Assembly: GCA_964522055.1 (NCBI GenBank)
Contig: CAZFUP010000001.1
Location: 8,577-72,576 of the forward strand
DNA from: an uncultured Gammaproteobacteria bacterium
GTDB lineage: Bacteria; Patescibacteriota; Patescibacteriia; Patescibacteriales; UBA12465
Length of the DNA: 64,000 bases
Direction: 5' to 3'
Below are positions 1-64,000 of the stretch, one piece after another; position 1 is the stretch's first letter, and each line of letters opens with the position of its first letter. The notes under the pieces are model-generated. The model did no database searches. It was not told where the DNA came from and was given only the letters and a program-made list of their open reading frames with translations. Position numbers and translations under genes: made by a program.

Positions 1-19
1 ATATAGTCGTCTTGGACGC

Positions 20-931
20 TTGATTTTAATGCCAATAGAAGAAGGACAAAAATCAAAAATAACCTCAGCCAGCGGTGATAGTATAAGTTCTTTTCCTTGG
101 CTTGATAAAATAGCGCCTGATTCTAGTTTGGTTTTTGAGGATATAAATAATGATGGACAAGAAGAGATTATTATTGGTTCTGCTCCAGGCGAAGAAGCTG
201 AGGTTAGAATTTTTTCTTTAAAAGGTGATTTAATAAAAAAATTTCCGGTTGAATACGGGAATAATTTTAAAGGCGGTCTTAACATTGCTTTAGTTGGCTC
301 AACTGACAATGTTATTTCTGAAATAGCAGTTACGCCAGCTTCCAGTGGTCCTTCTGAGGTTAAAATTTTTGATTTAAATGGCCAATTAAAAAGAAGTTTC
401 TTTGCCGCTTCGCGCGAGTATCGTGGCTCTTTAAGTATTGCAGCTGGTGATTTAGAGGGGAATGGTGATGATAAAATAGTTGTAGCTTATGGTGCCGGAG
501 AAGAGCCGCATGTAAAAATTTTTGATCGCTATGGCAAGATAATTGGTGCATTTTTAGCTTATGAGAAGAATTTTCGTGGTGGCGTTTATTTAACCGTGTC
601 TAATTTGGATGGTAGGTATAATGGTAATAAAGAAGAGATAATTGTTTCCCCTGGTTTTGGCCGTAATCCAGAAGTGAAGATTTTTAACAATTATGGGCAA
701 GTACAGAAGAAGTTTTTAGCTTATGGAAAGAATTGGCATGGAGGGGTTAGAGTGGCCGCTGGGGATTTAAATAATGACGGACTTAGCGAAATAATTCTTG
801 GCGCGGCACCAGGTGCTACGCCACATGTACGTGTTTTTAATTATGCGGGCCAGCTACTTGAATCTTTTTATGCTTTTTCAAGCGATTTTGCTGGCGGCGT
901 TAAGCCTGGTATAATAAAGATAAATAATTAA
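20..931 (+). CDS. FG-GAP/VCBS-like repeat (beta-propeller) surface protein; may be 5' partial (frame is open to the window start, first in-frame start is TTG at 20)
   Basis: About five tandem ~45-aa repeats, each with a D-x-N-x-D-G...I(I/V)xG...(E/H)V(K/R)IF core (e.g. DINNDGQEEIIIGSAPGEEAEVRIF; DLNNDGLSEIILGAAPGATPHVRVF), typical of FG-GAP-type repeats. Confidence 0.5.
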   Translation: MILMPIEEGQKSKITSASGDSISSFPWLDKIAPDSSLVFEDINNDGQEEIIIGSAPGEEAEVRIFSLKGDLIKKFPVEYGNNFKGGLNIALVGSTDNVISEIAVTPASSGPSEVKIFDLNGQLKRSFFAASREYRGSLSIAAGDLEGNGDDKIVVAYGAGEEPHVKIFDRYGKIIGAFLAYEKNFRGGVYLTVSNLDGRYNGNKEEIIVSPGFGRNPEVKIFNNYGQVQKKFLAYGKNWHGGVRVAAGDLNNDGLSEIILGAAPGATPHVRVFNYAGQLLESFYAFSSDFAGGVKPGIIKINN

Positions 932-944
932 ATAAGAATAACTT

Positions 945-1970
945 ATGCCTAAGCAAATTATTTTTGACAAAAAAAATGTTATTGTCGCTGGTGGGGCTGG
1001 TTTTATCGGTTCACATCTTTGCGATGAATTAGTAAAAACCTGCAAAGTTATTTGCGTTGATGATTTTATTTCCGGTAGCGAAAAAAATATAGATCATCTT
1101 TTAGCTAATCCTGATTTTGTCTTTATCAATCACGATTTAAGCCAGCCATTTGATTTTGAAGCGGACGAATCTCTTAAGAAATTTAAGATAGAATTTCAGG
1201 GCATACAGGAAATATACAATCTAGCATGTCCTATGTCTCCTAAAAAGTTTTTAGATAATCGCTTGGATATTTTAAAGGCTAATTCAATTGTGGTCATGAA
1301 TTTATTGGAACTGGCACGGCGTTATGAAGCAAAATTTTTGCAATTTTCTTCTTCGGTTATTTATGGTCCTCGTCATAAAGATGAACCTAGTTTAAAATTT
1401 ACAGAAAGCGAACTTGGCCAGGTTGATATCTTATCTGAGCGCAGCGCTTATGATGAAGGTAAGCGTTTTGCTGAAACCATAGTTTATAATTATCGTTCTA
1501 TTTATAATATAGATGCTAAAATAGTCCGTTTATTTAGAATATATGGGCCACGCATGGAACATAATGACGATCAAATGATACCAGACTTTATCAATGATGC
1601 GCTTGATAATAAGGAGATTATTATTCCTGGTTTGGAAAATTTTTCTTCTTCTTTTTGTTATATAGAAGATGCTATAGATGCTGTTTCTAAAATTATGAAT
1701 AGTAATTTGCCAGGTCCTTTTAACATCGGATCTGATTTAGATGTCAAATTAGCAGATGTAGTTTCTTTAATTTGCAAACAGACTGGTTCTTCGTCTTTAA
1801 TTACTCATATAGATAGCCCATTGTTTGTTTCAGAATTAGTTTTACCAGATATAAAGAAAGCTAAAGATGAATTAGGCTGGATGCCAGTGGTAACTTTAGA
1901 AAATGGTTTAAAGAAAACAATTTTTGACATTGAAGCTAATAAACGTCTGCAAGGTTTTCATGCCGCTTAA
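945..1970 (+). CDS. NAD-dependent sugar epimerase/dehydratase (SDR family, UDP-glucuronate decarboxylase/UDP-sugar epimerase-like)
   Basis: N-terminal Rossmann motif VIVAGGAGFIGSHL; length and order of motifs typical of extended SDR sugar-nucleotide enzymes. Confidence 0.8.
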   Translation: MPKQIIFDKKNVIVAGGAGFIGSHLCDELVKTCKVICVDDFISGSEKNIDHLLANPDFVFINHDLSQPFDFEADESLKKFKIEFQGIQEIYNLACPMSPKKFLDNRLDILKANSIVVMNLLELARRYEAKFLQFSSSVIYGPRHKDEPSLKFTESELGQVDILSERSAYDEGKRFAETIVYNYRSIYNIDAKIVRLFRIYGPRMEHNDDQMIPDFINDALDNKEIIIPGLENFSSSFCYIEDAIDAVSKIMNSNLPGPFNIGSDLDVKLADVVSLICKQTGSSSLITHIDSPLFVSELVLPDIKKAKDELGWMPVVTLENGLKKTIFDIEANKRLQGFHAA

Positions 1971-2032
1971 AGATTATTTTCATAAAATTAAAAAAACAGC
2001 ACTTATCTAAGTGCTGTTTTAAAATAAAGTAA

Positions 2033-3076
2033 TTATTTTAAAATTTTATCTTGCAAGTCTTCTTTATCATCTGGTTTAAAAAGTATATCTTGTTGTAGCA
2101 TCATTTCTGGTATTCCGCCTATTCTAGCAGCAATAACTGGTAAATTTAACTTTTGCGCTTCGTAGATAGTGGTGGGTGAGTTTTCGTAACATAAAGAGGG
2201 AACTATTAATCTATCGCTTTTTTTCATAAAGTCATAGACATCAGAGCTTTCTAGTCTTCCTAGAAAATTAATAGCTGATGTATCATTAGCTATTTCTTTA
2301 GCTTTTTTAAGCACAGTACCATCTCCTATTATATTTAATTTTATCTCTGGCCTTATTTTTAAAGCTTCTTTAAAAGTTTTAATCAGAAATATAATACCTT
2401 TATGATTTTCAATTTGACCAACGAATAAGAAATTTTTAGCTATTTGTTTGTTTTCTGTTTTTTCTTCTTTTTTATCTATTATCATTAAAGGTTTAACTAT
2501 CAGCTTAGATTTTTTAAAGAATGATTTTTTTTGGTGTTCGTTTAAAAGCCAATGAGAAGGGGATATTACTTTAAAAGGTGAAGCAAAAAAGCGGGATGTA
2601 AAAAATTGGTATAGTTTGGCTAAGCAGCTATTTATAATATTTTCTTGGCCGAAAATTATTAAACCCGATGGATGAAGAAGCTGAATGTCATGTAAATAAT
2701 GTTCGTGCCTTATTCTCATTTTTCTTAGAAGAGCTGGTAATCTAAAGCCTATGCCCATGAGATTATGAGTAACTACTAAATCTGGTTTTTCTTTTTTTAA
2801 TATTTTCTTATAAATTTTTTTAAGAAAAAAAAGATTGTTAAGTTGCCAAATTAGTCGCCAAAAAAAGCAATAATTTGCTAGATTAAAATAATGAGAATTA
2901 ATAAAATATGAAAGACAGCTATTTTCTAGGGGTGTTTTAGCTTTTGGTGGTTTAGTGCTTATTAGAAAAACATCATGACCATCTTTTTGATAATCATTTA
3001 TCATTTTCTGGACCACTTTTTCCGCACCGCCACGACTAAAGGGACCATACAGATTGTTTATTAGAGCAATTTTCAT
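2033..3076 (-). CDS. Glycosyltransferase, GT4/GT1 family
   Basis: GT-B fold C-terminal region (IGDGTVLKK...PSLCYENSPTTIYEAQKLNLPVIAARIGGIPE) typical of GT4 enzymes. Confidence 0.7.
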   Translation of the reverse strand: MKIALINNLYGPFSRGGAEKVVQKMINDYQKDGHDVFLISTKPPKAKTPLENSCLSYFINSHYFNLANYCFFWRLIWQLNNLFFLKKIYKKILKKEKPDLVVTHNLMGIGFRLPALLRKMRIRHEHYLHDIQLLHPSGLIIFGQENIINSCLAKLYQFFTSRFFASPFKVISPSHWLLNEHQKKSFFKKSKLIVKPLMIIDKKEEKTENKQIAKNFLFVGQIENHKGIIFLIKTFKEALKIRPEIKLNIIGDGTVLKKAKEIANDTSAINFLGRLESSDVYDFMKKSDRLIVPSLCYENSPTTIYEAQKLNLPVIAARIGGIPEMMLQQDILFKPDDKEDLQDKILK

Positions 3077-4201
3077 TTATTTAAAAAGTTTGTTTAATTC
3101 ATTTTCCATTTTTTTTAAATCGTATTTTTTTTCGGCTAATTCTCTGGCCGCTATTGCCATTTTTCGGCGCAAGTCCTCATTGTTTAAAACAAAGTCTATT
3201 TTCTTTTTTAAATCATGGCTATCTTGTGGTTCCGCCACTAGGCCTTCTTTATTAGGGGTAAAGACTCGTCTTACTCCTGGTAAGTTGGAAGCAATGACTG
3301 GGACGCCACAAGCTAAAGCCTCAATTAGAACTATACCGAAAGCTTCGTTATTGTTAATAGAAGGGAGAATAAATAAATCAGCATTTTGAAAAGATCGAAT
3401 TAATTCTTTTTCTTCCAAACGTCCTAAAAACTCAACTTTATTTTCTAGTTTCAGATTTTTAGCTTGTTCTTCGTAGCGCCATTTTCTGTTGCCATCGCCT
3501 ACTATTTTTAATTTCCAATTGCGTTTAGTGGTTAGAAAAAGGGCTTCTAATAAAACTTCTATGCCTTTAAAATAATGAGCTTGATCTAAACCACCAACAA
3601 AAAGTAGGTTAAGGTCACGCTTAATGAATTTATCATTTACATAGCGGATAATAGCCTGAGCTTTGGCCAGGCTTTTGTTTTTTTGTTTTTGGTTAATTAG
3701 TTTAGGTTGGAATTTTTTTATATCTATACCAAAGGGAATTTCTTGAAATTTTTCTTTATGCTTGAAATAGTATTTTTTTATTGAGCTTGATTTTATATAA
3801 TCTAAACTAGCGCAAACAATAGTCTCAGCTTGATTTAAAAGAGATCTTAAAATCAAGCGACTAGGCAGGCTTAGTATTTTAGCTAACAAACTAAGACCTT
3901 TAACGTCCATGTGGTAATGAATAATTAATTTTTGTTTTTTGTGAAAAATTTTAAAAAGCCAAACTATTTCCGCTGTGCCAAAGAATGGATAATGAAGATA
4001 AATATAATCAAATTTTTTTAATTGCCAAAGTAGTTGGGGGAAGAAGGCCCCATGGCCATAACGTAAAAAAGCCTTAGTTGTATAAGGGGTAAAAGTTTTT
4101 ATTTCATGTTTATCACTTAACAATTCATTTATTTGTTTAGCGCTGTTTCCCATACCGCCGGCATAAGGGGGATAGGCGCAGACAATAGAAGCTATTTTCA
4201 T
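3077..4201 (-). CDS. Glycosyltransferase, GT4/GT1 family
   Basis: EAFGIVLIEALACGVPVIASNLPG motif (GT4 E-x7-E region); contiguous with preceding GT gene on same strand. Confidence 0.75.
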   Translation of the reverse strand: MKIASIVCAYPPYAGGMGNSAKQINELLSDKHEIKTFTPYTTKAFLRYGHGAFFPQLLWQLKKFDYIYLHYPFFGTAEIVWLFKIFHKKQKLIIHYHMDVKGLSLLAKILSLPSRLILRSLLNQAETIVCASLDYIKSSSIKKYYFKHKEKFQEIPFGIDIKKFQPKLINQKQKNKSLAKAQAIIRYVNDKFIKRDLNLLFVGGLDQAHYFKGIEVLLEALFLTTKRNWKLKIVGDGNRKWRYEEQAKNLKLENKVEFLGRLEEKELIRSFQNADLFILPSINNNEAFGIVLIEALACGVPVIASNLPGVRRVFTPNKEGLVAEPQDSHDLKKKIDFVLNNEDLRRKMAIAARELAEKKYDLKKMENELNKLFK

Positions 4202-4205
4202 GTAA

Positions 4206-4532
4206 TTATTTTTTTAAGCTTAAGGCTTCATTTAGCTTACTTATGTTTTTATCCATTTTAGCGATTTTAAGACGGAGGCGAAAAACTTGATAAAGTAAAA
4301 CTAAAACTGCTAAATAGACCAAGAAGTTTATCGCTGCTCCGGAAAAACCTAATATAGCAAGTAAGGCATCAATTTTTTTAATAAAAATAATAGCAGCTAG
4401 GGCTAAAAGCCAGAAGATAAGCCAGAGTAAAAATTCGCTACCATTTATTTCTTTTTTCTTTTTTTGTTTAAAAAGACGAAGCAGGAAGAATAGAATTATG
4501 ATAATGGCGATAAATTGTTGAAGCATATACAA
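4206..4532 (-). CDS. Small 3-TM membrane protein, DUF2304-like (commonly paired with GT2 genes)
   Basis: 108 aa, three hydrophobic helices plus C-terminal coiled tail; sits immediately downstream of a GT2 gene, as DUF2304 proteins typically do. Confidence 0.4.
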   Translation of the reverse strand: MYMLQQFIAIIIILFFLLRLFKQKKKKEINGSEFLLWLIFWLLALAAIIFIKKIDALLAILGFSGAAINFLVYLAVLVLLYQVFRLRLKIAKMDKNISKLNEALSLKK

Positions 4533-4535
4533 TAT

Positions 4536-5198
4536 TTAATTAATTAATTTTTGAATAATAATATCTTTTAATATCCTAAATCCACCACCTAGTCCTTGTC
4601 CGTATTCATGATAGATAACTTTAATAGGGACTTCTACAACCCTATCTCCGTTTTGAAAAAGACGATGGATTATCTCACTGCAGTGAGCCATCCTATCATT
4701 TTCAATTTTTAAATTCTTGGCGCTTTTGCGACTTAGGACGCGAAAACCACTTTGCGGATCGCTAAGGCGAATATTGAAAAAAAGGCGATTAATGAGACGA
4801 GCAAGCGGCATAATGACATGTTTTTTAAATTTGGGGAGATTAGAGTCTATTCCCAAAAAACGAGAGCCCAAAACAGCATCGGCTTTATTTTCTAAAATAG
4901 GTTTAACAAGGGCAGGGATGTCACTGGCTTGAAATTGATCATCGCCGTCAAAATGAACTATTATATCAGCACCTCTTTCAAGCGCTAAATTGGTGCCGGT
5001 TCTTAGCGCTGCTCCTTGGCCACGATTAATGATATGCCTTACAACCACCGCTTTAGTTTGGCTGGCAATAGTAAAGGTTTTATCTTTTGAGCCGTCATCT
5101 ACAACTATTATTTCATCGCTAAAAGACTGTAATTTTTCAATTATAGTCTTTATCTTTTTTTCTTCGTTATAAGCGGGAACAACGCAACTTATCTTCAT
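4536..5198 (-). CDS. Glycosyltransferase family 2 (polyprenol-phosphate sugar transferase, Dpm1/GtrB-like)
   Basis: N-terminal SCVVPAYNEE...VVDDGSKDKT and DGDDQ motifs characteristic of GT2/GT-A enzymes. Confidence 0.8.
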   Translation of the reverse strand: MKISCVVPAYNEEKKIKTIIEKLQSFSDEIIVVDDGSKDKTFTIASQTKAVVVRHIINRGQGAALRTGTNLALERGADIIVHFDGDDQFQASDIPALVKPILENKADAVLGSRFLGIDSNLPKFKKHVIMPLARLINRLFFNIRLSDPQSGFRVLSRKSAKNLKIENDRMAHCSEIIHRLFQNGDRVVEVPIKVIYHEYGQGLGGGFRILKDIIIQKLIN

Positions 5199-5200
5199 AT

Positions 5201-6223
5201 TTAAACAATTAAACCATTCTTTTTTTTATGGCGATAATCTTCTTTTAAGGAATGATAGCCATTTATAGTAGCTAGCTTAGCTGTCTTATGCCAAAAATCT
5301 GACTTATCTTTTTTAGACTTGCTTTCTAGTAAAAAATTTTTGATATTTTTATTTATTTCTAAAAATTCAAATAAGGCAATATTTTTTCTAGATAAGCGCT
5401 TTTTTTTATTGCCTGCATTCAGGCTTCTTTTTAAAGGATATATTCTTTGGTTGATGATAAGATGAAGATTGTCTATTTTTTCTTTTAGAGGTCTTTTTAA
5501 TTTTAGAATTGTTTCCAGTATCTTCCAGCTAGAATCAGAACTAGCAAGCCCTAATACCAATCGACCAGTGTTGGCGGCTGTGATAGCTTTTTGCCAATTT
5601 ATTTCTGAGTTAAGCGGGGCAATAATAATATCTGAATCGAGGTTAAGGATTTTATCCCAATTATAATTGTTTGCCTCAAGGCAATTTATATTTTCAAATT
5701 CATTCTCTAGGTTAAGTCCGAGGGAATAAGCACTTATTTTTGGACTATCTAATTCTTTAATAACAGCATTTAAGGTGGTACTTTTTCCTTGATTATCAGG
5801 TGAGCTGATAATAATTAGTCCGGATTTTTTCTTGAGTAAGCTTTTCAAAGTTTTAAGTTGCTCTCTTTCCATGCCTAATTGATTAAGGCGTAGTAATTGT
5901 TTTTCTTTAGGGATTATTTTGATTGTTATTCTATTGCCAAATTCAGAGGGGGTAATGCTTAAATAAAAACTGAGGCGATAATTAGAATCCAAAAAACGAC
6001 AATATTTTTTTTTAACAAGTTCATTGGAGGTTAGTTTAAAAATTTGCTCCAAACTATTATTTAAGTCTTTTTCTAGTTTTTTAGGCAGGGTAAAAGAATG
6101 ACTTTCGTTTCCTTGAAAAAAGTACTCTAAAGAAATGCCTTGTTTTTTGTTTTCTAAAGATATTTCGCTAGCTTCTTTAAAGGCAGCGTATTTAAATATC
6201 TTATTTATAATTTTTTTTGCCAT
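5201..6223 (-). CDS. Type II/IV secretion ATPase (PilB/PilT/GspE) family homolog with degenerate catalytic motifs (probable pseudo-ATPase)
   Basis: R(I)SxxPTxxGNRITIKII...LNQLG...GLIIISSPDNQGKSTTLNAV aligns to the GspE/PilB RVSTxPTxxGEKVVMRLL...GLILVTGPTGSGKSTTLYA region. AITAANTGRLVLGLASSDSS aligns to ALTAAETGHLVFxTLHTNSA. Walker A glycines, the Walker B Glu and the His-box His are substituted. Confidence 0.55.
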   Translation of the reverse strand: MAKKIINKIFKYAAFKEASEISLENKKQGISLEYFFQGNESHSFTLPKKLEKDLNNSLEQIFKLTSNELVKKKYCRFLDSNYRLSFYLSITPSEFGNRITIKIIPKEKQLLRLNQLGMEREQLKTLKSLLKKKSGLIIISSPDNQGKSTTLNAVIKELDSPKISAYSLGLNLENEFENINCLEANNYNWDKILNLDSDIIIAPLNSEINWQKAITAANTGRLVLGLASSDSSWKILETILKLKRPLKEKIDNLHLIINQRIYPLKRSLNAGNKKKRLSRKNIALFEFLEINKNIKNFLLESKSKKDKSDFWHKTAKLATINGYHSLKEDYRHKKKNGLIV

Positions 6224-6321
6224 AGTACTATTATTATAGCGTATTTTGTATTATTATAAAATATGTTAGAATAATTGTATTAAGCCTTATTTTAAAGACT
6301 TATTCTTAGATTTCCGATTTT

Positions 6322-6735
6322 ATGTCTTATTCTAGTTTTTATGCTCGTTTTTATTCCCGTCTAGAGAAAATAAAGGACTCTTTTTTGGAAATTTTCTCTT
6401 ATCGCTCTGGGGTTGTTTATGTCATTCTCTTGTCTTTTTATCAGCTTATTTTGTGGCTTGAAGCCTTTTTTATTAAAAAAATCTTGAGCGGGAAAATTGT
6501 AGTTTTACATTATAATATTGATTTCGGGATAGATCTTGTCGCCCCAGCTGCCTATATTTATTACTACCCATTACTAGCCTTAATAGTTGTGTTTTTAAAT
6601 TTTATACTGCTAATGTTTTTCTATAAGCGAAAAAATTTAAATGTTTTGATAAATTATCTTTTAGGAGGGGCTTTGCTTTTTAGTATTATTCTAAGCTTGG
6701 TTCTTCTGTCTGTTTATTTAATTAATTTTCGTTAA
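6322..6735 (+). CDS. Hypothetical integral membrane protein
   Basis: 137-aa ORF with several hydrophobic helices, immediately upstream of mraY; no recognisable motif. Confidence 0.35.
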   Translation: MSYSSFYARFYSRLEKIKDSFLEIFSYRSGVVYVILLSFYQLILWLEAFFIKKILSGKIVVLHYNIDFGIDLVAPAAYIYYYPLLALIVVFLNFILLMFFYKRKNLNVLINYLLGGALLFSIILSLVLLSVYLINFR

Positions 6736-6741
6736 TCTATT

Positions 6742-7791
6742 ATGTTAGGATTCTACTTAATTAAAATTCTATTTTTTTCAGTTTTAGCCTTTGCTGTTTC
6801 TTTTTTACTTACGCCAATCTTAACTCATTTTTTATATAAGTATAAATTAGGGAAGCAAATTAGAAATAGTGGATCCACTCCTATTTTTAGTGAACTTCAT
6901 GCACATAAGGCGGGAACGCCAACAATGGGGGGTGTTTTGATTTGGGGAACTTTGTTTATTTTAATTATCTTATTTTCTTTTTTTGCCGATGTTTTTCCTG
7001 ATAGTATTTTTAGGCATTTGAATTTTTTATCACGTTCTGAAACTTTATTACCACTGGGCGCTTTAATTGCAACTGCCTTAATTGGTTTAGTTGATGATTG
7101 GTTGGATGTTCGTGGCAAGGGAGTAAAAGGTGGCGGTGGATTAAAATTGCGCCATCGTTTGCTTGTTTATACCTTTATCGCTATTATCGGCGCTTTATGG
7201 TTTTATTTTAAACTTGATTGGACGATTTTTCATATTCCATTTTTAGGAAACTTTGAAATTGGTCCTTGGTATATTCCTATTTTTATTTTAGTGATAGTAG
7301 CAACTTCTTTTTCTGTTAACGAGACTGATGGTTTGGATGGTTTGTCAGGGGGAACATTGCTAGTTGCTTTTCTTTCTTATGGTATTATCGCTTTTTCTCT
7401 AGGACGTTATGATTTAGCCACTTTTTGTGCGGTTATAATTGGTGCTCTATCTGCTTTTTTGTGGTTTAATATTCCGCCAGCTCGTTTTTACATGGGAGAT
7501 ACGGGAGCGATGAGTCTAGGGGTAACACTTGGTATTATTGCCATGTTAACCAATAATGCCTTACTGCTTTTATTTTTTGGTCTTGTTTTTATAATTGAAT
7601 CTTTATCAGTTATTATTCAACTTATTTCTAAACGTTTGTTTAAGCGCAAGGTTTTTCTATCATCACCAATTCATCATCACTTTCAAGCAGTTGGCTGGTC
7701 TGAAGCTAAAGTAGTGATGCGCTTCTGGGTTATATCAGCCATGGGAGCAGTTACTGGCCTTATTATCTTTCTCCTTGATCAGAAATTTTAG
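6742..7791 (+). CDS. mraY: Phospho-N-acetylmuramoyl-pentapeptide transferase
   Basis: Conserved MraY motifs GLVDDWLDVRG, NETDGLDGL, FYMGDTGAMSLG; 10 TM topology. Confidence 0.9.
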   Translation: MLGFYLIKILFFSVLAFAVSFLLTPILTHFLYKYKLGKQIRNSGSTPIFSELHAHKAGTPTMGGVLIWGTLFILIILFSFFADVFPDSIFRHLNFLSRSETLLPLGALIATALIGLVDDWLDVRGKGVKGGGGLKLRHRLLVYTFIAIIGALWFYFKLDWTIFHIPFLGNFEIGPWYIPIFILVIVATSFSVNETDGLDGLSGGTLLVAFLSYGIIAFSLGRYDLATFCAVIIGALSAFLWFNIPPARFYMGDTGAMSLGVTLGIIAMLTNNALLLLFFGLVFIIESLSVIIQLISKRLFKRKVFLSSPIHHHFQAVGWSEAKVVMRFWVISAMGAVTGLIIFLLDQKF

Positions 7792-7819
7792 TTTAATTGT
7801 TGTGCTTTGAAAATAAATT

Positions 7820-8974
7820 ATGTTTTTAAAAACTTGGCGAAAAAAAATTTTTAATACGCGGCCAAACGAACATGAGCCTGATAAAAGTTTAATTAGTGCG
7901 GTCTTTTTTCTGCTAATTTTTGGATTAGTGATGCTTTTTAGTGCTTCATCGGTTGTCTCTTATGCTCGTTTTGGCAATACTTATCATTATTTTTTTCGTC
8001 AGTTTGTTTGGATTATTTTGTCTGTTGGCTTATTTTATTTAGTTAGCAAAATTGATTATCGGATTTTGAAAAAATTTGCTTCTTTTTTTCTCTTAGCCTC
8101 TATTCTTTTACTTATTTTAGTGTTTATTCCTGGCCTGCGAGCTGAATATGGAACTGCTCGTAGTTGGATTAATATTTTTGGTTATTCTTTCCAACCATCA
8201 GAGCTTGTAAAGCTTTCTTTTTTAATTTATTTGGCGACCTGGTTAGAAGCGAAGGGCGGCCAGCTTAATAGCGCTTCTTCTGGGATTATTCCTTTTTTAA
8301 TTGTTTTATTCCTTATTTCGGTTTTAATGTTTTTGCAGCCAGATCTTGGCACTTTATGTATTATTGTTGCTATGGCGGTTATGGTCTTTTTTGCCGGTGG
8401 CGGCAAGATTTTTCACCTCCTTCTAACTGGCGCCTTACTCGCCTTGGTTCTTTTTTCCGTTTTTAGTTTAAAAGGTGATAATTATCAAATGGATAGGTTT
8501 AAATGTTTAAAGGATCCAAGTTATAGTGCCCAAGATAAGTGTTATCAGATTAATCAATCTTTAATTGCAATTGGCTCTGGTGGTTGGTTTGGTAGGGGAA
8601 TAGGACAAAGTCGTCAAAAGTTTATGTATTTACCTGAAGTTTGGGGAGATTCAATTTTTCCAATTATTGCTGAAGAGATTGGTTTTGTTTTTAGCTCTCT
8701 TTTGATTTTACTTTATCTTTTTATCTTTTATCGGGGGCTTTTAATTGCCAGGGCTGCGCCAGATCTTTATGGCAGCATACTAGCTATTGGTATAGTTGCT
8801 TGGTTGTCGGTACAAACCTTTTTAAATATAGGTGGGATGATAAATTTAATTCCTATGACAGGAGTACCTTTGCCTTTTATTTCTGCTGGCGGATCTTCAA
8901 TTATGGCCAGCTTGCTGGCAATGGGAATTTTAGTTAATATCAGTAAACAGACTAAACAGTCTTATCGGCGTTAG
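7820..8974 (+). CDS. ftsW: SEDS-family peptidoglycan polymerase FtsW/RodA
   Basis: Polytopic membrane protein with SEDS signature region (GGWFGRGIGQS...LPEVWGDSIFPIIAEEIGF); position between mraY and murG. Confidence 0.8.
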   Translation: MFLKTWRKKIFNTRPNEHEPDKSLISAVFFLLIFGLVMLFSASSVVSYARFGNTYHYFFRQFVWIILSVGLFYLVSKIDYRILKKFASFFLLASILLLILVFIPGLRAEYGTARSWINIFGYSFQPSELVKLSFLIYLATWLEAKGGQLNSASSGIIPFLIVLFLISVLMFLQPDLGTLCIIVAMAVMVFFAGGGKIFHLLLTGALLALVLFSVFSLKGDNYQMDRFKCLKDPSYSAQDKCYQINQSLIAIGSGGWFGRGIGQSRQKFMYLPEVWGDSIFPIIAEEIGFVFSSLLILLYLFIFYRGLLIARAAPDLYGSILAIGIVAWLSVQTFLNIGGMINLIPMTGVPLPFISAGGSSIMASLLAMGILVNISKQTKQSYRR

Positions 8975-8992
8975 TTTGATAGATATAATTTT

Positions 8993-10138
8993 ATGGATAA
9001 CCATGAACAAGAAAAAAATTATACCTCTAATATAGTTTTTTCTGGTGGTGGAACTGGTGGTTCAGTTACTCCGCTTCTGGCTGTAGCTGAAGAACTTTTA
9101 CTGGAAGAGAAGCCTTTAAATTTATTTTTTGTTGGCTCCTGCGATGGCCCAGAAAAAGATATGGTAGCTGATTTTAAAGGAGCTTTATTTAAGTTTATCC
9201 CTATTCATTGTGGGAAATGGCGTCGTTATTTTTCTTTTCATAACTTTTTTGATTTATTTAAAATAATTATTGCTTTTTTTGAATCTTTTAAAATACTTAA
9301 GAAAACTAAAGCTGATTTAGTAGTTACTGCCGGTAGCTTTGTTAGCGTCCCTTTGGTCTTTGCGGCTTTTATAAAAAAAATTCCTGTTTTAGTGCATCAA
9401 CAGGATATAAGGGCGGGACTAGCTAATAAATTAATGGCACCATTTGCTCGGGTTATAACTATTAGTTTTGAAAAATCATTTGCTGATTATGGTCATAGGG
9501 CTGTTTGGACAGGGAATCCCTTAAAAGATGTTAGTGTTTATAAAAACAACAAAGAGGAAACTAAAAAGCGTTATGGTTTAAGAAATGACATGCCGCTTTT
9601 AGTGGTTATTGGCGGTGGAACTGGCGCTTTGGCTTTAAATGAATTAGTTTTTGAATCTCTTTCTGACCTTATTCCTTTTTGCCAGGTTATTCATTTTACC
9701 GGTAAGAATAAAGGCAGGGAAATGAAGGAAAAATTGGTAAACTATTATTCTTTTGAATTTTTAAGCCAAAATGAGGTTCTTTCTATACTAGCTGCGGCTG
9801 ATTTAGTCGTTTCTCGTTGTGGACTTGGTGTTTTAACAGAGCTAGCTGCTTTAGCTAAACCGGCTATTTTAATTCCTATGCCTGATTCTCATCAAGAAGA
9901 AAATGCTGCTGTTTTTGAAGATAATAAGGCGGCGCTTGTTTTAAATCAAAAAGAAATTAATCCCGTTTCTTTTACCAAGCAGATAAAAGAATTATTGCTT
10001 GACGAGGATAAACGCTTATCTTTAGCCAATAACATTAGTCGGATTATGAAAACTAGAGCAGCTTTAAATATCAGTGCTTTAATTTGGGAAATAGTTTGTG
10101 GGCGCAGAGGGGGTAATATAAAAGAATATGAAAAATAA
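8993..10138 (+). CDS. murG: UDP-N-acetylglucosamine--N-acetylmuramyl-(pentapeptide) pyrophosphoryl-undecaprenol N-acetylglucosamine transferase
   Basis: N-terminal G-loop IVFSGGGTGGSVTPLLAVAEEL and C-terminal GT-B region; dcw cluster position. Confidence 0.85.
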   Translation: MDNHEQEKNYTSNIVFSGGGTGGSVTPLLAVAEELLLEEKPLNLFFVGSCDGPEKDMVADFKGALFKFIPIHCGKWRRYFSFHNFFDLFKIIIAFFESFKILKKTKADLVVTAGSFVSVPLVFAAFIKKIPVLVHQQDIRAGLANKLMAPFARVITISFEKSFADYGHRAVWTGNPLKDVSVYKNNKEETKKRYGLRNDMPLLVVIGGGTGALALNELVFESLSDLIPFCQVIHFTGKNKGREMKEKLVNYYSFEFLSQNEVLSILAAADLVVSRCGLGVLTELAALAKPAILIPMPDSHQEENAAVFEDNKAALVLNQKEINPVSFTKQIKELLLDEDKRLSLANNISRIMKTRAALNISALIWEIVCGRRGGNIKEYEK

Positions 10139-11528
10139 AAAAATATATTTCATTGGAATTAAAGGAGTTGGCATGACTATGTTAGCTCAGTTTTTAAAAC
10201 AAAAGGGAAATATAATTAGCGGTTCTGATATTAAAGATACTTTTTTAACTGATGCTGTTTTGAAAAAAGAAAAAATTAGAGTTTTTACTCCACCAATGAA
10301 GAAAAATCTTTATCCTTTGCCGGATATGATAGTTCATTCTTCAGCTTTTACACCGCAAAATAATCCAGAAATGGCTCATATTTTAAGTAATCCAGTGATT
10401 TTTAAAAATATCCCTCTTATCTCTTATGCAGCCTGCCTGGGTCAGACTTTTAATGACTATTATGGCGTTGCTGTTTGTGGTAGCCACGGCAAAACAACCA
10501 CTTCAGCTTGGCTAGGCTATGTTTTAAAAAAAGCAGGCAAAGAGCCAAATGTCTTAGTTGGTTCTAGTGTTTTGCAGTTTAAGGGTAGCGCACTTGTTGG
10601 TCGATCGCGCTATTTTGTAGCTGAAGTTGATGAATATCAAAACAAACTTAAGTATTTTAATCCGCAGATGGCTTTAATTAATAATATTGAATTTGATCAT
10701 CCAGATTTTTTTCCTGATGAAAAAAGTTACATTAAAGTTTTTTCCGATTTTATTAAAAAGATACCGTCTCAAGGTTTCTTAATCGCTAATCATAGCGACA
10801 AAAATTTAAGAAAAATTACTTCACACTGCAAAGGGAGGGTTATTAGTTATGATGTTGAGATAGAAAAAGACAAGGCTGATTATGTCGCCTATGATTTAGA
10901 AATGAGAGGCGGGCGTCAATTTTTTAAGCTTGCTGGTCAAGGAACATTTTCAATCCGTTTGCTTGGTAAACACAATGTCTATAATGCTTTGGCTGTTATT
11001 GCTTCAGCTAGAGCCTTAAAGGTTTCTTGGCAGGATATTAAAAAACATTTAGCCGGATTTAAGGGGACGACCAGGAGAACACAAGTTATCGGTCATTTTA
11101 ATAAAGCTTTAATTATTGATGATTATGCTCATCATCCCAGTGAAATAAAAAGCACTTTAGCTGGTTTAAGGGCGCGTTTTAAAAAGAAGAGGATAATAAC
11201 GGTTTTTCATCCTCATACCTATACGCGTACCAAAGCCTTGTTTTCTGATTTTGTTAGTAGTTTTTTGGATGCAGATGAACTAATAGTTTTAGATATTTAT
11301 GGTTCTGCTCGTGAGAAACAGGGTGGCGTATCAAGTCATCAATTGGTAGAAGAAATTAAAGTTTATAATAAAAATAAATTAAAACAGCAAATAGTAAAAC
11401 ATATTCCTAAAATTAAGACAGCTGCTTGTTATCTAAAACCACGATTAAAAGAAAATGATGTTCTTGTTTTAATGGGAGCTGGTGACGTTTTTCGCTTAGC
11501 TGAGATTATTTTAGGAAAAGGAAAATAA
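10128..11528 (+). CDS. murC: UDP-N-acetylmuramate--L-alanine ligase
   Basis: IYFIGIKGVGMTMLAQFLKQKGNIISGSD (MurC N-terminal), Mur ligase P-loop GSHGKTTT; overlaps murG stop by 11 nt. Confidence 0.85.
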   Translation: MKNKKIYFIGIKGVGMTMLAQFLKQKGNIISGSDIKDTFLTDAVLKKEKIRVFTPPMKKNLYPLPDMIVHSSAFTPQNNPEMAHILSNPVIFKNIPLISYAACLGQTFNDYYGVAVCGSHGKTTTSAWLGYVLKKAGKEPNVLVGSSVLQFKGSALVGRSRYFVAEVDEYQNKLKYFNPQMALINNIEFDHPDFFPDEKSYIKVFSDFIKKIPSQGFLIANHSDKNLRKITSHCKGRVISYDVEIEKDKADYVAYDLEMRGGRQFFKLAGQGTFSIRLLGKHNVYNALAVIASARALKVSWQDIKKHLAGFKGTTRRTQVIGHFNKALIIDDYAHHPSEIKSTLAGLRARFKKKRIITVFHPHTYTRTKALFSDFVSSFLDADELIVLDIYGSAREKQGGVSSHQLVEEIKVYNKNKLKQQIVKHIPKIKTAACYLKPRLKENDVLVLMGAGDVFRLAEIILGKGK

Positions 11529-11529
11529 T

Positions 11530-13326
11530 ATGGCAGATGTTAATAATAAAGAAAAAGAAGTTGATAAAAAAATAATTTCTTGGAGTGATTTTTGGAAAGA
11601 GCTTTTTAAAATGATAAAGCCTTTTCGTTCTATTGCTCTTACCATTTTAGCAATTACTGTTTTAGCCTCTCTTTTAGATTTGGTGAAACCTTATATTTTA
11701 AAATGGTTGATTGATGGCTTAACGGAATTTAACCTAAGTGCCTTGGGCGATATGTTTAAGTTAATAGCGCTATATATTTTTACCGATCAATTTCAATCTT
11801 TGATTAAGTATTTCAACGATAGGCGCATTCTTCTTTTAATAGTTAAATTGGAATATTTCTTAGGGATGAAATCGCAGGAGAAACTTTTAAGCTTGAGCTT
11901 GGGTTATCACGAGAAAGAAAATACAGGTGCGAAAATAATTAAAATAGAACGTGGTTCTGATAAAATTACTAAATTTGTTGAGAATATTTGTTGGGAAATG
12001 ATGCCAACCACTATTCAGCTTCTTGTAACTATACCTGCTTTATTCTGGGCAGACTGGCGTATCGGCTTATCTTTTTTGATTTTTGCTCCCGCTTTTATTT
12101 ATGTTACTTATTGGTCTAATAAAAAAATGGTGCCAGTTCGTAGAGAAATCTTTAAAGATTATGAAACAGCTAGCGGTAAAATGGGGCAGGCAATCATTAA
12201 CATAAACGCAGTACAATCTTTTGTGCAAGAAGAGAATGAATTATCTGGCTTTGAAAAAATAAAAAGTTATATCCGTGATAATGAGAATAAGCAATGGAGT
12301 TGGATTATGAAAATAGGTTTGGGTCGTAATTTGATAGTTGATATTGGTCGTGGCAGTGTCTTGCTTTTGGGTGTTTATTTTGTTTCTCAAAACATAATTA
12401 GCGTTGGTTCTTTAATTTTTGCTTTTACTTTAAGCGAAAAGGCCTATGCTTCTTTGTATCGTCTAACTCGTTTTTATGACAGAATGGAAGAGGGTCGAGA
12501 AGGAATTAATCGCTTAATTGTTCTATTTAAATCTGAAAGTGAGATAAAAGAAAGAGAAGATGCCTATAATCCTAAAAATATAAAAGGTGAAATTGAATTT
12601 AAAAACGTCTCTTTTTCTTATAATGATAATTTGCATGCAGCTATTAATAATTTGAATTTAAAAATAGAAGCTGGCAAGGTAACGGCATTAGTTGGTCCTT
12701 CTGGTGGTGGAAAAACAACTTTAGCTCGTCTTATATATCGCCATTATGATCCGCAAAGAGGACAAGTATTGCTTGATGGCCGTAATTTACAAGAATATAA
12801 ACTTCATGGTTTTAGACGATTTCTTGCTATAGTTCCGCAAGAAGTGGAAATTTTTGATTTAAGTGTTAGAGATAATATCGCCTATGCTAAACCAGGGGCC
12901 AGTTTCAGTGAAATTGAAGAAGCGGCTAAAATAGCTAATGCTGAGGAATTTATTTTACAATTAAATGAGAAATACGACACAATGGTTGGAGAAAGAGGGA
13001 TAAAGCTATCTGGTGGGCAAAGACAAAGAATAGGAATCGCCCGAGCGATTTTAGCTAGCCCTAGTGTTTTGATATTTGATGAGGCAACTTCTAATTTAGA
13101 TAGTCAAAGTGAAAAGTTAATAAAAGATGCTATGGATAAAATTAGTCATAACAGAACGGTGGTAATTATTGCTCATCGTTTAAGTACTATTAAGAAAGCT
13201 GATAAGATAATTGTTTTAGAGAATGGTCAGGTGGTAGAAAACGGTACTCATCAAGAATTGTCTAAAGTTCAAGGTGGCCTTTATGCTAAACTTTTAAAAC
13301 TGCAAGAAATAGGAGAGGTAATTTAA
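11530..13326 (+). CDS. ABC exporter, fused permease/ATP-binding protein (MsbA/type I exporter-like)
   Basis: Six-TM N-terminal domain; Walker A GPSGGGKTT, ABC signature LSGGQRQRIGIARAIL, Walker B VLIFDEATS. Confidence 0.85.
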   Translation: MADVNNKEKEVDKKIISWSDFWKELFKMIKPFRSIALTILAITVLASLLDLVKPYILKWLIDGLTEFNLSALGDMFKLIALYIFTDQFQSLIKYFNDRRILLLIVKLEYFLGMKSQEKLLSLSLGYHEKENTGAKIIKIERGSDKITKFVENICWEMMPTTIQLLVTIPALFWADWRIGLSFLIFAPAFIYVTYWSNKKMVPVRREIFKDYETASGKMGQAIININAVQSFVQEENELSGFEKIKSYIRDNENKQWSWIMKIGLGRNLIVDIGRGSVLLLGVYFVSQNIISVGSLIFAFTLSEKAYASLYRLTRFYDRMEEGREGINRLIVLFKSESEIKEREDAYNPKNIKGEIEFKNVSFSYNDNLHAAINNLNLKIEAGKVTALVGPSGGGKTTLARLIYRHYDPQRGQVLLDGRNLQEYKLHGFRRFLAIVPQEVEIFDLSVRDNIAYAKPGASFSEIEEAAKIANAEEFILQLNEKYDTMVGERGIKLSGGQRQRIGIARAILASPSVLIFDEATSNLDSQSEKLIKDAMDKISHNRTVVIIAHRLSTIKKADKIIVLENGQVVENGTHQELSKVQGGLYAKLLKLQEIGEVI

Positions 13327-13332
13327 AAATAT

Positions 13333-14352
13333 ATGATAAATATTGAAAAAAATGTTAATTTACAAAAATTTAACACTTTAAGCATTCCTGTTTTAGCTAA
13401 GTTTTTTTGTTGTGTAAAAAATGAAGAAGAACTAAAAGAAGCTTTAGTTTGGGCAAAAACAAAGAAGAAAAAAATCTTTATTCTAGGTGGCGGTTCTAAT
13501 GTTTTATTTAGCAAAGATTTTCCAGGCTTGGTGATAAAAAACGAGATAAGAGGAATTAATTTAAAAAAATCTAAAGACAGAGTTGCTTTTGTTGAAGCCA
13601 TGTCTGGTGAAAACTGGACTAAATTGGTTGATTTTACCGTAAAAGCCAAATTATACGGTTTAGAAAACCTCTTCTTAATATACGGAACGGTTGGCGCTGC
13701 TCCTGTCCAAAATATCGGTGCTTATGGTGTTGAACTAAAAGACAGTTTTTTTTCTTTAAGGGCGCTTGATTTAAATTCTTTAAAAGAAAAAACATTTTTT
13801 TCTAAAGATTGTCGCTTTGCTTATCGCGATAGTGTTTTTAAAAATAAATATAAAGGACGATATTTTATTCTTTCAGTTACTTTTAAATTAAGTTACCGCA
13901 AACATTTTAATCTTAGTTACAAAGGGATATCTGAGGAGCTTATTAAACAAGGGGTAGGGAAACCGGAGCTTAGAGATTTAATAAAAGCAATAACATTAAT
14001 ACGGAACAGCAAGTTACCTAGTCCTGGTGCATTACCTAATGCCGGGTCATTCTTTAAAAATACGGAGGTTAGCAAGACGTGTTTTAATTCTTTAAAGAAA
14101 AAATATCCCGATATGCCTAGTTATGCTGGGGAAAGAGGAAAAATAAAGATTCCGACAGCTTGGTTAATAGAACAAGCTGGTTGGCGTGGGCGCAAGCTTG
14201 GTCCAGTATCTATGTTTGAAAAACAAGCTCTTATTATGGTAAATCATGGCGGAGCTACAGCTAAAGACGTTTTATCTTTAGCTAAAAAAGTAAAAGCGGT
14301 TGTAAAGAAGAAATTTGGGCTTGATATTTGTGAAGAGATTAATATAATATAA
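13333..14352 (+). CDS. murB: UDP-N-acetylenolpyruvoylglucosamine reductase
   Basis: FAD-binding ILGGGSNVLF motif and MurB C-terminal domain; dcw context. Confidence 0.8.
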   Translation: MINIEKNVNLQKFNTLSIPVLAKFFCCVKNEEELKEALVWAKTKKKKIFILGGGSNVLFSKDFPGLVIKNEIRGINLKKSKDRVAFVEAMSGENWTKLVDFTVKAKLYGLENLFLIYGTVGAAPVQNIGAYGVELKDSFFSLRALDLNSLKEKTFFSKDCRFAYRDSVFKNKYKGRYFILSVTFKLSYRKHFNLSYKGISEELIKQGVGKPELRDLIKAITLIRNSKLPSPGALPNAGSFFKNTEVSKTCFNSLKKKYPDMPSYAGERGKIKIPTAWLIEQAGWRGRKLGPVSMFEKQALIMVNHGGATAKDVLSLAKKVKAVVKKKFGLDICEEINII

Positions 14353-14367
14353 AGGAAAAGAAAAAAT

Positions 14368-16185
14368 ATGAATTCTCAAGAACTTCGTAAAAAATATTTA
14401 GATTTTTTTGCCACTAAAGATCATGCCATAATCTCTAGCGCTTCTTTAATTCCAGAAAATGATCCGTCAGCTCTTTTTATAAGTGCAGGCATGCATCCTT
14501 TGGTGCCTTATCTTTTAGGAGAAAAACATCCAGCCGGATCTCGTCTTACCAGTGCACAAAAATGTATAAGAACTGGCGACATAGAAGAAGTTGGTGATTG
14601 TGTTCATCATACTTTTTTTGAAATGATGGGTAATTGGTCACTGGGTGATTATTTTAAAGAGGAATCAATTAAATATTCTTGGGAGTTTTTAACTGATCCT
14701 AAATGGCTTAATTTGGATAAGAATCGTTTAGCAGTTTCTGTTTTTAAGGGCGATGAAGATGCTCCTTTTGATAGCGAAGCTTATAATTTATGGAAGGACA
14801 TTTTTGTAGCCAATGGTTTACCACTTGAGAGAATAGCCAAGTTACCTAAAAAGAATAATTGGTGGGAGCTGGCAGGAATAGGCGGTCCTTGTGGACCAGA
14901 TTCAGAGATTTTTTATTGGTCTGATAAAAATTCTTCTGCGCCAGATTACTTTAACGACGACAATGATTTATGGGTTGAAATTTGGAATAATGTTTTTATG
15001 GAGTATAGGAAAAGCGCAGATAGAAAATATGAACCGCTTAGCCAAAAGAATGTTGATACCGGTTTAGGGCTGGAAAGAGTTTTAGCTGTGTTAAGTGGCA
15101 CTTCTGATAATTATCAAACAGATTTATTTACCACCATTATTTCAAAGATAGAAGCTTTAAGTGGCCATTTGTATAATGAAAGCGAAGAGATAAAACGAAC
15201 AATTCGTATTATTGCCGATCACTTAAAAGCAGCTGTTTTTATTATCGGTGACCCACATGGCGTAACACCTTCAAACAATGATCAGGGTTATATAGTTAGA
15301 CGACTTATCAGAAGAGCTATTCGTTATGGTTTGAAATTAGAAATAGCAAAAGATGCTTGGACGGCTGATGTTGCTCAAGAGGTAATAGAAGTTTATAAAA
15401 ACATTTATAAGGAGTTGGAAGATAATAAAGATTTTATTATTGAAAATTTAACAAAAGAACAAGAGAAGTTTTCTAAAACACTAGAAAGAGGACTACAAGA
15501 GTTTAATAAATTGTCAGATACTAATATAAGTGGCGTAGCTGCCTTTAATCTTTATCAGAGCTATGGATTTCCTCTAGAGATTACCGAAGATTTAGCTCGT
15601 GAAAAAAACATAGAGGTTGATAGAGTTGGTTTTGAATTGGAATTAAAAAAACATCAAGATCTTTCTCGGACTGCTTCGGCTGGAAAGTTTAAAGGCGGGT
15701 TAGCTGATGGTGGCGAAGAGACGATAAAATTACATACCGCCGCTCATCTATTATTAGCTGCTTTGCGAAGAGTTTTAGGTGATCATGTTTTTCAAAAGGG
15801 AAGCAATATCACCTCAGAGAGACTACGTTTTGATTTTTCTCATCCAGAAAAAATGACAACAGAACAAATAGAAGAAGTGGAAAACTTGGTTAATGGAGCG
15901 ATTTCAAAAGATTTTTTAGTTATTTGCGAAGAATTAAACTTAGAAGAAGCTAGAAAAAGAGGGGCAATGGGAGTATTTGATTCTAAATATGATGAAAAAG
16001 TAAAAGTATTTACAGTTTCAAATTTAAATACAGATGGCACGCCTGATTTAAAAGAAGCTTATTCTCAGGAAATTTGTGGTGGCCCTCACGTAAAGAACAC
16101 TGGAATATTAGGTAAGTTTAAAATAATAAAGGAAGAATCTTCAAGCGCGGGGGTAAGAAGAATTAAGGCGGTTTTAGAAGATTAA
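14368..16185 (+). CDS. alaS: Alanine--tRNA ligase, short form lacking the C-terminal C-Ala/oligomerisation domain
   Basis: Class II AlaRS catalytic core (FFATKDHAIISSASLIPENDPSALFISAGMHP, HHTFFEMMGNWSLGDYFK); editing-domain zinc motifs HTAAHLL and CGGPHV present; only 605 aa. Confidence 0.85.
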   Translation: MNSQELRKKYLDFFATKDHAIISSASLIPENDPSALFISAGMHPLVPYLLGEKHPAGSRLTSAQKCIRTGDIEEVGDCVHHTFFEMMGNWSLGDYFKEESIKYSWEFLTDPKWLNLDKNRLAVSVFKGDEDAPFDSEAYNLWKDIFVANGLPLERIAKLPKKNNWWELAGIGGPCGPDSEIFYWSDKNSSAPDYFNDDNDLWVEIWNNVFMEYRKSADRKYEPLSQKNVDTGLGLERVLAVLSGTSDNYQTDLFTTIISKIEALSGHLYNESEEIKRTIRIIADHLKAAVFIIGDPHGVTPSNNDQGYIVRRLIRRAIRYGLKLEIAKDAWTADVAQEVIEVYKNIYKELEDNKDFIIENLTKEQEKFSKTLERGLQEFNKLSDTNISGVAAFNLYQSYGFPLEITEDLAREKNIEVDRVGFELELKKHQDLSRTASAGKFKGGLADGGEETIKLHTAAHLLLAALRRVLGDHVFQKGSNITSERLRFDFSHPEKMTTEQIEEVENLVNGAISKDFLVICEELNLEEARKRGAMGVFDSKYDEKVKVFTVSNLNTDGTPDLKEAYSQEICGGPHVKNTGILGKFKIIKEESSSAGVRRIKAVLED

Positions 16186-16211
16186 TTTTTTCGTTTCTTC
16201 TTTTTCAACCC

Positions 16212-16240
16212 TTGACAACTTATTCTCTTATCTCTATAAT
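16212..16240 (+). promoter_or_regulatory. Sigma-70-type promoter (TTGACA-17 nt-TATAAT) upstream of infA/alpha operon
   Basis: Exact consensus -35 TTGACA at 16212-16217, 17-nt spacer, exact -10 TATAAT at 16235-16240, ~90 nt upstream of infA start. Confidence 0.5.
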
Positions 16241-16327
16241 AGTTTTATTAAGAATATTATTACAAAAATTAATTTTTTATAATAGATTTTGATAAAGAGA
16301 AATCATTGATCTTTATCAAATTTTTTT

Positions 16328-16600
16328 GTGTTAATGTCAAAAGACCGGAAAAATAAAAATAATTCGCTAGACAGCAGTGCTATCTTGAACGCTAAGGATT
16401 TCATTGAAATGCAGGGCGAAGTTTTGGAGCTGATGCCAGCGGCCAGCTTCAAGGTGAAAATAGAAAATGGACACGAAATCCTTGCTCATTTATCCGGAAA
16501 AATGAGAATGAATAAGATCCGCTTGTTGCCGGGAGACAAGGTTAAACTCCAGATTAGTCCTTATGACCTGACTAAAGGGCGGATTACTTATCGCCTCTAA
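16328..16600 (+). CDS. infA: Translation initiation factor IF-1 (with short N-terminal extension)
   Basis: [47 protein letters not shown]...[11 protein letters not shown] matches the IF-1 S1-like fold sequence. Confidence 0.85.
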
Positions 16601-16624
16601 TTTAATTTTAATTTAGATTCTAAT

Positions 16625-16738
16625 ATGAAGGTAAGAGCCAGCGCTAAAAAAATTTGTAAAGATTGCAAGATAGTACGTCGCAAAGGTCGTGTTCATGTAA
16701 TCTGTAAAAACCCTAAGCACAAGCAAAGACAGGGCTAA
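16625..16738 (+). CDS. rpmJ: 50S ribosomal protein L36 (not in supplied ORF track; found by reading the sequence)
   Basis: ATG at 16625; translation [37 protein letters not shown], the canonical zinc-ribbon L36 sequence; TAA at 16736-16738. Confidence 0.85.
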
Positions 16739-16752
16739 TTTATAAATACTAT

Positions 16753-17148
16753 ATGGCAGTAAGAATTGCAGGGGTTAATATCCCAAATGACAAAAGAGTA
16801 GAAATTGCTCTAACTTATATCCACGGTATCGGCAAGACTAGATCTGGTCAGGTTTTGTTAGCCGCTAAAGTTGATAAGAACACTCGTGTTCAAGATTTAA
16901 AAGAAGAAGAAGTTAATCTTTTAAGAGAAATTATTGAAAAAAAATATACAGTTGAGGGTGATTTGCGTCGTGAAGTTCAAAGCAATATAAAACGTTTACG
17001 TGAAATTGGTTGTTATCGTGGTCTTCGCCACACTAAACATTTACCAGTTAGAGGGCAGAGAACTAAAACCAATAGCCGCACTGTTCGTGGTAATAAACGC
17101 GTGACCATGGGTAGTGGTAAATCTAAGGCTGGTTTACAGAAAACCTAA
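16753..17148 (+). CDS. rpsM: 30S ribosomal protein S13
   Basis: [31 protein letters not shown]...[25 protein letters not shown]. Confidence 0.95.
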
Positions 17149-17174
17149 TCCCTAATATTTATAAAGATTAAAAT

Positions 17175-17762
17175 ATGTCTGAAGAGATAAAAAAAGAAGC
17201 GGCGATTGAGGCCGGAGTCAAAGAAGCAGAAGAAGCTAAGAAAGTTTCTGTTGCTGAAGATAAAGTTAAAGACGAAAAAGAAGTCGAGGCTTTTTCTTTT
17301 GATTCCAGTGATGAAGAATTGCCAGAAGAAATAAAACAGAAATTAGAAAAAAATAAGCAGGCTAGAGCAAAAAAGAAATTAATTAAAAAGAAGAAAAAGA
17401 AAGTTGCTAAAGTGGTAAAAATTGGTCGTGCTTATGTTCAAGCTACCTATAACAATACCATGATTACTTTAACTGATAATAATGGTGATGTTATTTCTTG
17501 GGCTAGTGCTGGATTGGCTGGATTTAAAGGAGCCAAAAAAGCCACTCCTTATGCTGCCCAGATTATTACCAAAATTGCTGTTCAAAAAGCTAAGGAAGAA
17601 TATGGTTTACAAGAAGTAAGCGTATTTGTTTCTGGAGTTGGTACTGGTCGCGAAGCGGCTATCCGTGCTCTAAATGCTAACGGCCTAGAAGTTAATGCCA
17701 TTAAAGATACAACTCCTGTTCCTCATAATGGTTGCCGTCCTAAAAAACCACGTCGCGTTTAA
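17175..17762 (+). CDS. rpsK: 30S ribosomal protein S11 with ~65-aa acidic/lysine-rich N-terminal extension (true start could be an internal GTG)
   Basis: Core [50 protein letters not shown] matches S11; extension is low-complexity E/K-rich. Confidence 0.9.
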
Positions 17763-17774
17763 TTTTTAAATAAT

Positions 17775-18407
17775 ATGGGAAGAAATATTGATAATAAATG
17801 TAAGCAATGCCGTCGTATCGGCGAAAAACTTTTTCTAAAAGGTGATCGTTGCTTTACCGCTAAATGTGCTATGGTAAAGAGAAACTACGTTCCTGGATTT
17901 CATGGACCAAAAGGTCGCAAACGTTTAAGTGGTTATGGTTTACAGTTGCAAGAAAAGCAAAAGGCAAAAAAATACTATGGCTTATTAGAAAAGCAATTTC
18001 GCTTAATCTTTGTTAAAGCTTCTAAAATGCCTGGTGACGCTGGTAAGAATTTTTTGAAATTACTAGAAATGCGTTTAGATAACGTTATTTATCGTTTAGG
18101 CTTAGCTTCTTCTCGTGCGCAAGCTCGTCAAATGGTTACCCATGGACATTTTTCAGTAAATGATCGCAAGACTGATATTCCTTCTTTTTCTGTAAAAGAA
18201 GGGCAAGTAATAAAAATAAAGAAAAGTAGTCAAAATAACCGTTTCTTTAAGAATTTAAGTGAAAAATTAAAGAAATCAGAGGAAAGACCAAGTTGGTTAA
18301 ATTTTGACGTTAAAGAGTTGAGCGCTAAGGTATTACATAATCCTAAAGATAGTGATTTGCCTCAGAATATCAACGTTCAAATGATTATTGAGTATTACTC
18401 AAAATAA
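17775..18407 (+). CDS. rpsD: 30S ribosomal protein S4
   Basis: N-terminal zinc-finger-like CKQCRRIGEKLFLKGDRC and S4 domain. Confidence 0.9.
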   Translation: MGRNIDNKCKQCRRIGEKLFLKGDRCFTAKCAMVKRNYVPGFHGPKGRKRLSGYGLQLQEKQKAKKYYGLLEKQFRLIFVKASKMPGDAGKNFLKLLEMRLDNVIYRLGLASSRAQARQMVTHGHFSVNDRKTDIPSFSVKEGQVIKIKKSSQNNRFFKNLSEKLKKSEERPSWLNFDVKELSAKVLHNPKDSDLPQNINVQMIIEYYSK

Positions 18408-18434
18408 ATTAATTGTTTCAGAACAAGTTCAAAC

Positions 18435-19271
18435 TTGTTCTGGGCAGCATTATCTATGCAAAATATCGCTTTACCTAAAAAAATTAATTTTAAAGCCGGT
18501 GTCAACCCAAATGAGGGTATTGTCAGCGTCGAGCCATTATTTCCTGGTTATGGCATGACTTTAGGCAATTCTTTACGCCGTGTTTTATTATCTTCTTTAT
18601 CAGGCGCAGCCGTTATCGGCGTGAAAATAAAGGGGGCTAGCCATGAATTTATGGCTCTAAAGGGAATTAAAGAAGATGTCTTGGAAATAATTTTAAATTT
18701 AAAGCAATTACGTCTTAAGATTCATACTGATGAAGAGGTTCGTTTAGAGCTTAAGATTAAAGGTAAGAAGGTGGTAAAAGCATCTGACATTTCAAAAGAT
18801 AGCCAAGTGGAAATAAAGAATCCAGAATTAGTAATTGCCAACTTAACAGACGAAAACGCTGTTTTGGAAGCAGAGATCTGGGTGAAAGAAGGCCGTGGCT
18901 ACAGAATGCCGGAAGGAGCTAAAAATCAAAACAAGGAAATTGGTTATATTGAAATAGATTCTATGTTTTCACCAGTTATTCTTGTTTCAAGTAGTGTAGA
19001 AAACACTCGTGTTGGTAAAATGACTAATTGGGATAAATTGGTTTTAAATATTAAAACTGACGGTACTATTTCCTTTGAAGAAGCTTTTAATGAATCAGTT
19101 AGTATTTTAGTTAATCAGTATAGTTCATTGTTACCAGGGGGAATAAAAAGTGAAGAAGAAGATGGTGATAATGAAAAAGTTGTAGAAACTCCTGTTGAAG
19201 AAGAAGTAGTTGAAGAAGAAATTACCAAGAAAAAAGAAATTAAAGAAGTTAAAAAGAAAACTAAGAAATAA
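18435..19271 (+). CDS. rpoA: DNA-directed RNA polymerase subunit alpha, N-terminal domain only (no alpha-CTD); start may be at the internal Met (MQNIALPK, ~18456)
   Basis: GIVSVEPLFPGYGMTLGNSLRRVLLSSLSGAAVIGVKI matches alpha-NTD; protein ends in an acidic/lysine tail after ~235 aa of NTD. Confidence 0.85.
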   Translation: MFWAALSMQNIALPKKINFKAGVNPNEGIVSVEPLFPGYGMTLGNSLRRVLLSSLSGAAVIGVKIKGASHEFMALKGIKEDVLEIILNLKQLRLKIHTDEEVRLELKIKGKKVVKASDISKDSQVEIKNPELVIANLTDENAVLEAEIWVKEGRGYRMPEGAKNQNKEIGYIEIDSMFSPVILVSSSVENTRVGKMTNWDKLVLNIKTDGTISFEEAFNESVSILVNQYSSLLPGGIKSEEEDGDNEKVVETPVEEEVVEEEITKKKEIKEVKKKTKK

Positions 19272-19290
19272 AAAGTAAAAACTAGTTGAT

Positions 19291-19641
19291 ATGCGTCACA
19301 GAAATAAAAATAAAATTTTAGACAGAGCCAAGGGACCAAGAGAGTTAATGCTTCGTAATTTAGCATCTAGTATTTTGTTGTACGAAAAGGTAACAACAAC
19401 TAAAGCTAAAGCACAGGCAGTTAGACCTATGGTGGAAAAAATTATTACCTCAGCTAAGGCTGGTGATTTAGCCGCTCGTCGTGGTTTAATTAAGGTTCTA
19501 TTGCAAAAAAATTCAGTTAAAAAAGCCATTGAAGTTTTAGGAGTTCGTTATAAAGAACGACCAGGTGGTTACACTAGAACTACAAAGATAGGCGTAAGAG
19601 CCGGTGATGGAGCAGAGATGGTTCAAATCGAATTAGTATAA
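19291..19641 (+). CDS. rplQ: 50S ribosomal protein L17
   Basis: MRHRNKNKILDRAKGPRELMLRNLASSILLYEKVTTTKAKAQAVRPMVEKIIT. Confidence 0.9.
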   Translation: MRHRNKNKILDRAKGPRELMLRNLASSILLYEKVTTTKAKAQAVRPMVEKIITSAKAGDLAARRGLIKVLLQKNSVKKAIEVLGVRYKERPGGYTRTTKIGVRAGDGAEMVQIELV

Positions 19642-19645
19642 TTAT

Positions 19646-20002
19646 ATGAAAAATATTGAAAGAAAATTACATCAATTAGACGCTACTGATTCAACTGTTG
19701 GTCGTTTGGCAACAAAAATAGCTACTATTTTAAGAGGAAAAAATAAGCCAGAATATCAACCTCATTTAGATTTGGGTGATATTGTTGAGGTTAAAAATAT
19801 TTCTAAAATGAAATTTAGTGGCAAAAAATTAGATCAAAAGCAATATCATCATTACTCTGGTTATTTAGGTGGTCTGAAGAGTAAAAAAATGTCAGTTGTT
19901 TTTGAAAATAATCCAGGTAATGTTCTGTATAGAGCTGTTTCTGAAATGCTACCCCCAACTAAATTGAGGAACGGCATGTTAAAAAGATTAATCATTAAAT
20001 AA
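19646..20002 (+). CDS. rplM: 50S ribosomal protein L13
   Basis: TVGRLATKIATILRGKNKPEYQPHLDLGDIVEV; conserved adjacency to rpsI. Confidence 0.9.
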   Translation: MKNIERKLHQLDATDSTVGRLATKIATILRGKNKPEYQPHLDLGDIVEVKNISKMKFSGKKLDQKQYHHYSGYLGGLKSKKMSVVFENNPGNVLYRAVSEMLPPTKLRNGMLKRLIIK

Positions 20003-20003
20003 T

Positions 20004-20501
20004 ATGGCTGTAAAAAAGACACAAGATCTTCAAGATAATGAAGTTGAGATTACTGAACTAGATAATCTTGAAGCAGAAAGAGAATGGGCTAAAAACGAAA
20101 CAGCTGAGTTTGTCGGCAAATACACTAAAGCAGTTGGGCGTCGCAAGAAAGCAGTTGCACAAGTTCGTTTATATGAAAACGGCAAGGGTGTTATCATGAT
20201 TAATGGCCAGAGAGCAACTGAATATTTTCCTGGAAGCAGTTTTGGTTTAATTATTCAGCCACTTAAAGTAACTGGTCATTTAAGAGATTTTAACTTTTCT
20301 ATCATTGTTTCTGGTGGCGGAAAGATGGGGCAGGTTGACGCGGTCAGATTAGGAATTTCTCGAGCTATTTTTGCCCTATTCCCAGAAACTAAAGAAGCTC
20401 TAAAAGCTAATGACTTTTTAACTCGTGATCCAAGACAAGTAGAAAGAAAGAAACCTGGTTTGAGAAAAGCCAGAAAAGCCCCACAATGGAGCAAGCGTTA
20501 A
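20004..20501 (+). CDS. rpsI: 30S ribosomal protein S9 with N-terminal extension
   Basis: GRRKKAVAQVRLYENGKG...RKKPGLRKARKAPQWSKR C-terminus diagnostic of S9. Confidence 0.9.
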   Translation: MAVKKTQDLQDNEVEITELDNLEAEREWAKNETAEFVGKYTKAVGRRKKAVAQVRLYENGKGVIMINGQRATEYFPGSSFGLIIQPLKVTGHLRDFNFSIIVSGGGKMGQVDAVRLGISRAIFALFPETKEALKANDFLTRDPRQVERKKPGLRKARKAPQWSKR

Positions 20502-20520
20502 AAATAGTAAATTATATAAT

Positions 20521-20554
20521 AAAAAACCCGCTTATTGGCGGGTTTTTTGTTTTT
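20521..20554 (+). terminator. Rho-independent terminator after rpsI
   Basis: AAAAAACCCGCttattgGCGGGTTTTTTGTTTTT: 7-bp GC-rich stem, 6-nt loop, U-tract. Confidence 0.8.
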
Positions 20555-20630
20555 AAATGTAACTATGTTTGATATAACTTCAAAAATACAATAAAATAAA
20601 GTTATAAAATATATAAACTTATTTTTATAT

Positions 20631-21743
20631 ATGGCCTTTACCGAAAAAGACATTTTGGAGATAGAAAAAGAAGTTTCTAATTTAGAAAAAGCTCTTGGAA
20701 TATCTGCTAAGATACATCTACTTGAAAAAAATAAGGGCCTGCAAGTTAAGCCTGGTTTTTGGGATAAGCAAGAAGAGGCGATAAGAATAAATCAAGAAAT
20801 AGAAGTATTGAATAAACAGATTAATTCTTTTTTAGAAATAAGGAAAGAATTAAAGGAAATAAAAGAGCTTTTTGATTTAGTAAAAGCAGACAAGGAGGAT
20901 GTTTGGCTTAAGGAATTTGAAGAAAAATTTTTGCATTTGCAAAATAAATTTCAAAAACTTGAATTTTTTTCCTTATTTTCTGGCGAACATGATAATAAAG
21001 GAGCCTTCCTTTCACTTCATGCTGGCACTGGTGGTGTAGACGCTCAGGATTGGACACAAATGCTTGAGCGTATGTATCTGCGCTTTGCGGAACGTCAAGG
21101 TTGGCATGCTGAAATTTTAGACAGAAATTATGGTAATGAAGCAGGGTTAAAAACGACCACTTTGCGTTTTACTGGCCCTTGGGTTTATGGGTATTTAAAA
21201 TCAGAAAATGGTGTTCATCGTTTGCTTAGAAATTCTCCTTTTAACGCTGATGGTTTAAGACAGACATCATTTGCTCTTGTTGAAGTTATTCCTGAACTTG
21301 AGGGGCAAGTTGATTTTGAAATAAAAGATGAAGATATAAGAATTGATGTTTTTCGTTCATCTGGACCAGGCGGGCAAAGTGTTAACACCACTGATTCCGC
21401 TGTCCGTTTAACTCATATTCCGACTGGCATTAGTATTAGTTGTCAATCTGAACGCTCACAACATCAAAATAAAGAAAACGCTTTTAAGATTTTAAGAAAT
21501 AAGTTGTATCAACTAGCTTTGCAAGAAAAAGAGGTAGAAGAAAAAAAATTAAAAGGAAAAACGGTAAAGGCAGAATGGGGTCGACAGATTCGTTCTTATT
21601 TCCTTTACGGTAATCGTTTGATAAAAGATCATAGAAGTAATCTAGAAACAGCTAATATAGATGCTGTTTTAGATGGGGATTTAGAATCATTTATGCAGGC
21701 TTATTTACGTTGGTTGGAAAAAGAGAAGATAAATAAAGAATAG
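20631..21743 (+). CDS. prfB: Peptide chain release factor 2 (single ORF, no programmed frameshift)
   Basis: GGQ motif [24 protein letters not shown] and RF2-specific SPF motif (NSPFNA). Confidence 0.85.
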
Positions 21744-21802
21744 TTTTTAGTTTAAAATAATTTTAACATTTTTATTATAAAATACCCTACTAAGGGTATT
21801 TT

Positions 21803-23200
21803 ATGAATCAAAAAAATAAGTTATCTAGGTTTTTTTCTAGAAAATCTAATATTTTTCTTTTACTGAATTTGCTTTTTATTGCAATTATTTTTTTGCTTAG
21901 TTTTAATCCAGAAGTTTTTCGTCCTAAGATTAAAAAAGATGATATTGCCTATTACAGTAACCAAAAATTAACTTTTTCTGCCTGGGTTTGCGAGGAGGCA
22001 GATGTTGATTATAAGAGTAGGCGCCTGACACTTTGTGTAGAAGGGAATATAAGTGGGAGAGTTTTGATAAAAACTGATTTATACCCCGTTTATGATTATG
22101 GGGACATTTTAAATGTTTCTGGTTTTTTACAATTACCAGGGAAAATAGAGGACTTTGATTATGGAGCTTATTTAGCTAGGCATAATATCTATGCAGTAAT
22201 GTATTTTGCTAAAGTTGAGCAAGAAGGGTATAGGGATTTAGCTTGGCCCGAAAAAATTTATAAATATTTGTTAGAAAAAAAGCAGACATTAGCTTTTATT
22301 ATCAATCGTTATTTGCCAGAGCCGGAAGCAGGTTTAGCTAATGCTATCCTTTTAGGTTATAGACGAACTGTTTTAGAAGAAGATATGGCAATTTTTTCTC
22401 GAGTTGGGCTTAGTCATTTGATTGCTATTTCCGGTTCTCATATAACAATTTTAAGTGCCATGATAGTTAATTTTTTTCTGTTTTTAGGTTTAACCCGCCA
22501 ACGTTCTTTAATTTTAGTTTTTTTGTTTTTATTTATTTATCCGCTTATTACCGGTGCTTCTGCTTCTGCTGTTCGTTCAGCTATTATGGGGGCCTTAGTT
22601 TTTTTAGCAATTTTTTTCAAAAGAGAAAGCTCTTTACTAAGAGCCTTGATTTTATCTGCTAGTTTAATGCTTCTTCTAAACCCTCAACTTTTGTTTTTTG
22701 ATATCGGCTTCCAACTTTCTTTTGCTGCTTTAATAGGGATAATTTTTCTTTATCCTATAGGCGAGGAAAAAGGCAAAAAACTTCTTTCTTATTTTAAATT
22801 AAAAGGGAAGACATATAGAATAATTAAACTTTTTTTAGATACTGTTAATTTAACACTTGTTTCGCAAATTGTTATTTTACCTATTGCTCTTGTGAATTTT
22901 AAGCAACTATCACTTATTGCACCTATTGCTAACATTTTAGCCCTCTGGACATTTCCTCCTTTACTAGCTTCTTTGCTGGTGGCTATATTTTTAAGTTTGA
23001 TTTTTCCCGTGCTAGCTGTTTATTTTTTCTTCCCGTCTTATCTGTTATTAAAATATCTTTTTTTAATTTCTAATTTTTTAGCTTTGCCATCATTAGCTGC
23101 TCTTGATATTAGTTTTTTTAATTGGTATCTGGGTGGTTTATATTATCTTTTTTTAATTATTTTTATTTGGCATTTTAGAAAAAGAAAAAACCGCTTTTGA
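21803..23200 (+). CDS. comEC: ComEC/Rec2-family DNA internalisation channel protein (competence domain; no beta-lactamase domain)
   Basis: Polytopic membrane protein with DUF4131-like N-terminus and competence-domain motif LSHLIAISGSHITIL. Confidence 0.75.
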   Translation: MNQKNKLSRFFSRKSNIFLLLNLLFIAIIFLLSFNPEVFRPKIKKDDIAYYSNQKLTFSAWVCEEADVDYKSRRLTLCVEGNISGRVLIKTDLYPVYDYGDILNVSGFLQLPGKIEDFDYGAYLARHNIYAVMYFAKVEQEGYRDLAWPEKIYKYLLEKKQTLAFIINRYLPEPEAGLANAILLGYRRTVLEEDMAIFSRVGLSHLIAISGSHITILSAMIVNFFLFLGLTRQRSLILVFLFLFIYPLITGASASAVRSAIMGALVFLAIFFKRESSLLRALILSASLMLLLNPQLLFFDIGFQLSFAALIGIIFLYPIGEEKGKKLLSYFKLKGKTYRIIKLFLDTVNLTLVSQIVILPIALVNFKQLSLIAPIANILALWTFPPLLASLLVAIFLSLIFPVLAVYFFFPSYLLLKYLFLISNFLALPSLAALDISFFNWYLGGLYYLFLIIFIWHFRKRKNRF

Positions 23201-23212
23201 GAGCGGTTTTTT
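23183..23212. terminator. Bidirectional intrinsic terminator between convergent comEC and rpmB
   Basis: AAAAAACCGCTTTTGAGAGCGGTTTTTTC: hairpin CCGCT/AGCGG flanked by A-tract on one side and T-tract on the other. Confidence 0.7.
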
Positions 23213-23213
23213 C

Positions 23214-23498
23214 TTATTTCTTTAAAGTTTTACTTTTTTTAACTGCGCTTTTAGCACCAGCTTTTTTTGTTTTAGGAGCTTTCTTTTCTCCTTCCTTTAG
23301 GGCTGGTTTTCTTTTTGCCTTTACTCTTTTTGGTTTGTCCATGGTTCTAAGACAAGAAGTACAAAGACGTAATTTTAATCCATCTACTACCTTGGTTTGC
23401 AAATTAATATTTTGTCTTTTTAAAGTCTTAATTTTAGAATGAGAGCGAGAAGCGCCTTTTGTCGCGCTGCGGCCACATAGATCGCATTTTTTTGCCAT
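23214..23498 (-). CDS. rpmB: 50S ribosomal protein L28 (zinc-ribbon type) with lysine/alanine-rich C-terminal tail
   Basis: MAKKCDLCGRSATKGASRSHSKIKTLKRQNINLQTKVV...CTSC matches L28; the C-terminal ~40 aa is a histone-H1-like K/A-rich tail (KPKRVKAKRKPALKEGEKKAPKTKKAGAKSAVKK). Confidence 0.8.
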   Translation of the reverse strand: MAKKCDLCGRSATKGASRSHSKIKTLKRQNINLQTKVVDGLKLRLCTSCLRTMDKPKRVKAKRKPALKEGEKKAPKTKKAGAKSAVKKSKTLKK

Positions 23499-23609
23499 AT
23501 TAATTCTGTGTTTAACTTAGTTTAGTAATTGTTTTTATATTAACAACCTTTTAAAAATTAATCAAGTTATGCTAAACTATAGTTAGACTTTATTTATTTA
23601 GACCTTATT

Positions 23610-24209
23610 ATGATTTATCTCTTTCAAATTATTGTTTTAGTTTTGTCAGCTGTTATGCATGAATATATGCATGGTTTTGTAGCTTATCGTTTAGGAGACA
23701 GAACAGCTAAAGATGCTGGTCGTTTAACTTTAAATCCCTTTAAGCATTTAGAGTGGTTTGGTTCTTTCTTTTTGCCTTTGGTAATGATTATTAGTAATAT
23801 GCCTTTTCTTTTTGCTTGGGCTAAACCAGTTCCTTATAATCCCTATAATTTAAAAGATAAAAAATATGGAGAGGCAAAAGTCGCTATTGCTGGATCTTTA
23901 GGTAATCTAATTATTGCTTTATTCTTTGGTTTGTTTATTAGGATGTTTCCTATGCTTAATATCACCTTTTTATCTCTTTTAAGCGTTATTGTTTATATTA
24001 ATTTAATATTAGCTGTATTTAACTTAGTGCCTATTCCGCCACTTGATGGTTCTAAAGTATTAGCTGCCTTTTTATCTCCACGTGCTCGGGAAAAATTTTT
24101 ATCTTTAGAGCGCTTTGGTTTAGTGCTAGTTATTTTGTTTGTAATGTTAGCTGGTTCAACTATTGTTCCAGTTGTTGGATTTTTATTTGATCTTATTGTT
24201 GGGAAATAG
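23610..24209 (+). CDS. Peptidase M50 family (site-2 protease-like) membrane metalloprotease
   Basis: HExxH motif AVMHEYMHGF within a TM helix and LDG motif NLVPIPPLDGSKV. Confidence 0.75.
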   Translation: MIYLFQIIVLVLSAVMHEYMHGFVAYRLGDRTAKDAGRLTLNPFKHLEWFGSFFLPLVMIISNMPFLFAWAKPVPYNPYNLKDKKYGEAKVAIAGSLGNLIIALFFGLFIRMFPMLNITFLSLLSVIVYINLILAVFNLVPIPPLDGSKVLAAFLSPRAREKFLSLERFGLVLVILFVMLAGSTIVPVVGFLFDLIVGK

Positions 24210-24265
24210 ATGGGGAAGGTTGATAAAAAGAGATTAGAGTTACTTAAATTAAAGTTGTTTATATC

Positions 24266-24294
24266 TTGACTTATATTTTGTATTTTGTTAAATT
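24266..24294 (+). promoter_or_regulatory. Candidate promoter of the str operon (rpsL-rpsG-fusA-tuf)
   Basis: TTGACT at 24266-24271, 17-nt spacer, TG-extended -10 TAAATT at 24289-24294, ~105 nt upstream of rpsL. Confidence 0.4.
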
Positions 24295-24401
24295 GTATTA
24301 GTACTAAAAAACATATATAAACCATCCTGAATTATCAGGATATTTTTAATATATCTATATTATATTCCCAGTTTTAATTGGGTAAAATTTATTAAGAAAC
24401 T

Positions 24402-24818
24402 ATGCCAACTACTAATCAGCTAGTCCGTCGTGGCCGTAAAAAAATTGCTAAAGGTAAAAATGCTATTGCTTTACACAGCAGTCTTGATTCTTTGCATCGC
24501 AAAAAAAGAGAAACTGCCAAAGGCGCTCCTTTTAAACAAGGTGTTTGTTTAAAGGTAACAACTACTACTCCTAAAAAACCAAACTCAGCTTTACGTAAGA
24601 TTGCTCGTGTTCGTCTGTCTAATGGAATGGAAGTTACTGCTTATATTCCAGGAATGGGACACAACTTGCAAGAACACTCTATTGTCTTAGTCAAGGGAGG
24701 AAAAACTAAGGATTTACCAGGTGTTCGCTATAAAGTTGTTCGTGGCGTATTTGACGCTTCTGGTGTTGAAGCTAGACGTCAGGGCCGCAGTTGCTATGGC
24801 GCTAAAAAACCAAAATAA
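24402..24818 (+). CDS. rpsL: 30S ribosomal protein S12
   Basis: [14 protein letters not shown]...[28 protein letters not shown]. Confidence 0.95.
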
Positions 24819-24832
24819 TAACATAAAAAAAT

Positions 24833-25306
24833 ATGAGAGGAAAAGCAGCTCCTAAAAGGGCGATTGAAGGTGATTCAAAATATAACGACCAAAATATTGC
24901 CAAATTCATCAATTATGTGATGGAAAGAGGAAAAAAATCAACAGCTGAGACTATTGTCTACAAGGCTTTTGATATTTTAAAAGATAAAACAAAACAAGAT
25001 CCACGCCATATTTTTAATAAGGCGATTAAAAAAGTCTCTCCATTAGTTGAAGTTCGTGGTAAGAGAGTTGGTGGTGCTAATTACCAGGTTCCTTTTCAGG
25101 TCCGTGGTGAAAGACGTTATTTCTTGGGCTGTAACTGGATTATTAAGGCGGCTAATGATAGAAAAGGACGTTCAACTGCTGAAAAATTAGCCACAGAAAT
25201 ACTAGACGCTTCAAATGGAGAAGGTACAGCTGTGAAGAAGAGAGAGGCTGTCCATAAGATGGCTGAAGCTAATAAGGCTTTTGCTCATTTTTCTCGCGCT
25301 AGATAA
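24833..25306 (+). CDS. rpsG: 30S ribosomal protein S7
   Basis: S7 signature KKSTAETIVYKAFDIL...VEVRGKRVGGANYQVP. Confidence 0.95.
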   Translation: MRGKAAPKRAIEGDSKYNDQNIAKFINYVMERGKKSTAETIVYKAFDILKDKTKQDPRHIFNKAIKKVSPLVEVRGKRVGGANYQVPFQVRGERRYFLGCNWIIKAANDRKGRSTAEKLATEILDASNGEGTAVKKREAVHKMAEANKAFAHFSRAR

Positions 25307-25334
25307 TTTTAATTTTTTTATTATTTTATAATTT

Positions 25335-27413
25335 ATGTCTCGTGATTATACCTTAGAGCACATTCGTAATATTGGAATCATGGCTCACATTGATGCTGGT
25401 AAAACAACCTTTACCGAGCGCGTTCTTTTTTATACTGGTAAGAAACATAAGATAGGTGAAACCCATGAAGGTCAAGCTGATATGGATTGGATGGAACAAG
25501 AAAAAGAAAGAGGCATTACTATTACTTCAGCAGCAACAACTTGTTTTTGGAAGAATAATAAAATTAATATTATTGATACTCCTGGGCACGTTGACTTTAC
25601 CGTTGAAGTAGAACGTTCTTTACGTGTCTTAGATGGCGCTGTGGCTGTTTTTGATGGTCAAGCTGGCGTTGAGCCACAATCAGAAACTGTTTGGCGTCAA
25701 GCTGATAAATATCATGTCCCACGTCTTTGTTTTGTAAATAAAATGGATAAAATGGGGGCTGATTTTTACATGAGTTTAAAATCTATCCGTGATCGTTTAA
25801 GCGCTAAAGCAGTAGCTATTCAGCTTCCTATTGGAGCAGAGGATAATTTAAGTGGTGTAGTTGATATTTTAGAGAAAAAAGCTTACACATTTTCTGGTTT
25901 TAATGGAGTTGATATAAAAGAAGTGCCTATTCCAGAAGACATGAAAACAAAAGTTGACCAGTTTCATAATGAATTAATAGAAAGAGCAGTTGAGTGTGAT
26001 GAGGCGACTATGGAAAAATATTTAGCTGGTCAGGAAATAAATACAGAAGAATTAAAGAAGGCTATTCGCAAGGGGGTAATTAATAATGAGTTATATCCAG
26101 TAATGTGTGGCACTGCTTTGCAAAACATTGGTATTCAATTAGTACTAGATGCAGTTAGTGAATACCTACCATCCCCACTTGATTTACCAGAGATTGAAGC
26201 TCATGACGCAAGTGATGTTGAAAAGACTGTTTTAATTTCAGCTGACGATGACAAACCTTTTATTGGCTTAGCTTTTAAAATCGCTACTGATCCTTTTGTT
26301 GGAAAATTATGCTTTGTTCGTGTTTATCAAGGTGTTTTAACTTCTGGTTCATATATTTTTAATTCCTCTAAAGATTCAAAAGAAAGAGTTGGACGTTTAG
26401 TCCGTATGCACGCTAATCATCGTGAAGAGATAAAAGAAATTCGCGCTGGTGATATTGCTGCTGTTATTGGTTTGAAAAATACTACAACAGGTAACACTTT
26501 ATGTGATGAGAATAGTCAGACACTTCTTGAAGCTATTACTTTTCCTGAACCAGTTATTAAAATTGCTGTTGAACCTAAAACTAAGGCTGATCAGGAAAAA
26601 ATGGGCGTTGCCTTGCAACGTTTAGCTGAAGAAGATCCAACTTTTAGAGTTGAAACTGATGCAGAAACAAATCAAGTTCTTATCTCTGGTATGGGCGAAC
26701 TTCATTTAGATATTATTGTTGATCGTATGCGTCGTGAATTTGGCGTTGAGGCTAATGTTGGCAATCCTCAAGTTTCATATCGCGAAACAATTACTAAAGT
26801 TGCTGAAGCAGAACACAAATATGCTAAGCAATCCGGAGGACGTGGTCAATATGGACATTGTTCTTTGCGCATTGAGCCTTTAGAGGCTGGCAAGGGTTTG
26901 GAATTTGTTGATGAAGTTAAAGGCGGCGTTATCCCTAAAGAATATATTCCAGCGATTGAAAAAGGTTTTAGAGAAGCAGTATTAAGTGGTACGGTTGCTG
27001 GATATCCAATGGTAGATGTAAAGGCAGCTGTTTTCTATGGTTCCTATCATGAAGTTGACTCTTCTGAAATTGCCTTTAAATTAGCAGCTATCCATGCTTT
27101 TAGAGATGCTTGTCAAAAAGCCGGAGCAGTATTGTTAGAACCGATTATGAAAGTTGAAGTAACTACTCCTGAAGAATATATGGGAAATATTATTGGCGAT
27201 TTAAGTAGTAAAAGGGGACAGATTGAAGAAATGTCTGATAGGGCGAATGTAAAAGTAGTTCGCGCCAAAGTTCCGCTTGCAGAAATGTTTGGTTATTCTA
27301 CCGCCTTACGTTCTATGTCTCAGGGAAGAGCTAATTATGTTATGGAATTTGCTAATTATTCTGAAGTACCAAAGAATGTATTAGAGGAGATAAGGGCAAA
27401 GCAAGGAAAATAG
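25335..27413 (+). CDS. fusA: Elongation factor G
   Basis: G1 [10 protein letters not shown]3 DTPGHVDF, G4 NKMD; 692 aa with domains II-V. Confidence 0.95.
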
Positions 27414-27448
27414 TTGGTAAAATTTTATTCAATTAAGTTTTAAAATGT

Positions 27449-27829
27449 ATGTTTCCTGAACAATTGAAAAAAATTCTTAATTTAATAAAAAGAAACAGGG
27501 AAAGAGTTATTCTTTTTGATTCACAGAACCCGGACGACTCTTATGTTTTAATGGATTTAGATGCTTATTCAAAAATAAATCAATTTAAGAAAGATGTATC
27601 TGTGGAAGAAGAAAATGATTTAAAAGAAGATGAGAAAAAGCCTGTAAATAAAGTATTAAAAGAAGAAAAAGAAAATTTGACAGAAGAAGATTTAACTGAT
27701 AAAATAAATCGCGAAATATCTGCATGGAAAAACAATCAAGATGCGGATTCTTCAATTGTAGATGACAGGCCAAAAAAGGCTTGGAGTATTCCTTCGCAAG
27801 TTAAAAATAAAGCGCAGGAAGTTGAGTAA
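27449..27829 (+). CDS. Hypothetical acidic protein inserted between fusA and tuf
   Basis: 126-aa ORF, E/D/K-rich low complexity in the C-terminal half; no recognisable motif. Confidence 0.4.
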   Translation: MFPEQLKKILNLIKRNRERVILFDSQNPDDSYVLMDLDAYSKINQFKKDVSVEEENDLKEDEKKPVNKVLKEEKENLTEEDLTDKINREISAWKNNQDADSSIVDDRPKKAWSIPSQVKNKAQEVE

Positions 27830-27938
27830 TAATAGATAAATTTAATAATTTAATTAATTAATTAACTTAGTTTGGCTGGTTTCCCCAGGGAAAGAAACTT
27901 TGTCGCTTATTAAGCGGTGAAGGCCTTACAAAAAAAAC

Positions 27939-29129
27939 ATGGCTGCAGAAAAATTTGAAAGATCAAAACCCCATGTAAACGTTGGTACTATTGGCCACGT
28001 TGATCATGGAAAAACGACATTAACAGCGGCGATGCTGGCTGTTTTTAATGCTAAAGGCATGAATGCTTCCAAAAAGGATGTTGGTGAAATTGACGCCGCT
28101 CCGGAAGAAAAAGCTCGTGGTATTACCATTGCGACTACTCACGTTGAGTATGAATCTGAAAAGAGACACTATGCTCACGTTGATTGTCCTGGTCACGCCG
28201 ATTATGTTAAGAACATGATCACTGGTGCTGCTCAAATGGATGGTTCTATTTTAGTTGTGTCCGCTACTGACGGTCCTATGCCTCAGACCAGAGAACACAT
28301 CTTATTAGCTCGTCAAGTTGGCGTTCCTTATATCATTGTTTTCTTGAACAAATGCGATATGGTAGAAGACAAGGAATTAATTGACTTGGTTGAAGAAGAA
28401 GTTCGTGATTTATTAAAGAAATACGAATTTCCTGGAGACACCACTCCAATTATCCGTGGCTCTGCCTTAAAGGCTCTTGAGAATCCAGAAGGACCAGATG
28501 CTGAACCGCTTCTACAATTAATGGAAGCGCTTGATACTTATATTCCTGATCCAGCTCGTGATATTGACCATCCATACTTAATGCCTATTGAAGATATTTT
28601 TTCAATTGAAGGCCGCGGTACTGTTGTAACTGGTCGTATTGAAAGAGGTGTTGTTAATGTTGGCGACGAAGTTGAAATTGTTGGTTTAATGGATACTAAG
28701 AAAACAACAGTTACTGGAGTTGAAATGTTTAACAAATCTCTTGATCGCGGAGAAGCTGGCGATAATGCCGGAATTTTGCTTCGTGGAACAAAGAAGAATG
28801 AAGTTGAACGTGGACAGGTTTTATGTAAACCAGGTTCTATCACTCCTCATACTGAATTTTCTGCTGAAGTTTATGTTTTAACCAAAGAAGAAGGTGGTCG
28901 TCACAAGCCTTTCTTCAATGGTTATAAACCACAGTTTTATTTTAAGACCACTGATGTTACTGGTGATATTACATTACCAGCTGGAACAGAAATGGTTATG
29001 CCTGGCGACACAGTTAATTTGAATATCAAATTAATTGCTCCAATTGCTTTAGAAGATAAGCAAAAGTTTACCATCCGCGAAGGTGGAAGAACTGTTGGCG
29101 CTGGTGTTGTTACTAAGATTATCAAATAA
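27939..29129 (+). CDS. tuf: Elongation factor Tu
   Basis: [25 protein letters not shown] motifs; 396 aa. Confidence 0.97.
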
Positions 29130-29196
29130 AATTGGCACTTTACCTCGTTCTTTCAAAGAAAGGACGAGGTTGTAGTGTTAATTTAATAATTTAATT

Positions 29197-29532
29197 ATGT
29201 CCGAAACTAAAAAAGAAGCGAGCGAATTTAAACAACGCATTAGAATTAAAATCAAGGCTTTTGATCATAAGATTATTGATCAGTCTACAAAAACTATCAT
29301 TGAAACAATAGAACGTTCCGATGCACAATTTTTTGGTCCAATTCCTTTGCCAACAGAGAAAAAGAAGTATACGGTCAACCGTTCAACCTTTGTTCATAAA
29401 GATGCCCGTGATCAATATGAAATGCGTATTCATAAACGCATGATTGATATTATTGACCCGACTGCTAAAACGATTGAAGATTTAACCAGTTTAAATTTAC
29501 CAGCAGGGGTTGACGTGGAAATTAAAATGTAG
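29197..29532 (+). CDS. rpsJ: 30S ribosomal protein S10
   Basis: [40 protein letters not shown]...[18 protein letters not shown]. Confidence 0.95.
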
Positions 29533-29733
29533 TAGTATTACCAAGTAATATAATAATTTACTGAGGCTAGTTCGAATAACTCTTTTTAAGAAAGTGTTTG
29601 AACAGAAATTAGTAAAAATTTGGAGGTAAACCAGCTTAAAACTATAAAAGAAAAAAAGAATAGCTAATTGCGGTTATTTTTATAGTTTATTGCAGCTGGT
29701 TTCGGCCAGTTTTTTGTTTAAATATAGACAAAT

Positions 29734-30537
29734 ATGAAATTTATTTTAGGAAAAAAATTAAGCATGACCCAGGTCTGGAAAAATGATAAGGTTATGGCTG
29801 TTACTCCGGTTCTAGCCGGCCCTTGTGTTGTTACTCAGGTAAAAACTGCAAACAGTGATGGTTATGAAGCTTTGCAAATAGCTTTTGGAACAAGAAAGGA
29901 AAAGAATATTAATAAACCACAACTAGGTCACTTTAAAGCAGCCGATGTTAAACCAGCTCATGTTAGGGAATTTAGATTGGAAAAAGCTGATAACTTTAAA
30001 ATAGGTGATGTTGTTAGCGTGGAATCTTTTACAGAAGGTGAGACTATAAATGTTAGCGGTGTTTCTAAGGGTAAAGGTTTTCAAGGTGTGGTAAAACGTC
30101 ATGGTTTTCATGGGTTTAGAAAAACCCACGGTAATAAAGATCAAGAAAGAATGCCTGGTTCTATTGGACCTAAAGGTCCAGCTCATGTTTTTAAAGGAAC
30201 TAAGATGGGTGGCCGCATGGGTGGAGAAAAAGTAACAACAACTAATTTAGAAATTGCTTCTATTGATGCAGAAAAAAATATAATTTATGTAAAAGGAGCT
30301 GTTCCAGGAGCAATAAATTCTCTTGTTTCTATTGCTTCCCATGGTGAATTACAAGTTAATTTAAAAGCGACTTCTGTTCCTGAAGAAAAAATTGAAGAAA
30401 AGAAAGAAGAAGTAGTGGAAGTAGAAACAGTAGAAGAAAAAACTGAAGAAAAGAAAGAAGAAGTAGCGGAAGTAAAAGAACCAGAAATAAAAGAAGAAGA
30501 AAAGAAGGAAGATAAAAAAGAAGAAGCGCAAGCTTAA
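29734..30537 (+). CDS. rplC: 50S ribosomal protein L3 with E/K-rich C-terminal extension
   Basis: Core L3 motifs (KGKGFQGVVKRHGF, GSIGPKGPAHVFKGTKMGGRMG); ~55-aa C-terminal tail of EEKKEEV repeats. Confidence 0.9.
   Translation: MKFILGKKLSMTQVWKNDKVMAVTPVLAGPCVVTQVKTANSDGYEALQIAFGTRKEKNINKPQLGHFKAADVKPAHVREFRLEKADNFKIGDVVSVESFTEGETINVSGVSKGKGFQGVVKRHGFHGFRKTHGNKDQERMPGSIGPKGPAHVFKGTKMGGRMGGEKVTTTNLEIASIDAEKNIIYVKGAVPGAINSLVSIASHGELQVNLKATSVPEEKIEEKKEEVVEVETVEEKTEEKKEEVAEVKEPEIKEEEKKEDKKEEAQA
30393..30474 (+). repeat. Near-perfect 31-nt direct repeat (30/31 identical; copies start 51 nt apart) inside the rplC tail-coding region
   Basis: TGAAGAAAAGAAAGAAGAAGTAGTGGAAGTA at 30393-30423 and TGAAGAAAAGAAAGAAGAAGTAGCGGAAGTA at 30444-30474. 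Confidence 0.8.
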
Positions 30538-30561
30538 AAATTAAGTAATTGATTTATCAAT

Positions 30562-31212
30562 ATGTCATTAAAGATAAAAGTTTATAACCAAGCCGTTGAG
30601 CCTCTTAAGGATTTAGAATTATCAGCTAAAATTTTTGGAGTTGAAGTTAATAATGAATTACTTCATCAAGCAGTTATGACCCAAATGGCTGGAAGTCGTC
30701 AGGTCTTAGCACATACTAAAGGCAGAGCTGAGGTTTCTGGTGGCGGAAAAAAACCTTGGAAACAAAAGGGAACTGGACGTGCTCGTGCTGGTAGCAGCCG
30801 TTCTCCAATTTGGATAGGTGGTGGCGTTACTTTTGGTCCAACTAAAGAGCGTAATTTTAAAAAGAAAATAAATCAGAAAATGAAACAAAAAGCCTTGTTT
30901 ATGGCTTTAAGCGATAAGGTGGCAAATCAAGCTTTAGTTGTTTTAGAAAATTTAGATTTTTCAGAATATAAGACTAAGAAGTTTAATGAAATTTTAACTA
31001 AGGTAGAAAAAGAAATTTTAAAAAACGATCGTCGAAATATATTAGTTGTAAATGAATCATCAGAAGAAAAGGCAAAATATTCAGGACGCAATCTTTCTGG
31101 TGTTAAGGTTATTAACTCAGAAAATATAAATCTTTTAGATTTATTGAATTATAAAAATATTTTATTGACGGAAAAGGTTATTACTGACTTATCCGCTCGT
31201 TATCAGAAATAA
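30562..31212 (+). CDS. rplD: 50S ribosomal protein L4
   Basis: RAGSSRSPIWIGGGVTFGP motif; S10 operon position. Confidence 0.9.
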   Translation: MSLKIKVYNQAVEPLKDLELSAKIFGVEVNNELLHQAVMTQMAGSRQVLAHTKGRAEVSGGGKKPWKQKGTGRARAGSSRSPIWIGGGVTFGPTKERNFKKKINQKMKQKALFMALSDKVANQALVVLENLDFSEYKTKKFNEILTKVEKEILKNDRRNILVVNESSEEKAKYSGRNLSGVKVINSENINLLDLLNYKNILLTEKVITDLSARYQK

Positions 31213-31238
31213 TTTTAAATCATTGAGTAAAGAAAAAT

Positions 31239-31700
31239 ATGGCTTTATTTGGCAATAAAAAGAAAGAGGAAACTGCTCCTAAAAATGCTCCTAAAAAAGA
31301 AGCTAAGGTAACAGTTAAATCAGAAGAGGCAGTTAGCATGAAGGACTTGTATACTGAAAGTGGCAGCAAGACTGTTAAGGCGGTTGATAATAAGACAAAA
31401 AAAACAAGTGTTTCAGTTAATATAAATAACATTTTAATTAGACCGCTTGTTACCGAGAAGGCGACTAATTTAAATTCTGCCGGTAAGTATGTTTTTGTAG
31501 TTTCTTTAAAGGCTAATAAAATTGAGATTGCTAAGGCAGTTGAAAGTATTTATGGCATAAAGCCATTGCAGGTTAATTTATCTAATGTAAAAGGGAAGAG
31601 AGTTGCTCGCGGTAGAATACGTGGACAGAGAAGTAATTGGCGCAAGGCAATTATTACCTTACCAGCTGGTAAATCAATTAAGATTTACGAAGGCGTTTAA
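31239..31700 (+). CDS. rplW: 50S ribosomal protein L23 with lysine-rich N-terminal extension
   Basis: LIRPLVTEKATNLNSAGKYVFVVSLKANKIEIAKAVESIYGIKP matches L23; the first ~55 aa are K-rich. Confidence 0.85.
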   Translation: MALFGNKKKEETAPKNAPKKEAKVTVKSEEAVSMKDLYTESGSKTVKAVDNKTKKTSVSVNINNILIRPLVTEKATNLNSAGKYVFVVSLKANKIEIAKAVESIYGIKPLQVNLSNVKGKRVARGRIRGQRSNWRKAIITLPAGKSIKIYEGV

Positions 31701-31726
31701 TTTTCAAGACTATCATTTGAATTTAT

Positions 31727-32566
31727 ATGGGTATTAAAAAAGTAAAAGCAAATACACCGGGCAGACGTCAAGCAACTTTTGACGATTTTAAAGATTTAAG
31801 TAAATCTACACCCGAAAAAAGATTGCTTGTTCCTAAAAAGAAAAGAGGCGGTCGCAACAGCCAAGGAAAAATAACTGTTCGCCATCGTGGTGGCGGAACA
31901 AAGCGTTTTGTTCGTTTAGTAGATTTTAAAAGGGATAAATTTAATATCCCAGCTACTGTTGCTACTATTGAATATGATCCAAATCGTGGTGCTCGTTTAG
32001 CTTTATTAAATTATGCTGATGGTGAAAAAAGATATATCATTGCTCCTTTGGGGGTGAAGGTAGGAGATAAATTAATGAACTCTAAAGAATTAATTGAAAT
32101 TAAACCAGGTAATGCTTTGCCTTTGAAATTTATTCCAGCCGGCATGCCTATTAGTTTAGTTGAACTTGAACCTGGCGAAGGGGCAAAAATTGCTCGTGGT
32201 GCTGGTAATGTTGTTTATGTCATGGGCGTTGAAGGAAAATATGCTCAAGTCAAGATGCCATCAGGTGAAATTCGTAAGATAAAAAAAGAATGTTTGTGCA
32301 CAGTTGGTCAAGCTAGTAATCCTGATAAACGCCATATTTCTCTTGGAAAAGCTGGTCGTACAAGATATCTTGGTTTTCGTCCTACTGTTCGTGGTACAGC
32401 TATGAATCCAGTTGATCATCCTCATGGTGGTGGTGAAGGTAAACAATCTATTGGTTTACGTCATCCTAAGACTCCTTGGGGTAAGCCAGCTCTAGGAGTA
32501 AAGACTAGACGCAAGCATCCTTCAGATAAGTTGATTGTTAAAAGACGTGCTAAGCGTAAGAAATAA
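31727..32566 (+). CDS. rplB: 50S ribosomal protein L2
   Basis: HPHGGGEGK and RHRGGGTKR motifs. Confidence 0.95.
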
Positions 32567-32587
32567 TTTGTAATTAGAAATATAAAT

Positions 32588-32875
32588 ATGTCCAGAAGTT
32601 TAAAAAAAGGACCATACGTAAATTTACGTTTGATTAATAAAATAAAAAATCTAAAACCAGGCGATAAAACAGTTATCAAGGTTTGGGATAGAGCGGCTAC
32701 TATTACCCCAGAAATGGTTGGTTTTACTTTAGGCGTTCACAATGGCAAGACACATGTACCTGTTTATGTAGTTGAAAATATGGTTGGTCATCGTTTAGGT
32801 GAATTTTCTTTAACTCATAAGTTTGTAAGTCATGGTGGAAAGATGGCCAAGTCTCAAGCAGCGGCTAAAAAATAA
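32588..32875 (+). CDS. rpsS: 30S ribosomal protein S19
   Basis: [11 protein letters not shown]...[13 protein letters not shown]. Confidence 0.95.
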
Positions 32876-32887
32876 TTTTTAACATAT

Positions 32888-33430
32888 ATGGAAGTAAAAG
32901 CCAGTTTAAAACATTTAAGGATGTCAGCCCAAAAAACACGTTTGGTTATTGACGTTATTCGCAAGATGCCAGCAGAAGCAGCTCTTGATCAATTGAAATT
33001 TATTAACAAAAAAGCTGCTTTGCCTGTAGCTACCTTAATTCGTAGCGCAATTGCTAACGGCGTTAATACCTATGGCCTAGAAGCTGATAATTTGTATATT
33101 AAAGAAATAAGAGCTGACGAAGGCGTTACTCTAAAACGTTGGATGCCAAGAGCACATGGAAGAGCGACTGCAATCAGAAAAAGAGCTTGTCATATTAATC
33201 TTATTTTGGCAGAAATAAAAGAAAGTGGACATAAGGAGAAGAAGGTTGTAAAGGCAGCTGATCCAGTTAAATTAGAAAAATTAGCCGCTGATGCTAAATC
33301 AGCAAAAACATCTAAGGTTGGTAAAGCAAAAACAGCTGATAAATCTGAAGCACTTGACCCAAGACTAGAAAGTAATAAAACTGAAGGGAAAGGTTTCTCT
33401 GCTAAAATGTTTAGACGTAAGGCTGGTTAA
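32888..33430 (+). CDS. rplV: 50S ribosomal protein L22 with C-terminal K/A-rich extension
   Basis: MEVKASLKHLRMSAQKTRLVIDVIR... core L22; ~60-aa basic tail. Confidence 0.9.
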   Translation: MEVKASLKHLRMSAQKTRLVIDVIRKMPAEAALDQLKFINKKAALPVATLIRSAIANGVNTYGLEADNLYIKEIRADEGVTLKRWMPRAHGRATAIRKRACHINLILAEIKESGHKEKKVVKAADPVKLEKLAADAKSAKTSKVGKAKTADKSEALDPRLESNKTEGKGFSAKMFRRKAG

Positions 33431-33465
33431 TAAATATATTTGGTAAATAAATTTCTTAAATACAT

Positions 33466-34143
33466 ATGGGAAAAAAAGTAAATCCAAAAATACTCCGCAT
33501 GGGCATCACTAAAACGTGGGCATCAGTTTGGTTTGAAAGCGGCGAAAAATATATCAAGAATGTCCGTCAGGATGTTTTGGTGCGCAAATATTTAATTCGT
33601 GAATTCAAAGAAGCCGGAATTGATAGAGTAGAAATAATTCGCAGTTTGAATAAAATTGAGATAACAATTACAACCGCTAAGCCTGGGTTAATAATTGGTC
33701 GTGGTGGCAACGGCGTTGATGAATTGAAAAAGAAATTGCATGATAAATTTTTAAAGAATTTCCGTTTGGGAGAAATTAATTTAAATATCAAAGAAGCTAG
33801 CCGTCCAGGTCTAAGCGCTCAGATTGTTGTTCAATCAATGATAATGGATATTGAAAAAAGAATGCCTTTTAGAAAAGTTATGAAACAGACTATTTCTAAA
33901 GTAGAAAGAGCTGGAGCTTTAGGTGTTAAGGTAGTTGTTGGCGGACGTTTAAATGGTGCTGAAATTGCTCGTAGTGAAAAATTAGTTTCTGGAAAAGTTC
34001 CTTTGCAGACATTGCGTGCTGATATTGATTATGCTCGTGGAGCTGCTCATACTACTTATGGAGCAATTGGAATAAAAGTCTGGATATATAAAGGGGAAGT
34101 TTTTGAAAAAGAAGCCAAGGCAGGCGAAGTGATTACCAATTAA
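33466..34143 (+). CDS. rpsC: 30S ribosomal protein S3
   Basis: KH domain plus S3 C-terminal domain (GIKVWIYKGEV). Confidence 0.95.
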   Translation: MGKKVNPKILRMGITKTWASVWFESGEKYIKNVRQDVLVRKYLIREFKEAGIDRVEIIRSLNKIEITITTAKPGLIIGRGGNGVDELKKKLHDKFLKNFRLGEINLNIKEASRPGLSAQIVVQSMIMDIEKRMPFRKVMKQTISKVERAGALGVKVVVGGRLNGAEIARSEKLVSGKVPLQTLRADIDYARGAAHTTYGAIGIKVWIYKGEVFEKEAKAGEVITN

Positions 34144-34164
34144 AATAAATAAAGTTTTTGTTAT

Positions 34165-34572
34165 ATGTTAATGCCAAAGAAAACTAAATGGAGAAAAGAT
34201 CAGAAAAGACGTCGCGGCGGAAAAGCAACCCGTAATTTAAATATAAGTTTTGGAAGCTATGGGCTTAAAGCTTTGACTCCTTGCTGGGTATCAGCTCGTC
34301 AAATTGAATCAGCTCGTCGTGTGATGACTAAATACGTTAAGAAGACTGGTCGCATTTGGATTAGAATATTTCCTGATAAGCCAGTGACTGCTCACGGTGG
34401 AGAAATTCCTATGGGTAAAGGTAAAGGTGCAGTTGATTATTATGTCGCTATTGTTAAACCGGGCATGGTAATGTTTGAAATGGAAGGAATTGATAAAGAA
34501 ACAGCCAAAAAAGCAATGGAATTAGCTGGCCATAAATTACCAGTTAAATGTCAGTTTATCAGCAAAGAGTAA
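34165..34572 (+). CDS. rplP: 50S ribosomal protein L16
   Basis: MLMPKKTKWRKDQKRRRGG...RIFPDKPVT. Confidence 0.95.
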   Translation: MLMPKKTKWRKDQKRRRGGKATRNLNISFGSYGLKALTPCWVSARQIESARRVMTKYVKKTGRIWIRIFPDKPVTAHGGEIPMGKGKGAVDYYVAIVKPGMVMFEMEGIDKETAKKAMELAGHKLPVKCQFISKE

Positions 34573-34595
34573 TTTATTAGAATGCGAATAAAAAT

Positions 34596-34781
34596 ATGGA
34601 ATTTAAAGATTTAAAAAATAAAGATAAGAAAGAATTACAAGGCCTTTTGCTTTCAAATCGTGAAAAGTTAAGAGAGCTACGTTTTAAAGATTCTAATAAG
34701 CAACTAAAAAATGTTCGCGAAATCAGAGCGATAAAGGTTTTAATTGCTCAGATTCTTACTTTATTAAATAAGCAAAAATAA
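34596..34781 (+). CDS. rpmC: 50S ribosomal protein L29
   Basis: 61 aa helical protein in conserved position between rplP and rpsQ. Confidence 0.85.
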   Translation: MEFKDLKNKDKKELQGLLLSNREKLRELRFKDSNKQLKNVREIRAIKVLIAQILTLLNKQK

Positions 34782-34782
34782 T

Positions 34783-35058
34783 ATGTCCGCTAAAAAAATA
34801 ACTCCTGAAGTTGCAACTGAAAAAAAAGAAGTCATTGTAAAAAAGTTTAATGGTGTAGTTATTAGTGATAAGAGTGATAAGACAGTGGTTGTAAATGTTG
34901 AATCAGTTAAAGTTCACCCTAAATACAAAAAGCGCTATGTTGTTAGCCGTCATTATAAAGTTCATGATGAGAAGAATGAATGTAAGATTGGCGACAAAGT
35001 TGTTTTCATTGAATGTCGTCCTTTAAGTCGTGATAAGCGCTGGCGCATTATTAAATAA
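34783..35058 (+). CDS. rpsQ: 30S ribosomal protein S17
   Basis: GVVISDKSDKTVVVNVE...HPKYKKRY OB-fold S17 pattern. Confidence 0.9.
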   Translation: MSAKKITPEVATEKKEVIVKKFNGVVISDKSDKTVVVNVESVKVHPKYKKRYVVSRHYKVHDEKNECKIGDKVVFIECRPLSRDKRWRIIK

Positions 35059-35082
35059 CAAGAAGGTAGTTGAAATAAATAT

Positions 35083-35457
35083 ATGATTCAAGTCCAAACT
35101 AAATTAAAAGTAGCTGATAATTCTGGAGCCAAAGAAATTATGTGTATCCGTGTTTTAGGCGGGTACAAAAGACGCTATGCTCGTATTGGTGATGTAATCG
35201 TGGCCGCTGTTAAAAGTGCTACTCCTCATGCTGCTATTAAAAAGGGTGACGTGATAAAAGCGGTAGTGGTTCGTACTAAAAAAGAAATTCGCCGTCAAGA
35301 TGGTTCTTATTTACGTTTTAGTGATAATGCAGCAGTTGTAATTAACGACGCTGTAAAGAAAGAACCAAAGGGAACCCGTATTTTTGGTCCAGTTGCTCGT
35401 GAGATAAGAAGAGCTGGATTTATGAAAATTGCTTCTCTAGCTCCAGAAGTTCTATAA
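35083..35457 (+). CDS. rplN: 50S ribosomal protein L14
   Basis: [27 protein letters not shown]. Confidence 0.95.
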
Positions 35458-35476
35458 ATTCAAGACAAATAAAAAT

Positions 35477-35800
35477 ATGAATATCAAAAAGAACGATAAA
35501 GTTGAAATTTTAACAGGAAAAGACAAGGGTAAGACTGGAAAGGTCCTACAAGTCTTAGCTAGTTCAGGGCGCGTTAGCGTTGAAGGCTTGAATTTATTAA
35601 TTAAACATTTACGTCCTAATCGTAGCGGTGAAAAGGGACAGAGAATTGAATTCCCATCTTTTATTAATTTGTCCAATGTCGCTTTAGTCTGTCCTAAATG
35701 TGGTAAAAAAACTCGAGTTTCTTATAAAATAGTGAAAACAGAAGGTGGAAAAGATAAGAAGTTTAGAGTTTGTAAAAAATGCACAGAAACAATTGATTAA
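35477..35800 (+). CDS. rplX: 50S ribosomal protein L24 (KOW domain) carrying a C-terminal CxxC...CxxC zinc-ribbon
   Basis: KKNDKVEILTGKDKGKTGKVLQV KOW motif; C-terminus CPKCGKKTRVSYKIVKTEGGKDKKFRVCKKC. Confidence 0.9.
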   Translation: MNIKKNDKVEILTGKDKGKTGKVLQVLASSGRVSVEGLNLLIKHLRPNRSGEKGQRIEFPSFINLSNVALVCPKCGKKTRVSYKIVKTEGGKDKKFRVCKKCTETID

Positions 35801-35810
35801 TTTTAAAACT

Positions 35811-36356
35811 ATGAGATTAAAAGAGAAATACAAGAAAGAAATCACTAAAGCTCTGGCTGAAAAGTTTTCTTATGACAATAAATTCCTTATCCCTCGTTTA
35901 GAGAAGGTTGTTTTAAATGTTGGTTTCGGCCGTCATTTTAAAGAAAAGGAATATATTGCTAGTGTAGAAAAAGGTTTAACAAAATTAAGCGGTCAAAAAA
36001 TAGTTTTTACAAAAGCAAAAAAATCAATTTCTGCTTTCAAAATTAGAGACGGCTTAGTAATCGGCGCTAAGGTAAGTTTAAGAGGTGATAGAATGTATGA
36101 TTTTGTTGAAAAATTAGTAAATATCACTTTTCCACGTGTTCGTGATTTTCGCGGCATTAGTGAAAAGGCGATTGATAAGACTGGAAATTTGACAGTTGGT
36201 TTTAAAGAATATGTCGCTTTTCCAGAAATTCATATTGAAGACGTTGATCACGTTTTCGGTTTAGAAGTCTGCTTGGTCAGCACGGCTAAAAATAGGGAAG
36301 AAGGTTTAGAGTTTTTCCGTTTATTAGGATTCCCTTTTAAAAAGAACAGCAAATAA
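35811..36356 (+). CDS. rplE: 50S ribosomal protein L5 (start placed at the internal ATG 35811 rather than the overlapping ORF start 35745)
   Basis: MRLKEKYKKEITKALAEKFSYDNKF... typical L5 N-terminus; upstream part of the ORF overlaps rplX. Confidence 0.85.
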   Translation: MRLKEKYKKEITKALAEKFSYDNKFLIPRLEKVVLNVGFGRHFKEKEYIASVEKGLTKLSGQKIVFTKAKKSISAFKIRDGLVIGAKVSLRGDRMYDFVEKLVNITFPRVRDFRGISEKAIDKTGNLTVGFKEYVAFPEIHIEDVDHVFGLEVCLVSTAKNREEGLEFFRLLGFPFKKNSK

Positions 36357-36365
36357 TTTAAATCT

Positions 36366-36551
36366 ATGGCAAGAACTGCATTAATTGTAAAAGCAAGCAG
36401 AAAACCAAAGTTTTCTACTAGAAAGATAAATCGCTGCTGGCGCTGCGGTCGTATTCATGGTTATATCGGCGATTTTAAATTGTGCCGCATTTGCTTCCGG
36501 GAACTCGCTGATAATGGCGACCTTCCAGGAATTACCAAGTCTAGCTGGTAA
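36366..36551 (+). CDS. rpsN: 30S ribosomal protein S14, zinc-binding type Z
   Basis: [20 protein letters not shown] four-Cys motif in a 61-aa protein. Confidence 0.9.
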
Positions 36552-36593
36552 TAGATTATTTGGTAAATAAGTTATTAAGTATTCACTAAAAAT

Positions 36594-37004
36594 ATGATGG
36601 ATCCCATCGCAGACATGTTCACAAGAATTAGAAACGCTTCAGCTGTTAAAAAAACAGAGATTGTTTTGCCAATGAGCAAATTAAAGTATGAAGTTGCTAA
36701 GATTTTGGAAAAAGAAGCTTTAATTAAAAAAGCAGAAATTGTTCCTGGCGGATTAGCTGGTAAGCATACTAATTTTGATGAACTAAAACTTTATTTGAAA
36801 TATCACAAAAACGGCAAACCGCAGATTAGTTCTATTAAAAAAATTAGTCGACCTGGTTTAAAGATTTATGTTAGTAAAGACGAAATACCAACAGTTTTGA
36901 ATAATTTTGGTATAGCTATCATCTCTACTTCCAAGGGTTTAATGACTAACAAAGAAGCTAAGAAACAAAAAATTGGCGGCGAAGTGCTGGGAGAAATTTA
37001 TTAA
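36594..37004 (+). CDS. rpsH: 30S ribosomal protein S8
   Basis: MMDPIADMFTRIRNA N-terminus. Confidence 0.95.
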   Translation: MMDPIADMFTRIRNASAVKKTEIVLPMSKLKYEVAKILEKEALIKKAEIVPGGLAGKHTNFDELKLYLKYHKNGKPQISSIKKISRPGLKIYVSKDEIPTVLNNFGIAIISTSKGLMTNKEAKKQKIGGEVLGEIY

Positions 37005-37026
37005 ATAATAAGTAAGAATATTTTAT

Positions 37027-37572
37027 ATGTCACGTTTAGGAAAATTGCCAATTAAATTACCAGCTGGAGTACAAGCTACTATTACTGCTAAAGAAATAGT
37101 TTTTAAAGGACCCAAAGGAGAATTCACATTAGCTCAGAACCCTTTAATCGAGGTAAAGTTATTAAATGACGAGATAATCATTACTCCTTTTAATAAGGAG
37201 GCTAGTAATGCTAGCGCTATGTGGGGTCTTGTTTGGAGCTTGGTCCGTAATTCAGTTATCGGTGTTAGTGAAGGATTTAGTAAAAAATTGGAAATAAACG
37301 GAGTTGGTTATAAAGCCAATGTAAGTGGTGATAAACTTAACTTAAGTCTTGGCTATTCTCATCCTATTGAATTTAAATTACCAAAAGGAATAACGGCTAT
37401 TGTTGAAGGAAATAGTATTACCATTAGCGGAATTGATAAATGTTTGGTTGGAGAAATGGCTGCTCAGATTAGAAAATTACGTAAGCCAGAGCCATACAAG
37501 GGCAAAGGTGTTAAATATTCTGATGAAATCATCAGACGTAAAGCCGGTAAATCGGCTGCTAAAGGTAAATAA
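37027..37572 (+). CDS. rplF: 50S ribosomal protein L6
   Basis: MSRLGKLPIKLPAGV... two L6 alpha/beta domains. Confidence 0.95.
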   Translation: MSRLGKLPIKLPAGVQATITAKEIVFKGPKGEFTLAQNPLIEVKLLNDEIIITPFNKEASNASAMWGLVWSLVRNSVIGVSEGFSKKLEINGVGYKANVSGDKLNLSLGYSHPIEFKLPKGITAIVEGNSITISGIDKCLVGEMAAQIRKLRKPEPYKGKGVKYSDEIIRRKAGKSAAKGK

Positions 37573-37599
37573 TTTCAGATTTAAAAGTGATTTAATTAT

Positions 37600-37953
37600 A
37601 TGGATAAAAATAAGGCAAAAAATCAGAAAAATGATCGTCGTCATGCTAAGGTCCGCTCTACTATTTCCGGAACAGCTGATCGTCCTCGTTTGAGCGTTTT
37701 TCGTTCTAATCGTGGTATGTTTATACAGTTAATAGATGATTTAGCAGGAAAGACATTATTGAGCGTTTCTAGTTTGGAGATAAAGACTAAAGCTGCTAAA
37801 ATTGATTTAGCTAAAGAATTAGGTTCTTTGCTAGCTAAAAAAGCTGGGGAGGCAAAAATTAAAAAAGTTGTCTTTGATCGTAGTTCCTATAAATACCATG
37901 GTCGCGTTAAGGCTTTAGCAGAAGGCGCTCGCGAAGGCGGTTTAGAATTTTAA
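37600..37953 (+). CDS. rplR: 50S ribosomal protein L18
   Basis: RPRLSVFRSNRGMFIQLIDD...KVVFDRSSYKYHGRVKALAEGAREGGLEF. Confidence 0.95.
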   Translation: MDKNKAKNQKNDRRHAKVRSTISGTADRPRLSVFRSNRGMFIQLIDDLAGKTLLSVSSLEIKTKAAKIDLAKELGSLLAKKAGEAKIKKVVFDRSSYKYHGRVKALAEGAREGGLEF

Positions 37954-37993
37954 TATTATATTTTTCCTTTGATGGGAAATTAAACATTGCAAT

Positions 37994-38629
37994 ATGTCTG
38001 AGCTTAAAAAAAGTACAAACGAAAATAATCCTGCCGAGGTTTCCAAGAAAGCAGCCGCAACAGTTGCTGGCGATATTTATGGAGAAAGAAAGCCAAAGCA
38101 AAATTCTTCTTTTAGAGGACGTCGTGGCGGCCGTGATGATAAGCCAAAGGATGATATGGAACAGAGAATTCTAGAAATAGCGCGCGTTACTCGTGTTATG
38201 GCTGGTGGTAAGAGAATGAATTTTAGAGCTTGTGTTGCAATTGGTGATAAGAAGGGTAGTGTTGGAATTGGATTAGGTAAGGGAGCTGATGTGACTTTAG
38301 CTGTAAATAAAGCAGTAAACAAAGCTAAAAAAACTTTAATAAAAGTACCGATGGTAAATGAAACTATCCCTCATGAAGTGTATTTAAAAATGGGAGCAGC
38401 TCGCTTACTTTTAAAACCAGCCAAAAAAGGAAGAGGTGTTATTGCTGGAGGGGTTACTCGTGTTATTTTAGAATTAGCTGGCGTTAATAATGTTACCAGT
38501 AAGACACTAGGAACTAAGAATAAGATTAATAATGCTGCTTGCACAATTAAAGCTTTAGATTCATTGAGAAAAGTAGAAACAAAAGAAAAGGCAGAAGTAG
38601 ATAAAAAAGAAAAAGAAGCTAAGAAATAA
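37994..38629 (+). CDS. rpsE: 30S ribosomal protein S5 with N- and C-terminal basic extensions
   Basis: RVTRVMAGGKRMNFRACVAIGDKKGSVGIGLGKGADV core. Confidence 0.9.
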   Translation: MSELKKSTNENNPAEVSKKAAATVAGDIYGERKPKQNSSFRGRRGGRDDKPKDDMEQRILEIARVTRVMAGGKRMNFRACVAIGDKKGSVGIGLGKGADVTLAVNKAVNKAKKTLIKVPMVNETIPHEVYLKMGAARLLLKPAKKGRGVIAGGVTRVILELAGVNNVTSKTLGTKNKINNAACTIKALDSLRKVETKEKAEVDKKEKEAKK

Positions 38630-38666
38630 AAAATAAAAGGGCAATAAATCGAAACATTCAACTTAT

Positions 38667-39080
38667 ATGTTATCACTCAATACTCTTAAAAAAACTAAAG
38701 GATCTTCTAAAAAAATCAAACGTGTCGGTCGCGGTAATGCTTCTGGACATGGTACTTATAGTACTCGTGGTCTTAAAGGGCAAAAATCTCGCTCCGGTGT
38801 TAGTAATTTAAAACGTTTAGGAATGCGTAAACAGTTGTTAGCTATTCCTAAATCACGCGGATTTAAATCTTTAAAACCAAAGAATCAGGCAATAAGCGTT
38901 AGGGTAATTAATAACAATTTTAAAGATGGAGAAATAGTAAACCCAAGTATTTTAGCTGAAAAGAAATTAATTTCTTCAGTTGATAAGCCGGTGAAGATTT
39001 TAGGAAAAGAAAAATTAACAGTTAAGGTTACTTTTGAAAAAGTGCTAATGAGCGAGTCAGTTAAAGAGCAACTTAAATAA
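38667..39080 (+). CDS. rplO: 50S ribosomal protein L15 (follows rpsE directly; no rpmD/L30 gene between)
   Basis: GSSKKIKRVGRGNASGHGTYSTRGLKGQKSRSG. Confidence 0.9.
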   Translation: MLSLNTLKKTKGSSKKIKRVGRGNASGHGTYSTRGLKGQKSRSGVSNLKRLGMRKQLLAIPKSRGFKSLKPKNQAISVRVINNNFKDGEIVNPSILAEKKLISSVDKPVKILGKEKLTVKVTFEKVLMSESVKEQLK

Positions 39081-39091
39081 TTTAGATTTTT

Positions 39092-40363
39092 ATGTTTAGC
39101 AAATTAGAACAAATCTGGAAAGCAAGAGACTTAAGAAATAATATTCTTTTTGTTCTTGGTATTCTGGTTGTTTTTCGTTTTGCCGCCCATATCCCTATTC
39201 CTGGAGTTGACGCTATTGCTTTAAAGAATCTGTTTGCCTCTAATCAAATACTGGGATTAATGAATCTCTTTTCTGGTGGTGGCATGGAAAATTTTTCTAT
39301 TGTCATGATGTCAGTTGCTCCTTATATTACTTCTTCTATTATCTTCCAACTTTTAGGCATGATAGTCCCAAAGATTGAAGAAATGCAGAAAGAAGAAGAT
39401 GGCCGCCAGAAGATAAATATGTGGACACGTTGGCTAACTGTTCCTTTAGCAGCTATGCAAGCTTATGGAATGATTACTTTACTACGTCGCAGTGCAGCTG
39501 GCATATTAGGTGATATTGGTTTTTTTGATTTTTTTGTAATTATTATTACTGTTACTGCTGGAACTGTTTTCGTTGTTTGGCTAGGAGAACTTATTTCTGA
39601 AAAGAAAGTTGGCAATGGTATTTCTTTGTTAATTTTTGCTGGGATTATTTCTGGTTTACTACAAACCGTTAGACAGCTTATTCTTACTTTTGATTCTTCT
39701 CAATTATTCATGTTACTTGGCTTTATTGCTATTGCTATTATTACTATTATTGGCGTTGTTATTATCAACGAAGGGCAACGTAATATCCCAGTGCAGTATG
39801 CCAGACAAATTCGTGGTAATAGAGCTTTTGGTGGTACAAGTACACATTTACCTTTAAGGGTAAATATGGCTGGCGTTATTCCAATTATTTTTGCTATTTC
39901 AGTTGTCCTATTTCCATCAATGATAGCTCAATTTTTAATACATGCTAAAAGTCTTTGGTTAGTTAATTTAGCTAATTGGACTATAGAGATGTTTAACAAT
40001 CAGCTTTTTTACGGTATTACCTATTTTATTTTAGTTTTTGCTTTCACTTATTTTTATACTGAAGTTGTTTTTCATCCTAAACAAATCTCAGAGAACTTAC
40101 AAAAGCAGGGTGGATTCATTCCAGGAATAAGACCAGGCAAAGCTACTAGTGATTATTTAGCAAATACTACTCATAAGATAGTTTTAGTTGGCGCTTTATT
40201 TCTTGGTTTAATTGCTGTTTTGCCTTTAATCATGCGTTATTTTACCGGTGTTGATGCTTTTACTATTGGTGGTACTAGTTTGCTTATTGTTGTCGCGGTT
40301 GTTATTGAAACCGTCAAGCAGATTGAAGCCCAGCTTACCATGAGAGAATACGACGGACTTTAA
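39092..40363 (+). CDS. secY: Protein translocase subunit SecY
   Basis: 10-TM protein, conserved position after rplO. Confidence 0.9.
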   Translation: MFSKLEQIWKARDLRNNILFVLGILVVFRFAAHIPIPGVDAIALKNLFASNQILGLMNLFSGGGMENFSIVMMSVAPYITSSIIFQLLGMIVPKIEEMQKEEDGRQKINMWTRWLTVPLAAMQAYGMITLLRRSAAGILGDIGFFDFFVIIITVTAGTVFVVWLGELISEKKVGNGISLLIFAGIISGLLQTVRQLILTFDSSQLFMLLGFIAIAIITIIGVVIINEGQRNIPVQYARQIRGNRAFGGTSTHLPLRVNMAGVIPIIFAISVVLFPSMIAQFLIHAKSLWLVNLANWTIEMFNNQLFYGITYFILVFAFTYFYTEVVFHPKQISENLQKQGGFIPGIRPGKATSDYLANTTHKIVLVGALFLGLIAVLPLIMRYFTGVDAFTIGGTSLLIVVAVVIETVKQIEAQLTMREYDGL

Positions 40364-40387
40364 ATAGATTATTATATTTGAAATAAA

Positions 40388-40420
40388 AAAGCGGCTTTAT
40401 TGCCGTCTTTTTTTATGGTA
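40388..40420 (+). terminator. Candidate intrinsic terminator after secY
   Basis: AGCGGCtttattGCCGTCT short GC stem followed by TTTTTTT. Confidence 0.45.
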
Positions 40421-40450
40421 TAATTAAAAAATAAGTTTAAATATAATAAC

Positions 40451-40744
40451 ATGGGATTAGATAAAATTGCACAAGATTCCAAGAAGATGACTAGCTATCG
40501 CTTGGATCAAAAAATTGATAAATTGCTTCGCACTAATCCTTCTTTTAAAAATTTACAGGATAACAAAAAATTAGTCTTTGACTTAATTTCAGATTATAAA
40601 AAGAAGATGCGTCGCGGCATTTCAGTTTCGTCCCTTACTATCCGAAAAGATATGTATCATCTTTATAAAAACAGAATAGAACTTGGTTTGAGTAAATCAG
40701 ACCTTGATGACTTGCGTGATTTACTAGCCTCTTTTAAATCTTAA
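40451..40744 (+). CDS. Hypothetical protein (occupies the slot where adk usually sits between secY and map)
   Basis: 97-aa ORF, no recognisable motif; not adenylate kinase (no P-loop). Confidence 0.4.
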   Translation: MGLDKIAQDSKKMTSYRLDQKIDKLLRTNPSFKNLQDNKKLVFDLISDYKKKMRRGISVSSLTIRKDMYHLYKNRIELGLSKSDLDDLRDLLASFKS

Positions 40745-40749
40745 ATAAT

Positions 40750-41580
40750 ATGATATATATAAAATCTGAAGATGAAATAAGAATAATACGCGAAGGTGGT
40801 AAGCGCCTGTCGGCTATATTAAAAAAATTAGTTTCAGCGACAAAGCCTGGAGTAGAGACGGCTTTTTTAGAAGACATGGCCTGTCGTTTAATAGAAGAAG
40901 TTGGCGGTCGGCCAGCTTTTAAAAATTATCCTATGGGCGGCGGCCTGTTTTTTCCTTCGGCTGTTTGTGTTTCTATAAACGATGAGGTTGTTCATGGAGT
41001 AGCTTTGCCTAGTAGAATTATTAAAGAAGGAGATATAGTAGATCTTGATATCGGTATGGAGTGGCCGATATTGCCTGAGCTTAGAGAGAAATTTAAAGCA
41101 CCGGTAAACCCTCATTCTAAGTTAGGTGGGTTTTATACCGATATGTGTACAACTGTTCCAGCCGGGAAGATAAATCAAGAAGTAAAACAATTGTTAAAAG
41201 TTTCAGAAGAATGTTTAAAGAAAGCTTTAAAAAAAGTAAGGCCGGGAAAAAAGATAAATGATTTAGCTAGAGTAATTGAAAATCATGCCGAAAGCTATGG
41301 TTATGGAGTAGTTCGTGATTTAGTTGGTCATGGTGTCGGTTATTTTGCTCATGAGGAGCCTGACGTCTTTAACTTTACAATCAGTGAGGATTCTTCAGAA
41401 AATGTTACTTTAGAGGAAGGGATGGTTATTGCTATTGAACCAATGATAAATATGGGAACGTGGCGGGTAAGGATAGCAAAGAATGGTTATACCTTTAAAA
41501 CAGCCGATGGCTCTTTAAGTGCTCATTTTGAACACACAGTCGCAGTTACTAGACGCGGTTGTGAAATATTAACTTTTTAA
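40750..41580 (+). CDS. map: Methionine aminopeptidase type I
   Basis: Pita-bread fold metal ligands (DIVDLDIGME, HGVGYFAHEEP, EPMI, EHT). Confidence 0.9.
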   Translation: MIYIKSEDEIRIIREGGKRLSAILKKLVSATKPGVETAFLEDMACRLIEEVGGRPAFKNYPMGGGLFFPSAVCVSINDEVVHGVALPSRIIKEGDIVDLDIGMEWPILPELREKFKAPVNPHSKLGGFYTDMCTTVPAGKINQEVKQLLKVSEECLKKALKKVRPGKKINDLARVIENHAESYGYGVVRDLVGHGVGYFAHEEPDVFNFTISEDSSENVTLEEGMVIAIEPMINMGTWRVRIAKNGYTFKTADGSLSAHFEHTVAVTRRGCEILTF

Positions 41581-41585
41581 AATGT

Positions 41586-41966
41586 GTGGGGGTAAAGAAA
41601 TATCTAGGAATAGATTGGGGAGAAAAGAGAATAGGACTAGCTTTAGCTGATTACGAGACTAGGTTGGCTTTGCCTTTTAAAACGGTGTCTAGTTTAAAGG
41701 ATGTTTTAGAGATAATAGATGAAGAGGAAATAAGTGATGTTATAATTGGCTCGCCACAAAAAATGAGTGGTCAAAAAGCTGATAATCCTCTTTGGCTTGA
41801 TTTTGTAAGGCAACTGGGAGTAAAAAATAAAGCTTCTTTACATTTTTTAGATGAACGTTTAAGCAGTTTGGCTGCTGATGCGTTATCGGGAAAAAAGAAG
41901 GATAAGGCAAATCGAGATGAAATTGCTGCTACTATAATTTTACAAGATTACTTAGACAGGAATTAG
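41586..41966 (+). CDS. ruvX: Putative pre-16S rRNA nuclease/Holliday junction resolvase-like YqgF (RuvX)
   Basis: LGIDWGEKRIGLALAD N-terminal RNase H-like motif. Confidence 0.8.
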   Translation: MGVKKYLGIDWGEKRIGLALADYETRLALPFKTVSSLKDVLEIIDEEEISDVIIGSPQKMSGQKADNPLWLDFVRQLGVKNKASLHFLDERLSSLAADALSGKKKDKANRDEIAATIILQDYLDRN

Positions 41967-41975
41967 TTTTTTCCT

Positions 41976-42731
41976 ATGAGTGAAACCAAGATATCTCAAG
42001 CCATTGTTTTAAACCGTTTAGATTACCGTGAGAGCGATTCTTTATTATCTGTTTATACTGCTAATTTTGGAAAATTATCATTACTGGCTCGTGGTACTAA
42101 AAAAATTAATTCTAAATTGAGTGGGCATCTGGAGCCTTTCAGCTTGATTGATATTTTAATAATCAAAGGACGCGGCTTTGATTATATAGGAAGTGCCTTT
42201 TCAAGAAGGGCGTTTTTAAATATAAAAAATGATTTAAATAAACTGTATTATGCTGGGGCGGGGATAAGGAGTTTTAATCGCTTGGTAAAAGAAGGGGAAA
42301 AAGATGAAAATTTATTTTTCTTGCTAAAAGGGTTTTTAGAATTATTAGATGATTATAGAGAAGATTTAAGCAAGGAGAGAGGAGAAATATTTTATTCCTT
42401 TTTTATTTTGAAATTGCTTTTGGAGCTTGGTTATGGCCCAGAAATGTATGAATGCCTGGATTGCCATACTAAAATTAAGACAGGAAAAAATTATTTTAAT
42501 CTAAAAAATGGTGGCCTGATTTGTTCCGATTGTTTTAATAGGCAACCTTTTGTTTACCAAAAAGATGGGTTATTGGCTCCAGAAATACTTCAAATATCAG
42601 ATAATTCTATAAAGCTTATTCGTCTTATTACTAGCAACGAATTAGGGGTAGTTAAAAAGCTGTATTTAGAAAAGAAATATATTCACGAATTGGCAGTTTT
42701 AATTGACAGTTTCTTGGATTTTAGGCTTTAA
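41976..42731 (+). CDS. recO: DNA repair protein RecO
   Basis: N-terminal OB fold (QAIVLNRLDYRESDSLLSVYTANFGKLSLLARG) and C-terminal zinc motif CLDC...CSDC. Confidence 0.8.
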   Translation: MSETKISQAIVLNRLDYRESDSLLSVYTANFGKLSLLARGTKKINSKLSGHLEPFSLIDILIIKGRGFDYIGSAFSRRAFLNIKNDLNKLYYAGAGIRSFNRLVKEGEKDENLFFLLKGFLELLDDYREDLSKERGEIFYSFFILKLLLELGYGPEMYECLDCHTKIKTGKNYFNLKNGGLICSDCFNRQPFVYQKDGLLAPEILQISDNSIKLIRLITSNELGVVKKLYLEKKYIHELAVLIDSFLDFRL

Positions 42732-42866
42732 TTACTATCTATTTTTAGGTTTTTTGAGAAAATATTATTCTTGCTAAAAGAATAAAAATAGGTTACTATT
42801 TAGTTAGTTAAATAAAAAATTTAGAGTAAATCTGGCTCTTTTTAAGTGCTGGATTAATTTGTTTTT

Positions 42867-44660
42867 ATGTTAAGAACTCATACTTGTGGAGAATTAAAAA
42901 ACAGTCATTTGGGCCAGGAAGTAGTCTTAGCTGGTTGGATAAATAGCTTAAGAAATCTCGGAGGCCTAATTTTTATTGATTTGCGTGATAGATATGGTTT
43001 GGTGCAAATAAAAATAGATCCACAAACTAATCCTAAATTAGCGGAATTTGCTAGCCAGTTTCATTCAGAGTGGGTGATAAAGGTAAAGGGTCAGGTTTCA
43101 GCTCGCCCAGAGGAAATGAAAAATTTGAAGATGATAACTGGAGAAATTGAAATAATTGCTTTGGAGCTTGAAATATTAAGTCGGGCTGAACTTATGCCCT
43201 TTGAGATTAATGATGAAAAAAATGGTGAAGCTAATGAAGCTTTGCGTTTGAAATATCGCTTTTTAGATTTACGTCGCCCAAAGTTACAAAAAATGTTAAC
43301 TAGTAAAGATCTTTTTATTAGGCATATTAGAGATTATTTTTACAGGCAAGGTTTTACAGAAATACAAACACCTATTTTAGCTAATTCTTCGCCTGAAGGA
43401 GCGCGTGATTTTTTAATTCCATCTCGTCTGTATCCTGGAAAATTTTATGCCTTGCCACAGGCACCACAGCAATTTAAACAACTGTTAATGGTTGGTGGTT
43501 TGGATAAATATTTCCAAATCGCTCCTTGTTTTCGCGATGAAGATCCGCGTCTTGATAGACACTATGGTGAATTCTATCAGCTTGATATGGAAATGAGTTT
43601 TGTAGAACAGGAAGATATATTTAAAATCATGGAACCGTTGATGATAGAGTTGACTGAAAAATTTAGTGAAAAAAAATTGTGTAATATTTTGCCAGACGGT
43701 CGCTTTATGCGTCTATCTTGGCGGGAGGCTATGGATAAATATGGAACAGATAAGCCAGATTTGCGTTTTTCTTTAGAAATTAAAGATGTAAGTGAGCTTG
43801 TAAAGGATTGTGATTTTAGTGTTTTCTCTGAAGCGATAAAAAATAAAGGAGTGGTTAAAGCCCTGAAAATTGATGGCGGCGCTAAGTTTACCCGCCGGGA
43901 AATAGACGAGTTAACTGAATTAGCAAAAAAACGTGGCGCTAAGGGTTTGGCCTATTTAAACAAAAAAGATGGTTTGGTAAATTCTTCTTTTGCTAAGTTT
44001 TTTAAACCAGAAAATTTAAATGATTTAGCAAGGGCTTGCGAGGTTAAAGAAGGGGATATTGTTTTCTTTGCAGCTGATAATTGGCGAACAACTTGTAATG
44101 TCTTGGGAGCGGTTAGAAATGAAGTTGCCACTCGCCTAGGATTAAAGAATAATAGTTTAGCTGCTTGGGCTTGGATTGTTGATTTTCCTATGTATGATTA
44201 TTCTGATATTGAAGAGGGACGAATTGATTTTGGACATAACCCCTTTTCCATGCCTCAGGGAGGAATGAAAGCGCTTGAAGAAAAAAATCCTTTAGATATA
44301 CTAGCCTATCAATATGATTTAGTGTTAAATGGTTTTGAGGTTTCAAGCGGTGCAATTCGCAATCATGAACCAGAGATAATGTATAAGGCTTTTGAAATTG
44401 CTGGTTACTCACAAGAGGAAGTTGATAAACGTTTTGGTGCAATGATTAAGGCTTTTTCATATGGAGCGCCGCCTCATGGCGGCAATGCTCCAGGAATAGA
44501 CCGCTTGATTATGGTGCTAAACGATTGGGATTCTATTCGTGATATTTATGCCTTTCCTAAAGATGCTAAAGGAAGAGATTTAATGACTGACACTCCAGGA
44601 GAGGTATATCCTAAACAACTTGAAGAGTTAAACATTACTATTTTAAAAGAAAAAAAATAA
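42867..44660 (+). CDS. aspS: Aspartate--tRNA ligase (bacterial type)
   Basis: Class II motifs incl. [24 protein letters not shown] and GGxxxGxDR (GGNAPGIDR). Confidence 0.9.
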
Positions 44661-44679
44661 TTTCAGATATTTTAAAGAT

Positions 44680-46071
44680 ATGAAAAATGTATTAATAAAA
44701 TCACTATACCGCGATACAGAAGCCTATTTGGGTAAACAGATAAAAATAGCTGGCTGGGTTAGAACTTCACGCAATTCTAAAGAGTTTGGTTTTATTGAAG
44801 TAAATGATGGCTCATTTTTTAGAGGCTTGCAAATAGTATTTGATAATAAGTTAGATAATTTTTCAGAACTTGAAAAGATAAATATCGGCTCATCTTTAGA
44901 AGCAGAAGGGGAGTTAGTTGAATCACCTGCGGCTGGCCAGTCTTTTGAACTTAAGGCTTTAAAGATTACTGTTATTTCTCAGGCGCAAGAAGATTATCCG
45001 CTGCAAAAGAAAAAGCATGGTTTTGAATTTTTAAGAACTATTGCTCATTTACGTGGTCGCAGTAATACTTTCTCTGCTGTTTTTAGATTACGTTCAACTT
45101 TAAGTTATGCTATCCATAAATTTTTTCAAGAAGAAGGTTTTTCTTATATCCACACGCCAATAATTTCTACTAGTGATTGTGAGGGTGCCGGTGAAATGTT
45201 TAATGTTACCACTTTAGATTTAAATAATTTACCACGTGATAGTAAGGGGGGAATTGATTTTAAGGAAGATTTTTTTGGTAAGAAAGCTGGATTGACAGTT
45301 AGCGGCCAGTTAAATGCCGAAGCTTTAGTAATGGGGTTAAATAAAGTTTATACTTTTGGTCCAACTTTTAGAGCAGAAAATTCCTATACTACTAGACATG
45401 CTTCCGAGTTTTGGATGATGGAGCCAGAAATGGCTTTTGCTGATTTAAACGATGACATGGATATGGAAGAGAAGATGCTTAAGTATTTAATCAATTATGT
45501 TTTACAAGAGATTCCTGAAGAAATGGAATTTTTTGATAAGTTTATCGAAAATGGTTTAATAGAACGATTGCGCAAATTAGTTAATTCTGATTTTCGTCGC
45601 ATGACTTATACAGAGGCCATTGAAATACTAGAAAAATCAGGAAAGAAATTTGAATATCCGGTTAAATGGGGAATTGATTTACAGACTGAACATGAAAGAT
45701 ATATTTCTGAAGAAATTGTCGGTGGGCCAGTTTTTTTAACTGACTATCCTAAGGAAATAAAAGCTTTTTATATGCGTTTAAATGATGACGGCAAGACAGT
45801 GGCCGCCGTTGATTTGCTTGTTCCGGGTATAGGGGAAATTATTGGTGGGAGCCAGAGAGAGGAGCGTTTGGATATACTAGAAAAGAGAATGGCAGAAATG
45901 GGCTTAGAAAAAAAAGATTATGAATGGTATTTAGATTTACGTCGTTTTGGGTCAGTTAAACACGCTGGCTTTGGATTAGGCTTTGAACGTTTAATAATGT
46001 ATTTATCAGGTATGGCCAATATCCGTGATGTTATTCCTTTTCCTAGAACACCTAAAAACGCTGAATTCTAA
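44680..46071 (+). CDS. asnS: Asparagine--tRNA ligase
   Basis: [21 protein letters not shown] and class II motif 3 GFGLGFERL; 463 aa. Confidence 0.85.
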
Positions 46072-46076
46072 AAAAT

Positions 46077-47114
46077 ATGAGTTTTTTATCTTCACCTATC
46101 TTATTCCTTTTTATCATTCTTCCTTTGCCGGCAATTCTAATAATTTCTATTGTCTTGGCGGCTCGGGATTCAAAAAAACATATGAATACGAAACACGATG
46201 CTAAATATACTTTCTACTATCTCCTTTCTTTAGTTGCTTTGATTTTTATGGCTATTTCTGTTGGCATGGTTGCTTTTGGTATTATTGATAAAACAATTCC
46301 AGATATTTTAAATTATTATAACTATTCTTCCGTTGATAGCCGTTTAAAATTTGCTATTTCCGCTTTACTTATTTCTATCCCTGTTTTTTATTCCGTGTCT
46401 TGTTTAATAAATCGGGGTTTGCGTTGTCAGGAGCTTGATAAGGAATCACCTATTCGTCGTTGGTTAACTTATTTTATTATTTTAGTTTCTTCTTTAATAA
46501 TACTTGGCTCTTTTGTTAGTCTTGTAAACAGTTTTCTTTCTGGAGAATTAACGGTCCGTTTTATTTTGAAAGTGGCCTCTGTTTTGCTTATCGCTGGGAT
46601 AAGTTTTTCTTTCTATCTCTATGATGTTAAAAGAGAGAGTCCTGAAAAAAAAGACAGGGTAACAAAAATTTTCTTTGTAGTAACTCTATTTTTAGTTGTT
46701 TCTGTTTTTGTGGCTGCTTGGTTTTTTGTAGAATCTCCTCAGAAGACTCGGGCTCGTCGTATAGATAATTTAATTTTAAATAATTTTTCTAATTTAGAAA
46801 GTTCTATAAACAGTTATTATACTTATAATAAAAAGTTGCCAGAAAAAATTAGCGATTTATCTTTAAATCAACAAATTTATTTTAACCCAGAATTTGCCCT
46901 TGATCCCGAAAGCAATGAGGAGATAGGGTATAACAAGATAAATGACAGCGAGTTTGAACTCTGTGCTAATTTTAGAACCAGTAGTTATGAAGAAGATCAA
47001 AACGATCCGCGTCTTCGTTTAAATGGTAACAATCAAGAGCATAATAGCGGTTATCAATGTTTATCAAGAAAATTGTGGATTGAAAATGCAGAAGCTACTA
47101 TAGAAAAGAAATAA
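46077..47114 (+). CDS. Hypothetical membrane protein (N-terminal multi-TM region plus soluble C-terminal domain)
   Basis: Hydrophobic helices over the first ~200 aa; no catalytic motif. Confidence 0.4.
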   Translation: MSFLSSPILFLFIILPLPAILIISIVLAARDSKKHMNTKHDAKYTFYYLLSLVALIFMAISVGMVAFGIIDKTIPDILNYYNYSSVDSRLKFAISALLISIPVFYSVSCLINRGLRCQELDKESPIRRWLTYFIILVSSLIILGSFVSLVNSFLSGELTVRFILKVASVLLIAGISFSFYLYDVKRESPEKKDRVTKIFFVVTLFLVVSVFVAAWFFVESPQKTRARRIDNLILNNFSNLESSINSYYTYNKKLPEKISDLSLNQQIYFNPEFALDPESNEEIGYNKINDSEFELCANFRTSSYEEDQNDPRLRLNGNNQEHNSGYQCLSRKLWIENAEATIEKK

Positions 47115-47116
47115 TT

Positions 47117-47845
47117 ATGCTTGATTTTACCACTGAAAAATTTTCTGGACCGTTGGGCTTGCTTTTAAGTTTAATTGAAAGTGAGGAAATGGATATTACG
47201 GAAATAAACTTGGCAAAAATTGCCGATGATTATGTTAACCGTATTCGCCTGGCTGAAAATATAGATCCCGATGAACTGGCAGATTTTTTAGTTGTAGCCG
47301 CTAAATTGTTGTTTATTAAATCAAAAGCGCTCTTACCTTATCTTTATACCAAAGAAGATGAAGAAGAAGTGAGCGATTTAGAGAGACAGCTGAGAATGTA
47401 TAAAGAATTTGCTTTAGCCAGTGAGAAGATAAAAGACATGATTGCCTTAAAACGTTTTTTATTTTTACCGCCTCTTATAAAAAATCGTCGTCAACAATTT
47501 AATATTCCTGTTTTTACCGCTCCAATTAAAGTTAACCCCAAGTTGCTTAAGGAAATTTTACTGAATTTATTATCAGAGCTTTCTAAAAAGGTAGAAGCTA
47601 GACTGCCAGAAACCAGATTGGAACCGAAAATAAATATTGAAGATAGGATAAAATCAATTAGGGAAATGCTTCTTAAGAAGATTAAAATTAATTTTTCTAA
47701 GATGCTTTCAGGAGCACAGAGCAAGACCGAGTTGATAGTAAATTTCTTGGCGGTTTTAGAGCTGGCTAAACAGAAAGAGTTAAATTTTGAACAGGATGAA
47801 TTATTTAGCGAAATAAATCTTATTCCTTATAAAAATCAAGATTAA
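47117..47845 (+). CDS. scpA: Segregation and condensation protein A (kleisin)
   Basis: MLDFTTEKFSGPLGLLLSLIESEEMDITEINLAKIADDY N-terminus typical of ScpA. Confidence 0.8.
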   Translation: MLDFTTEKFSGPLGLLLSLIESEEMDITEINLAKIADDYVNRIRLAENIDPDELADFLVVAAKLLFIKSKALLPYLYTKEDEEEVSDLERQLRMYKEFALASEKIKDMIALKRFLFLPPLIKNRRQQFNIPVFTAPIKVNPKLLKEILLNLLSELSKKVEARLPETRLEPKINIEDRIKSIREMLLKKIKINFSKMLSGAQSKTELIVNFLAVLELAKQKELNFEQDELFSEINLIPYKNQD

Positions 47846-47866
47846 TTTAAAAATAGTAACCATATT

Positions 47867-48421
47867 ATGTCTTTACAAGCACAACTTGAATCATTATTAT
47901 TTGTCGCCATTAAACCTTTGTCTTTAAAGGAATTATCTAAATTAACTAGCGCTAAAGATAAAGAAGTAGAAGAGGCTTTAAAAAATTTAGCACTTTTTTA
48001 TAAAGAGAATAAAAGTGGCTTGTCCTTAGTGGAAAATGGTAAGCAGTATCAACTAACAACTTCATCTGAAAATTCAGCTTTAATTCAAGATTTTCTAAAA
48101 GATGAAACCAGTGGTGAGCTTTCTCAGCCCAGCTTAGAAGCTTTAACTATAATTGCCTATCGCGGGCCAATAGGAAAATTGGAGTTGGAAAAAATAAGAG
48201 GTGTAAATTGTAGCTTAATTATCCGTAATTTGCTGTTAAGAGGATTAATAGAGGAAAAGTATAATAAAGAAAAAGATGAAAATTATTATGTAGTGACCCA
48301 TGATTTTATTCGTTTTCTTGGTTTAGGTAACTTAGGCGAATTACCCGATTATGAAAAATTACACAGCGATTCTTTAATGTCTGAAATTATTGATACGCCG
48401 GAAAAAGAAAATAATTTTTAA
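47867..48421 (+). CDS. scpB: Segregation and condensation protein B
   Basis: LESLLFVAIKPLSLKELSKL winged-helix ScpB N-terminus; adjacent to scpA. Confidence 0.8.
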   Translation: MSLQAQLESLLFVAIKPLSLKELSKLTSAKDKEVEEALKNLALFYKENKSGLSLVENGKQYQLTTSSENSALIQDFLKDETSGELSQPSLEALTIIAYRGPIGKLELEKIRGVNCSLIIRNLLLRGLIEEKYNKEKDENYYVVTHDFIRFLGLGNLGELPDYEKLHSDSLMSEIIDTPEKENNF

Positions 48422-48426
48422 AAATA

Positions 48427-49311
48427 ATGTTAAATTTGTTTATAAAAATAATAGTATTAGTTTCTTTGTCATCAGCTCAGATGGTGGAAGTGCCTAATTT
48501 TAACAAGGAAGATTCTTCTTTCTTGATGAATTTTAATTTGGAGGCAGAAGAGCTTGGTTTAGCGGCTAATAAAGCTTTGGTTATTTCTTCTGATGGCCGA
48601 GCAGTTTTTTATGAAAAAGAAGCTGACACTATTCAAGCGATTGCCAGTATTACCAAATTAATGACAGCTTTAGTATTTTTGGATAATAATCCGGGCTGGG
48701 AGGAAACTTACACTATTAGAAGAGAAGATAATATAGAGGGTGGAAGACTACATCTTTTTTTAGGGGAAGAAGTTTATATCCGTGATCTTTTAGCAACCAG
48801 TTTAGTTGCTTCTGATAATGGAGCAACTCAAGCTCTGGTTCACGCTAGTGGGTTAAGCACAGAAGAGTTTGTAGTGGCGATGAATGAAAAAGCTAAAAAA
48901 CTTTCTCTTTTTAAAACTAATTTTGTTGATCCGATTGGTTTGAGTGATTACAATGTTTCTACTGCTAAAGAAGTTGCCCTTTTAGCTAAAGAGGCTTTAA
49001 ATAATCCCGAGATATCAAGATTAACACAACAGAAAGAATATCAGTTTAAAACTTTAAATGGTCGGGATAAGAAAATAGAATCTACTAATTATTTATTGTT
49101 TAGTGAAAACGGTAATGATTTTTCAATTTTAGGTTCTAAAACTGGATACACTGAAGCAGCTGGCTATTGTTTTGTTGGGCGTTTTCAAAATCCTGATGGA
49201 CGCGAAGTTATTTCAGTTGTTTTAGGAAGTGATGGCAAGAATGAGCGCTTTAAAGAGAGCCGTGTTTTGATAAATTGGGTTTTTAATAATTATAGTTGGA
49301 AGGTGAGTTAA
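48427..49311 (+). CDS. D-alanyl-D-alanine carboxypeptidase (peptidase S11, low-MW PBP)
   Basis: SxxK (ASITK), SxN (ASDNG) and KTG (GSKTGYT) active-site triad motifs; N-terminal signal-like segment. Confidence 0.8.
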   Translation: MLNLFIKIIVLVSLSSAQMVEVPNFNKEDSSFLMNFNLEAEELGLAANKALVISSDGRAVFYEKEADTIQAIASITKLMTALVFLDNNPGWEETYTIRREDNIEGGRLHLFLGEEVYIRDLLATSLVASDNGATQALVHASGLSTEEFVVAMNEKAKKLSLFKTNFVDPIGLSDYNVSTAKEVALLAKEALNNPEISRLTQQKEYQFKTLNGRDKKIESTNYLLFSENGNDFSILGSKTGYTEAAGYCFVGRFQNPDGREVISVVLGSDGKNERFKESRVLINWVFNNYSWKVS

Positions 49312-49835
49312 TTTTTATGACGTTTATAAATAAATTATATTTTAGTTTTCGTAATTCTTTTGCTTGTCGTTTGCCACGTTTTTATAATTTTTGTGAAACA
49401 AAAAAATCAGTTGTTAAGTTTATGATAGCTGGCTGTATAGCTGGTGGTACACATTTAGTTTTTCTGGCCATTTTTTATGACCTTTTTAACTGGCCCATTG
49501 TCTTATCTACTAGTATTGCCTTTATTTCTGCTTTTGTGACCAGTTTTTCTTTGCAGAAATTATGGACATTTAGAGATTTTAGTCAGAAAAGAGCGGTTAG
49601 ACAATTTTCTTTGTATATTATAAACGCTTTTTTTACTCTAAATGTTAACGGATTTTTTATGCACTTGTTAGTTGATCGTTATAGTATTTGGTATCTTTTT
49701 TCACAGATTATTGTTAATATTTCTTTAGGAGTATACAACTTCTTTATTTATCGCTTCTTAGTTTTTCGTAAACAAAAAAATGAAATTAATTGTAAACAAG
49801 AAAAGATTAGAGCAAGCGCCGGAGACTTGGCTTAG
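49296..49835 (+). CDS. GtrA-family membrane protein (polysaccharide synthesis/flippase-associated); true start probably downstream of 49296
   Basis: FMIAGCIAGGTHLVFLAIFYDLF...SFSLQKLWTFRDF, typical 4-TM GtrA pattern. Confidence 0.65.
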   Translation: MEGELIFMTFINKLYFSFRNSFACRLPRFYNFCETKKSVVKFMIAGCIAGGTHLVFLAIFYDLFNWPIVLSTSIAFISAFVTSFSLQKLWTFRDFSQKRAVRQFSLYIINAFFTLNVNGFFMHLLVDRYSIWYLFSQIIVNISLGVYNFFIYRFLVFRKQKNEINCKQEKIRASAGDLA

Positions 49836-50109
49836 AAGAGCTGGTTATGCTTTTATTCCCGAAAGAGAAGATGGAGAGCCAAGTTTTGCTCGTCGTTTAA
49901 CTCGTGATTTCTATCCTCGTTTTCATATTTATTTTAAAGAGCAAAAATCAGCTAGTGGTGACGATTTAGTTATTTTTAATCTTCATTTAGATCAAAAAAG
50001 ACCAGGTTATATAGGATACAATCGTCATAATGCAGAATATGAAGGGGAAGTGGTAGAAAGAGAAATGGAAAGACTCAAGTCCTTTTTATTGCCTGATTTT
50101 TTAAATTAA
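49780..50109 (+). CDS. Hypothetical protein (5' end overlaps the gtrA-like ORF; start uncertain)
   Basis: 109-aa ORF upstream of dnaG; no recognisable motif; not rpsU. Confidence 0.3.
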   Translation: MKLIVNKKRLEQAPETWLRRAGYAFIPEREDGEPSFARRLTRDFYPRFHIYFKEQKSASGDDLVIFNLHLDQKRPGYIGYNRHNAEYEGEVVEREMERLKSFLLPDFLN

Positions 50110-50115
50110 TAAACT

Positions 50116-51921
50116 ATGGGTCAAGCTGAGGAGATAAAATCAAAATTGGATATTGTGGAAGTAATTCGTGAGTATATCCCGGTAAAAGCAGTTGGTGCTA
50201 ATTTTCAAGCACTTTGCCCTTTTCATAATGAAAAAACACCGTCTTTTGTTATTTCTCCAGATAAGCAAATTTGGCATTGTTTTGGCTGTGGTCGTGGTGG
50301 CGATGTTTTTTCTTTTATAATGGAAAAAGAAGGTTTAAGTTTTTCTGAAGCTTTACGTCTTTTAGCTCCTAAAGCTGGAGTAGTCTTAAAATATGAAAAC
50401 AAGGAAGAGCACTCTAAGCGCAATCGATTACTTGATGTCTTGGAATTAGCCGGAAAATATTATGCTCATGTTCTTAGCACTTCAAGCGGTGAAGCGGCTA
50501 GGCGGTATTTAAAAGAGAGACGATTAAAAGAGGAAATTATTAACACTTGGCAACTTGGCTATAGCCCTGAATCTTGGGATGGCTTATATAAATTTTTAAA
50601 AGCCAGACCACTACAGGGGAAGAAATATAGTGATGAGGAAATAGTGGCAGCGGGACTGGTGATAAAAAGAGATAATTCTGGTTTTTATGATAGATTCCGT
50701 GATCGCATTATGTTTCCTATTAAAGACGCAAACGGTAATCTTATTGCCTTTACCGCTCGAATTAATCCAGAAAAAGAAGCGACGGAAAAAGTGGGGAAAT
50801 ATATAAATAGTCCGCAGACAAGTGTTTATGATAAAAGTCGGGTGTTATTTGCCTTAGATAAGGCCAAAGAAGCAATTAGGAAGGAGAACTTAGCAATTGT
50901 CGTAGAAGGACAAATGGATGCCATTTCTTGCCATCAGAGTGGCTTTCAAAACGTAGTCGCCTCTTCAGGGACAGCTTTAACAACAGAACAAGTTTCTTTA
51001 TTGAAAAGATTTAGTAATAATGTCGCTTTAGCTTTTGATATGGATCAGGCCGGACAGATGGCTGCTGATAGAGGGATAAAAGAAGTTTTAGCGCAAGAGT
51101 TAAATTTAAAAATAATAGTTTTGCCAAACGGGAAAGATCCAGATGAATGTTTAAAGAATGGTCCAGATGATTTCAGGCAGGCGATTATAAATGCTAAGCC
51201 AGTGCTGGAGTATTATTTTGAAAAAATAAGTGCGCCTTTAGATTTATCTAATTTAGATAATAAGATAAAAGTACGTAGCCAAATGTTTAACATGATAGAT
51301 TTGGTTAAGAATCAAACAGAACAGGGCTATTGGTTAAAAAAAGTTAGTGAAGAATTAGATTTTGCCGAAGAAGATGTTCGTAGCGAATTTAAATCTTGGA
51401 AAGGAAAACAGAGACCGGAATTTGTTAAGAAAGAGGCAGGGGAAGAGAAAAAAACTGAGCTTCGTTTACGTGAAGATAGATTAGCGGAATTAGCCCTTTC
51501 TTTGGTGGTGAAGTTTCCGGAATTATTTTCTTATACTCTGGCTAATTTAGAGCCGGAGCACATGAGCGGAGAAGAAAATCTTAGGTTTTACAAGCATCTT
51601 ATAATCTATTATAATAAGACTAATAGTTTTTCGTATGACGATTTTCAATCCTATCTAAAAGAACAAGTAGGGGGTTTAGAAAAGTTATTAGATAAGCTGG
51701 TTCTTTTGGGTGAAAAAGATTTCTATGATCTTGATGTTGACAGAGCAAAAATTGAATTGATAAAGATAGTAATTGAGTTAAAGAAGTTTAATTTTCAGAA
51801 AAAGATAAAGAATTTAGAAAAAGAAATTACTCGTGCTGAAAAGGAAGGGCGAGCTGAAGAGATAGAAACATTAATGCAAGAGTTAAAAAATTTAATGGAT
51901 GAGATCAAAAGATTAATTTAG
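50116..51921 (+). CDS. dnaG: DNA primase
   Basis: CHC2 zinc finger [46 protein letters not shown]. Confidence 0.9.
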
Positions 51922-51928
51922 CTATATT

Positions 51929-53308
51929 ATGGCAAAGCAAATAAAACAAAAGAAAAAAGTAATGTCTAAGAAAGTTAGCGTTAAGAAGGCTCCGCTTAAA
52001 AAAACGGTTAACCAGAAGAAAGTTAGCGCTAAAAAAACAAAGGCAAATAAAACAGCTTTAAAGAAGCCGTTGGTTAAGGTTAAGAAAAAAACGGAGAAAA
52101 TAAGCCCTAAGAAGGTGATAAAGAAAAAGAAAGAAGTAAAGCAAAAAAAGAAAGCAACTATAAAATTAGTAAAGATAAAAAAAAGCGAAGTTAAGGAAGT
52201 TATAAAACCAACAGAAGAAGCCATGAAGAGGCTTGTAGATAAGGGACGACTGAGAGGTTTTATTACCGAAACAGAACTGTTATATCTTTTTCCAGAAATA
52301 GAAGAGTATGTTTATGAATACGATGTTTTTTTAGGAGAACTACAAAAGAACGGAATTAGAATCGCTGAGGACTCTGGTCGTATTTTAGATATGATAGAGA
52401 AAAAGACCAATGAAGAAGCAACTAGTGGCAAAACTCTCGCTCAGCAAAATGCCATGAATATAGATTTGTCTAAATTAAGCGCCGATTCTATCCAAATGTA
52501 TTTAAAGGAAATAGGGAAGGTTCCGCTTCTAAGTGGGGAAGAAGAGGTCGAGCTGGCTAAAAGAAAAGAAAAAGGGGACAGAGAGGCGGAAAAGAAAATT
52601 ATTGAAGCTAACTTGCGCTTAGTTGTTTCAATCGCCAAGAAATTTGCTGGCGCTAAAGGCATGAGTCTTTTAGATTTAATTCAAGAGGGTAATATCGGCT
52701 TGTTTAGAGCGGTTGAAAAATTTGAATATAGAAAAGGTTTTAAATTTTCAACCTATGCTACTTGGTGGATACGACAAGCAATTACTCGGGCCTTAGCCGA
52801 TCAGTCCAGAACTATTCGTATTCCGGTTCATATGGTGGAAACTATTAATAAATTTCAGCAAATACAACGTAATCTTATTCAAGAATTAGGCCGAGAACCG
52901 TTAGCTGAAGAGATAGCTGCTGAAATGGGAGAAGAGATTGATAAGGTAAGATATATAATGAAAATTTCTCAGGATACTATATCTCTTGAAACAACAATAG
53001 GTGATGATGAAGAAGATTCAACACTAGAGGATTTTATCGAAGATGTAAAAAATGTTACCCCAGATCATGCAGCTGCTTTGCAGCTTCTACGTGATTATGT
53101 AAAAAATATTGTAGCTCAACTATCACCTCGTGAGCAGAAAATTCTAGAAATGAGATTTGGCTTGGTAGATGGTGTTGCTCATACTTTAGAAGAGGTTGGC
53201 CAAGAATTTGAAGTTACCCGTGAACGTATTCGTCAGATTGAATCTAAAGCTCTGGAGAAAATTAGAAAACTTAAAGGACTTGAGAAGTTAAGAGATTTTG
53301 CCGGATAA
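51929..53308 (+). CDS. rpoD: RNA polymerase sigma factor RpoD (sigma-70) with ~100-aa lysine-rich basic N-terminal region in place of acidic region 1.1
   Basis: Region 2 [40 protein letters not shown], region 4 HTH; N-terminus [29 protein letters not shown]... Confidence 0.9.
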
Positions 53309-53314
53309 TTTTAT

Positions 53315-53788
53315 ATGGATAAAGCCAAGCAAGTAGGAATAAGTTTCGGACTTACCTCAGCTGTAATAACGACTCTTGGATTAATGGTTGGACTTGATGC
53401 TAGCACGGGTTCAAAAGAAGCTGTGATAGCCGGAATATTAACAATTGCTATAGCAGATGCTTTTTCTGACTCTTTAGGCGTTCATTTAGCTAAAGAATCA
53501 GAAGGGAATTTTCATTCTAGACAAGTTTGGCAGGCGACATTTTCTACCTTTTTTTATAAGTTAGTATTTGCCCTAACTTTTTTAATTCCTGCTATTTTTC
53601 TTAAATCGCCTTGGTCGCTTTATGTAGCAATCGCTTGGGGAACACTCATTTTAACAGTTTTAAATATAAATATCGCTAAAAGAAATCATGAGAAACCAGT
53701 TAAGGTTATAGCTGAACATTTATTAATAGCCGCTGCAGTTGTTCTAATTAGTTATTTAGCAGGTAGGTCTATTTCTAGATTATTTTAA
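53315..53788 (+). CDS. Hypothetical small membrane protein (possibly VIT1/CCC1-like)
   Basis: 157 aa, 4-5 hydrophobic helices; weak resemblance only. Confidence 0.35.
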   Translation: MDKAKQVGISFGLTSAVITTLGLMVGLDASTGSKEAVIAGILTIAIADAFSDSLGVHLAKESEGNFHSRQVWQATFSTFFYKLVFALTFLIPAIFLKSPWSLYVAIAWGTLILTVLNINIAKRNHEKPVKVIAEHLLIAAAVVLISYLAGRSISRLF

Positions 53789-53874
53789 GCCTTATTGACA
53801 GAGAAACTGTTTCTGCTAAAATAGGAGTATAAAATGTTTTAAGACATTTTTGTTTTTTGGAGACAATTTAATAT

Positions 53875-53949
53875 TCCCGGGTAGCGCAGCGGTAGCGCAG
53901 TTGGCTGTTAACCAATTGGTCGTCGGTTCGAATCCGACCCCGGGAGCCA
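53875..53949 (+). tRNA. tRNA-Asn (anticodon GTT), CCA encoded
   Basis: Hand-folded cloverleaf: acceptor TCCCGGG/CCCGGGA, D-arm GCGC-AGCGGTA-GCGC, anticodon arm GTTGG-CTGTTAA-CCAAT (anticodon GTT at 53907-53909), T-arm GTCGG-TTCGAAT-CCGAC, discriminator G, CCA. Confidence 0.9.
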
Positions 53950-54007
53950 ACCTAGTACGTCTTTCGAGAGACCCATTCTCGTCAAAAGACGTAGTAAACT
54001 GCAAAAA

Positions 54008-54037
54008 ACATCTCAAATTGAGGTGTTTTTTGTTTTT
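54008..54037 (+). terminator. Rho-independent terminator downstream of tRNA-Asn
   Basis: ACATCTC-aaatt-GAGGTGT 7-bp stem (one G.U) followed by TTTTTGTTTTT. Confidence 0.7.
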
Positions 54038-54107
54038 GACTTTTTGGCTAAAAAATGAGAATATTAATAATATATAAAGTTTTGATAAATAAAAAATAAA
54101 CTCAGCT

Positions 54108-56231
54108 ATGGCTTATAACGGTAGAAAATTGAATAAATATATTTGGATTCCGAAATCAAAAACTGACCTAAGGGAATATAGGGAATTTTTGAAAATTTGT
54201 GATTCTCTTGAAAAAAGAGATGGGTTTTTTAATGATAAAACTATCGGGGAAGAAATGGTTAGTTTAAGGGCTATTGTGGATAGAGATAACACTGCTTCGT
54301 CATATATAGAAAAATATAAAGATAAAAAAGTTGGAGATCAGTCTTATGTGAGTAATGCCAGAATGCTTATAAGAATTTTTAGGTGGTTAGGCTTTATAAC
54401 TAAAGATTATAATCAGGAGATAGATGGAAAGTATTATTTGACTCCGTATGGAAAAGAATTACTTGAATTTCGTGGGCCGATCAAGGAAGAAGAAATTGAT
54501 ATTTTCAGAAATGCTTTTGCTAATATGAGATTTTTTAGTCAAAACGATGATATTAATTATAGAAATTATTATTTTAAGCAAAGGCCATTTTTTAATTTGA
54601 TAAGATTTTTAGATATATTAAATTATGCTTCTCATTACGAGCTAGCTCTTTCAGCACTAGTTTTAAAAGATGAATCTGCGACCGAGATCAAAGAAAAAAT
54701 TGATAAAATAATAAAATGTAGAAAGGAAAAAAATATAAGATGGTTAATGAATGAATATGATTTGGATTGCGATAATAAAAGTCGAGTAACTGGAATATAT
54801 GATGGCCCAAAAGTTTTATTGTCGTTTGCTAAGCAAATGGGGTTAGCAGAAGAGATGGATTTAAGAAGCCCTCAAAACAAAGAAGAATACAAATTGTATA
54901 AAAGGATGTATAGTGACAGTGGTCAGATTTCCGAAAAAAGTGTTAAAAAAATAACAAGAATTACTAAGCTTGGTAAAGATTTTGTTAAAAAATTTGGTGA
55001 TAAAAAATTATTATGGTTCAATGATCTGAATGTGGCAGAAGTAGCTCTTCTATTGCTCGTGATGAAGAATGAAAGCGCTTCAACTTTAGATCTAAAAGAA
55101 CTTGGATTAGAACCAGACAGTTTAAACGATATTTTTATTGTTGAGAATAACAAGGTAGGTGTTGTTGAATCTTTTAATTTTGATTTATATAGAGATGTTC
55201 CTTATGAGGATAGAAAAAAAGTTATTTCATTGATTAACAAAGTTGATAAAAATTTTTTCTCTCATTCATTAAAACATAATACTGATAGCAATAAACAAAT
55301 ATATATTCAAAACGCTGATTACATGGAATGTAAAGAATGCTATTTTGGAAAATGTGCTTTCTATAGAAATAAAATAGACAGTTTTGGAGGTAGTGACAGA
55401 TTTTCAAGCAGAGTGTGCCCAGAAAATTTACTAAATTTTGACGATAAAGGTTATTTGCATATTGATAGCGAAGAATGTGTTGGTTGTGGCCTATGTTTTA
55501 TTTCTTGCCCTTTTGCCGCTATATCAATAGATGAAAATAGCAAATGTTTTAAAAATGAATCAACTAATTCTGGGGAGCTGATTGATATAAGAAAAAAAGA
55601 GGAGTTGACTATTTTATCAGAAAATAAAGCTGAACAAAAAAACAATATATCTTTAAGTGATATACCAACTTTAGTCAATAATTTTATTGATAAGATAAAT
55701 AGACCTGGTAAGAAATGGGATAAGGATCGTTGCTATACCTATGTAAGAAATGTTTTTAGAATATTTGATGTAGATGCTGTGTATTCAGGTTCTGGCGGAA
55801 TGAAAACAAGGTCGGATGTATCCATAATTTCTCCTTTTGTAGCTGTCAGTGAGGTTAAAAGTCCAGCAGAGTCGCCTATAAATTTAAAAGCTGTAAGACA
55901 GGCTGTTGACGCTGCTGTTCAGTCTGAAACGAAACTAACTATGGCAATCGGTTTAACAACACATAGTGGAGCCGTGGATCAGGAAACAAAATATTTTAAA
56001 ACCATGGGAATAGGTGTTTTATTGTTGGAAATAAAATATATTTCTTTTATTTCTTTTCTGAGTTTATTTGTTAAATTTACTCCGGATTCATTAAAAAGAT
56101 TAATATCTAATAATAGAGGGCTTTTTGGAAAAAATGAATTAAAAAAATACCTATTTGATGAAATAGATATTTTAAACAGTGATATAAATAAAGAGGAACT
56201 AATAGCAGTAATTGATAAATTGTTTATTTAA
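54108..56231 (+). CDS. Candidate restriction endonuclease-like protein with embedded 2x[4Fe-4S] ferredoxin-like cysteine motif and C-terminal PD-(D/E)xK-like motif
   Basis: Eight Cys around aa 430-480: CKECYFGKC...VCP...CVGCGLCFISCP (canonical CxxCxxCxxxCP). D-x13-E-V-K (SDVSIISPFVAVSEVKS) near aa 590. Convergent with, and overlapping by 8 nt, two DNA methyltransferase genes. Confidence 0.4.
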   Translation: MAYNGRKLNKYIWIPKSKTDLREYREFLKICDSLEKRDGFFNDKTIGEEMVSLRAIVDRDNTASSYIEKYKDKKVGDQSYVSNARMLIRIFRWLGFITKDYNQEIDGKYYLTPYGKELLEFRGPIKEEEIDIFRNAFANMRFFSQNDDINYRNYYFKQRPFFNLIRFLDILNYASHYELALSALVLKDESATEIKEKIDKIIKCRKEKNIRWLMNEYDLDCDNKSRVTGIYDGPKVLLSFAKQMGLAEEMDLRSPQNKEEYKLYKRMYSDSGQISEKSVKKITRITKLGKDFVKKFGDKKLLWFNDLNVAEVALLLLVMKNESASTLDLKELGLEPDSLNDIFIVENNKVGVVESFNFDLYRDVPYEDRKKVISLINKVDKNFFSHSLKHNTDSNKQIYIQNADYMECKECYFGKCAFYRNKIDSFGGSDRFSSRVCPENLLNFDDKGYLHIDSEECVGCGLCFISCPFAAISIDENSKCFKNESTNSGELIDIRKKEELTILSENKAEQKNNISLSDIPTLVNNFIDKINRPGKKWDKDRCYTYVRNVFRIFDVDAVYSGSGGMKTRSDVSIISPFVAVSEVKSPAESPINLKAVRQAVDAAVQSETKLTMAIGLTTHSGAVDQETKYFKTMGIGVLLLEIKYISFISFLSLFVKFTPDSLKRLISNNRGLFGKNELKKYLFDEIDILNSDINKEELIAVIDKLFI

Positions 56232-56994
56232 TAGCAGACAACCTTTTTTTTGCAATTTTAATATAATCATTATTGAGTTCGAATCCAATATAGTTTCTAT
56301 TATTTATTTTAGCGCTCACTAATTCACTCCCAGATCCAGCAAATGGAACAAGTATTAAATCATTTTCATTTGAAAAATGTTTTATTATTTTGTCGCATAT
56401 GGCTATTGGTTTCTGTGTTGGGTGCTCCACTTTCTCTTTTTCAAAATTTTTTCCTGCTAGTGTTGGTATTTGCCAAACATCACCGCCATGTTTTCCTAAT
56501 GGGTTAGGCATCCATGATTTTCCATTTTTAGTTATTTTATATTTAATCCTATCAGCGCTTTTGTAAGGCTCTCTTATTGGGTGGTATGTATATTTTTTTG
56601 ATTTTGTAAACCAAAGTAATGGTTCATAGTTTGCTGATGGTTTTTTGGTATAACCTGACCAGCCATTTTCATAAAACCATATAAACATTCTTCCATATTT
56701 TAACCCTAGCTCATATAAATAGCATTGTGTGTAACAAATATAATCATGAATACCATATACAAATATAGATCCATTGTCTTTTAAAACTCTTTTTGATTCT
56801 TTTAGCCATTCTTTGCTCCATTCGAACCAATCTTCAACGTTTTCCCATTTATCACTATTGTTGCCAAAATCTTTGTTTAAATTATATGGTGGGTCAATAA
56901 TAATCAAATCTACCGAGTTATCAGGTAGATTTTTCATTAATTTAACACAATCTCCACTATATATTTTATTTTTTTGAATTTTTATCTTTTGCAT
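56224..56994 (-). CDS. DNA methyltransferase, beta-class amino-MTase (N6-adenine or N4-cytosine), DPPY type
   Basis: N-terminal IYSGDCVKLMKNLPDNSVDLIIIDPPYN (motif IV) and C-terminal HPTQKPIAICDKII...LVPFAGSGSE (motifs X/I). Confidence 0.85.
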   Translation of the reverse strand: MQKIKIQKNKIYSGDCVKLMKNLPDNSVDLIIIDPPYNLNKDFGNNSDKWENVEDWFEWSKEWLKESKRVLKDNGSIFVYGIHDYICYTQCYLYELGLKYGRMFIWFYENGWSGYTKKPSANYEPLLWFTKSKKYTYHPIREPYKSADRIKYKITKNGKSWMPNPLGKHGGDVWQIPTLAGKNFEKEKVEHPTQKPIAICDKIIKHFSNENDLILVPFAGSGSELVSAKINNRNYIGFELNNDYIKIAKKRLSAIK

Positions 56995-57880
56995 TTTGTA
57001 AAATCAATATGTATTGATGATGAATATTGGGAACATAAGCATATGGATATCCATATGGGTAAACCTTTTTTCTGCTTTGGTATAAAACAGTAATACCTTT
57101 TAGAACGAAATTTCCCTTGGATTCTATATAATTGGATAGATCAGTATGAAAAGGGTATAATCTCTCTTTGTGTCTAAGGTCACTGACTACGATTGCAATG
57201 TATTTTTTATTTTTTAATATTCTGTGGCAATCGTTAAAAAAATCTCCGAGAACTTCTATGAATTTATTATAGTTTTTAATTGTGGAAATATCATTTTTGT
57301 TTCCATCGCTGTATTTTGTATCCAATTTATTATTAAGCCTTTCTTGTTTTGCTTTATGATCAATTTTTTCTAGTATGTTCCAATATGGAGGACTTGTAAC
57401 AATAAAATCGAAAAAATCATTTTCAATTTTTTTAATTTCTTTTATTGAATCGCCGTTGATAATTTTCTGCTCTGGATATTTATTTGGGTAATCAACTATT
57501 TCTTTTTTTAATCTTTTTTTGGATAGATCGGAATATTTTTTCATCAGTTCTATCCCATATCCAATTCTACCGCTAAGAGCAGTTGCTTTTAGGGTTGACC
57601 CTACTCCCAAAAACGGATCAAGAACTTTATCCTGTTTTTTTGTAAAAAAATTTATCAGCCTAGAAACATCCTGATAAGAATATGGTGCGGGGTGCATTCT
57701 TTCTATTTCGGTATCCTTATGTTTGGCCCCCAAACCTTTCTGTAGAAACACAGATATTGTTTCCGGTATCCATTCTTTCGAAGTTAAATCATTTAGTTTG
57801 TTTCTTTTATCGTAAATGCCCCTTTCGCCTTTATCAACCCCGTTTTTGCTTTTTTTTGTTGTTTTTTCTTCTTTTTTCAT
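56966..57880 (-). CDS. DNA methyltransferase (amino-MTase, SPPY type, probably N4-cytosine or N6-adenine; motif order X-I...IV)
   Basis: HPAPYSYQDVSRLINFF...VLDPFLGVGST (motifs X/I) followed by FDFIVTSPPYWN (motif IV); overlaps downstream MTase by 29 nt. Confidence 0.8.
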   Translation of the reverse strand: MKKEEKTTKKSKNGVDKGERGIYDKRNKLNDLTSKEWIPETISVFLQKGLGAKHKDTEIERMHPAPYSYQDVSRLINFFTKKQDKVLDPFLGVGSTLKATALSGRIGYGIELMKKYSDLSKKRLKKEIVDYPNKYPEQKIINGDSIKEIKKIENDFFDFIVTSPPYWNILEKIDHKAKQERLNNKLDTKYSDGNKNDISTIKNYNKFIEVLGDFFNDCHRILKNKKYIAIVVSDLRHKERLYPFHTDLSNYIESKGNFVLKGITVLYQSRKKVYPYGYPYAYVPNIHHQYILILQNAKDKNSKK

Positions 57881-57925
57881 ATTTATTATAATACCATAAA
57901 AATGGCAAAAGTCATATACCTAATA

Positions 57926-59245
57926 TTAAATAAAAATTTGCTTGTTTTTCATTGTTAATCTGCTTTGAAGATTGGAAAGCAAATCTCTTTTTTCTATAAT
58001 ACTGCCTTCTTTGAGAATATATTTGGCATAATTTCTCATATCTACATCTTTCTGCTTTTCAAAATCTTTAGACTCTGTTTTTAGAATACTTCTACTAAAT
58101 TTATAATATCGTTCAACTTCTTCTTTAAACTGTCCTTGTATGCCAAGGATATTTAGGTCAATTTTATCAATCAGGTGGGATAGTTGGATTATTAATTCTT
58201 CTTCTCTTAAATAACCCCCTTTACAATGTAGGTTCCTAGCTCTTGTGCATCCATAATAAACATATCTTCTAACTGAGCCATCGCTCAGTTTTTTAAATTT
58301 TTCGTCAGCTGTGATTCCAGATCCACAATGACCGCATTTAATTAATTTAGTGAAAGCAAACTCTTTACATTCGTGTCTCTCGATATTATCTCTATCCAAT
58401 CTCTCTCTGGCTTTTTGAAATAACACCTTAGTAATGATTGGATCTTGTTTGCCTTGATACCATTTATCACTACCTATGGGATATTCAAATTCTCCGCAGT
58501 AATATGGATCGGCCAGTATTCTATAAATCATACTAAGAGTAAGATTTTTATTATTTTTTGTTTTAAAATCTGTTTCATTTACTATCCATCTTAGCAGTTG
58601 TCTGCCACTCCAATTTTCATAGGCCACTTTCTCGAATAATTTTTTAATATATGGCGCCCTCTTTGGGTCTATAAAAACTTTTTTATCGCCTTTGTCAGCA
58701 TATTTGTCATGAATATATCCAAGGGGTGCTGGTCCTGGTCGCCAACCTTTTTCGCACTTTGCTCTTAGCCCTCGTTTAACATTTATGCCTTTGTGGTCGT
58801 TTTCGAGCTTGGCTTGAGATCCAAGAATCATTAGAAGAAACTTCTCGTTGGGGTTATTTGTAAACTTTTGGCCATGCGTTCTTATCTCTTGAAGTCTACC
58901 TTGATCCATTAAGTCCACTACAGCCCCTAAATCGCCCGCATTACGGCTTAAGCGGTCTGGTGCCAAGCAAAGTATCCCATTAAACATTCCAGTCCTTATA
59001 TCGGCCAGTAATTGGTTGTAGACGGGTCTTTGGCCAGAATCCTTGGCTGAATGACTTTCTCGTCTTATATCGGCTATCTCCATGTTTTCAGCCTTTGCCA
59101 TTTCCAGCATCTCTTTTATTTGAGAATCAATAGAAAGGGCTTGCTGTTCGTCTGATTCTGTTGATTTTCTTGCATATAGGCAATACTTGATGGGAATTAC
59201 CTCTTGAACCCTTGTAAAACCCACGGTTTGTTGTTGTGTTTCCAT
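57926..59245 (-). CDS. Large serine recombinase (resolvase-domain integrase/transposase-type)
   Basis: N-terminal resolvase catalytic domain YCLYARKSTESDEQQALSIDSQ (Ser nucleophile) and ...RLSRN; recombinase domain; C-terminal zinc ribbon CGHCGS...YYGCTRARNLHC. Confidence 0.85.
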   Translation of the reverse strand: METQQQTVGFTRVQEVIPIKYCLYARKSTESDEQQALSIDSQIKEMLEMAKAENMEIADIRRESHSAKDSGQRPVYNQLLADIRTGMFNGILCLAPDRLSRNAGDLGAVVDLMDQGRLQEIRTHGQKFTNNPNEKFLLMILGSQAKLENDHKGINVKRGLRAKCEKGWRPGPAPLGYIHDKYADKGDKKVFIDPKRAPYIKKLFEKVAYENWSGRQLLRWIVNETDFKTKNNKNLTLSMIYRILADPYYCGEFEYPIGSDKWYQGKQDPIITKVLFQKARERLDRDNIERHECKEFAFTKLIKCGHCGSGITADEKFKKLSDGSVRRYVYYGCTRARNLHCKGGYLREEELIIQLSHLIDKIDLNILGIQGQFKEEVERYYKFSRSILKTESKDFEKQKDVDMRNYAKYILKEGSIIEKRDLLSNLQSRLTMKNKQIFI

Positions 59246-59282
59246 ATTTTTACTAATTTTACTTAATTACAACAACATTAAT

Positions 59283-59650
59283 GACGCGACCCGCAAAGGT
59301 AGTCCAGGCCCCTGAAGTAGACAAACTGTTGGTAACTAAACTTTACTTTTATGCCTTTTTAAGCTATATTTTAAGTGCGAAACCACAATTGAATTTTCGA
59401 AAGACGTGCTTAAAAAGTACGGTCTCTTGTATATAGGAACGGGCACTCCGACCCATACAAGAGGCAGTCTTTCGGGACACCAATTGTGGTTTCGCAACCA
59501 GGTCGGGTGTCCGTTTTTGTTTTCGGGCATTTGACGTTTTATAAATCAAGTTAAGAGGGGGCATAACCTGCTGAGGCTGGTGGCCGTTCCTCCGGCCGAG
59601 CCGGACCGGAATCGGCCACCAGCCAACCTCGGGCAGGTTTGGCTATATGC
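59283..59650. ncRNA. Candidate structured non-coding RNA(s)/recombination-associated structured region (unclassified). Contains a ~120-nt extended hairpin (59376-59496) and a GC-rich (~65% GC) multi-helix element (59556-59645)
   Basis: Perfect 16-bp inverted repeat TGCGAAACCACAATTG (59376-59391)/CAATTGTGGTTTCGCA (59481-59496). Nested perfect IRs CGAAAGAC/GTCTTTCG and CTCTTGTAT/ATACAAGAG. 10-bp IR CTGGTGGCCG/CGGCCACCAG plus ACCTGC/GCAGGT. GC content far above the ~35% background. No ORF of note. Confidence 0.35.
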
Positions 59651-59710
59651 TGTTAATTAATCGCTTGGCACATTGACCTTTGTTCCGTGCTATTTTGAGA
59701 ATAGAGCAAT

Positions 59711-59740
59711 AAAAAAACACCAAAAAGAGAATTTTTGGTG
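59711..59740 (-). terminator. Rho-independent terminator (minus strand) for ORF 59813-60433
   Basis: On minus strand: CACCAAAAA-ttctc-TTTTTGGTG perfect 9-bp stem followed by TTTTTTT. Confidence 0.7.
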
Positions 59741-59812
59741 AATGTTTTGTGAAAGTATATATCAAAAAATCGCCCTTTTTGACCGATTTTCTAAGTTATT
59801 AACATTCACTGT

Positions 59813-60433
59813 TTATTTTGTTGATTTATTGAATTCTGGGCGGTATTTAAAAGGGATTGCTTTTGTTGGTGTTTTATAGTTATTTTGTGATTTTTGTATA
59901 AGACATAAAATATATTTAGATTCTTTAGCTATCCTTCCGTTAGTATCTTCAATTTCCTGCCTAAACACTCTGGAATCGATTTCATCTTTAGGTTTTTTGC
60001 CTAGATTTTTTATCCAACCATTGTAATCATGATATGTCTTAGCCCCATCTTGGTTATTATAGAAGAACCATATAATTAAGGCCCTTTGGCCATCAACCGG
60101 AATCTCGTCGTCTAAGTATTTGATAATTATTTGGCCGCTATTATCATTGCGTGTAATCACTAGTTTTTCTTTAGCCTTTTTTGTTTCTTGGTTTTCTGAT
60201 TCGTCATTTAGAAAATTTGATGTTGGATTTATAAGCCAAATGACCTTTCTGATTATATCGGAGTTTCTCATTCTGATAATTATTTTTTCTCGCCACCCTT
60301 GTTCTATTAACTTGAAGTATAAAAATCTGGCAAAAATGAAAAATAAAATAACTACCATTAGAAAAATAATGGTCATATTCCATATTGATTTAGTTGCCTC
60401 ATGAAGAGCTGAGGCGAATGCTGGGTCTGCCAT
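59813..60433 (-). CDS. Hypothetical membrane-anchored protein (single N-terminal TM helix plus ~165-aa soluble domain)
   Basis: IWNMTIIFLMVVILFFIFARFLYF hydrophobic segment near N-terminus; no recognisable motif; lies in the accessory island. Confidence 0.45.
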   Translation of the reverse strand: MADPAFASALHEATKSIWNMTIIFLMVVILFFIFARFLYFKLIEQGWREKIIIRMRNSDIIRKVIWLINPTSNFLNDESENQETKKAKEKLVITRNDNSGQIIIKYLDDEIPVDGQRALIIWFFYNNQDGAKTYHDYNGWIKNLGKKPKDEIDSRVFRQEIEDTNGRIAKESKYILCLIQKSQNNYKTPTKAIPFKYRPEFNKSTK

Positions 60434-60508
60434 ATTAAGTAAATATAAAACGTTATTTAGTTATTGTCAAAATCGAAAATGTCTTTTAATACTTAATGTT
60501 AATTTTTT

Positions 60509-60537
60509 TTGACTTTTTTGCTTAAAAATTGTAAGAT
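60509..60537 (+). promoter_or_regulatory. Candidate promoter for ORF 60550-61320
   Basis: TTGACT at 60509-60514, 17-nt spacer, TAAGAT at 60532-60537 preceded by TG. Confidence 0.3.
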
Positions 60538-60549
60538 TTAAGCAGATTT

Positions 60550-61320
60550 ATGAATTTATCTTTTAACGCTGCTTTGGCAGATAATTACACGAGCCAATCA
60601 CAAAAAATTAGAGTATTGACCGAAAGCTGGGTTGATAAAAATGCCTATTGCCCTAATTGTGGGCAGTTAAACGTAGATAAATACGGAAACAATAAACCGG
60701 TGGCCGATTTTTATTGTCCAAATTGCCATGAAGATTATGAATTAAAGAGTAAAAAAGATAGCGTTGGCGCAAAAATTGTTGACGGAGCTTATCGAACAAT
60801 GATTGAAAGATTAAATAGCAGTAATAACCCAAATTTCTTTTTATTAAATTATGATCTTGATGCTTTAGAGGTTTTAAATTTTTTAGTCATACCAAAACAT
60901 TTTTTTATTCCCGGAATCATTGAAAAAAGAAAACCGTTGGCAGAAACCGCCAGGCGAGCCGGTTGGATAGGCTGTAATATATTATTACACGGAATTCCGC
61001 AGTCCGGAAAAATATATTTTGTTAAAAATAAGATTGTTCAACCCAAGGAATTAGTTTTATCTGAATGGAAAAAGACTTTATTTTTAAGAGAAGAAAAAGA
61101 AGCTAGTGCAAAGGGTTGGTTGCTGGATATTATGAATTGCGTGGAAAAATTTAGAGGCAGAGAATTTTCGCTGGGCGAAGTTTATAAGTTTGAAGCCGGA
61201 TTGAGCAGGAAGTATCCTGATAACCGTCATATCAAAGATAAAATTCGTCAGCAGCTCCAATTCTTAAGAGATAAGAGGTATTTAAAATTTATAAATCGTG
61301 GAACCTATAAATTATTATAA
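60550..61320 (+). CDS. Zinc-ribbon-containing nuclease-like protein, candidate restriction endonuclease (possibly DpnI/Dam-replacing-family-like, methyl-directed)
   Basis: Two CPNC pairs (YCPNCGQ...FYCPNCHEDYELKSKK) with D-x10-E-L-K spacing reminiscent of PD-(D/E)xK; basic C-terminal region (RQQLQFLRDKRYLKF) compatible with a winged helix; located between defence-type genes. Confidence 0.4.
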   Translation: MNLSFNAALADNYTSQSQKIRVLTESWVDKNAYCPNCGQLNVDKYGNNKPVADFYCPNCHEDYELKSKKDSVGAKIVDGAYRTMIERLNSSNNPNFFLLNYDLDALEVLNFLVIPKHFFIPGIIEKRKPLAETARRAGWIGCNILLHGIPQSGKIYFVKNKIVQPKELVLSEWKKTLFLREEKEASAKGWLLDIMNCVEKFRGREFSLGEVYKFEAGLSRKYPDNRHIKDKIRQQLQFLRDKRYLKFINRGTYKLL

Positions 61321-61346
61321 TTTTTATACTGATTTAATAAAAAATT

Positions 61347-62711
61347 ATGAAACAAATAATAAATTACGATAAATTAATAGTCAATCCAGAAAACTATCGC
61401 TTTGATCCAGTGGATGGCCAGGAACAAGCAATAGATTTAATGATTGAAGAAAAGGGAGCGGAAATATTAAATATGGCGAAACATATCCTTGAAAAGGGCT
61501 TGGATCAGGCCAAGGATTTGAGGGTTTTAGAATTAAAAAATAAAGAGTATCTCGTTTTAGACGGCAATAGAAGAATTGTCGCAATCAAATGTCTTCATAA
61601 TCCGGAGTTAGTAAAAAATAAAAAATTACAAAATGCATTTAAATCACTTTTAAAGACTGGTAAGAAGCCAATATCAAAAATATTGTGTTTTGTGTATTTG
61701 AACGAAAAAGACGCGGCAGAATGGATTAAGTTAGACCACACCGGAAAAAACGATGGAGTTGGACAAGATTCTTGGGGTTCGCCTGAAAAAGAAAGATTTG
61801 GATATAAATTTGAAGGAACGATATCCCCGGCCATGCAAGCGGTTAATATCATAGAAAAAGAACTTGGCAAAAAAATTAATACTAAAAAATTAAAGATATC
61901 CACAGTAAATCGCATATTATCTAGCCCTGACGCTCGTTTATATGTAGGTGTGAATGTTGATAAAGGCAATTTAACTTTTACTTGTGATAAAAACGAGGCA
62001 ATTAAACGATTAGACACTTTGGTTGATAAGATTATTACAAGTAATGTTACTGTTGGCACTGTATATCACAAACCTCAAATAGTAGAGTTTGTTACAGATC
62101 TTTACGGCGCAAAACCTGCTACGTGTAAAAAGCCAACCCTTCCTTTTCCAAGTGTTAGTAATGTGTCTGTCGGTGGTAAGGCCGTACCAGGCACATTAGT
62201 GAAAAATGACTGGATTGATTATAAGGAATATACCGCATATAATGGACCTGAAAAAGTAAAGAAATTACTTAATGAAATGAGGTCATTAGACCCAAAACAA
62301 AATGCAAATATATTAATGCCAGCTTTGCGTGTTTTGTTGGAATTATGTTTATATGATAAATTAAGACAGACAGGACATATCGTAAAATTAGTAAATATTT
62401 ATAAATCTAATATAAAGAATGAAAATACTAATAGAGCTAAGAAGGGAGCGGCCTTAATTTCTGAAAAAAAGAATTGGACGCCAAGTTTTAGAGAAATGCT
62501 AAATTATATTGTCGAAGAAAATAGCGGTGTAATTAATGACCCGCAAGCGCGAGAAATTTTAGAAAAAAAGATTAAAAAGGAAGATAATTTTGTAAAAGGT
62601 CTTAACGATTTCATACATAATGTCCACGATATTCCTGCTAAAGACGATCCAGAAAAAACCTGGAGCGGATTCGGTCGATTACTTTTTGATATAATTAAAG
62701 ATATAAAATAG
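61347..62711 (+). CDS. ParB/Srx-fold (ParBc, ParB-like nuclease/NTPase domain) protein with uncharacterised C-terminal region
   Basis: N-terminal LIVNPENYRFDPV (PNPxQPR-like box) and RVLELKNKEYLVLDGNRRIVAIKCL (GERRxRA-like arginine finger) typical of the ParB N-terminal domain; no ParA partner nearby. Confidence 0.6.
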   Translation: MKQIINYDKLIVNPENYRFDPVDGQEQAIDLMIEEKGAEILNMAKHILEKGLDQAKDLRVLELKNKEYLVLDGNRRIVAIKCLHNPELVKNKKLQNAFKSLLKTGKKPISKILCFVYLNEKDAAEWIKLDHTGKNDGVGQDSWGSPEKERFGYKFEGTISPAMQAVNIIEKELGKKINTKKLKISTVNRILSSPDARLYVGVNVDKGNLTFTCDKNEAIKRLDTLVDKIITSNVTVGTVYHKPQIVEFVTDLYGAKPATCKKPTLPFPSVSNVSVGGKAVPGTLVKNDWIDYKEYTAYNGPEKVKKLLNEMRSLDPKQNANILMPALRVLLELCLYDKLRQTGHIVKLVNIYKSNIKNENTNRAKKGAALISEKKNWTPSFREMLNYIVEENSGVINDPQAREILEKKIKKEDNFVKGLNDFIHNVHDIPAKDDPEKTWSGFGRLLFDIIKDIK

Positions 62712-62720
62712 CAAATAAAT

Positions 62721-63590
62721 ATGTTTTTTTCCCCATTACGCTACCCTGGCGGTAAAAATAAACTAGCAAAATTTATTGCTATGATTTGTTTTGAAAATGA
62801 TATTAATGGACATTATATTGAGCCCTACGCCGGCGGAGCCGCAGTAGCTTTATATTTATTGATTAATGATAAAGTTTCTAAAATAACTATAAATGATAAA
62901 GATCGCTCAATTTATGCTTTTTGGTATTCTGTTTTAAATCATACAACTAAATTTTGTAATTCAATTAATAACACAGAGATAAATGTTAAAAATTGGAAAA
63001 AATTTAAGGAAGTTCAAAAAAATAAAGAAACTGCTGATTTATTTACTTTAGGTTTTTCAACATTTTTTCTTAATCGTACAAATGTTTCCGGCATTATCGA
63101 CGGCGGTATTATTGGTGGGCTAAAACAAGTGGGCAATTACAAGATTAATTGCAGATTTAATAAAAAAACTTTAATTGAAAGAATTAAAAAAATCGCTTCT
63201 TGTAAAGATAAAATAGAATTATACAATTTAGATGCCTTGGATTTAATTAAAAGAATTAATAAAGAATGCAGAAGTTCAAATAAAATATTTTATTTTGACC
63301 CTCCGTATTATTTAAAAGGCGAATCGCTATATTTAAATTGTTATAAGCCAGACGACCATAAACAAGTTAGTGAAGAAATAATAAAGATTAAAAATGCGAA
63401 ATGGATAGTTTCTTATGACAATACGACGGAGATAAAAAAGTTATATAGTAATTGTCAAAAAATTGAATATTCATTTTTTCATACAGCACGCGAAGCAAAA
63501 ATAGGGAAAGAAATTTTATTTTTTTGTGATAAGCTTAAAGTTCCGGTCGTACCAGACCCAACAAGACTTGTCGAAAATGATTATGAATAA
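62721..63590 (+). CDS. DNA adenine methyltransferase, Dam/D12 class (N6-adenine)
   Basis: N-terminal FSPLRYPGGKNKLAKFI (D12-class AdoMet motif), catalytic FYFDPPYY. Confidence 0.8.
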   Translation: MFFSPLRYPGGKNKLAKFIAMICFENDINGHYIEPYAGGAAVALYLLINDKVSKITINDKDRSIYAFWYSVLNHTTKFCNSINNTEINVKNWKKFKEVQKNKETADLFTLGFSTFFLNRTNVSGIIDGGIIGGLKQVGNYKINCRFNKKTLIERIKKIASCKDKIELYNLDALDLIKRINKECRSSNKIFYFDPPYYLKGESLYLNCYKPDDHKQVSEEIIKIKNAKWIVSYDNTTEIKKLYSNCQKIEYSFFHTAREAKIGKEILFFCDKLKVPVVPDPTRLVENDYE

Positions 63591-64000
63591 TTTTAATAAA
63601 GAAGAATTTGAAAAATTAAAAAACAAAGTAGACGCCGAATATAAAAGTATCGGCAGTATTTATAGTCCAGCATTAAAATCTAATATCGCGTTTAATTCTA
63701 ATGGTTTTCATCATTTACGTTATGATAATACCAGGGCTGAAAGAAGTAAGCCGGCTCAGTTAAATAAATTTAGATTTTTTGGCGATGCAATAAATTCAAT
63801 TAAAATTTCAACGACTATTCAAGAGTATCGACGAGTTAAAAATTTCATATGCGGTAAAGAATCTGTTGTAGAGTGGTTTGCTTTTTGGTCTATAACTAGT
63901 TTTATAAAACAGATTAGAATTAGAGTTATAGTTAGAAGAGTGGGCGGAGAAGACGGACAATTTCATTTTTGGAGTGTTATGCCATTTTGGTCTCTTCAAC
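63583..64000 (+). CDS. Hypothetical protein, 3' partial (runs off window end; start overlaps Dam stop, ATGAATAA)
   Basis: ATG at 63583; open frame to the window end, translating MNNFNKEEFEKLKNKVDAEYKSIGSIYSPALKSNIAFNSNGFHHLRYDNTRAERSKPAQL...; not listed in the ORF track because no stop lies within the window. Confidence 0.35.
   Translation, partial: MNNFNKEEFEKLKNKVDAEYKSIGSIYSPALKSNIAFNSNGFHHLRYDNTRAERSKPAQLNKFRFFGDAINSIKISTTIQEYRRVKNFICGKESVVEWFAFWSITSFIKQIRIRVIVRRVGGEDGQFHFWSVMPFWSLQ

Follow-up and report, generated by a model that had tools for sequence, protein, structure and literature searches.

The closest described relative of the locus examined here is PD-λ-5, a system listed as 'ParB/HEPN, methyltransferase', which was cloned from ECOR7 and validated in E. 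coli (Vassallo et al., 2022, Nat Microbiol, PMC9519451). The prototype gene pair (proteins RCQ13837.1 / RCQ13838.1) protects E. coli against many phages and, since it required a host deleted for mrr, its methyltransferase (MTase) was inferred to be active (PMC9519451). In the HHpred profile of the prototype, ParBc is found at 96.4% (aa 6-89) and MethyltransfD12 at 99.9%; the HEPN label of the C-terminus is weak, with 35.6% to DUF4145, and Vassallo et al. read the system as a 'compact RM+Abi' (PMC9519451). In the literature searched, no biochemical account of how PD-λ-5 works was found. Other systems also use ParB-like folds in conflicts between phages and hosts. GmrSD, BrxU and SspE, and PD-T4-2 ('DUF262, HEPN' in Vassallo Table S1, PMC9519451), combine a ParB-superfamily nucleotide-binding sensor with a following effector in modification-aware defence. 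They target or sense modified DNA. Phages in turn encode ParB-methyltransferase fusions, for which an anti-defence role has been suggested and in which the MTase, of the N6_N4 type, is part of the same protein (PMC12704722).

The window, that is, the whole stretch of 64,000 nucleotides that was analysed, contains a pair of genes resembling PD-λ-5, preceded by an endonuclease gene on the same strand:

60550..61320, + strand: full-length DpnI-family methyl-directed endonuclease (Pfam DpnI 3.5e-82, DpnI_C 4.5e-30)
61347..62711, + strand: PD-λ-5 component A by profile assignment, 454 aa with an ATG start; ParB-like N-domain, ParB-like helical DNA-binding domain (predicted), then C-terminal effector-like domain
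61347..61742, + strand: ParB/Srx-fold N-domain of A, aa 1-132 (from Foldseek, hhalign and invariant residues)
61743..62132, + strand: aa 133-262 of A, the loop LDHTGKNxGxGQDxW followed by a helical domain (from Foldseek and low-confidence hhalign)
62148..62204, + strand: disordered linker of A, aa 268-286, of variable length (pLDDT <50; length and sequence vary in the family alignment)
62205..62708, + strand: class 1 all-alpha C-terminal domain of A, aa 287-454 (from a domain-only AF2 model and conservation counts)
62721..63590, + strand: PD-λ-5 component B by profile assignment, a predicted D12-class N6-adenine DNA methyltransferase of 289 aa

The open reading frame of component A was present as originally described, and component B starts exactly 9 nt downstream of its stop. 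The best PADLOC model for component A is PD-Lambda-5_A PDLC03998 (E=5.8e-78, 260.8 bits), one of 26 PD-Lambda-5_A models that match, and that for component B is PD-Lambda-5_B PDLC04018 (E=1.8e-117). Component A also matches phrog_9592 (E=2.5e-39), and 120 homologs of it were found. Judged by these profiles and by a domain architecture that matches Vassallo Tables S1 and S3, membership of the PD-λ-5 family is very likely, and the two genes (61347-62711 and 62721-63590) probably act as a PD-λ-5-type, restriction-modification (RM)-like anti-phage defence pair. The original prediction had proposed that the ParB-fold protein and the D12 MTase form an operon-like functional module; the idea was correct but not new, as the A-B module had already been named and experimentally validated in E. 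coli.

The window pair and the prototype are alike in consisting of a two-gene operon with a ParB-like A that has a helical C-terminal end and a D12-class adenine MTase as B, and the HHpred profile of the prototype agrees with the domains found in the window proteins. There are also differences. Prototype A seems longer, with HHpred matches reaching residue 498 as against the 454 aa of window A. The prototype comes from an E. coli prophage, whereas the window pair lies within a mobile defence island, next to the DpnI-family gene and a serine recombinase, in a low-GC genome that, judging by the nearest homologs, is probably a Patescibacteria MAG. Anti-phage activity has been shown only for the E. 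coli prototype; the window copy is from a genome of metagenome type. A search for an island boundary found no tRNA-Asn repeat of at least 14 nt in the window, and an open reading frame running from 63577 to the window end, considered as a third module gene, was rejected because it has only a single weak homolog.

Component A has both ParB N-domain boxes that the original prediction had reported, NPENYRF at aa 13-19 and LDGNRRIVA at aa 71-79 (with DGNRR at aa 72-76), and residues N16, R18, G73, N74, R75, R76 and H131 are invariant in the alignment of 47 family members. Component A has no match in Pfam or NCBIfam at E<0.01, and a family-profile search of PDB sequences returned chance matches only. 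The ParB fold is thus shown by structure prediction and Foldseek, since HMM searches gave no match. With the AF2 model (pLDDT 88.9), the top Foldseek matches in the PDB are Noc (7nfu), ParB-CDP (6sdk), M. xanthus ParB (7bnk), KorB (8qa9) and C. crescentus ParB (7bm8), at probabilities of 1.00-0.99 and E values of 4e-4 to 4e-3; sulfiredoxin, SbnI and PadC follow lower in the list. As modelled, component A carries the ParB/Srx N-domain fold, in agreement with the first reading of the gene. Profile alignment to B. thuringiensis Spo0J (hhalign) places NPENYRF on NPYQPRK and DGNRR on GERR, so that DGNRR is the counterpart of ParB Box II (GERR; GxxR, P-motif) at the strand-helix junction. The Pfam ParBc (PF02195) and HTH_ParB models are absent from the 25 most frequent families of the 47 members.

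The Foldseek alignments to ParB, Noc and KorB extend over about 265-284 columns and cover the N-domain together with the helix-turn-helix (HTH) region. The helical domain within aa 133-262 contains an invariant ISTINRILSNP segment (R189) and co-evolves with the N-domain (Mantel r=0.90). In a low-confidence hhalign extension, the ParB HTH 'SRPYIANYTRLLSLP' falls on 'LKISTINRILSNP' of component A. From the model, aa 133-262 are probably a ParB-like HTH DNA-binding domain. The third nucleotide motif of ParB, ENLQRE, could not be mapped on component A, with relaxed and global hhalign giving low-confidence alignments only; going by the order of secondary-structure elements alone, LDHTGKN (aa 129-135) may be its counterpart. 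NTP specificity is reported not to be reliably predicted by sequence analysis or AlphaFold3 (PMC12704722). Taken side by side, component A and the canonical ParB clamps (ParB/Spo0J, Noc and KorB) share the N-domain fold, the NPxxxR box, Box II (GxRR) and a helical HTH-like domain. Component A differs in lacking a recognisable ENLQRE, an adjacent ParA, parS and a detectable dimerisation domain, and in adding a helix at aa 92-102, the LDHTGKNxGxGQDxW loop and a C-terminal effector-like domain.

The original prediction had treated the C-terminal part of component A as one uncharacterised region of 300 aa. It is in fact composite, comprising the ParB-like helical domain, the disordered linker and a separate all-alpha domain of ~165 aa (about aa 287/290-454), for which the domain-only AF2 model has a pLDDT of 88.4 and a pTM of 0.84. 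This class 1 domain occurs in 2,417 representative clusters, and 91 of the 92 full-length clusters bearing it also have the ParB-like core. Residues E310, R328, E332, H424 and W439 are each kept in at least 235 of 240 class 1 domains and form an active-site-like set, and the domain is a putative effector. It has no Pfam match and no significant Foldseek match in the PDB or BFVD. Class 1 domains may resemble HEPN domains of the DUF4145 type, the label given to the prototype C-terminus: they are all-alpha, their conserved His has N or H at position -4 and leads into a loop and then a terminal helix, and an R..xE is kept on one of the preceding helices. The canonical HEPN motif, Rx4-6H, is however missing: H424 is kept in 237 of 240 domains, and an Arg at -4 to -6 precedes it in just 11 of these 237. 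The HEPN structures Csm6 and HepT appear in Foldseek only at E>5, and no HEPN Pfam family matches even at E<=10. For the window C-terminus, the motif does not support the HEPN label, and no significant fold match backs it.

Relatives of component A with a common ParB core carry at least three classes of C-terminus, two helical and one TIR-like (CAP12-PCTIR_TIR 7e-4, TIR_2 6e-3, DUF4062 2e-3). Over the aligned N-terminal part, cores with differing C-termini are 45-68% identical to the window protein. Classes 1 and 2 share an aligned NNIY...R..LE stretch, at an hhalign E value (0.043) that is not significant. Module exchange of this kind typifies the effector slots of defence systems, and the presence of varying C-terminal modules at one position suggests a swappable effector slot in component A.

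Component B matches Pfam MethyltransfD12 (7.6e-19), and a search of PDB sequences gave a single match, 7m6b (1.2e-17). The original prediction had described it as a Dam-class MTase 9 nt downstream of component A. The gap and the D12 class stand. Against TIGR00571 (dam), component B scores 55.4 bits, below the cut-off of 114.85. By sequence, then, it is a D12-class adenine MTase and not a Dam orthologue. DpnI-type enzymes cleave GATC sites whose adenine is methylated, and the non-Dam identity of component B therefore fits the adjoining DpnI-family gene. The phage fusions and the window pair both tie the ParB-CTPase fold to DNA methylation on mobile elements. In the window pair, by contrast, the two functions lie in separate genes, the MTase is of the D12 class, the ParB protein has an effector-like domain of its own and it is defence that has been validated for the family.

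The association of the two genes is conserved. A component B homolog lies directly downstream of component A, on the same strand, in 18 of 18 informative loci, bearing out the expected co-occurrence with D12 MTases, and the two genes mostly overlap or are separated by no more than 10 nt. These loci come from Patescibacteria, DPANN archaea and other bacterial and archaeal groups; no other neighbour of the pair recurs in the flanks of 19 related loci. The ParB core is more conserved than the MTase (in the L002-L004 comparison, 61-66% identity for the core and about 41% for the MTase), a mismatch that is unexpected if core and MTase recognise one and the same sequence. Divergence follows that of the MTase most closely in the C-terminus (r=0.60), and less so in the N-domain (r=0.36) and middle domain (r=0.27). 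The C-terminal correlation is equally explained by linkage during recombination, because the C-terminus and component B are adjacent in the DNA. Co-variation with the MTase was for this reason set aside as a guide to the specificity domain of component A, and no functional conclusion was drawn from it.

A mechanism can be outlined on these grounds. Component B would be an m6A DNA methyltransferase that marks host DNA at a non-GATC site, and component A the restriction or effector protein. The ParB-type nucleotide-binding N-domain and ParB-like HTH of component A would form its DNA-engaging part, with an exchangeable C-terminal effector module in place of the ParB dimerisation domain. Component A would load on DNA that lacks the methyl mark of component B, with NTP gating as in the ParB, Noc and KorB clamps. 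Once loaded, it would either attack the unmarked DNA or turn on the C-terminal effector, leading to a block of phage replication or to cell arrest. The outline thereby follows the 'compact RM+Abi' view of Vassallo et al. Inferred in it are the shielding of self DNA from component A by methylation, the binding of NTP and of DNA by component A, and the function of its C-terminus. The specific mechanism, in which component A loads on unmethylated DNA under NTP gating and switches an effector, is put forward tentatively. Doubt weighs more heavily on the general statement that PD-λ-5A is an NTP-gated ParB-type clamp that reads adenine methylation written by its partner and triggers an interchangeable C-terminal effector on unmarked DNA.

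Other explanations must be weighed against a methylation-guarded defence pair. Component A might be a modification-dependent, type IV-like enzyme of the GmrSD/BrxU/SspE kind, attacking modified phage DNA independently of component B. Its design is similar, since, as in DUF262-DUF1524 enzymes, a ParB-like NTPase comes first and a C-terminal effector second, and weak matches to GmrSD_N (DUF262) occur in 13 of 47 family members (best E 0.0072) and to DndB in one of the 47. All of the DUF262 matches are nevertheless sub-threshold, and DUF1524 is absent from the 47 relatives; in the window protein, where the original prediction had proposed to look for DUF262 or HNH/DUF1524, neither is matched. The GmrSD-like systems and PD-T4-2 work without a dedicated adenine MTase partner, whereas component A has one, and the strict coupling to it (18/18 loci) would be unexplained if methylation played no part. 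This explanation is unlikely. It is also quite improbable that component A is a regulator, a DNA-binding NTP switch like ParB, KorB or DndB that governs how much MTase is made or how active it is. The MTase would then be the functional core and would protect a mobile element, for example epigenetically or against restriction. The closest structural matches of component A do include KorB, a transcriptional repressor, among other ParB-type clamps, and component A homologs occur in temperate phages. DndB, a member of the ParB superfamily, has moreover been reported to regulate a DNA-modification (dnd) operon (PMC10853773). On the other hand, the prototype pair gives E. coli active protection from many phages, which a methylase and its regulator would not do, and the swappable C-terminal modules, including the TIR-like one, point to an effector, as do the strictly conserved polar residues.

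The upstream gene, which the original prediction had called nuclease-like, is a full-length member of the DpnI family, and a co-transcribed, interdependent three-gene module could be imagined in which it serves, for instance, as the cleaving arm. The three genes lie on one strand with gaps of 26 nt and 9 nt; a sequence scan of that strand found no terminator-like site in either junction and placed the best promoter-like sites upstream of the DpnI gene, although the scan of the region did not exceed shuffle expectation. DpnI-family enzymes, among which PADLOC classes this one (mREase_II, E=2.3e-116), are self-sufficient methyl-directed endonucleases, and a DpnI-like homolog was found in none of the 19 related loci. 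The gene thus lies outside the conserved module and was rejected as a third component, the three-gene reading being very unlikely. Finally, an ordinary or degenerate chromosome or plasmid partition ParB, for which the N-domain fold, the order of its motifs and the ParB-like middle region might speak, is effectively refuted and hardly credible: the adjoining genes encode the DpnI-like enzyme and the D12 MTase rather than a ParA, whose absence had been noted in the original prediction, the flanks of the 19 related loci show no recurrent ParA-like gene, only AT-rich chance repeats and no parS-like palindromes occur in 59200-64000, the C-terminal domain has no Pfam family and no significant match to solved structures, including ParB dimerisation domains, the Pfam ParBc model does not match, and what is conserved as a partner is a DNA MTase. 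Of the features that the original prediction had named as marks of a partition protein, the resemblance to the ParB HTH is thus seen in the middle region, and a dimerisation domain and parS-like repeats are not found.

The window pair very probably belongs to a defence family that is already known. It can be labelled PD-λ-5, with a ParB-like component A and an m6A MTase as component B, and the reading of component A as a partition protein can be dropped. The family has a validated phenotype, and the handles on its mechanism are the retained N-domain and HTH, the swappable C-terminal slot and the E/R/E/H/W set. Because the PD-λ-5A family escapes the Pfam ParBc model, a survey of the ParB-CTPase fold that relies on Pfam is likely to overlook it. 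If the proposed mechanism is true, restriction-modification logic would here be built on a ParB switch instead of a conventional restriction endonuclease, and would be widespread in Patescibacteria and DPANN archaea; the effector would be, in this locus, an all-alpha domain not classified before, whose active site is E/R/E/H/W, and, in other members, a TIR-like domain. With its abundance in the small genomes of Patescibacteria and DPANN archaea, PD-λ-5 is one more defence module that can be recognised in them.

By profile match, the gene pair formed by the ParB-like protein (component A) and the adenine methyltransferase (MTase, component B) is a new member of PD-λ-5, a known defence family.

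61347..62711, + strand: component A, 454 aa, PADLOC PD-Lambda-5_A
62721..63590, + strand: component B, D12-class MTase, PADLOC PD-Lambda-5_B, 9-nt gap after A

The best of 26 PADLOC models matched by A is PD-Lambda-5_A (E=5.8e-78), and B matches PD-Lambda-5_B (E=1.8e-117). The original prediction of this ORF, with its two ParB boxes (NPENYRF, aa 13-19; LDGNRRIVA, aa 71-79) and an MTase 9 nt downstream, is borne out; the suggestion that the two form a functional module was also right, the module being already known as PD-λ-5. The family was discovered through functional selection in E. coli, is entered in Table S1 of that study as "ParB/HEPN, methyltransferase", and has demonstrated anti-phage activity in the E. 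coli prototype (Vassallo et al., 2022; PMC9519451). The HHpred table gives ParBc (96.4%, aa 6-89) and a weak DUF4145 match (35.6%) for prototype A, and MethyltransfD12 (99.9%) for prototype B (PMC9519451). Propagation of the prototype required an mrr-deleted host (PMC9519451), which would imply an active, non-Dam adenine methylase. Mechanistic follow-up was not found in the later literature searched, where papers cite or count the system, and both PD-λ-5 and HEPN are absent from a 2025 survey of the ParB-CTPase fold (PMC12704722).

Scanning a single genome for each species gave 19 related loci, from Patescibacteria, DPANN archaea (Woese-, Pace-, Aenigm- and Parvarchaeota), Poribacteria, Proteobacteria, Actinomycetota and a cultured Eubacterium. 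The association is conserved as an obligate operon: a B homolog, 41-67% identical to the window MTase, lies directly downstream of A on the same strand in all 18 loci with downstream DNA (the 19th stops at a contig edge), and most pairs overlap or have 10 nt or less between them. When all flanking ORFs were clustered, A and B were the sole recurrent clusters, serine recombinases occurring in the flanks of four loci and N6_N4 MTases in three. As A and B alone recur, the module consists of two genes and moves horizontally. One patescibacterial locus (L012:6001-6969) has an A gene truncated to 322 aa, a 455-nt gap and an intact MTase, and may be a decayed system with an orphan methylase left. In two P2-like phages (L020 and L023; Wphi and a P2 variant), a distant ParB-like relative (Wphi gp98, 24.6% identity) precedes another unknown gene and a convergent C5 cytosine methylase. 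Pseudomonas phage OQ658368 (L021:4463-5221) has an unannotated, convergent D12 MTase homolog (47% identity) adjoining an A-like gene. Given these phage arrangements, the ParB-like plus MTase theme extends past the strict PD-λ-5 layout.

The module lies between a tRNA-Asn and the window end, among the following features.

53875-53949: tRNA-Asn
56224-56994 and 56966-57880, - strand: two overlapping N6_N4 DNA MTase genes
57926-59245: large serine recombinase (Resolvase, Recombinase and Zn_ribbon_recom domains)
59813-60433, - strand: 206-aa protein with a hydrophobic N-terminal segment, between the recombinase and DpnI genes
60550..61320, + strand: complete DpnI-family enzyme, 256 aa (Pfam DpnI 3.5e-82 and DpnI_C 4.5e-30; PADLOC mREase_II 2.3e-116)
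63577-64000, + strand, continuing past the window end: ORF of at least 141 aa, starting 14 nt before the MTase gene end

The recombinase, the two further MTases and the DpnI-family enzyme support the predicted defence-island setting, and the succession of tRNA-Asn, defence genes and recombinase suggests an integrated mobile island. As no tRNA-Asn repeat of at least 14 nt was found in the window, the far boundary of the island probably lies past its end. L002, L003 and L019 likewise have serine recombinases flanking the module. A 707-aa protein (region 54108-57880) adjoins both N6_N4 MTase genes; it has a 4Fe-4S dicluster motif (aa ~430-480), no other recognised domain and no PADLOC model, and with the two MTases it may form a restriction-modification system in which it would be an Fe-S endonuclease. 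Upstream of the recombinase gene, the intergenic DNA is comparatively GC-rich and contains an inverted repeat (59376-59405 / 59467-59496; 30-nt arms, 83% complementary, 61 nt apart). This repeat has no Rfam match and may represent either a recombination site or a structured RNA. The 206-aa protein has no match in Pfam, NCBIfam, PADLOC or PHROGs. The terminal ORF belongs to no Pfam or PHROG family, its sole counterpart being a weak homolog (E=2e-7) ~1 kb downstream of the MTase in L010.

The nuclease-like gene predicted upstream of A proves to encode the DpnI-family methyl-directed endonuclease, ending 26 nt before A on the same strand. DpnI-type enzymes cleave GATC carrying adenine methylation, so B should not methylate this site; the presence of the gene implies a lack of methylation at host GATC sites and a different specificity for the PD-λ-5 MTase. 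In agreement with this, B reaches 55 bits with the Dam model, below its cut-off of 114.85; the sole PDB sequence match of B is the adenine MTase entry 7m6b (1.2e-17). Co-transcription is possible, as no + strand terminator-like site was seen at the DpnI-A and A-B junctions, although the scan performed no better than on shuffled sequence. The DpnI-family gene occurs in 0 of the 19 related loci and is treated as an independent island neighbour.

Component A has no Pfam or NCBIfam match at E<0.01, and nothing was found among PDB sequences with the family profile; standard HMMs thus give no basis for the ParB assignment. In an AlphaFold2 model built from a 47-sequence alignment (mean pLDDT 88.9), A has a ParB fold, with an N-domain plus a helix-turn-helix (HTH). 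The top Foldseek PDB matches are Noc (7nfu), CDP-bound ParB (6sdk), Myxococcus xanthus ParB (7bnk), KorB (8qa9) and Caulobacter crescentus ParB (7bm8), with probabilities of 1.00-0.99 and E-values of 4e-4 to 4e-3; sulfiredoxin, SbnI and PadC rank lower. The alignments (~265-284 columns) cover the ParB N-domain and the adjoining helical DNA-binding domain. A profile-to-sequence alignment with an annotated Spo0J from a Bacillus thuringiensis plasmid record, weak alone, agrees with the fold result, placing NPENYRF over NPYQPRK and DGNRR over GERR (32% identity, 63 columns, E=0.044). The predicted layout of A is as follows.

aa 1-132: alpha/beta ParB N-domain
aa 133-262: strongly conserved loop LDHTGKNxGxGQDxW, then helical domain
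aa 268-286: disordered linker (AlphaFold2 model)
aa 290-454: separate all-alpha C-terminal domain (domain-only model, pLDDT 88.4, pTM 0.84)

N16, R18, G73, N74, R75 and R76 are invariant in the family, as are H131 and W143 in the loop and R189 within ISTINRILSNP of the helical domain. In a low-confidence alignment the ParB HTH segment SRPYIANYTRLLSLP falls on this last stretch, in line with the Foldseek coverage. The 300-aa unknown C-terminal region of the original prediction exists, but not as a single block: about half is a ParB-like DNA-binding domain and about half a distinct C-terminal domain.

The 120 homologs of A share a ParB core that is 45-68% identical to that of window A along the aligned N-terminal portion, and have C-termini of at least three classes, which shows a modular, swappable slot. 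Class 1 (94 proteins, including window A) comprises several subtypes; class 2 (15 proteins) has the motif LRLLVES...SGAHxY; class 3 (5 proteins) gives consistent TIR-clan matches, all sub-threshold (CAP12-PCTIR_TIR 7e-4 and 2.5e-3, TIR_2 6e-3, DUF4062 2e-3). In this minority (P0073, P0081, P0091, P0101 and P0107; locus L014:6001-7371) an alpha/beta TIR-like domain replaces the helical C-terminus; the ParB core is retained, in L014 together with the downstream MTase. In an exhaustive profile search, 2,417 representative clusters have the class-1 domain, and 91 of 92 full-length proteins among the top matches also have the ParB-like core. E310, R328, E332, H424 and W439, each conserved in at least 235 of 240 class-1 domains, look like a putative active site. 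The HEPN label for this domain is without support.

In the proposed mechanism, B would mark self DNA and A would engage unmarked DNA via its ParB-like DNA-binding core, probably gated by NTP, the response being executed by the C-terminal module or by the ParB domain itself. As a whole this scheme is tentative, and somewhat more apt to fail than to hold. Counting against it are the putative status of NTP binding by the core and the much stronger conservation of the core than of the MTase (61-66% against ~41% identity in L002-L004), which is unexpected for a core that reads the site of the MTase. Mantel correlation with MTase similarity (18 loci) is 0.60 for the C-terminal domain, 0.36 for the N-domain and 0.27 for the middle domain, although recombination linkage between the adjacent C-terminus and B explains the first value as well as functional interaction does. 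That A instead regulates the MTase, in the manner of KorB or DndB, is possible but unlikely given the defence phenotype of the prototype and the effector-like C-terminal slot. A type IV-like enzyme of the GmrSD kind, for which sub-threshold DUF262 matches in 13 of 47 relatives are the one argument, leaves the obligate MTase unexplained. A partition ParB is rejected: A has a conserved MTase partner and no adjacent ParA, no parS-like site was found near it, and a dimerisation domain could not be detected.

For PD-λ-5 the useful new details are a predicted core of ParB N-domain and HTH, a swappable C-terminal slot that includes a TIR-like class, a HEPN label that finds no support, a conserved E/R/E/H/W residue set, and the abundance of the module in the genomes of Patescibacteria and DPANN archaea.
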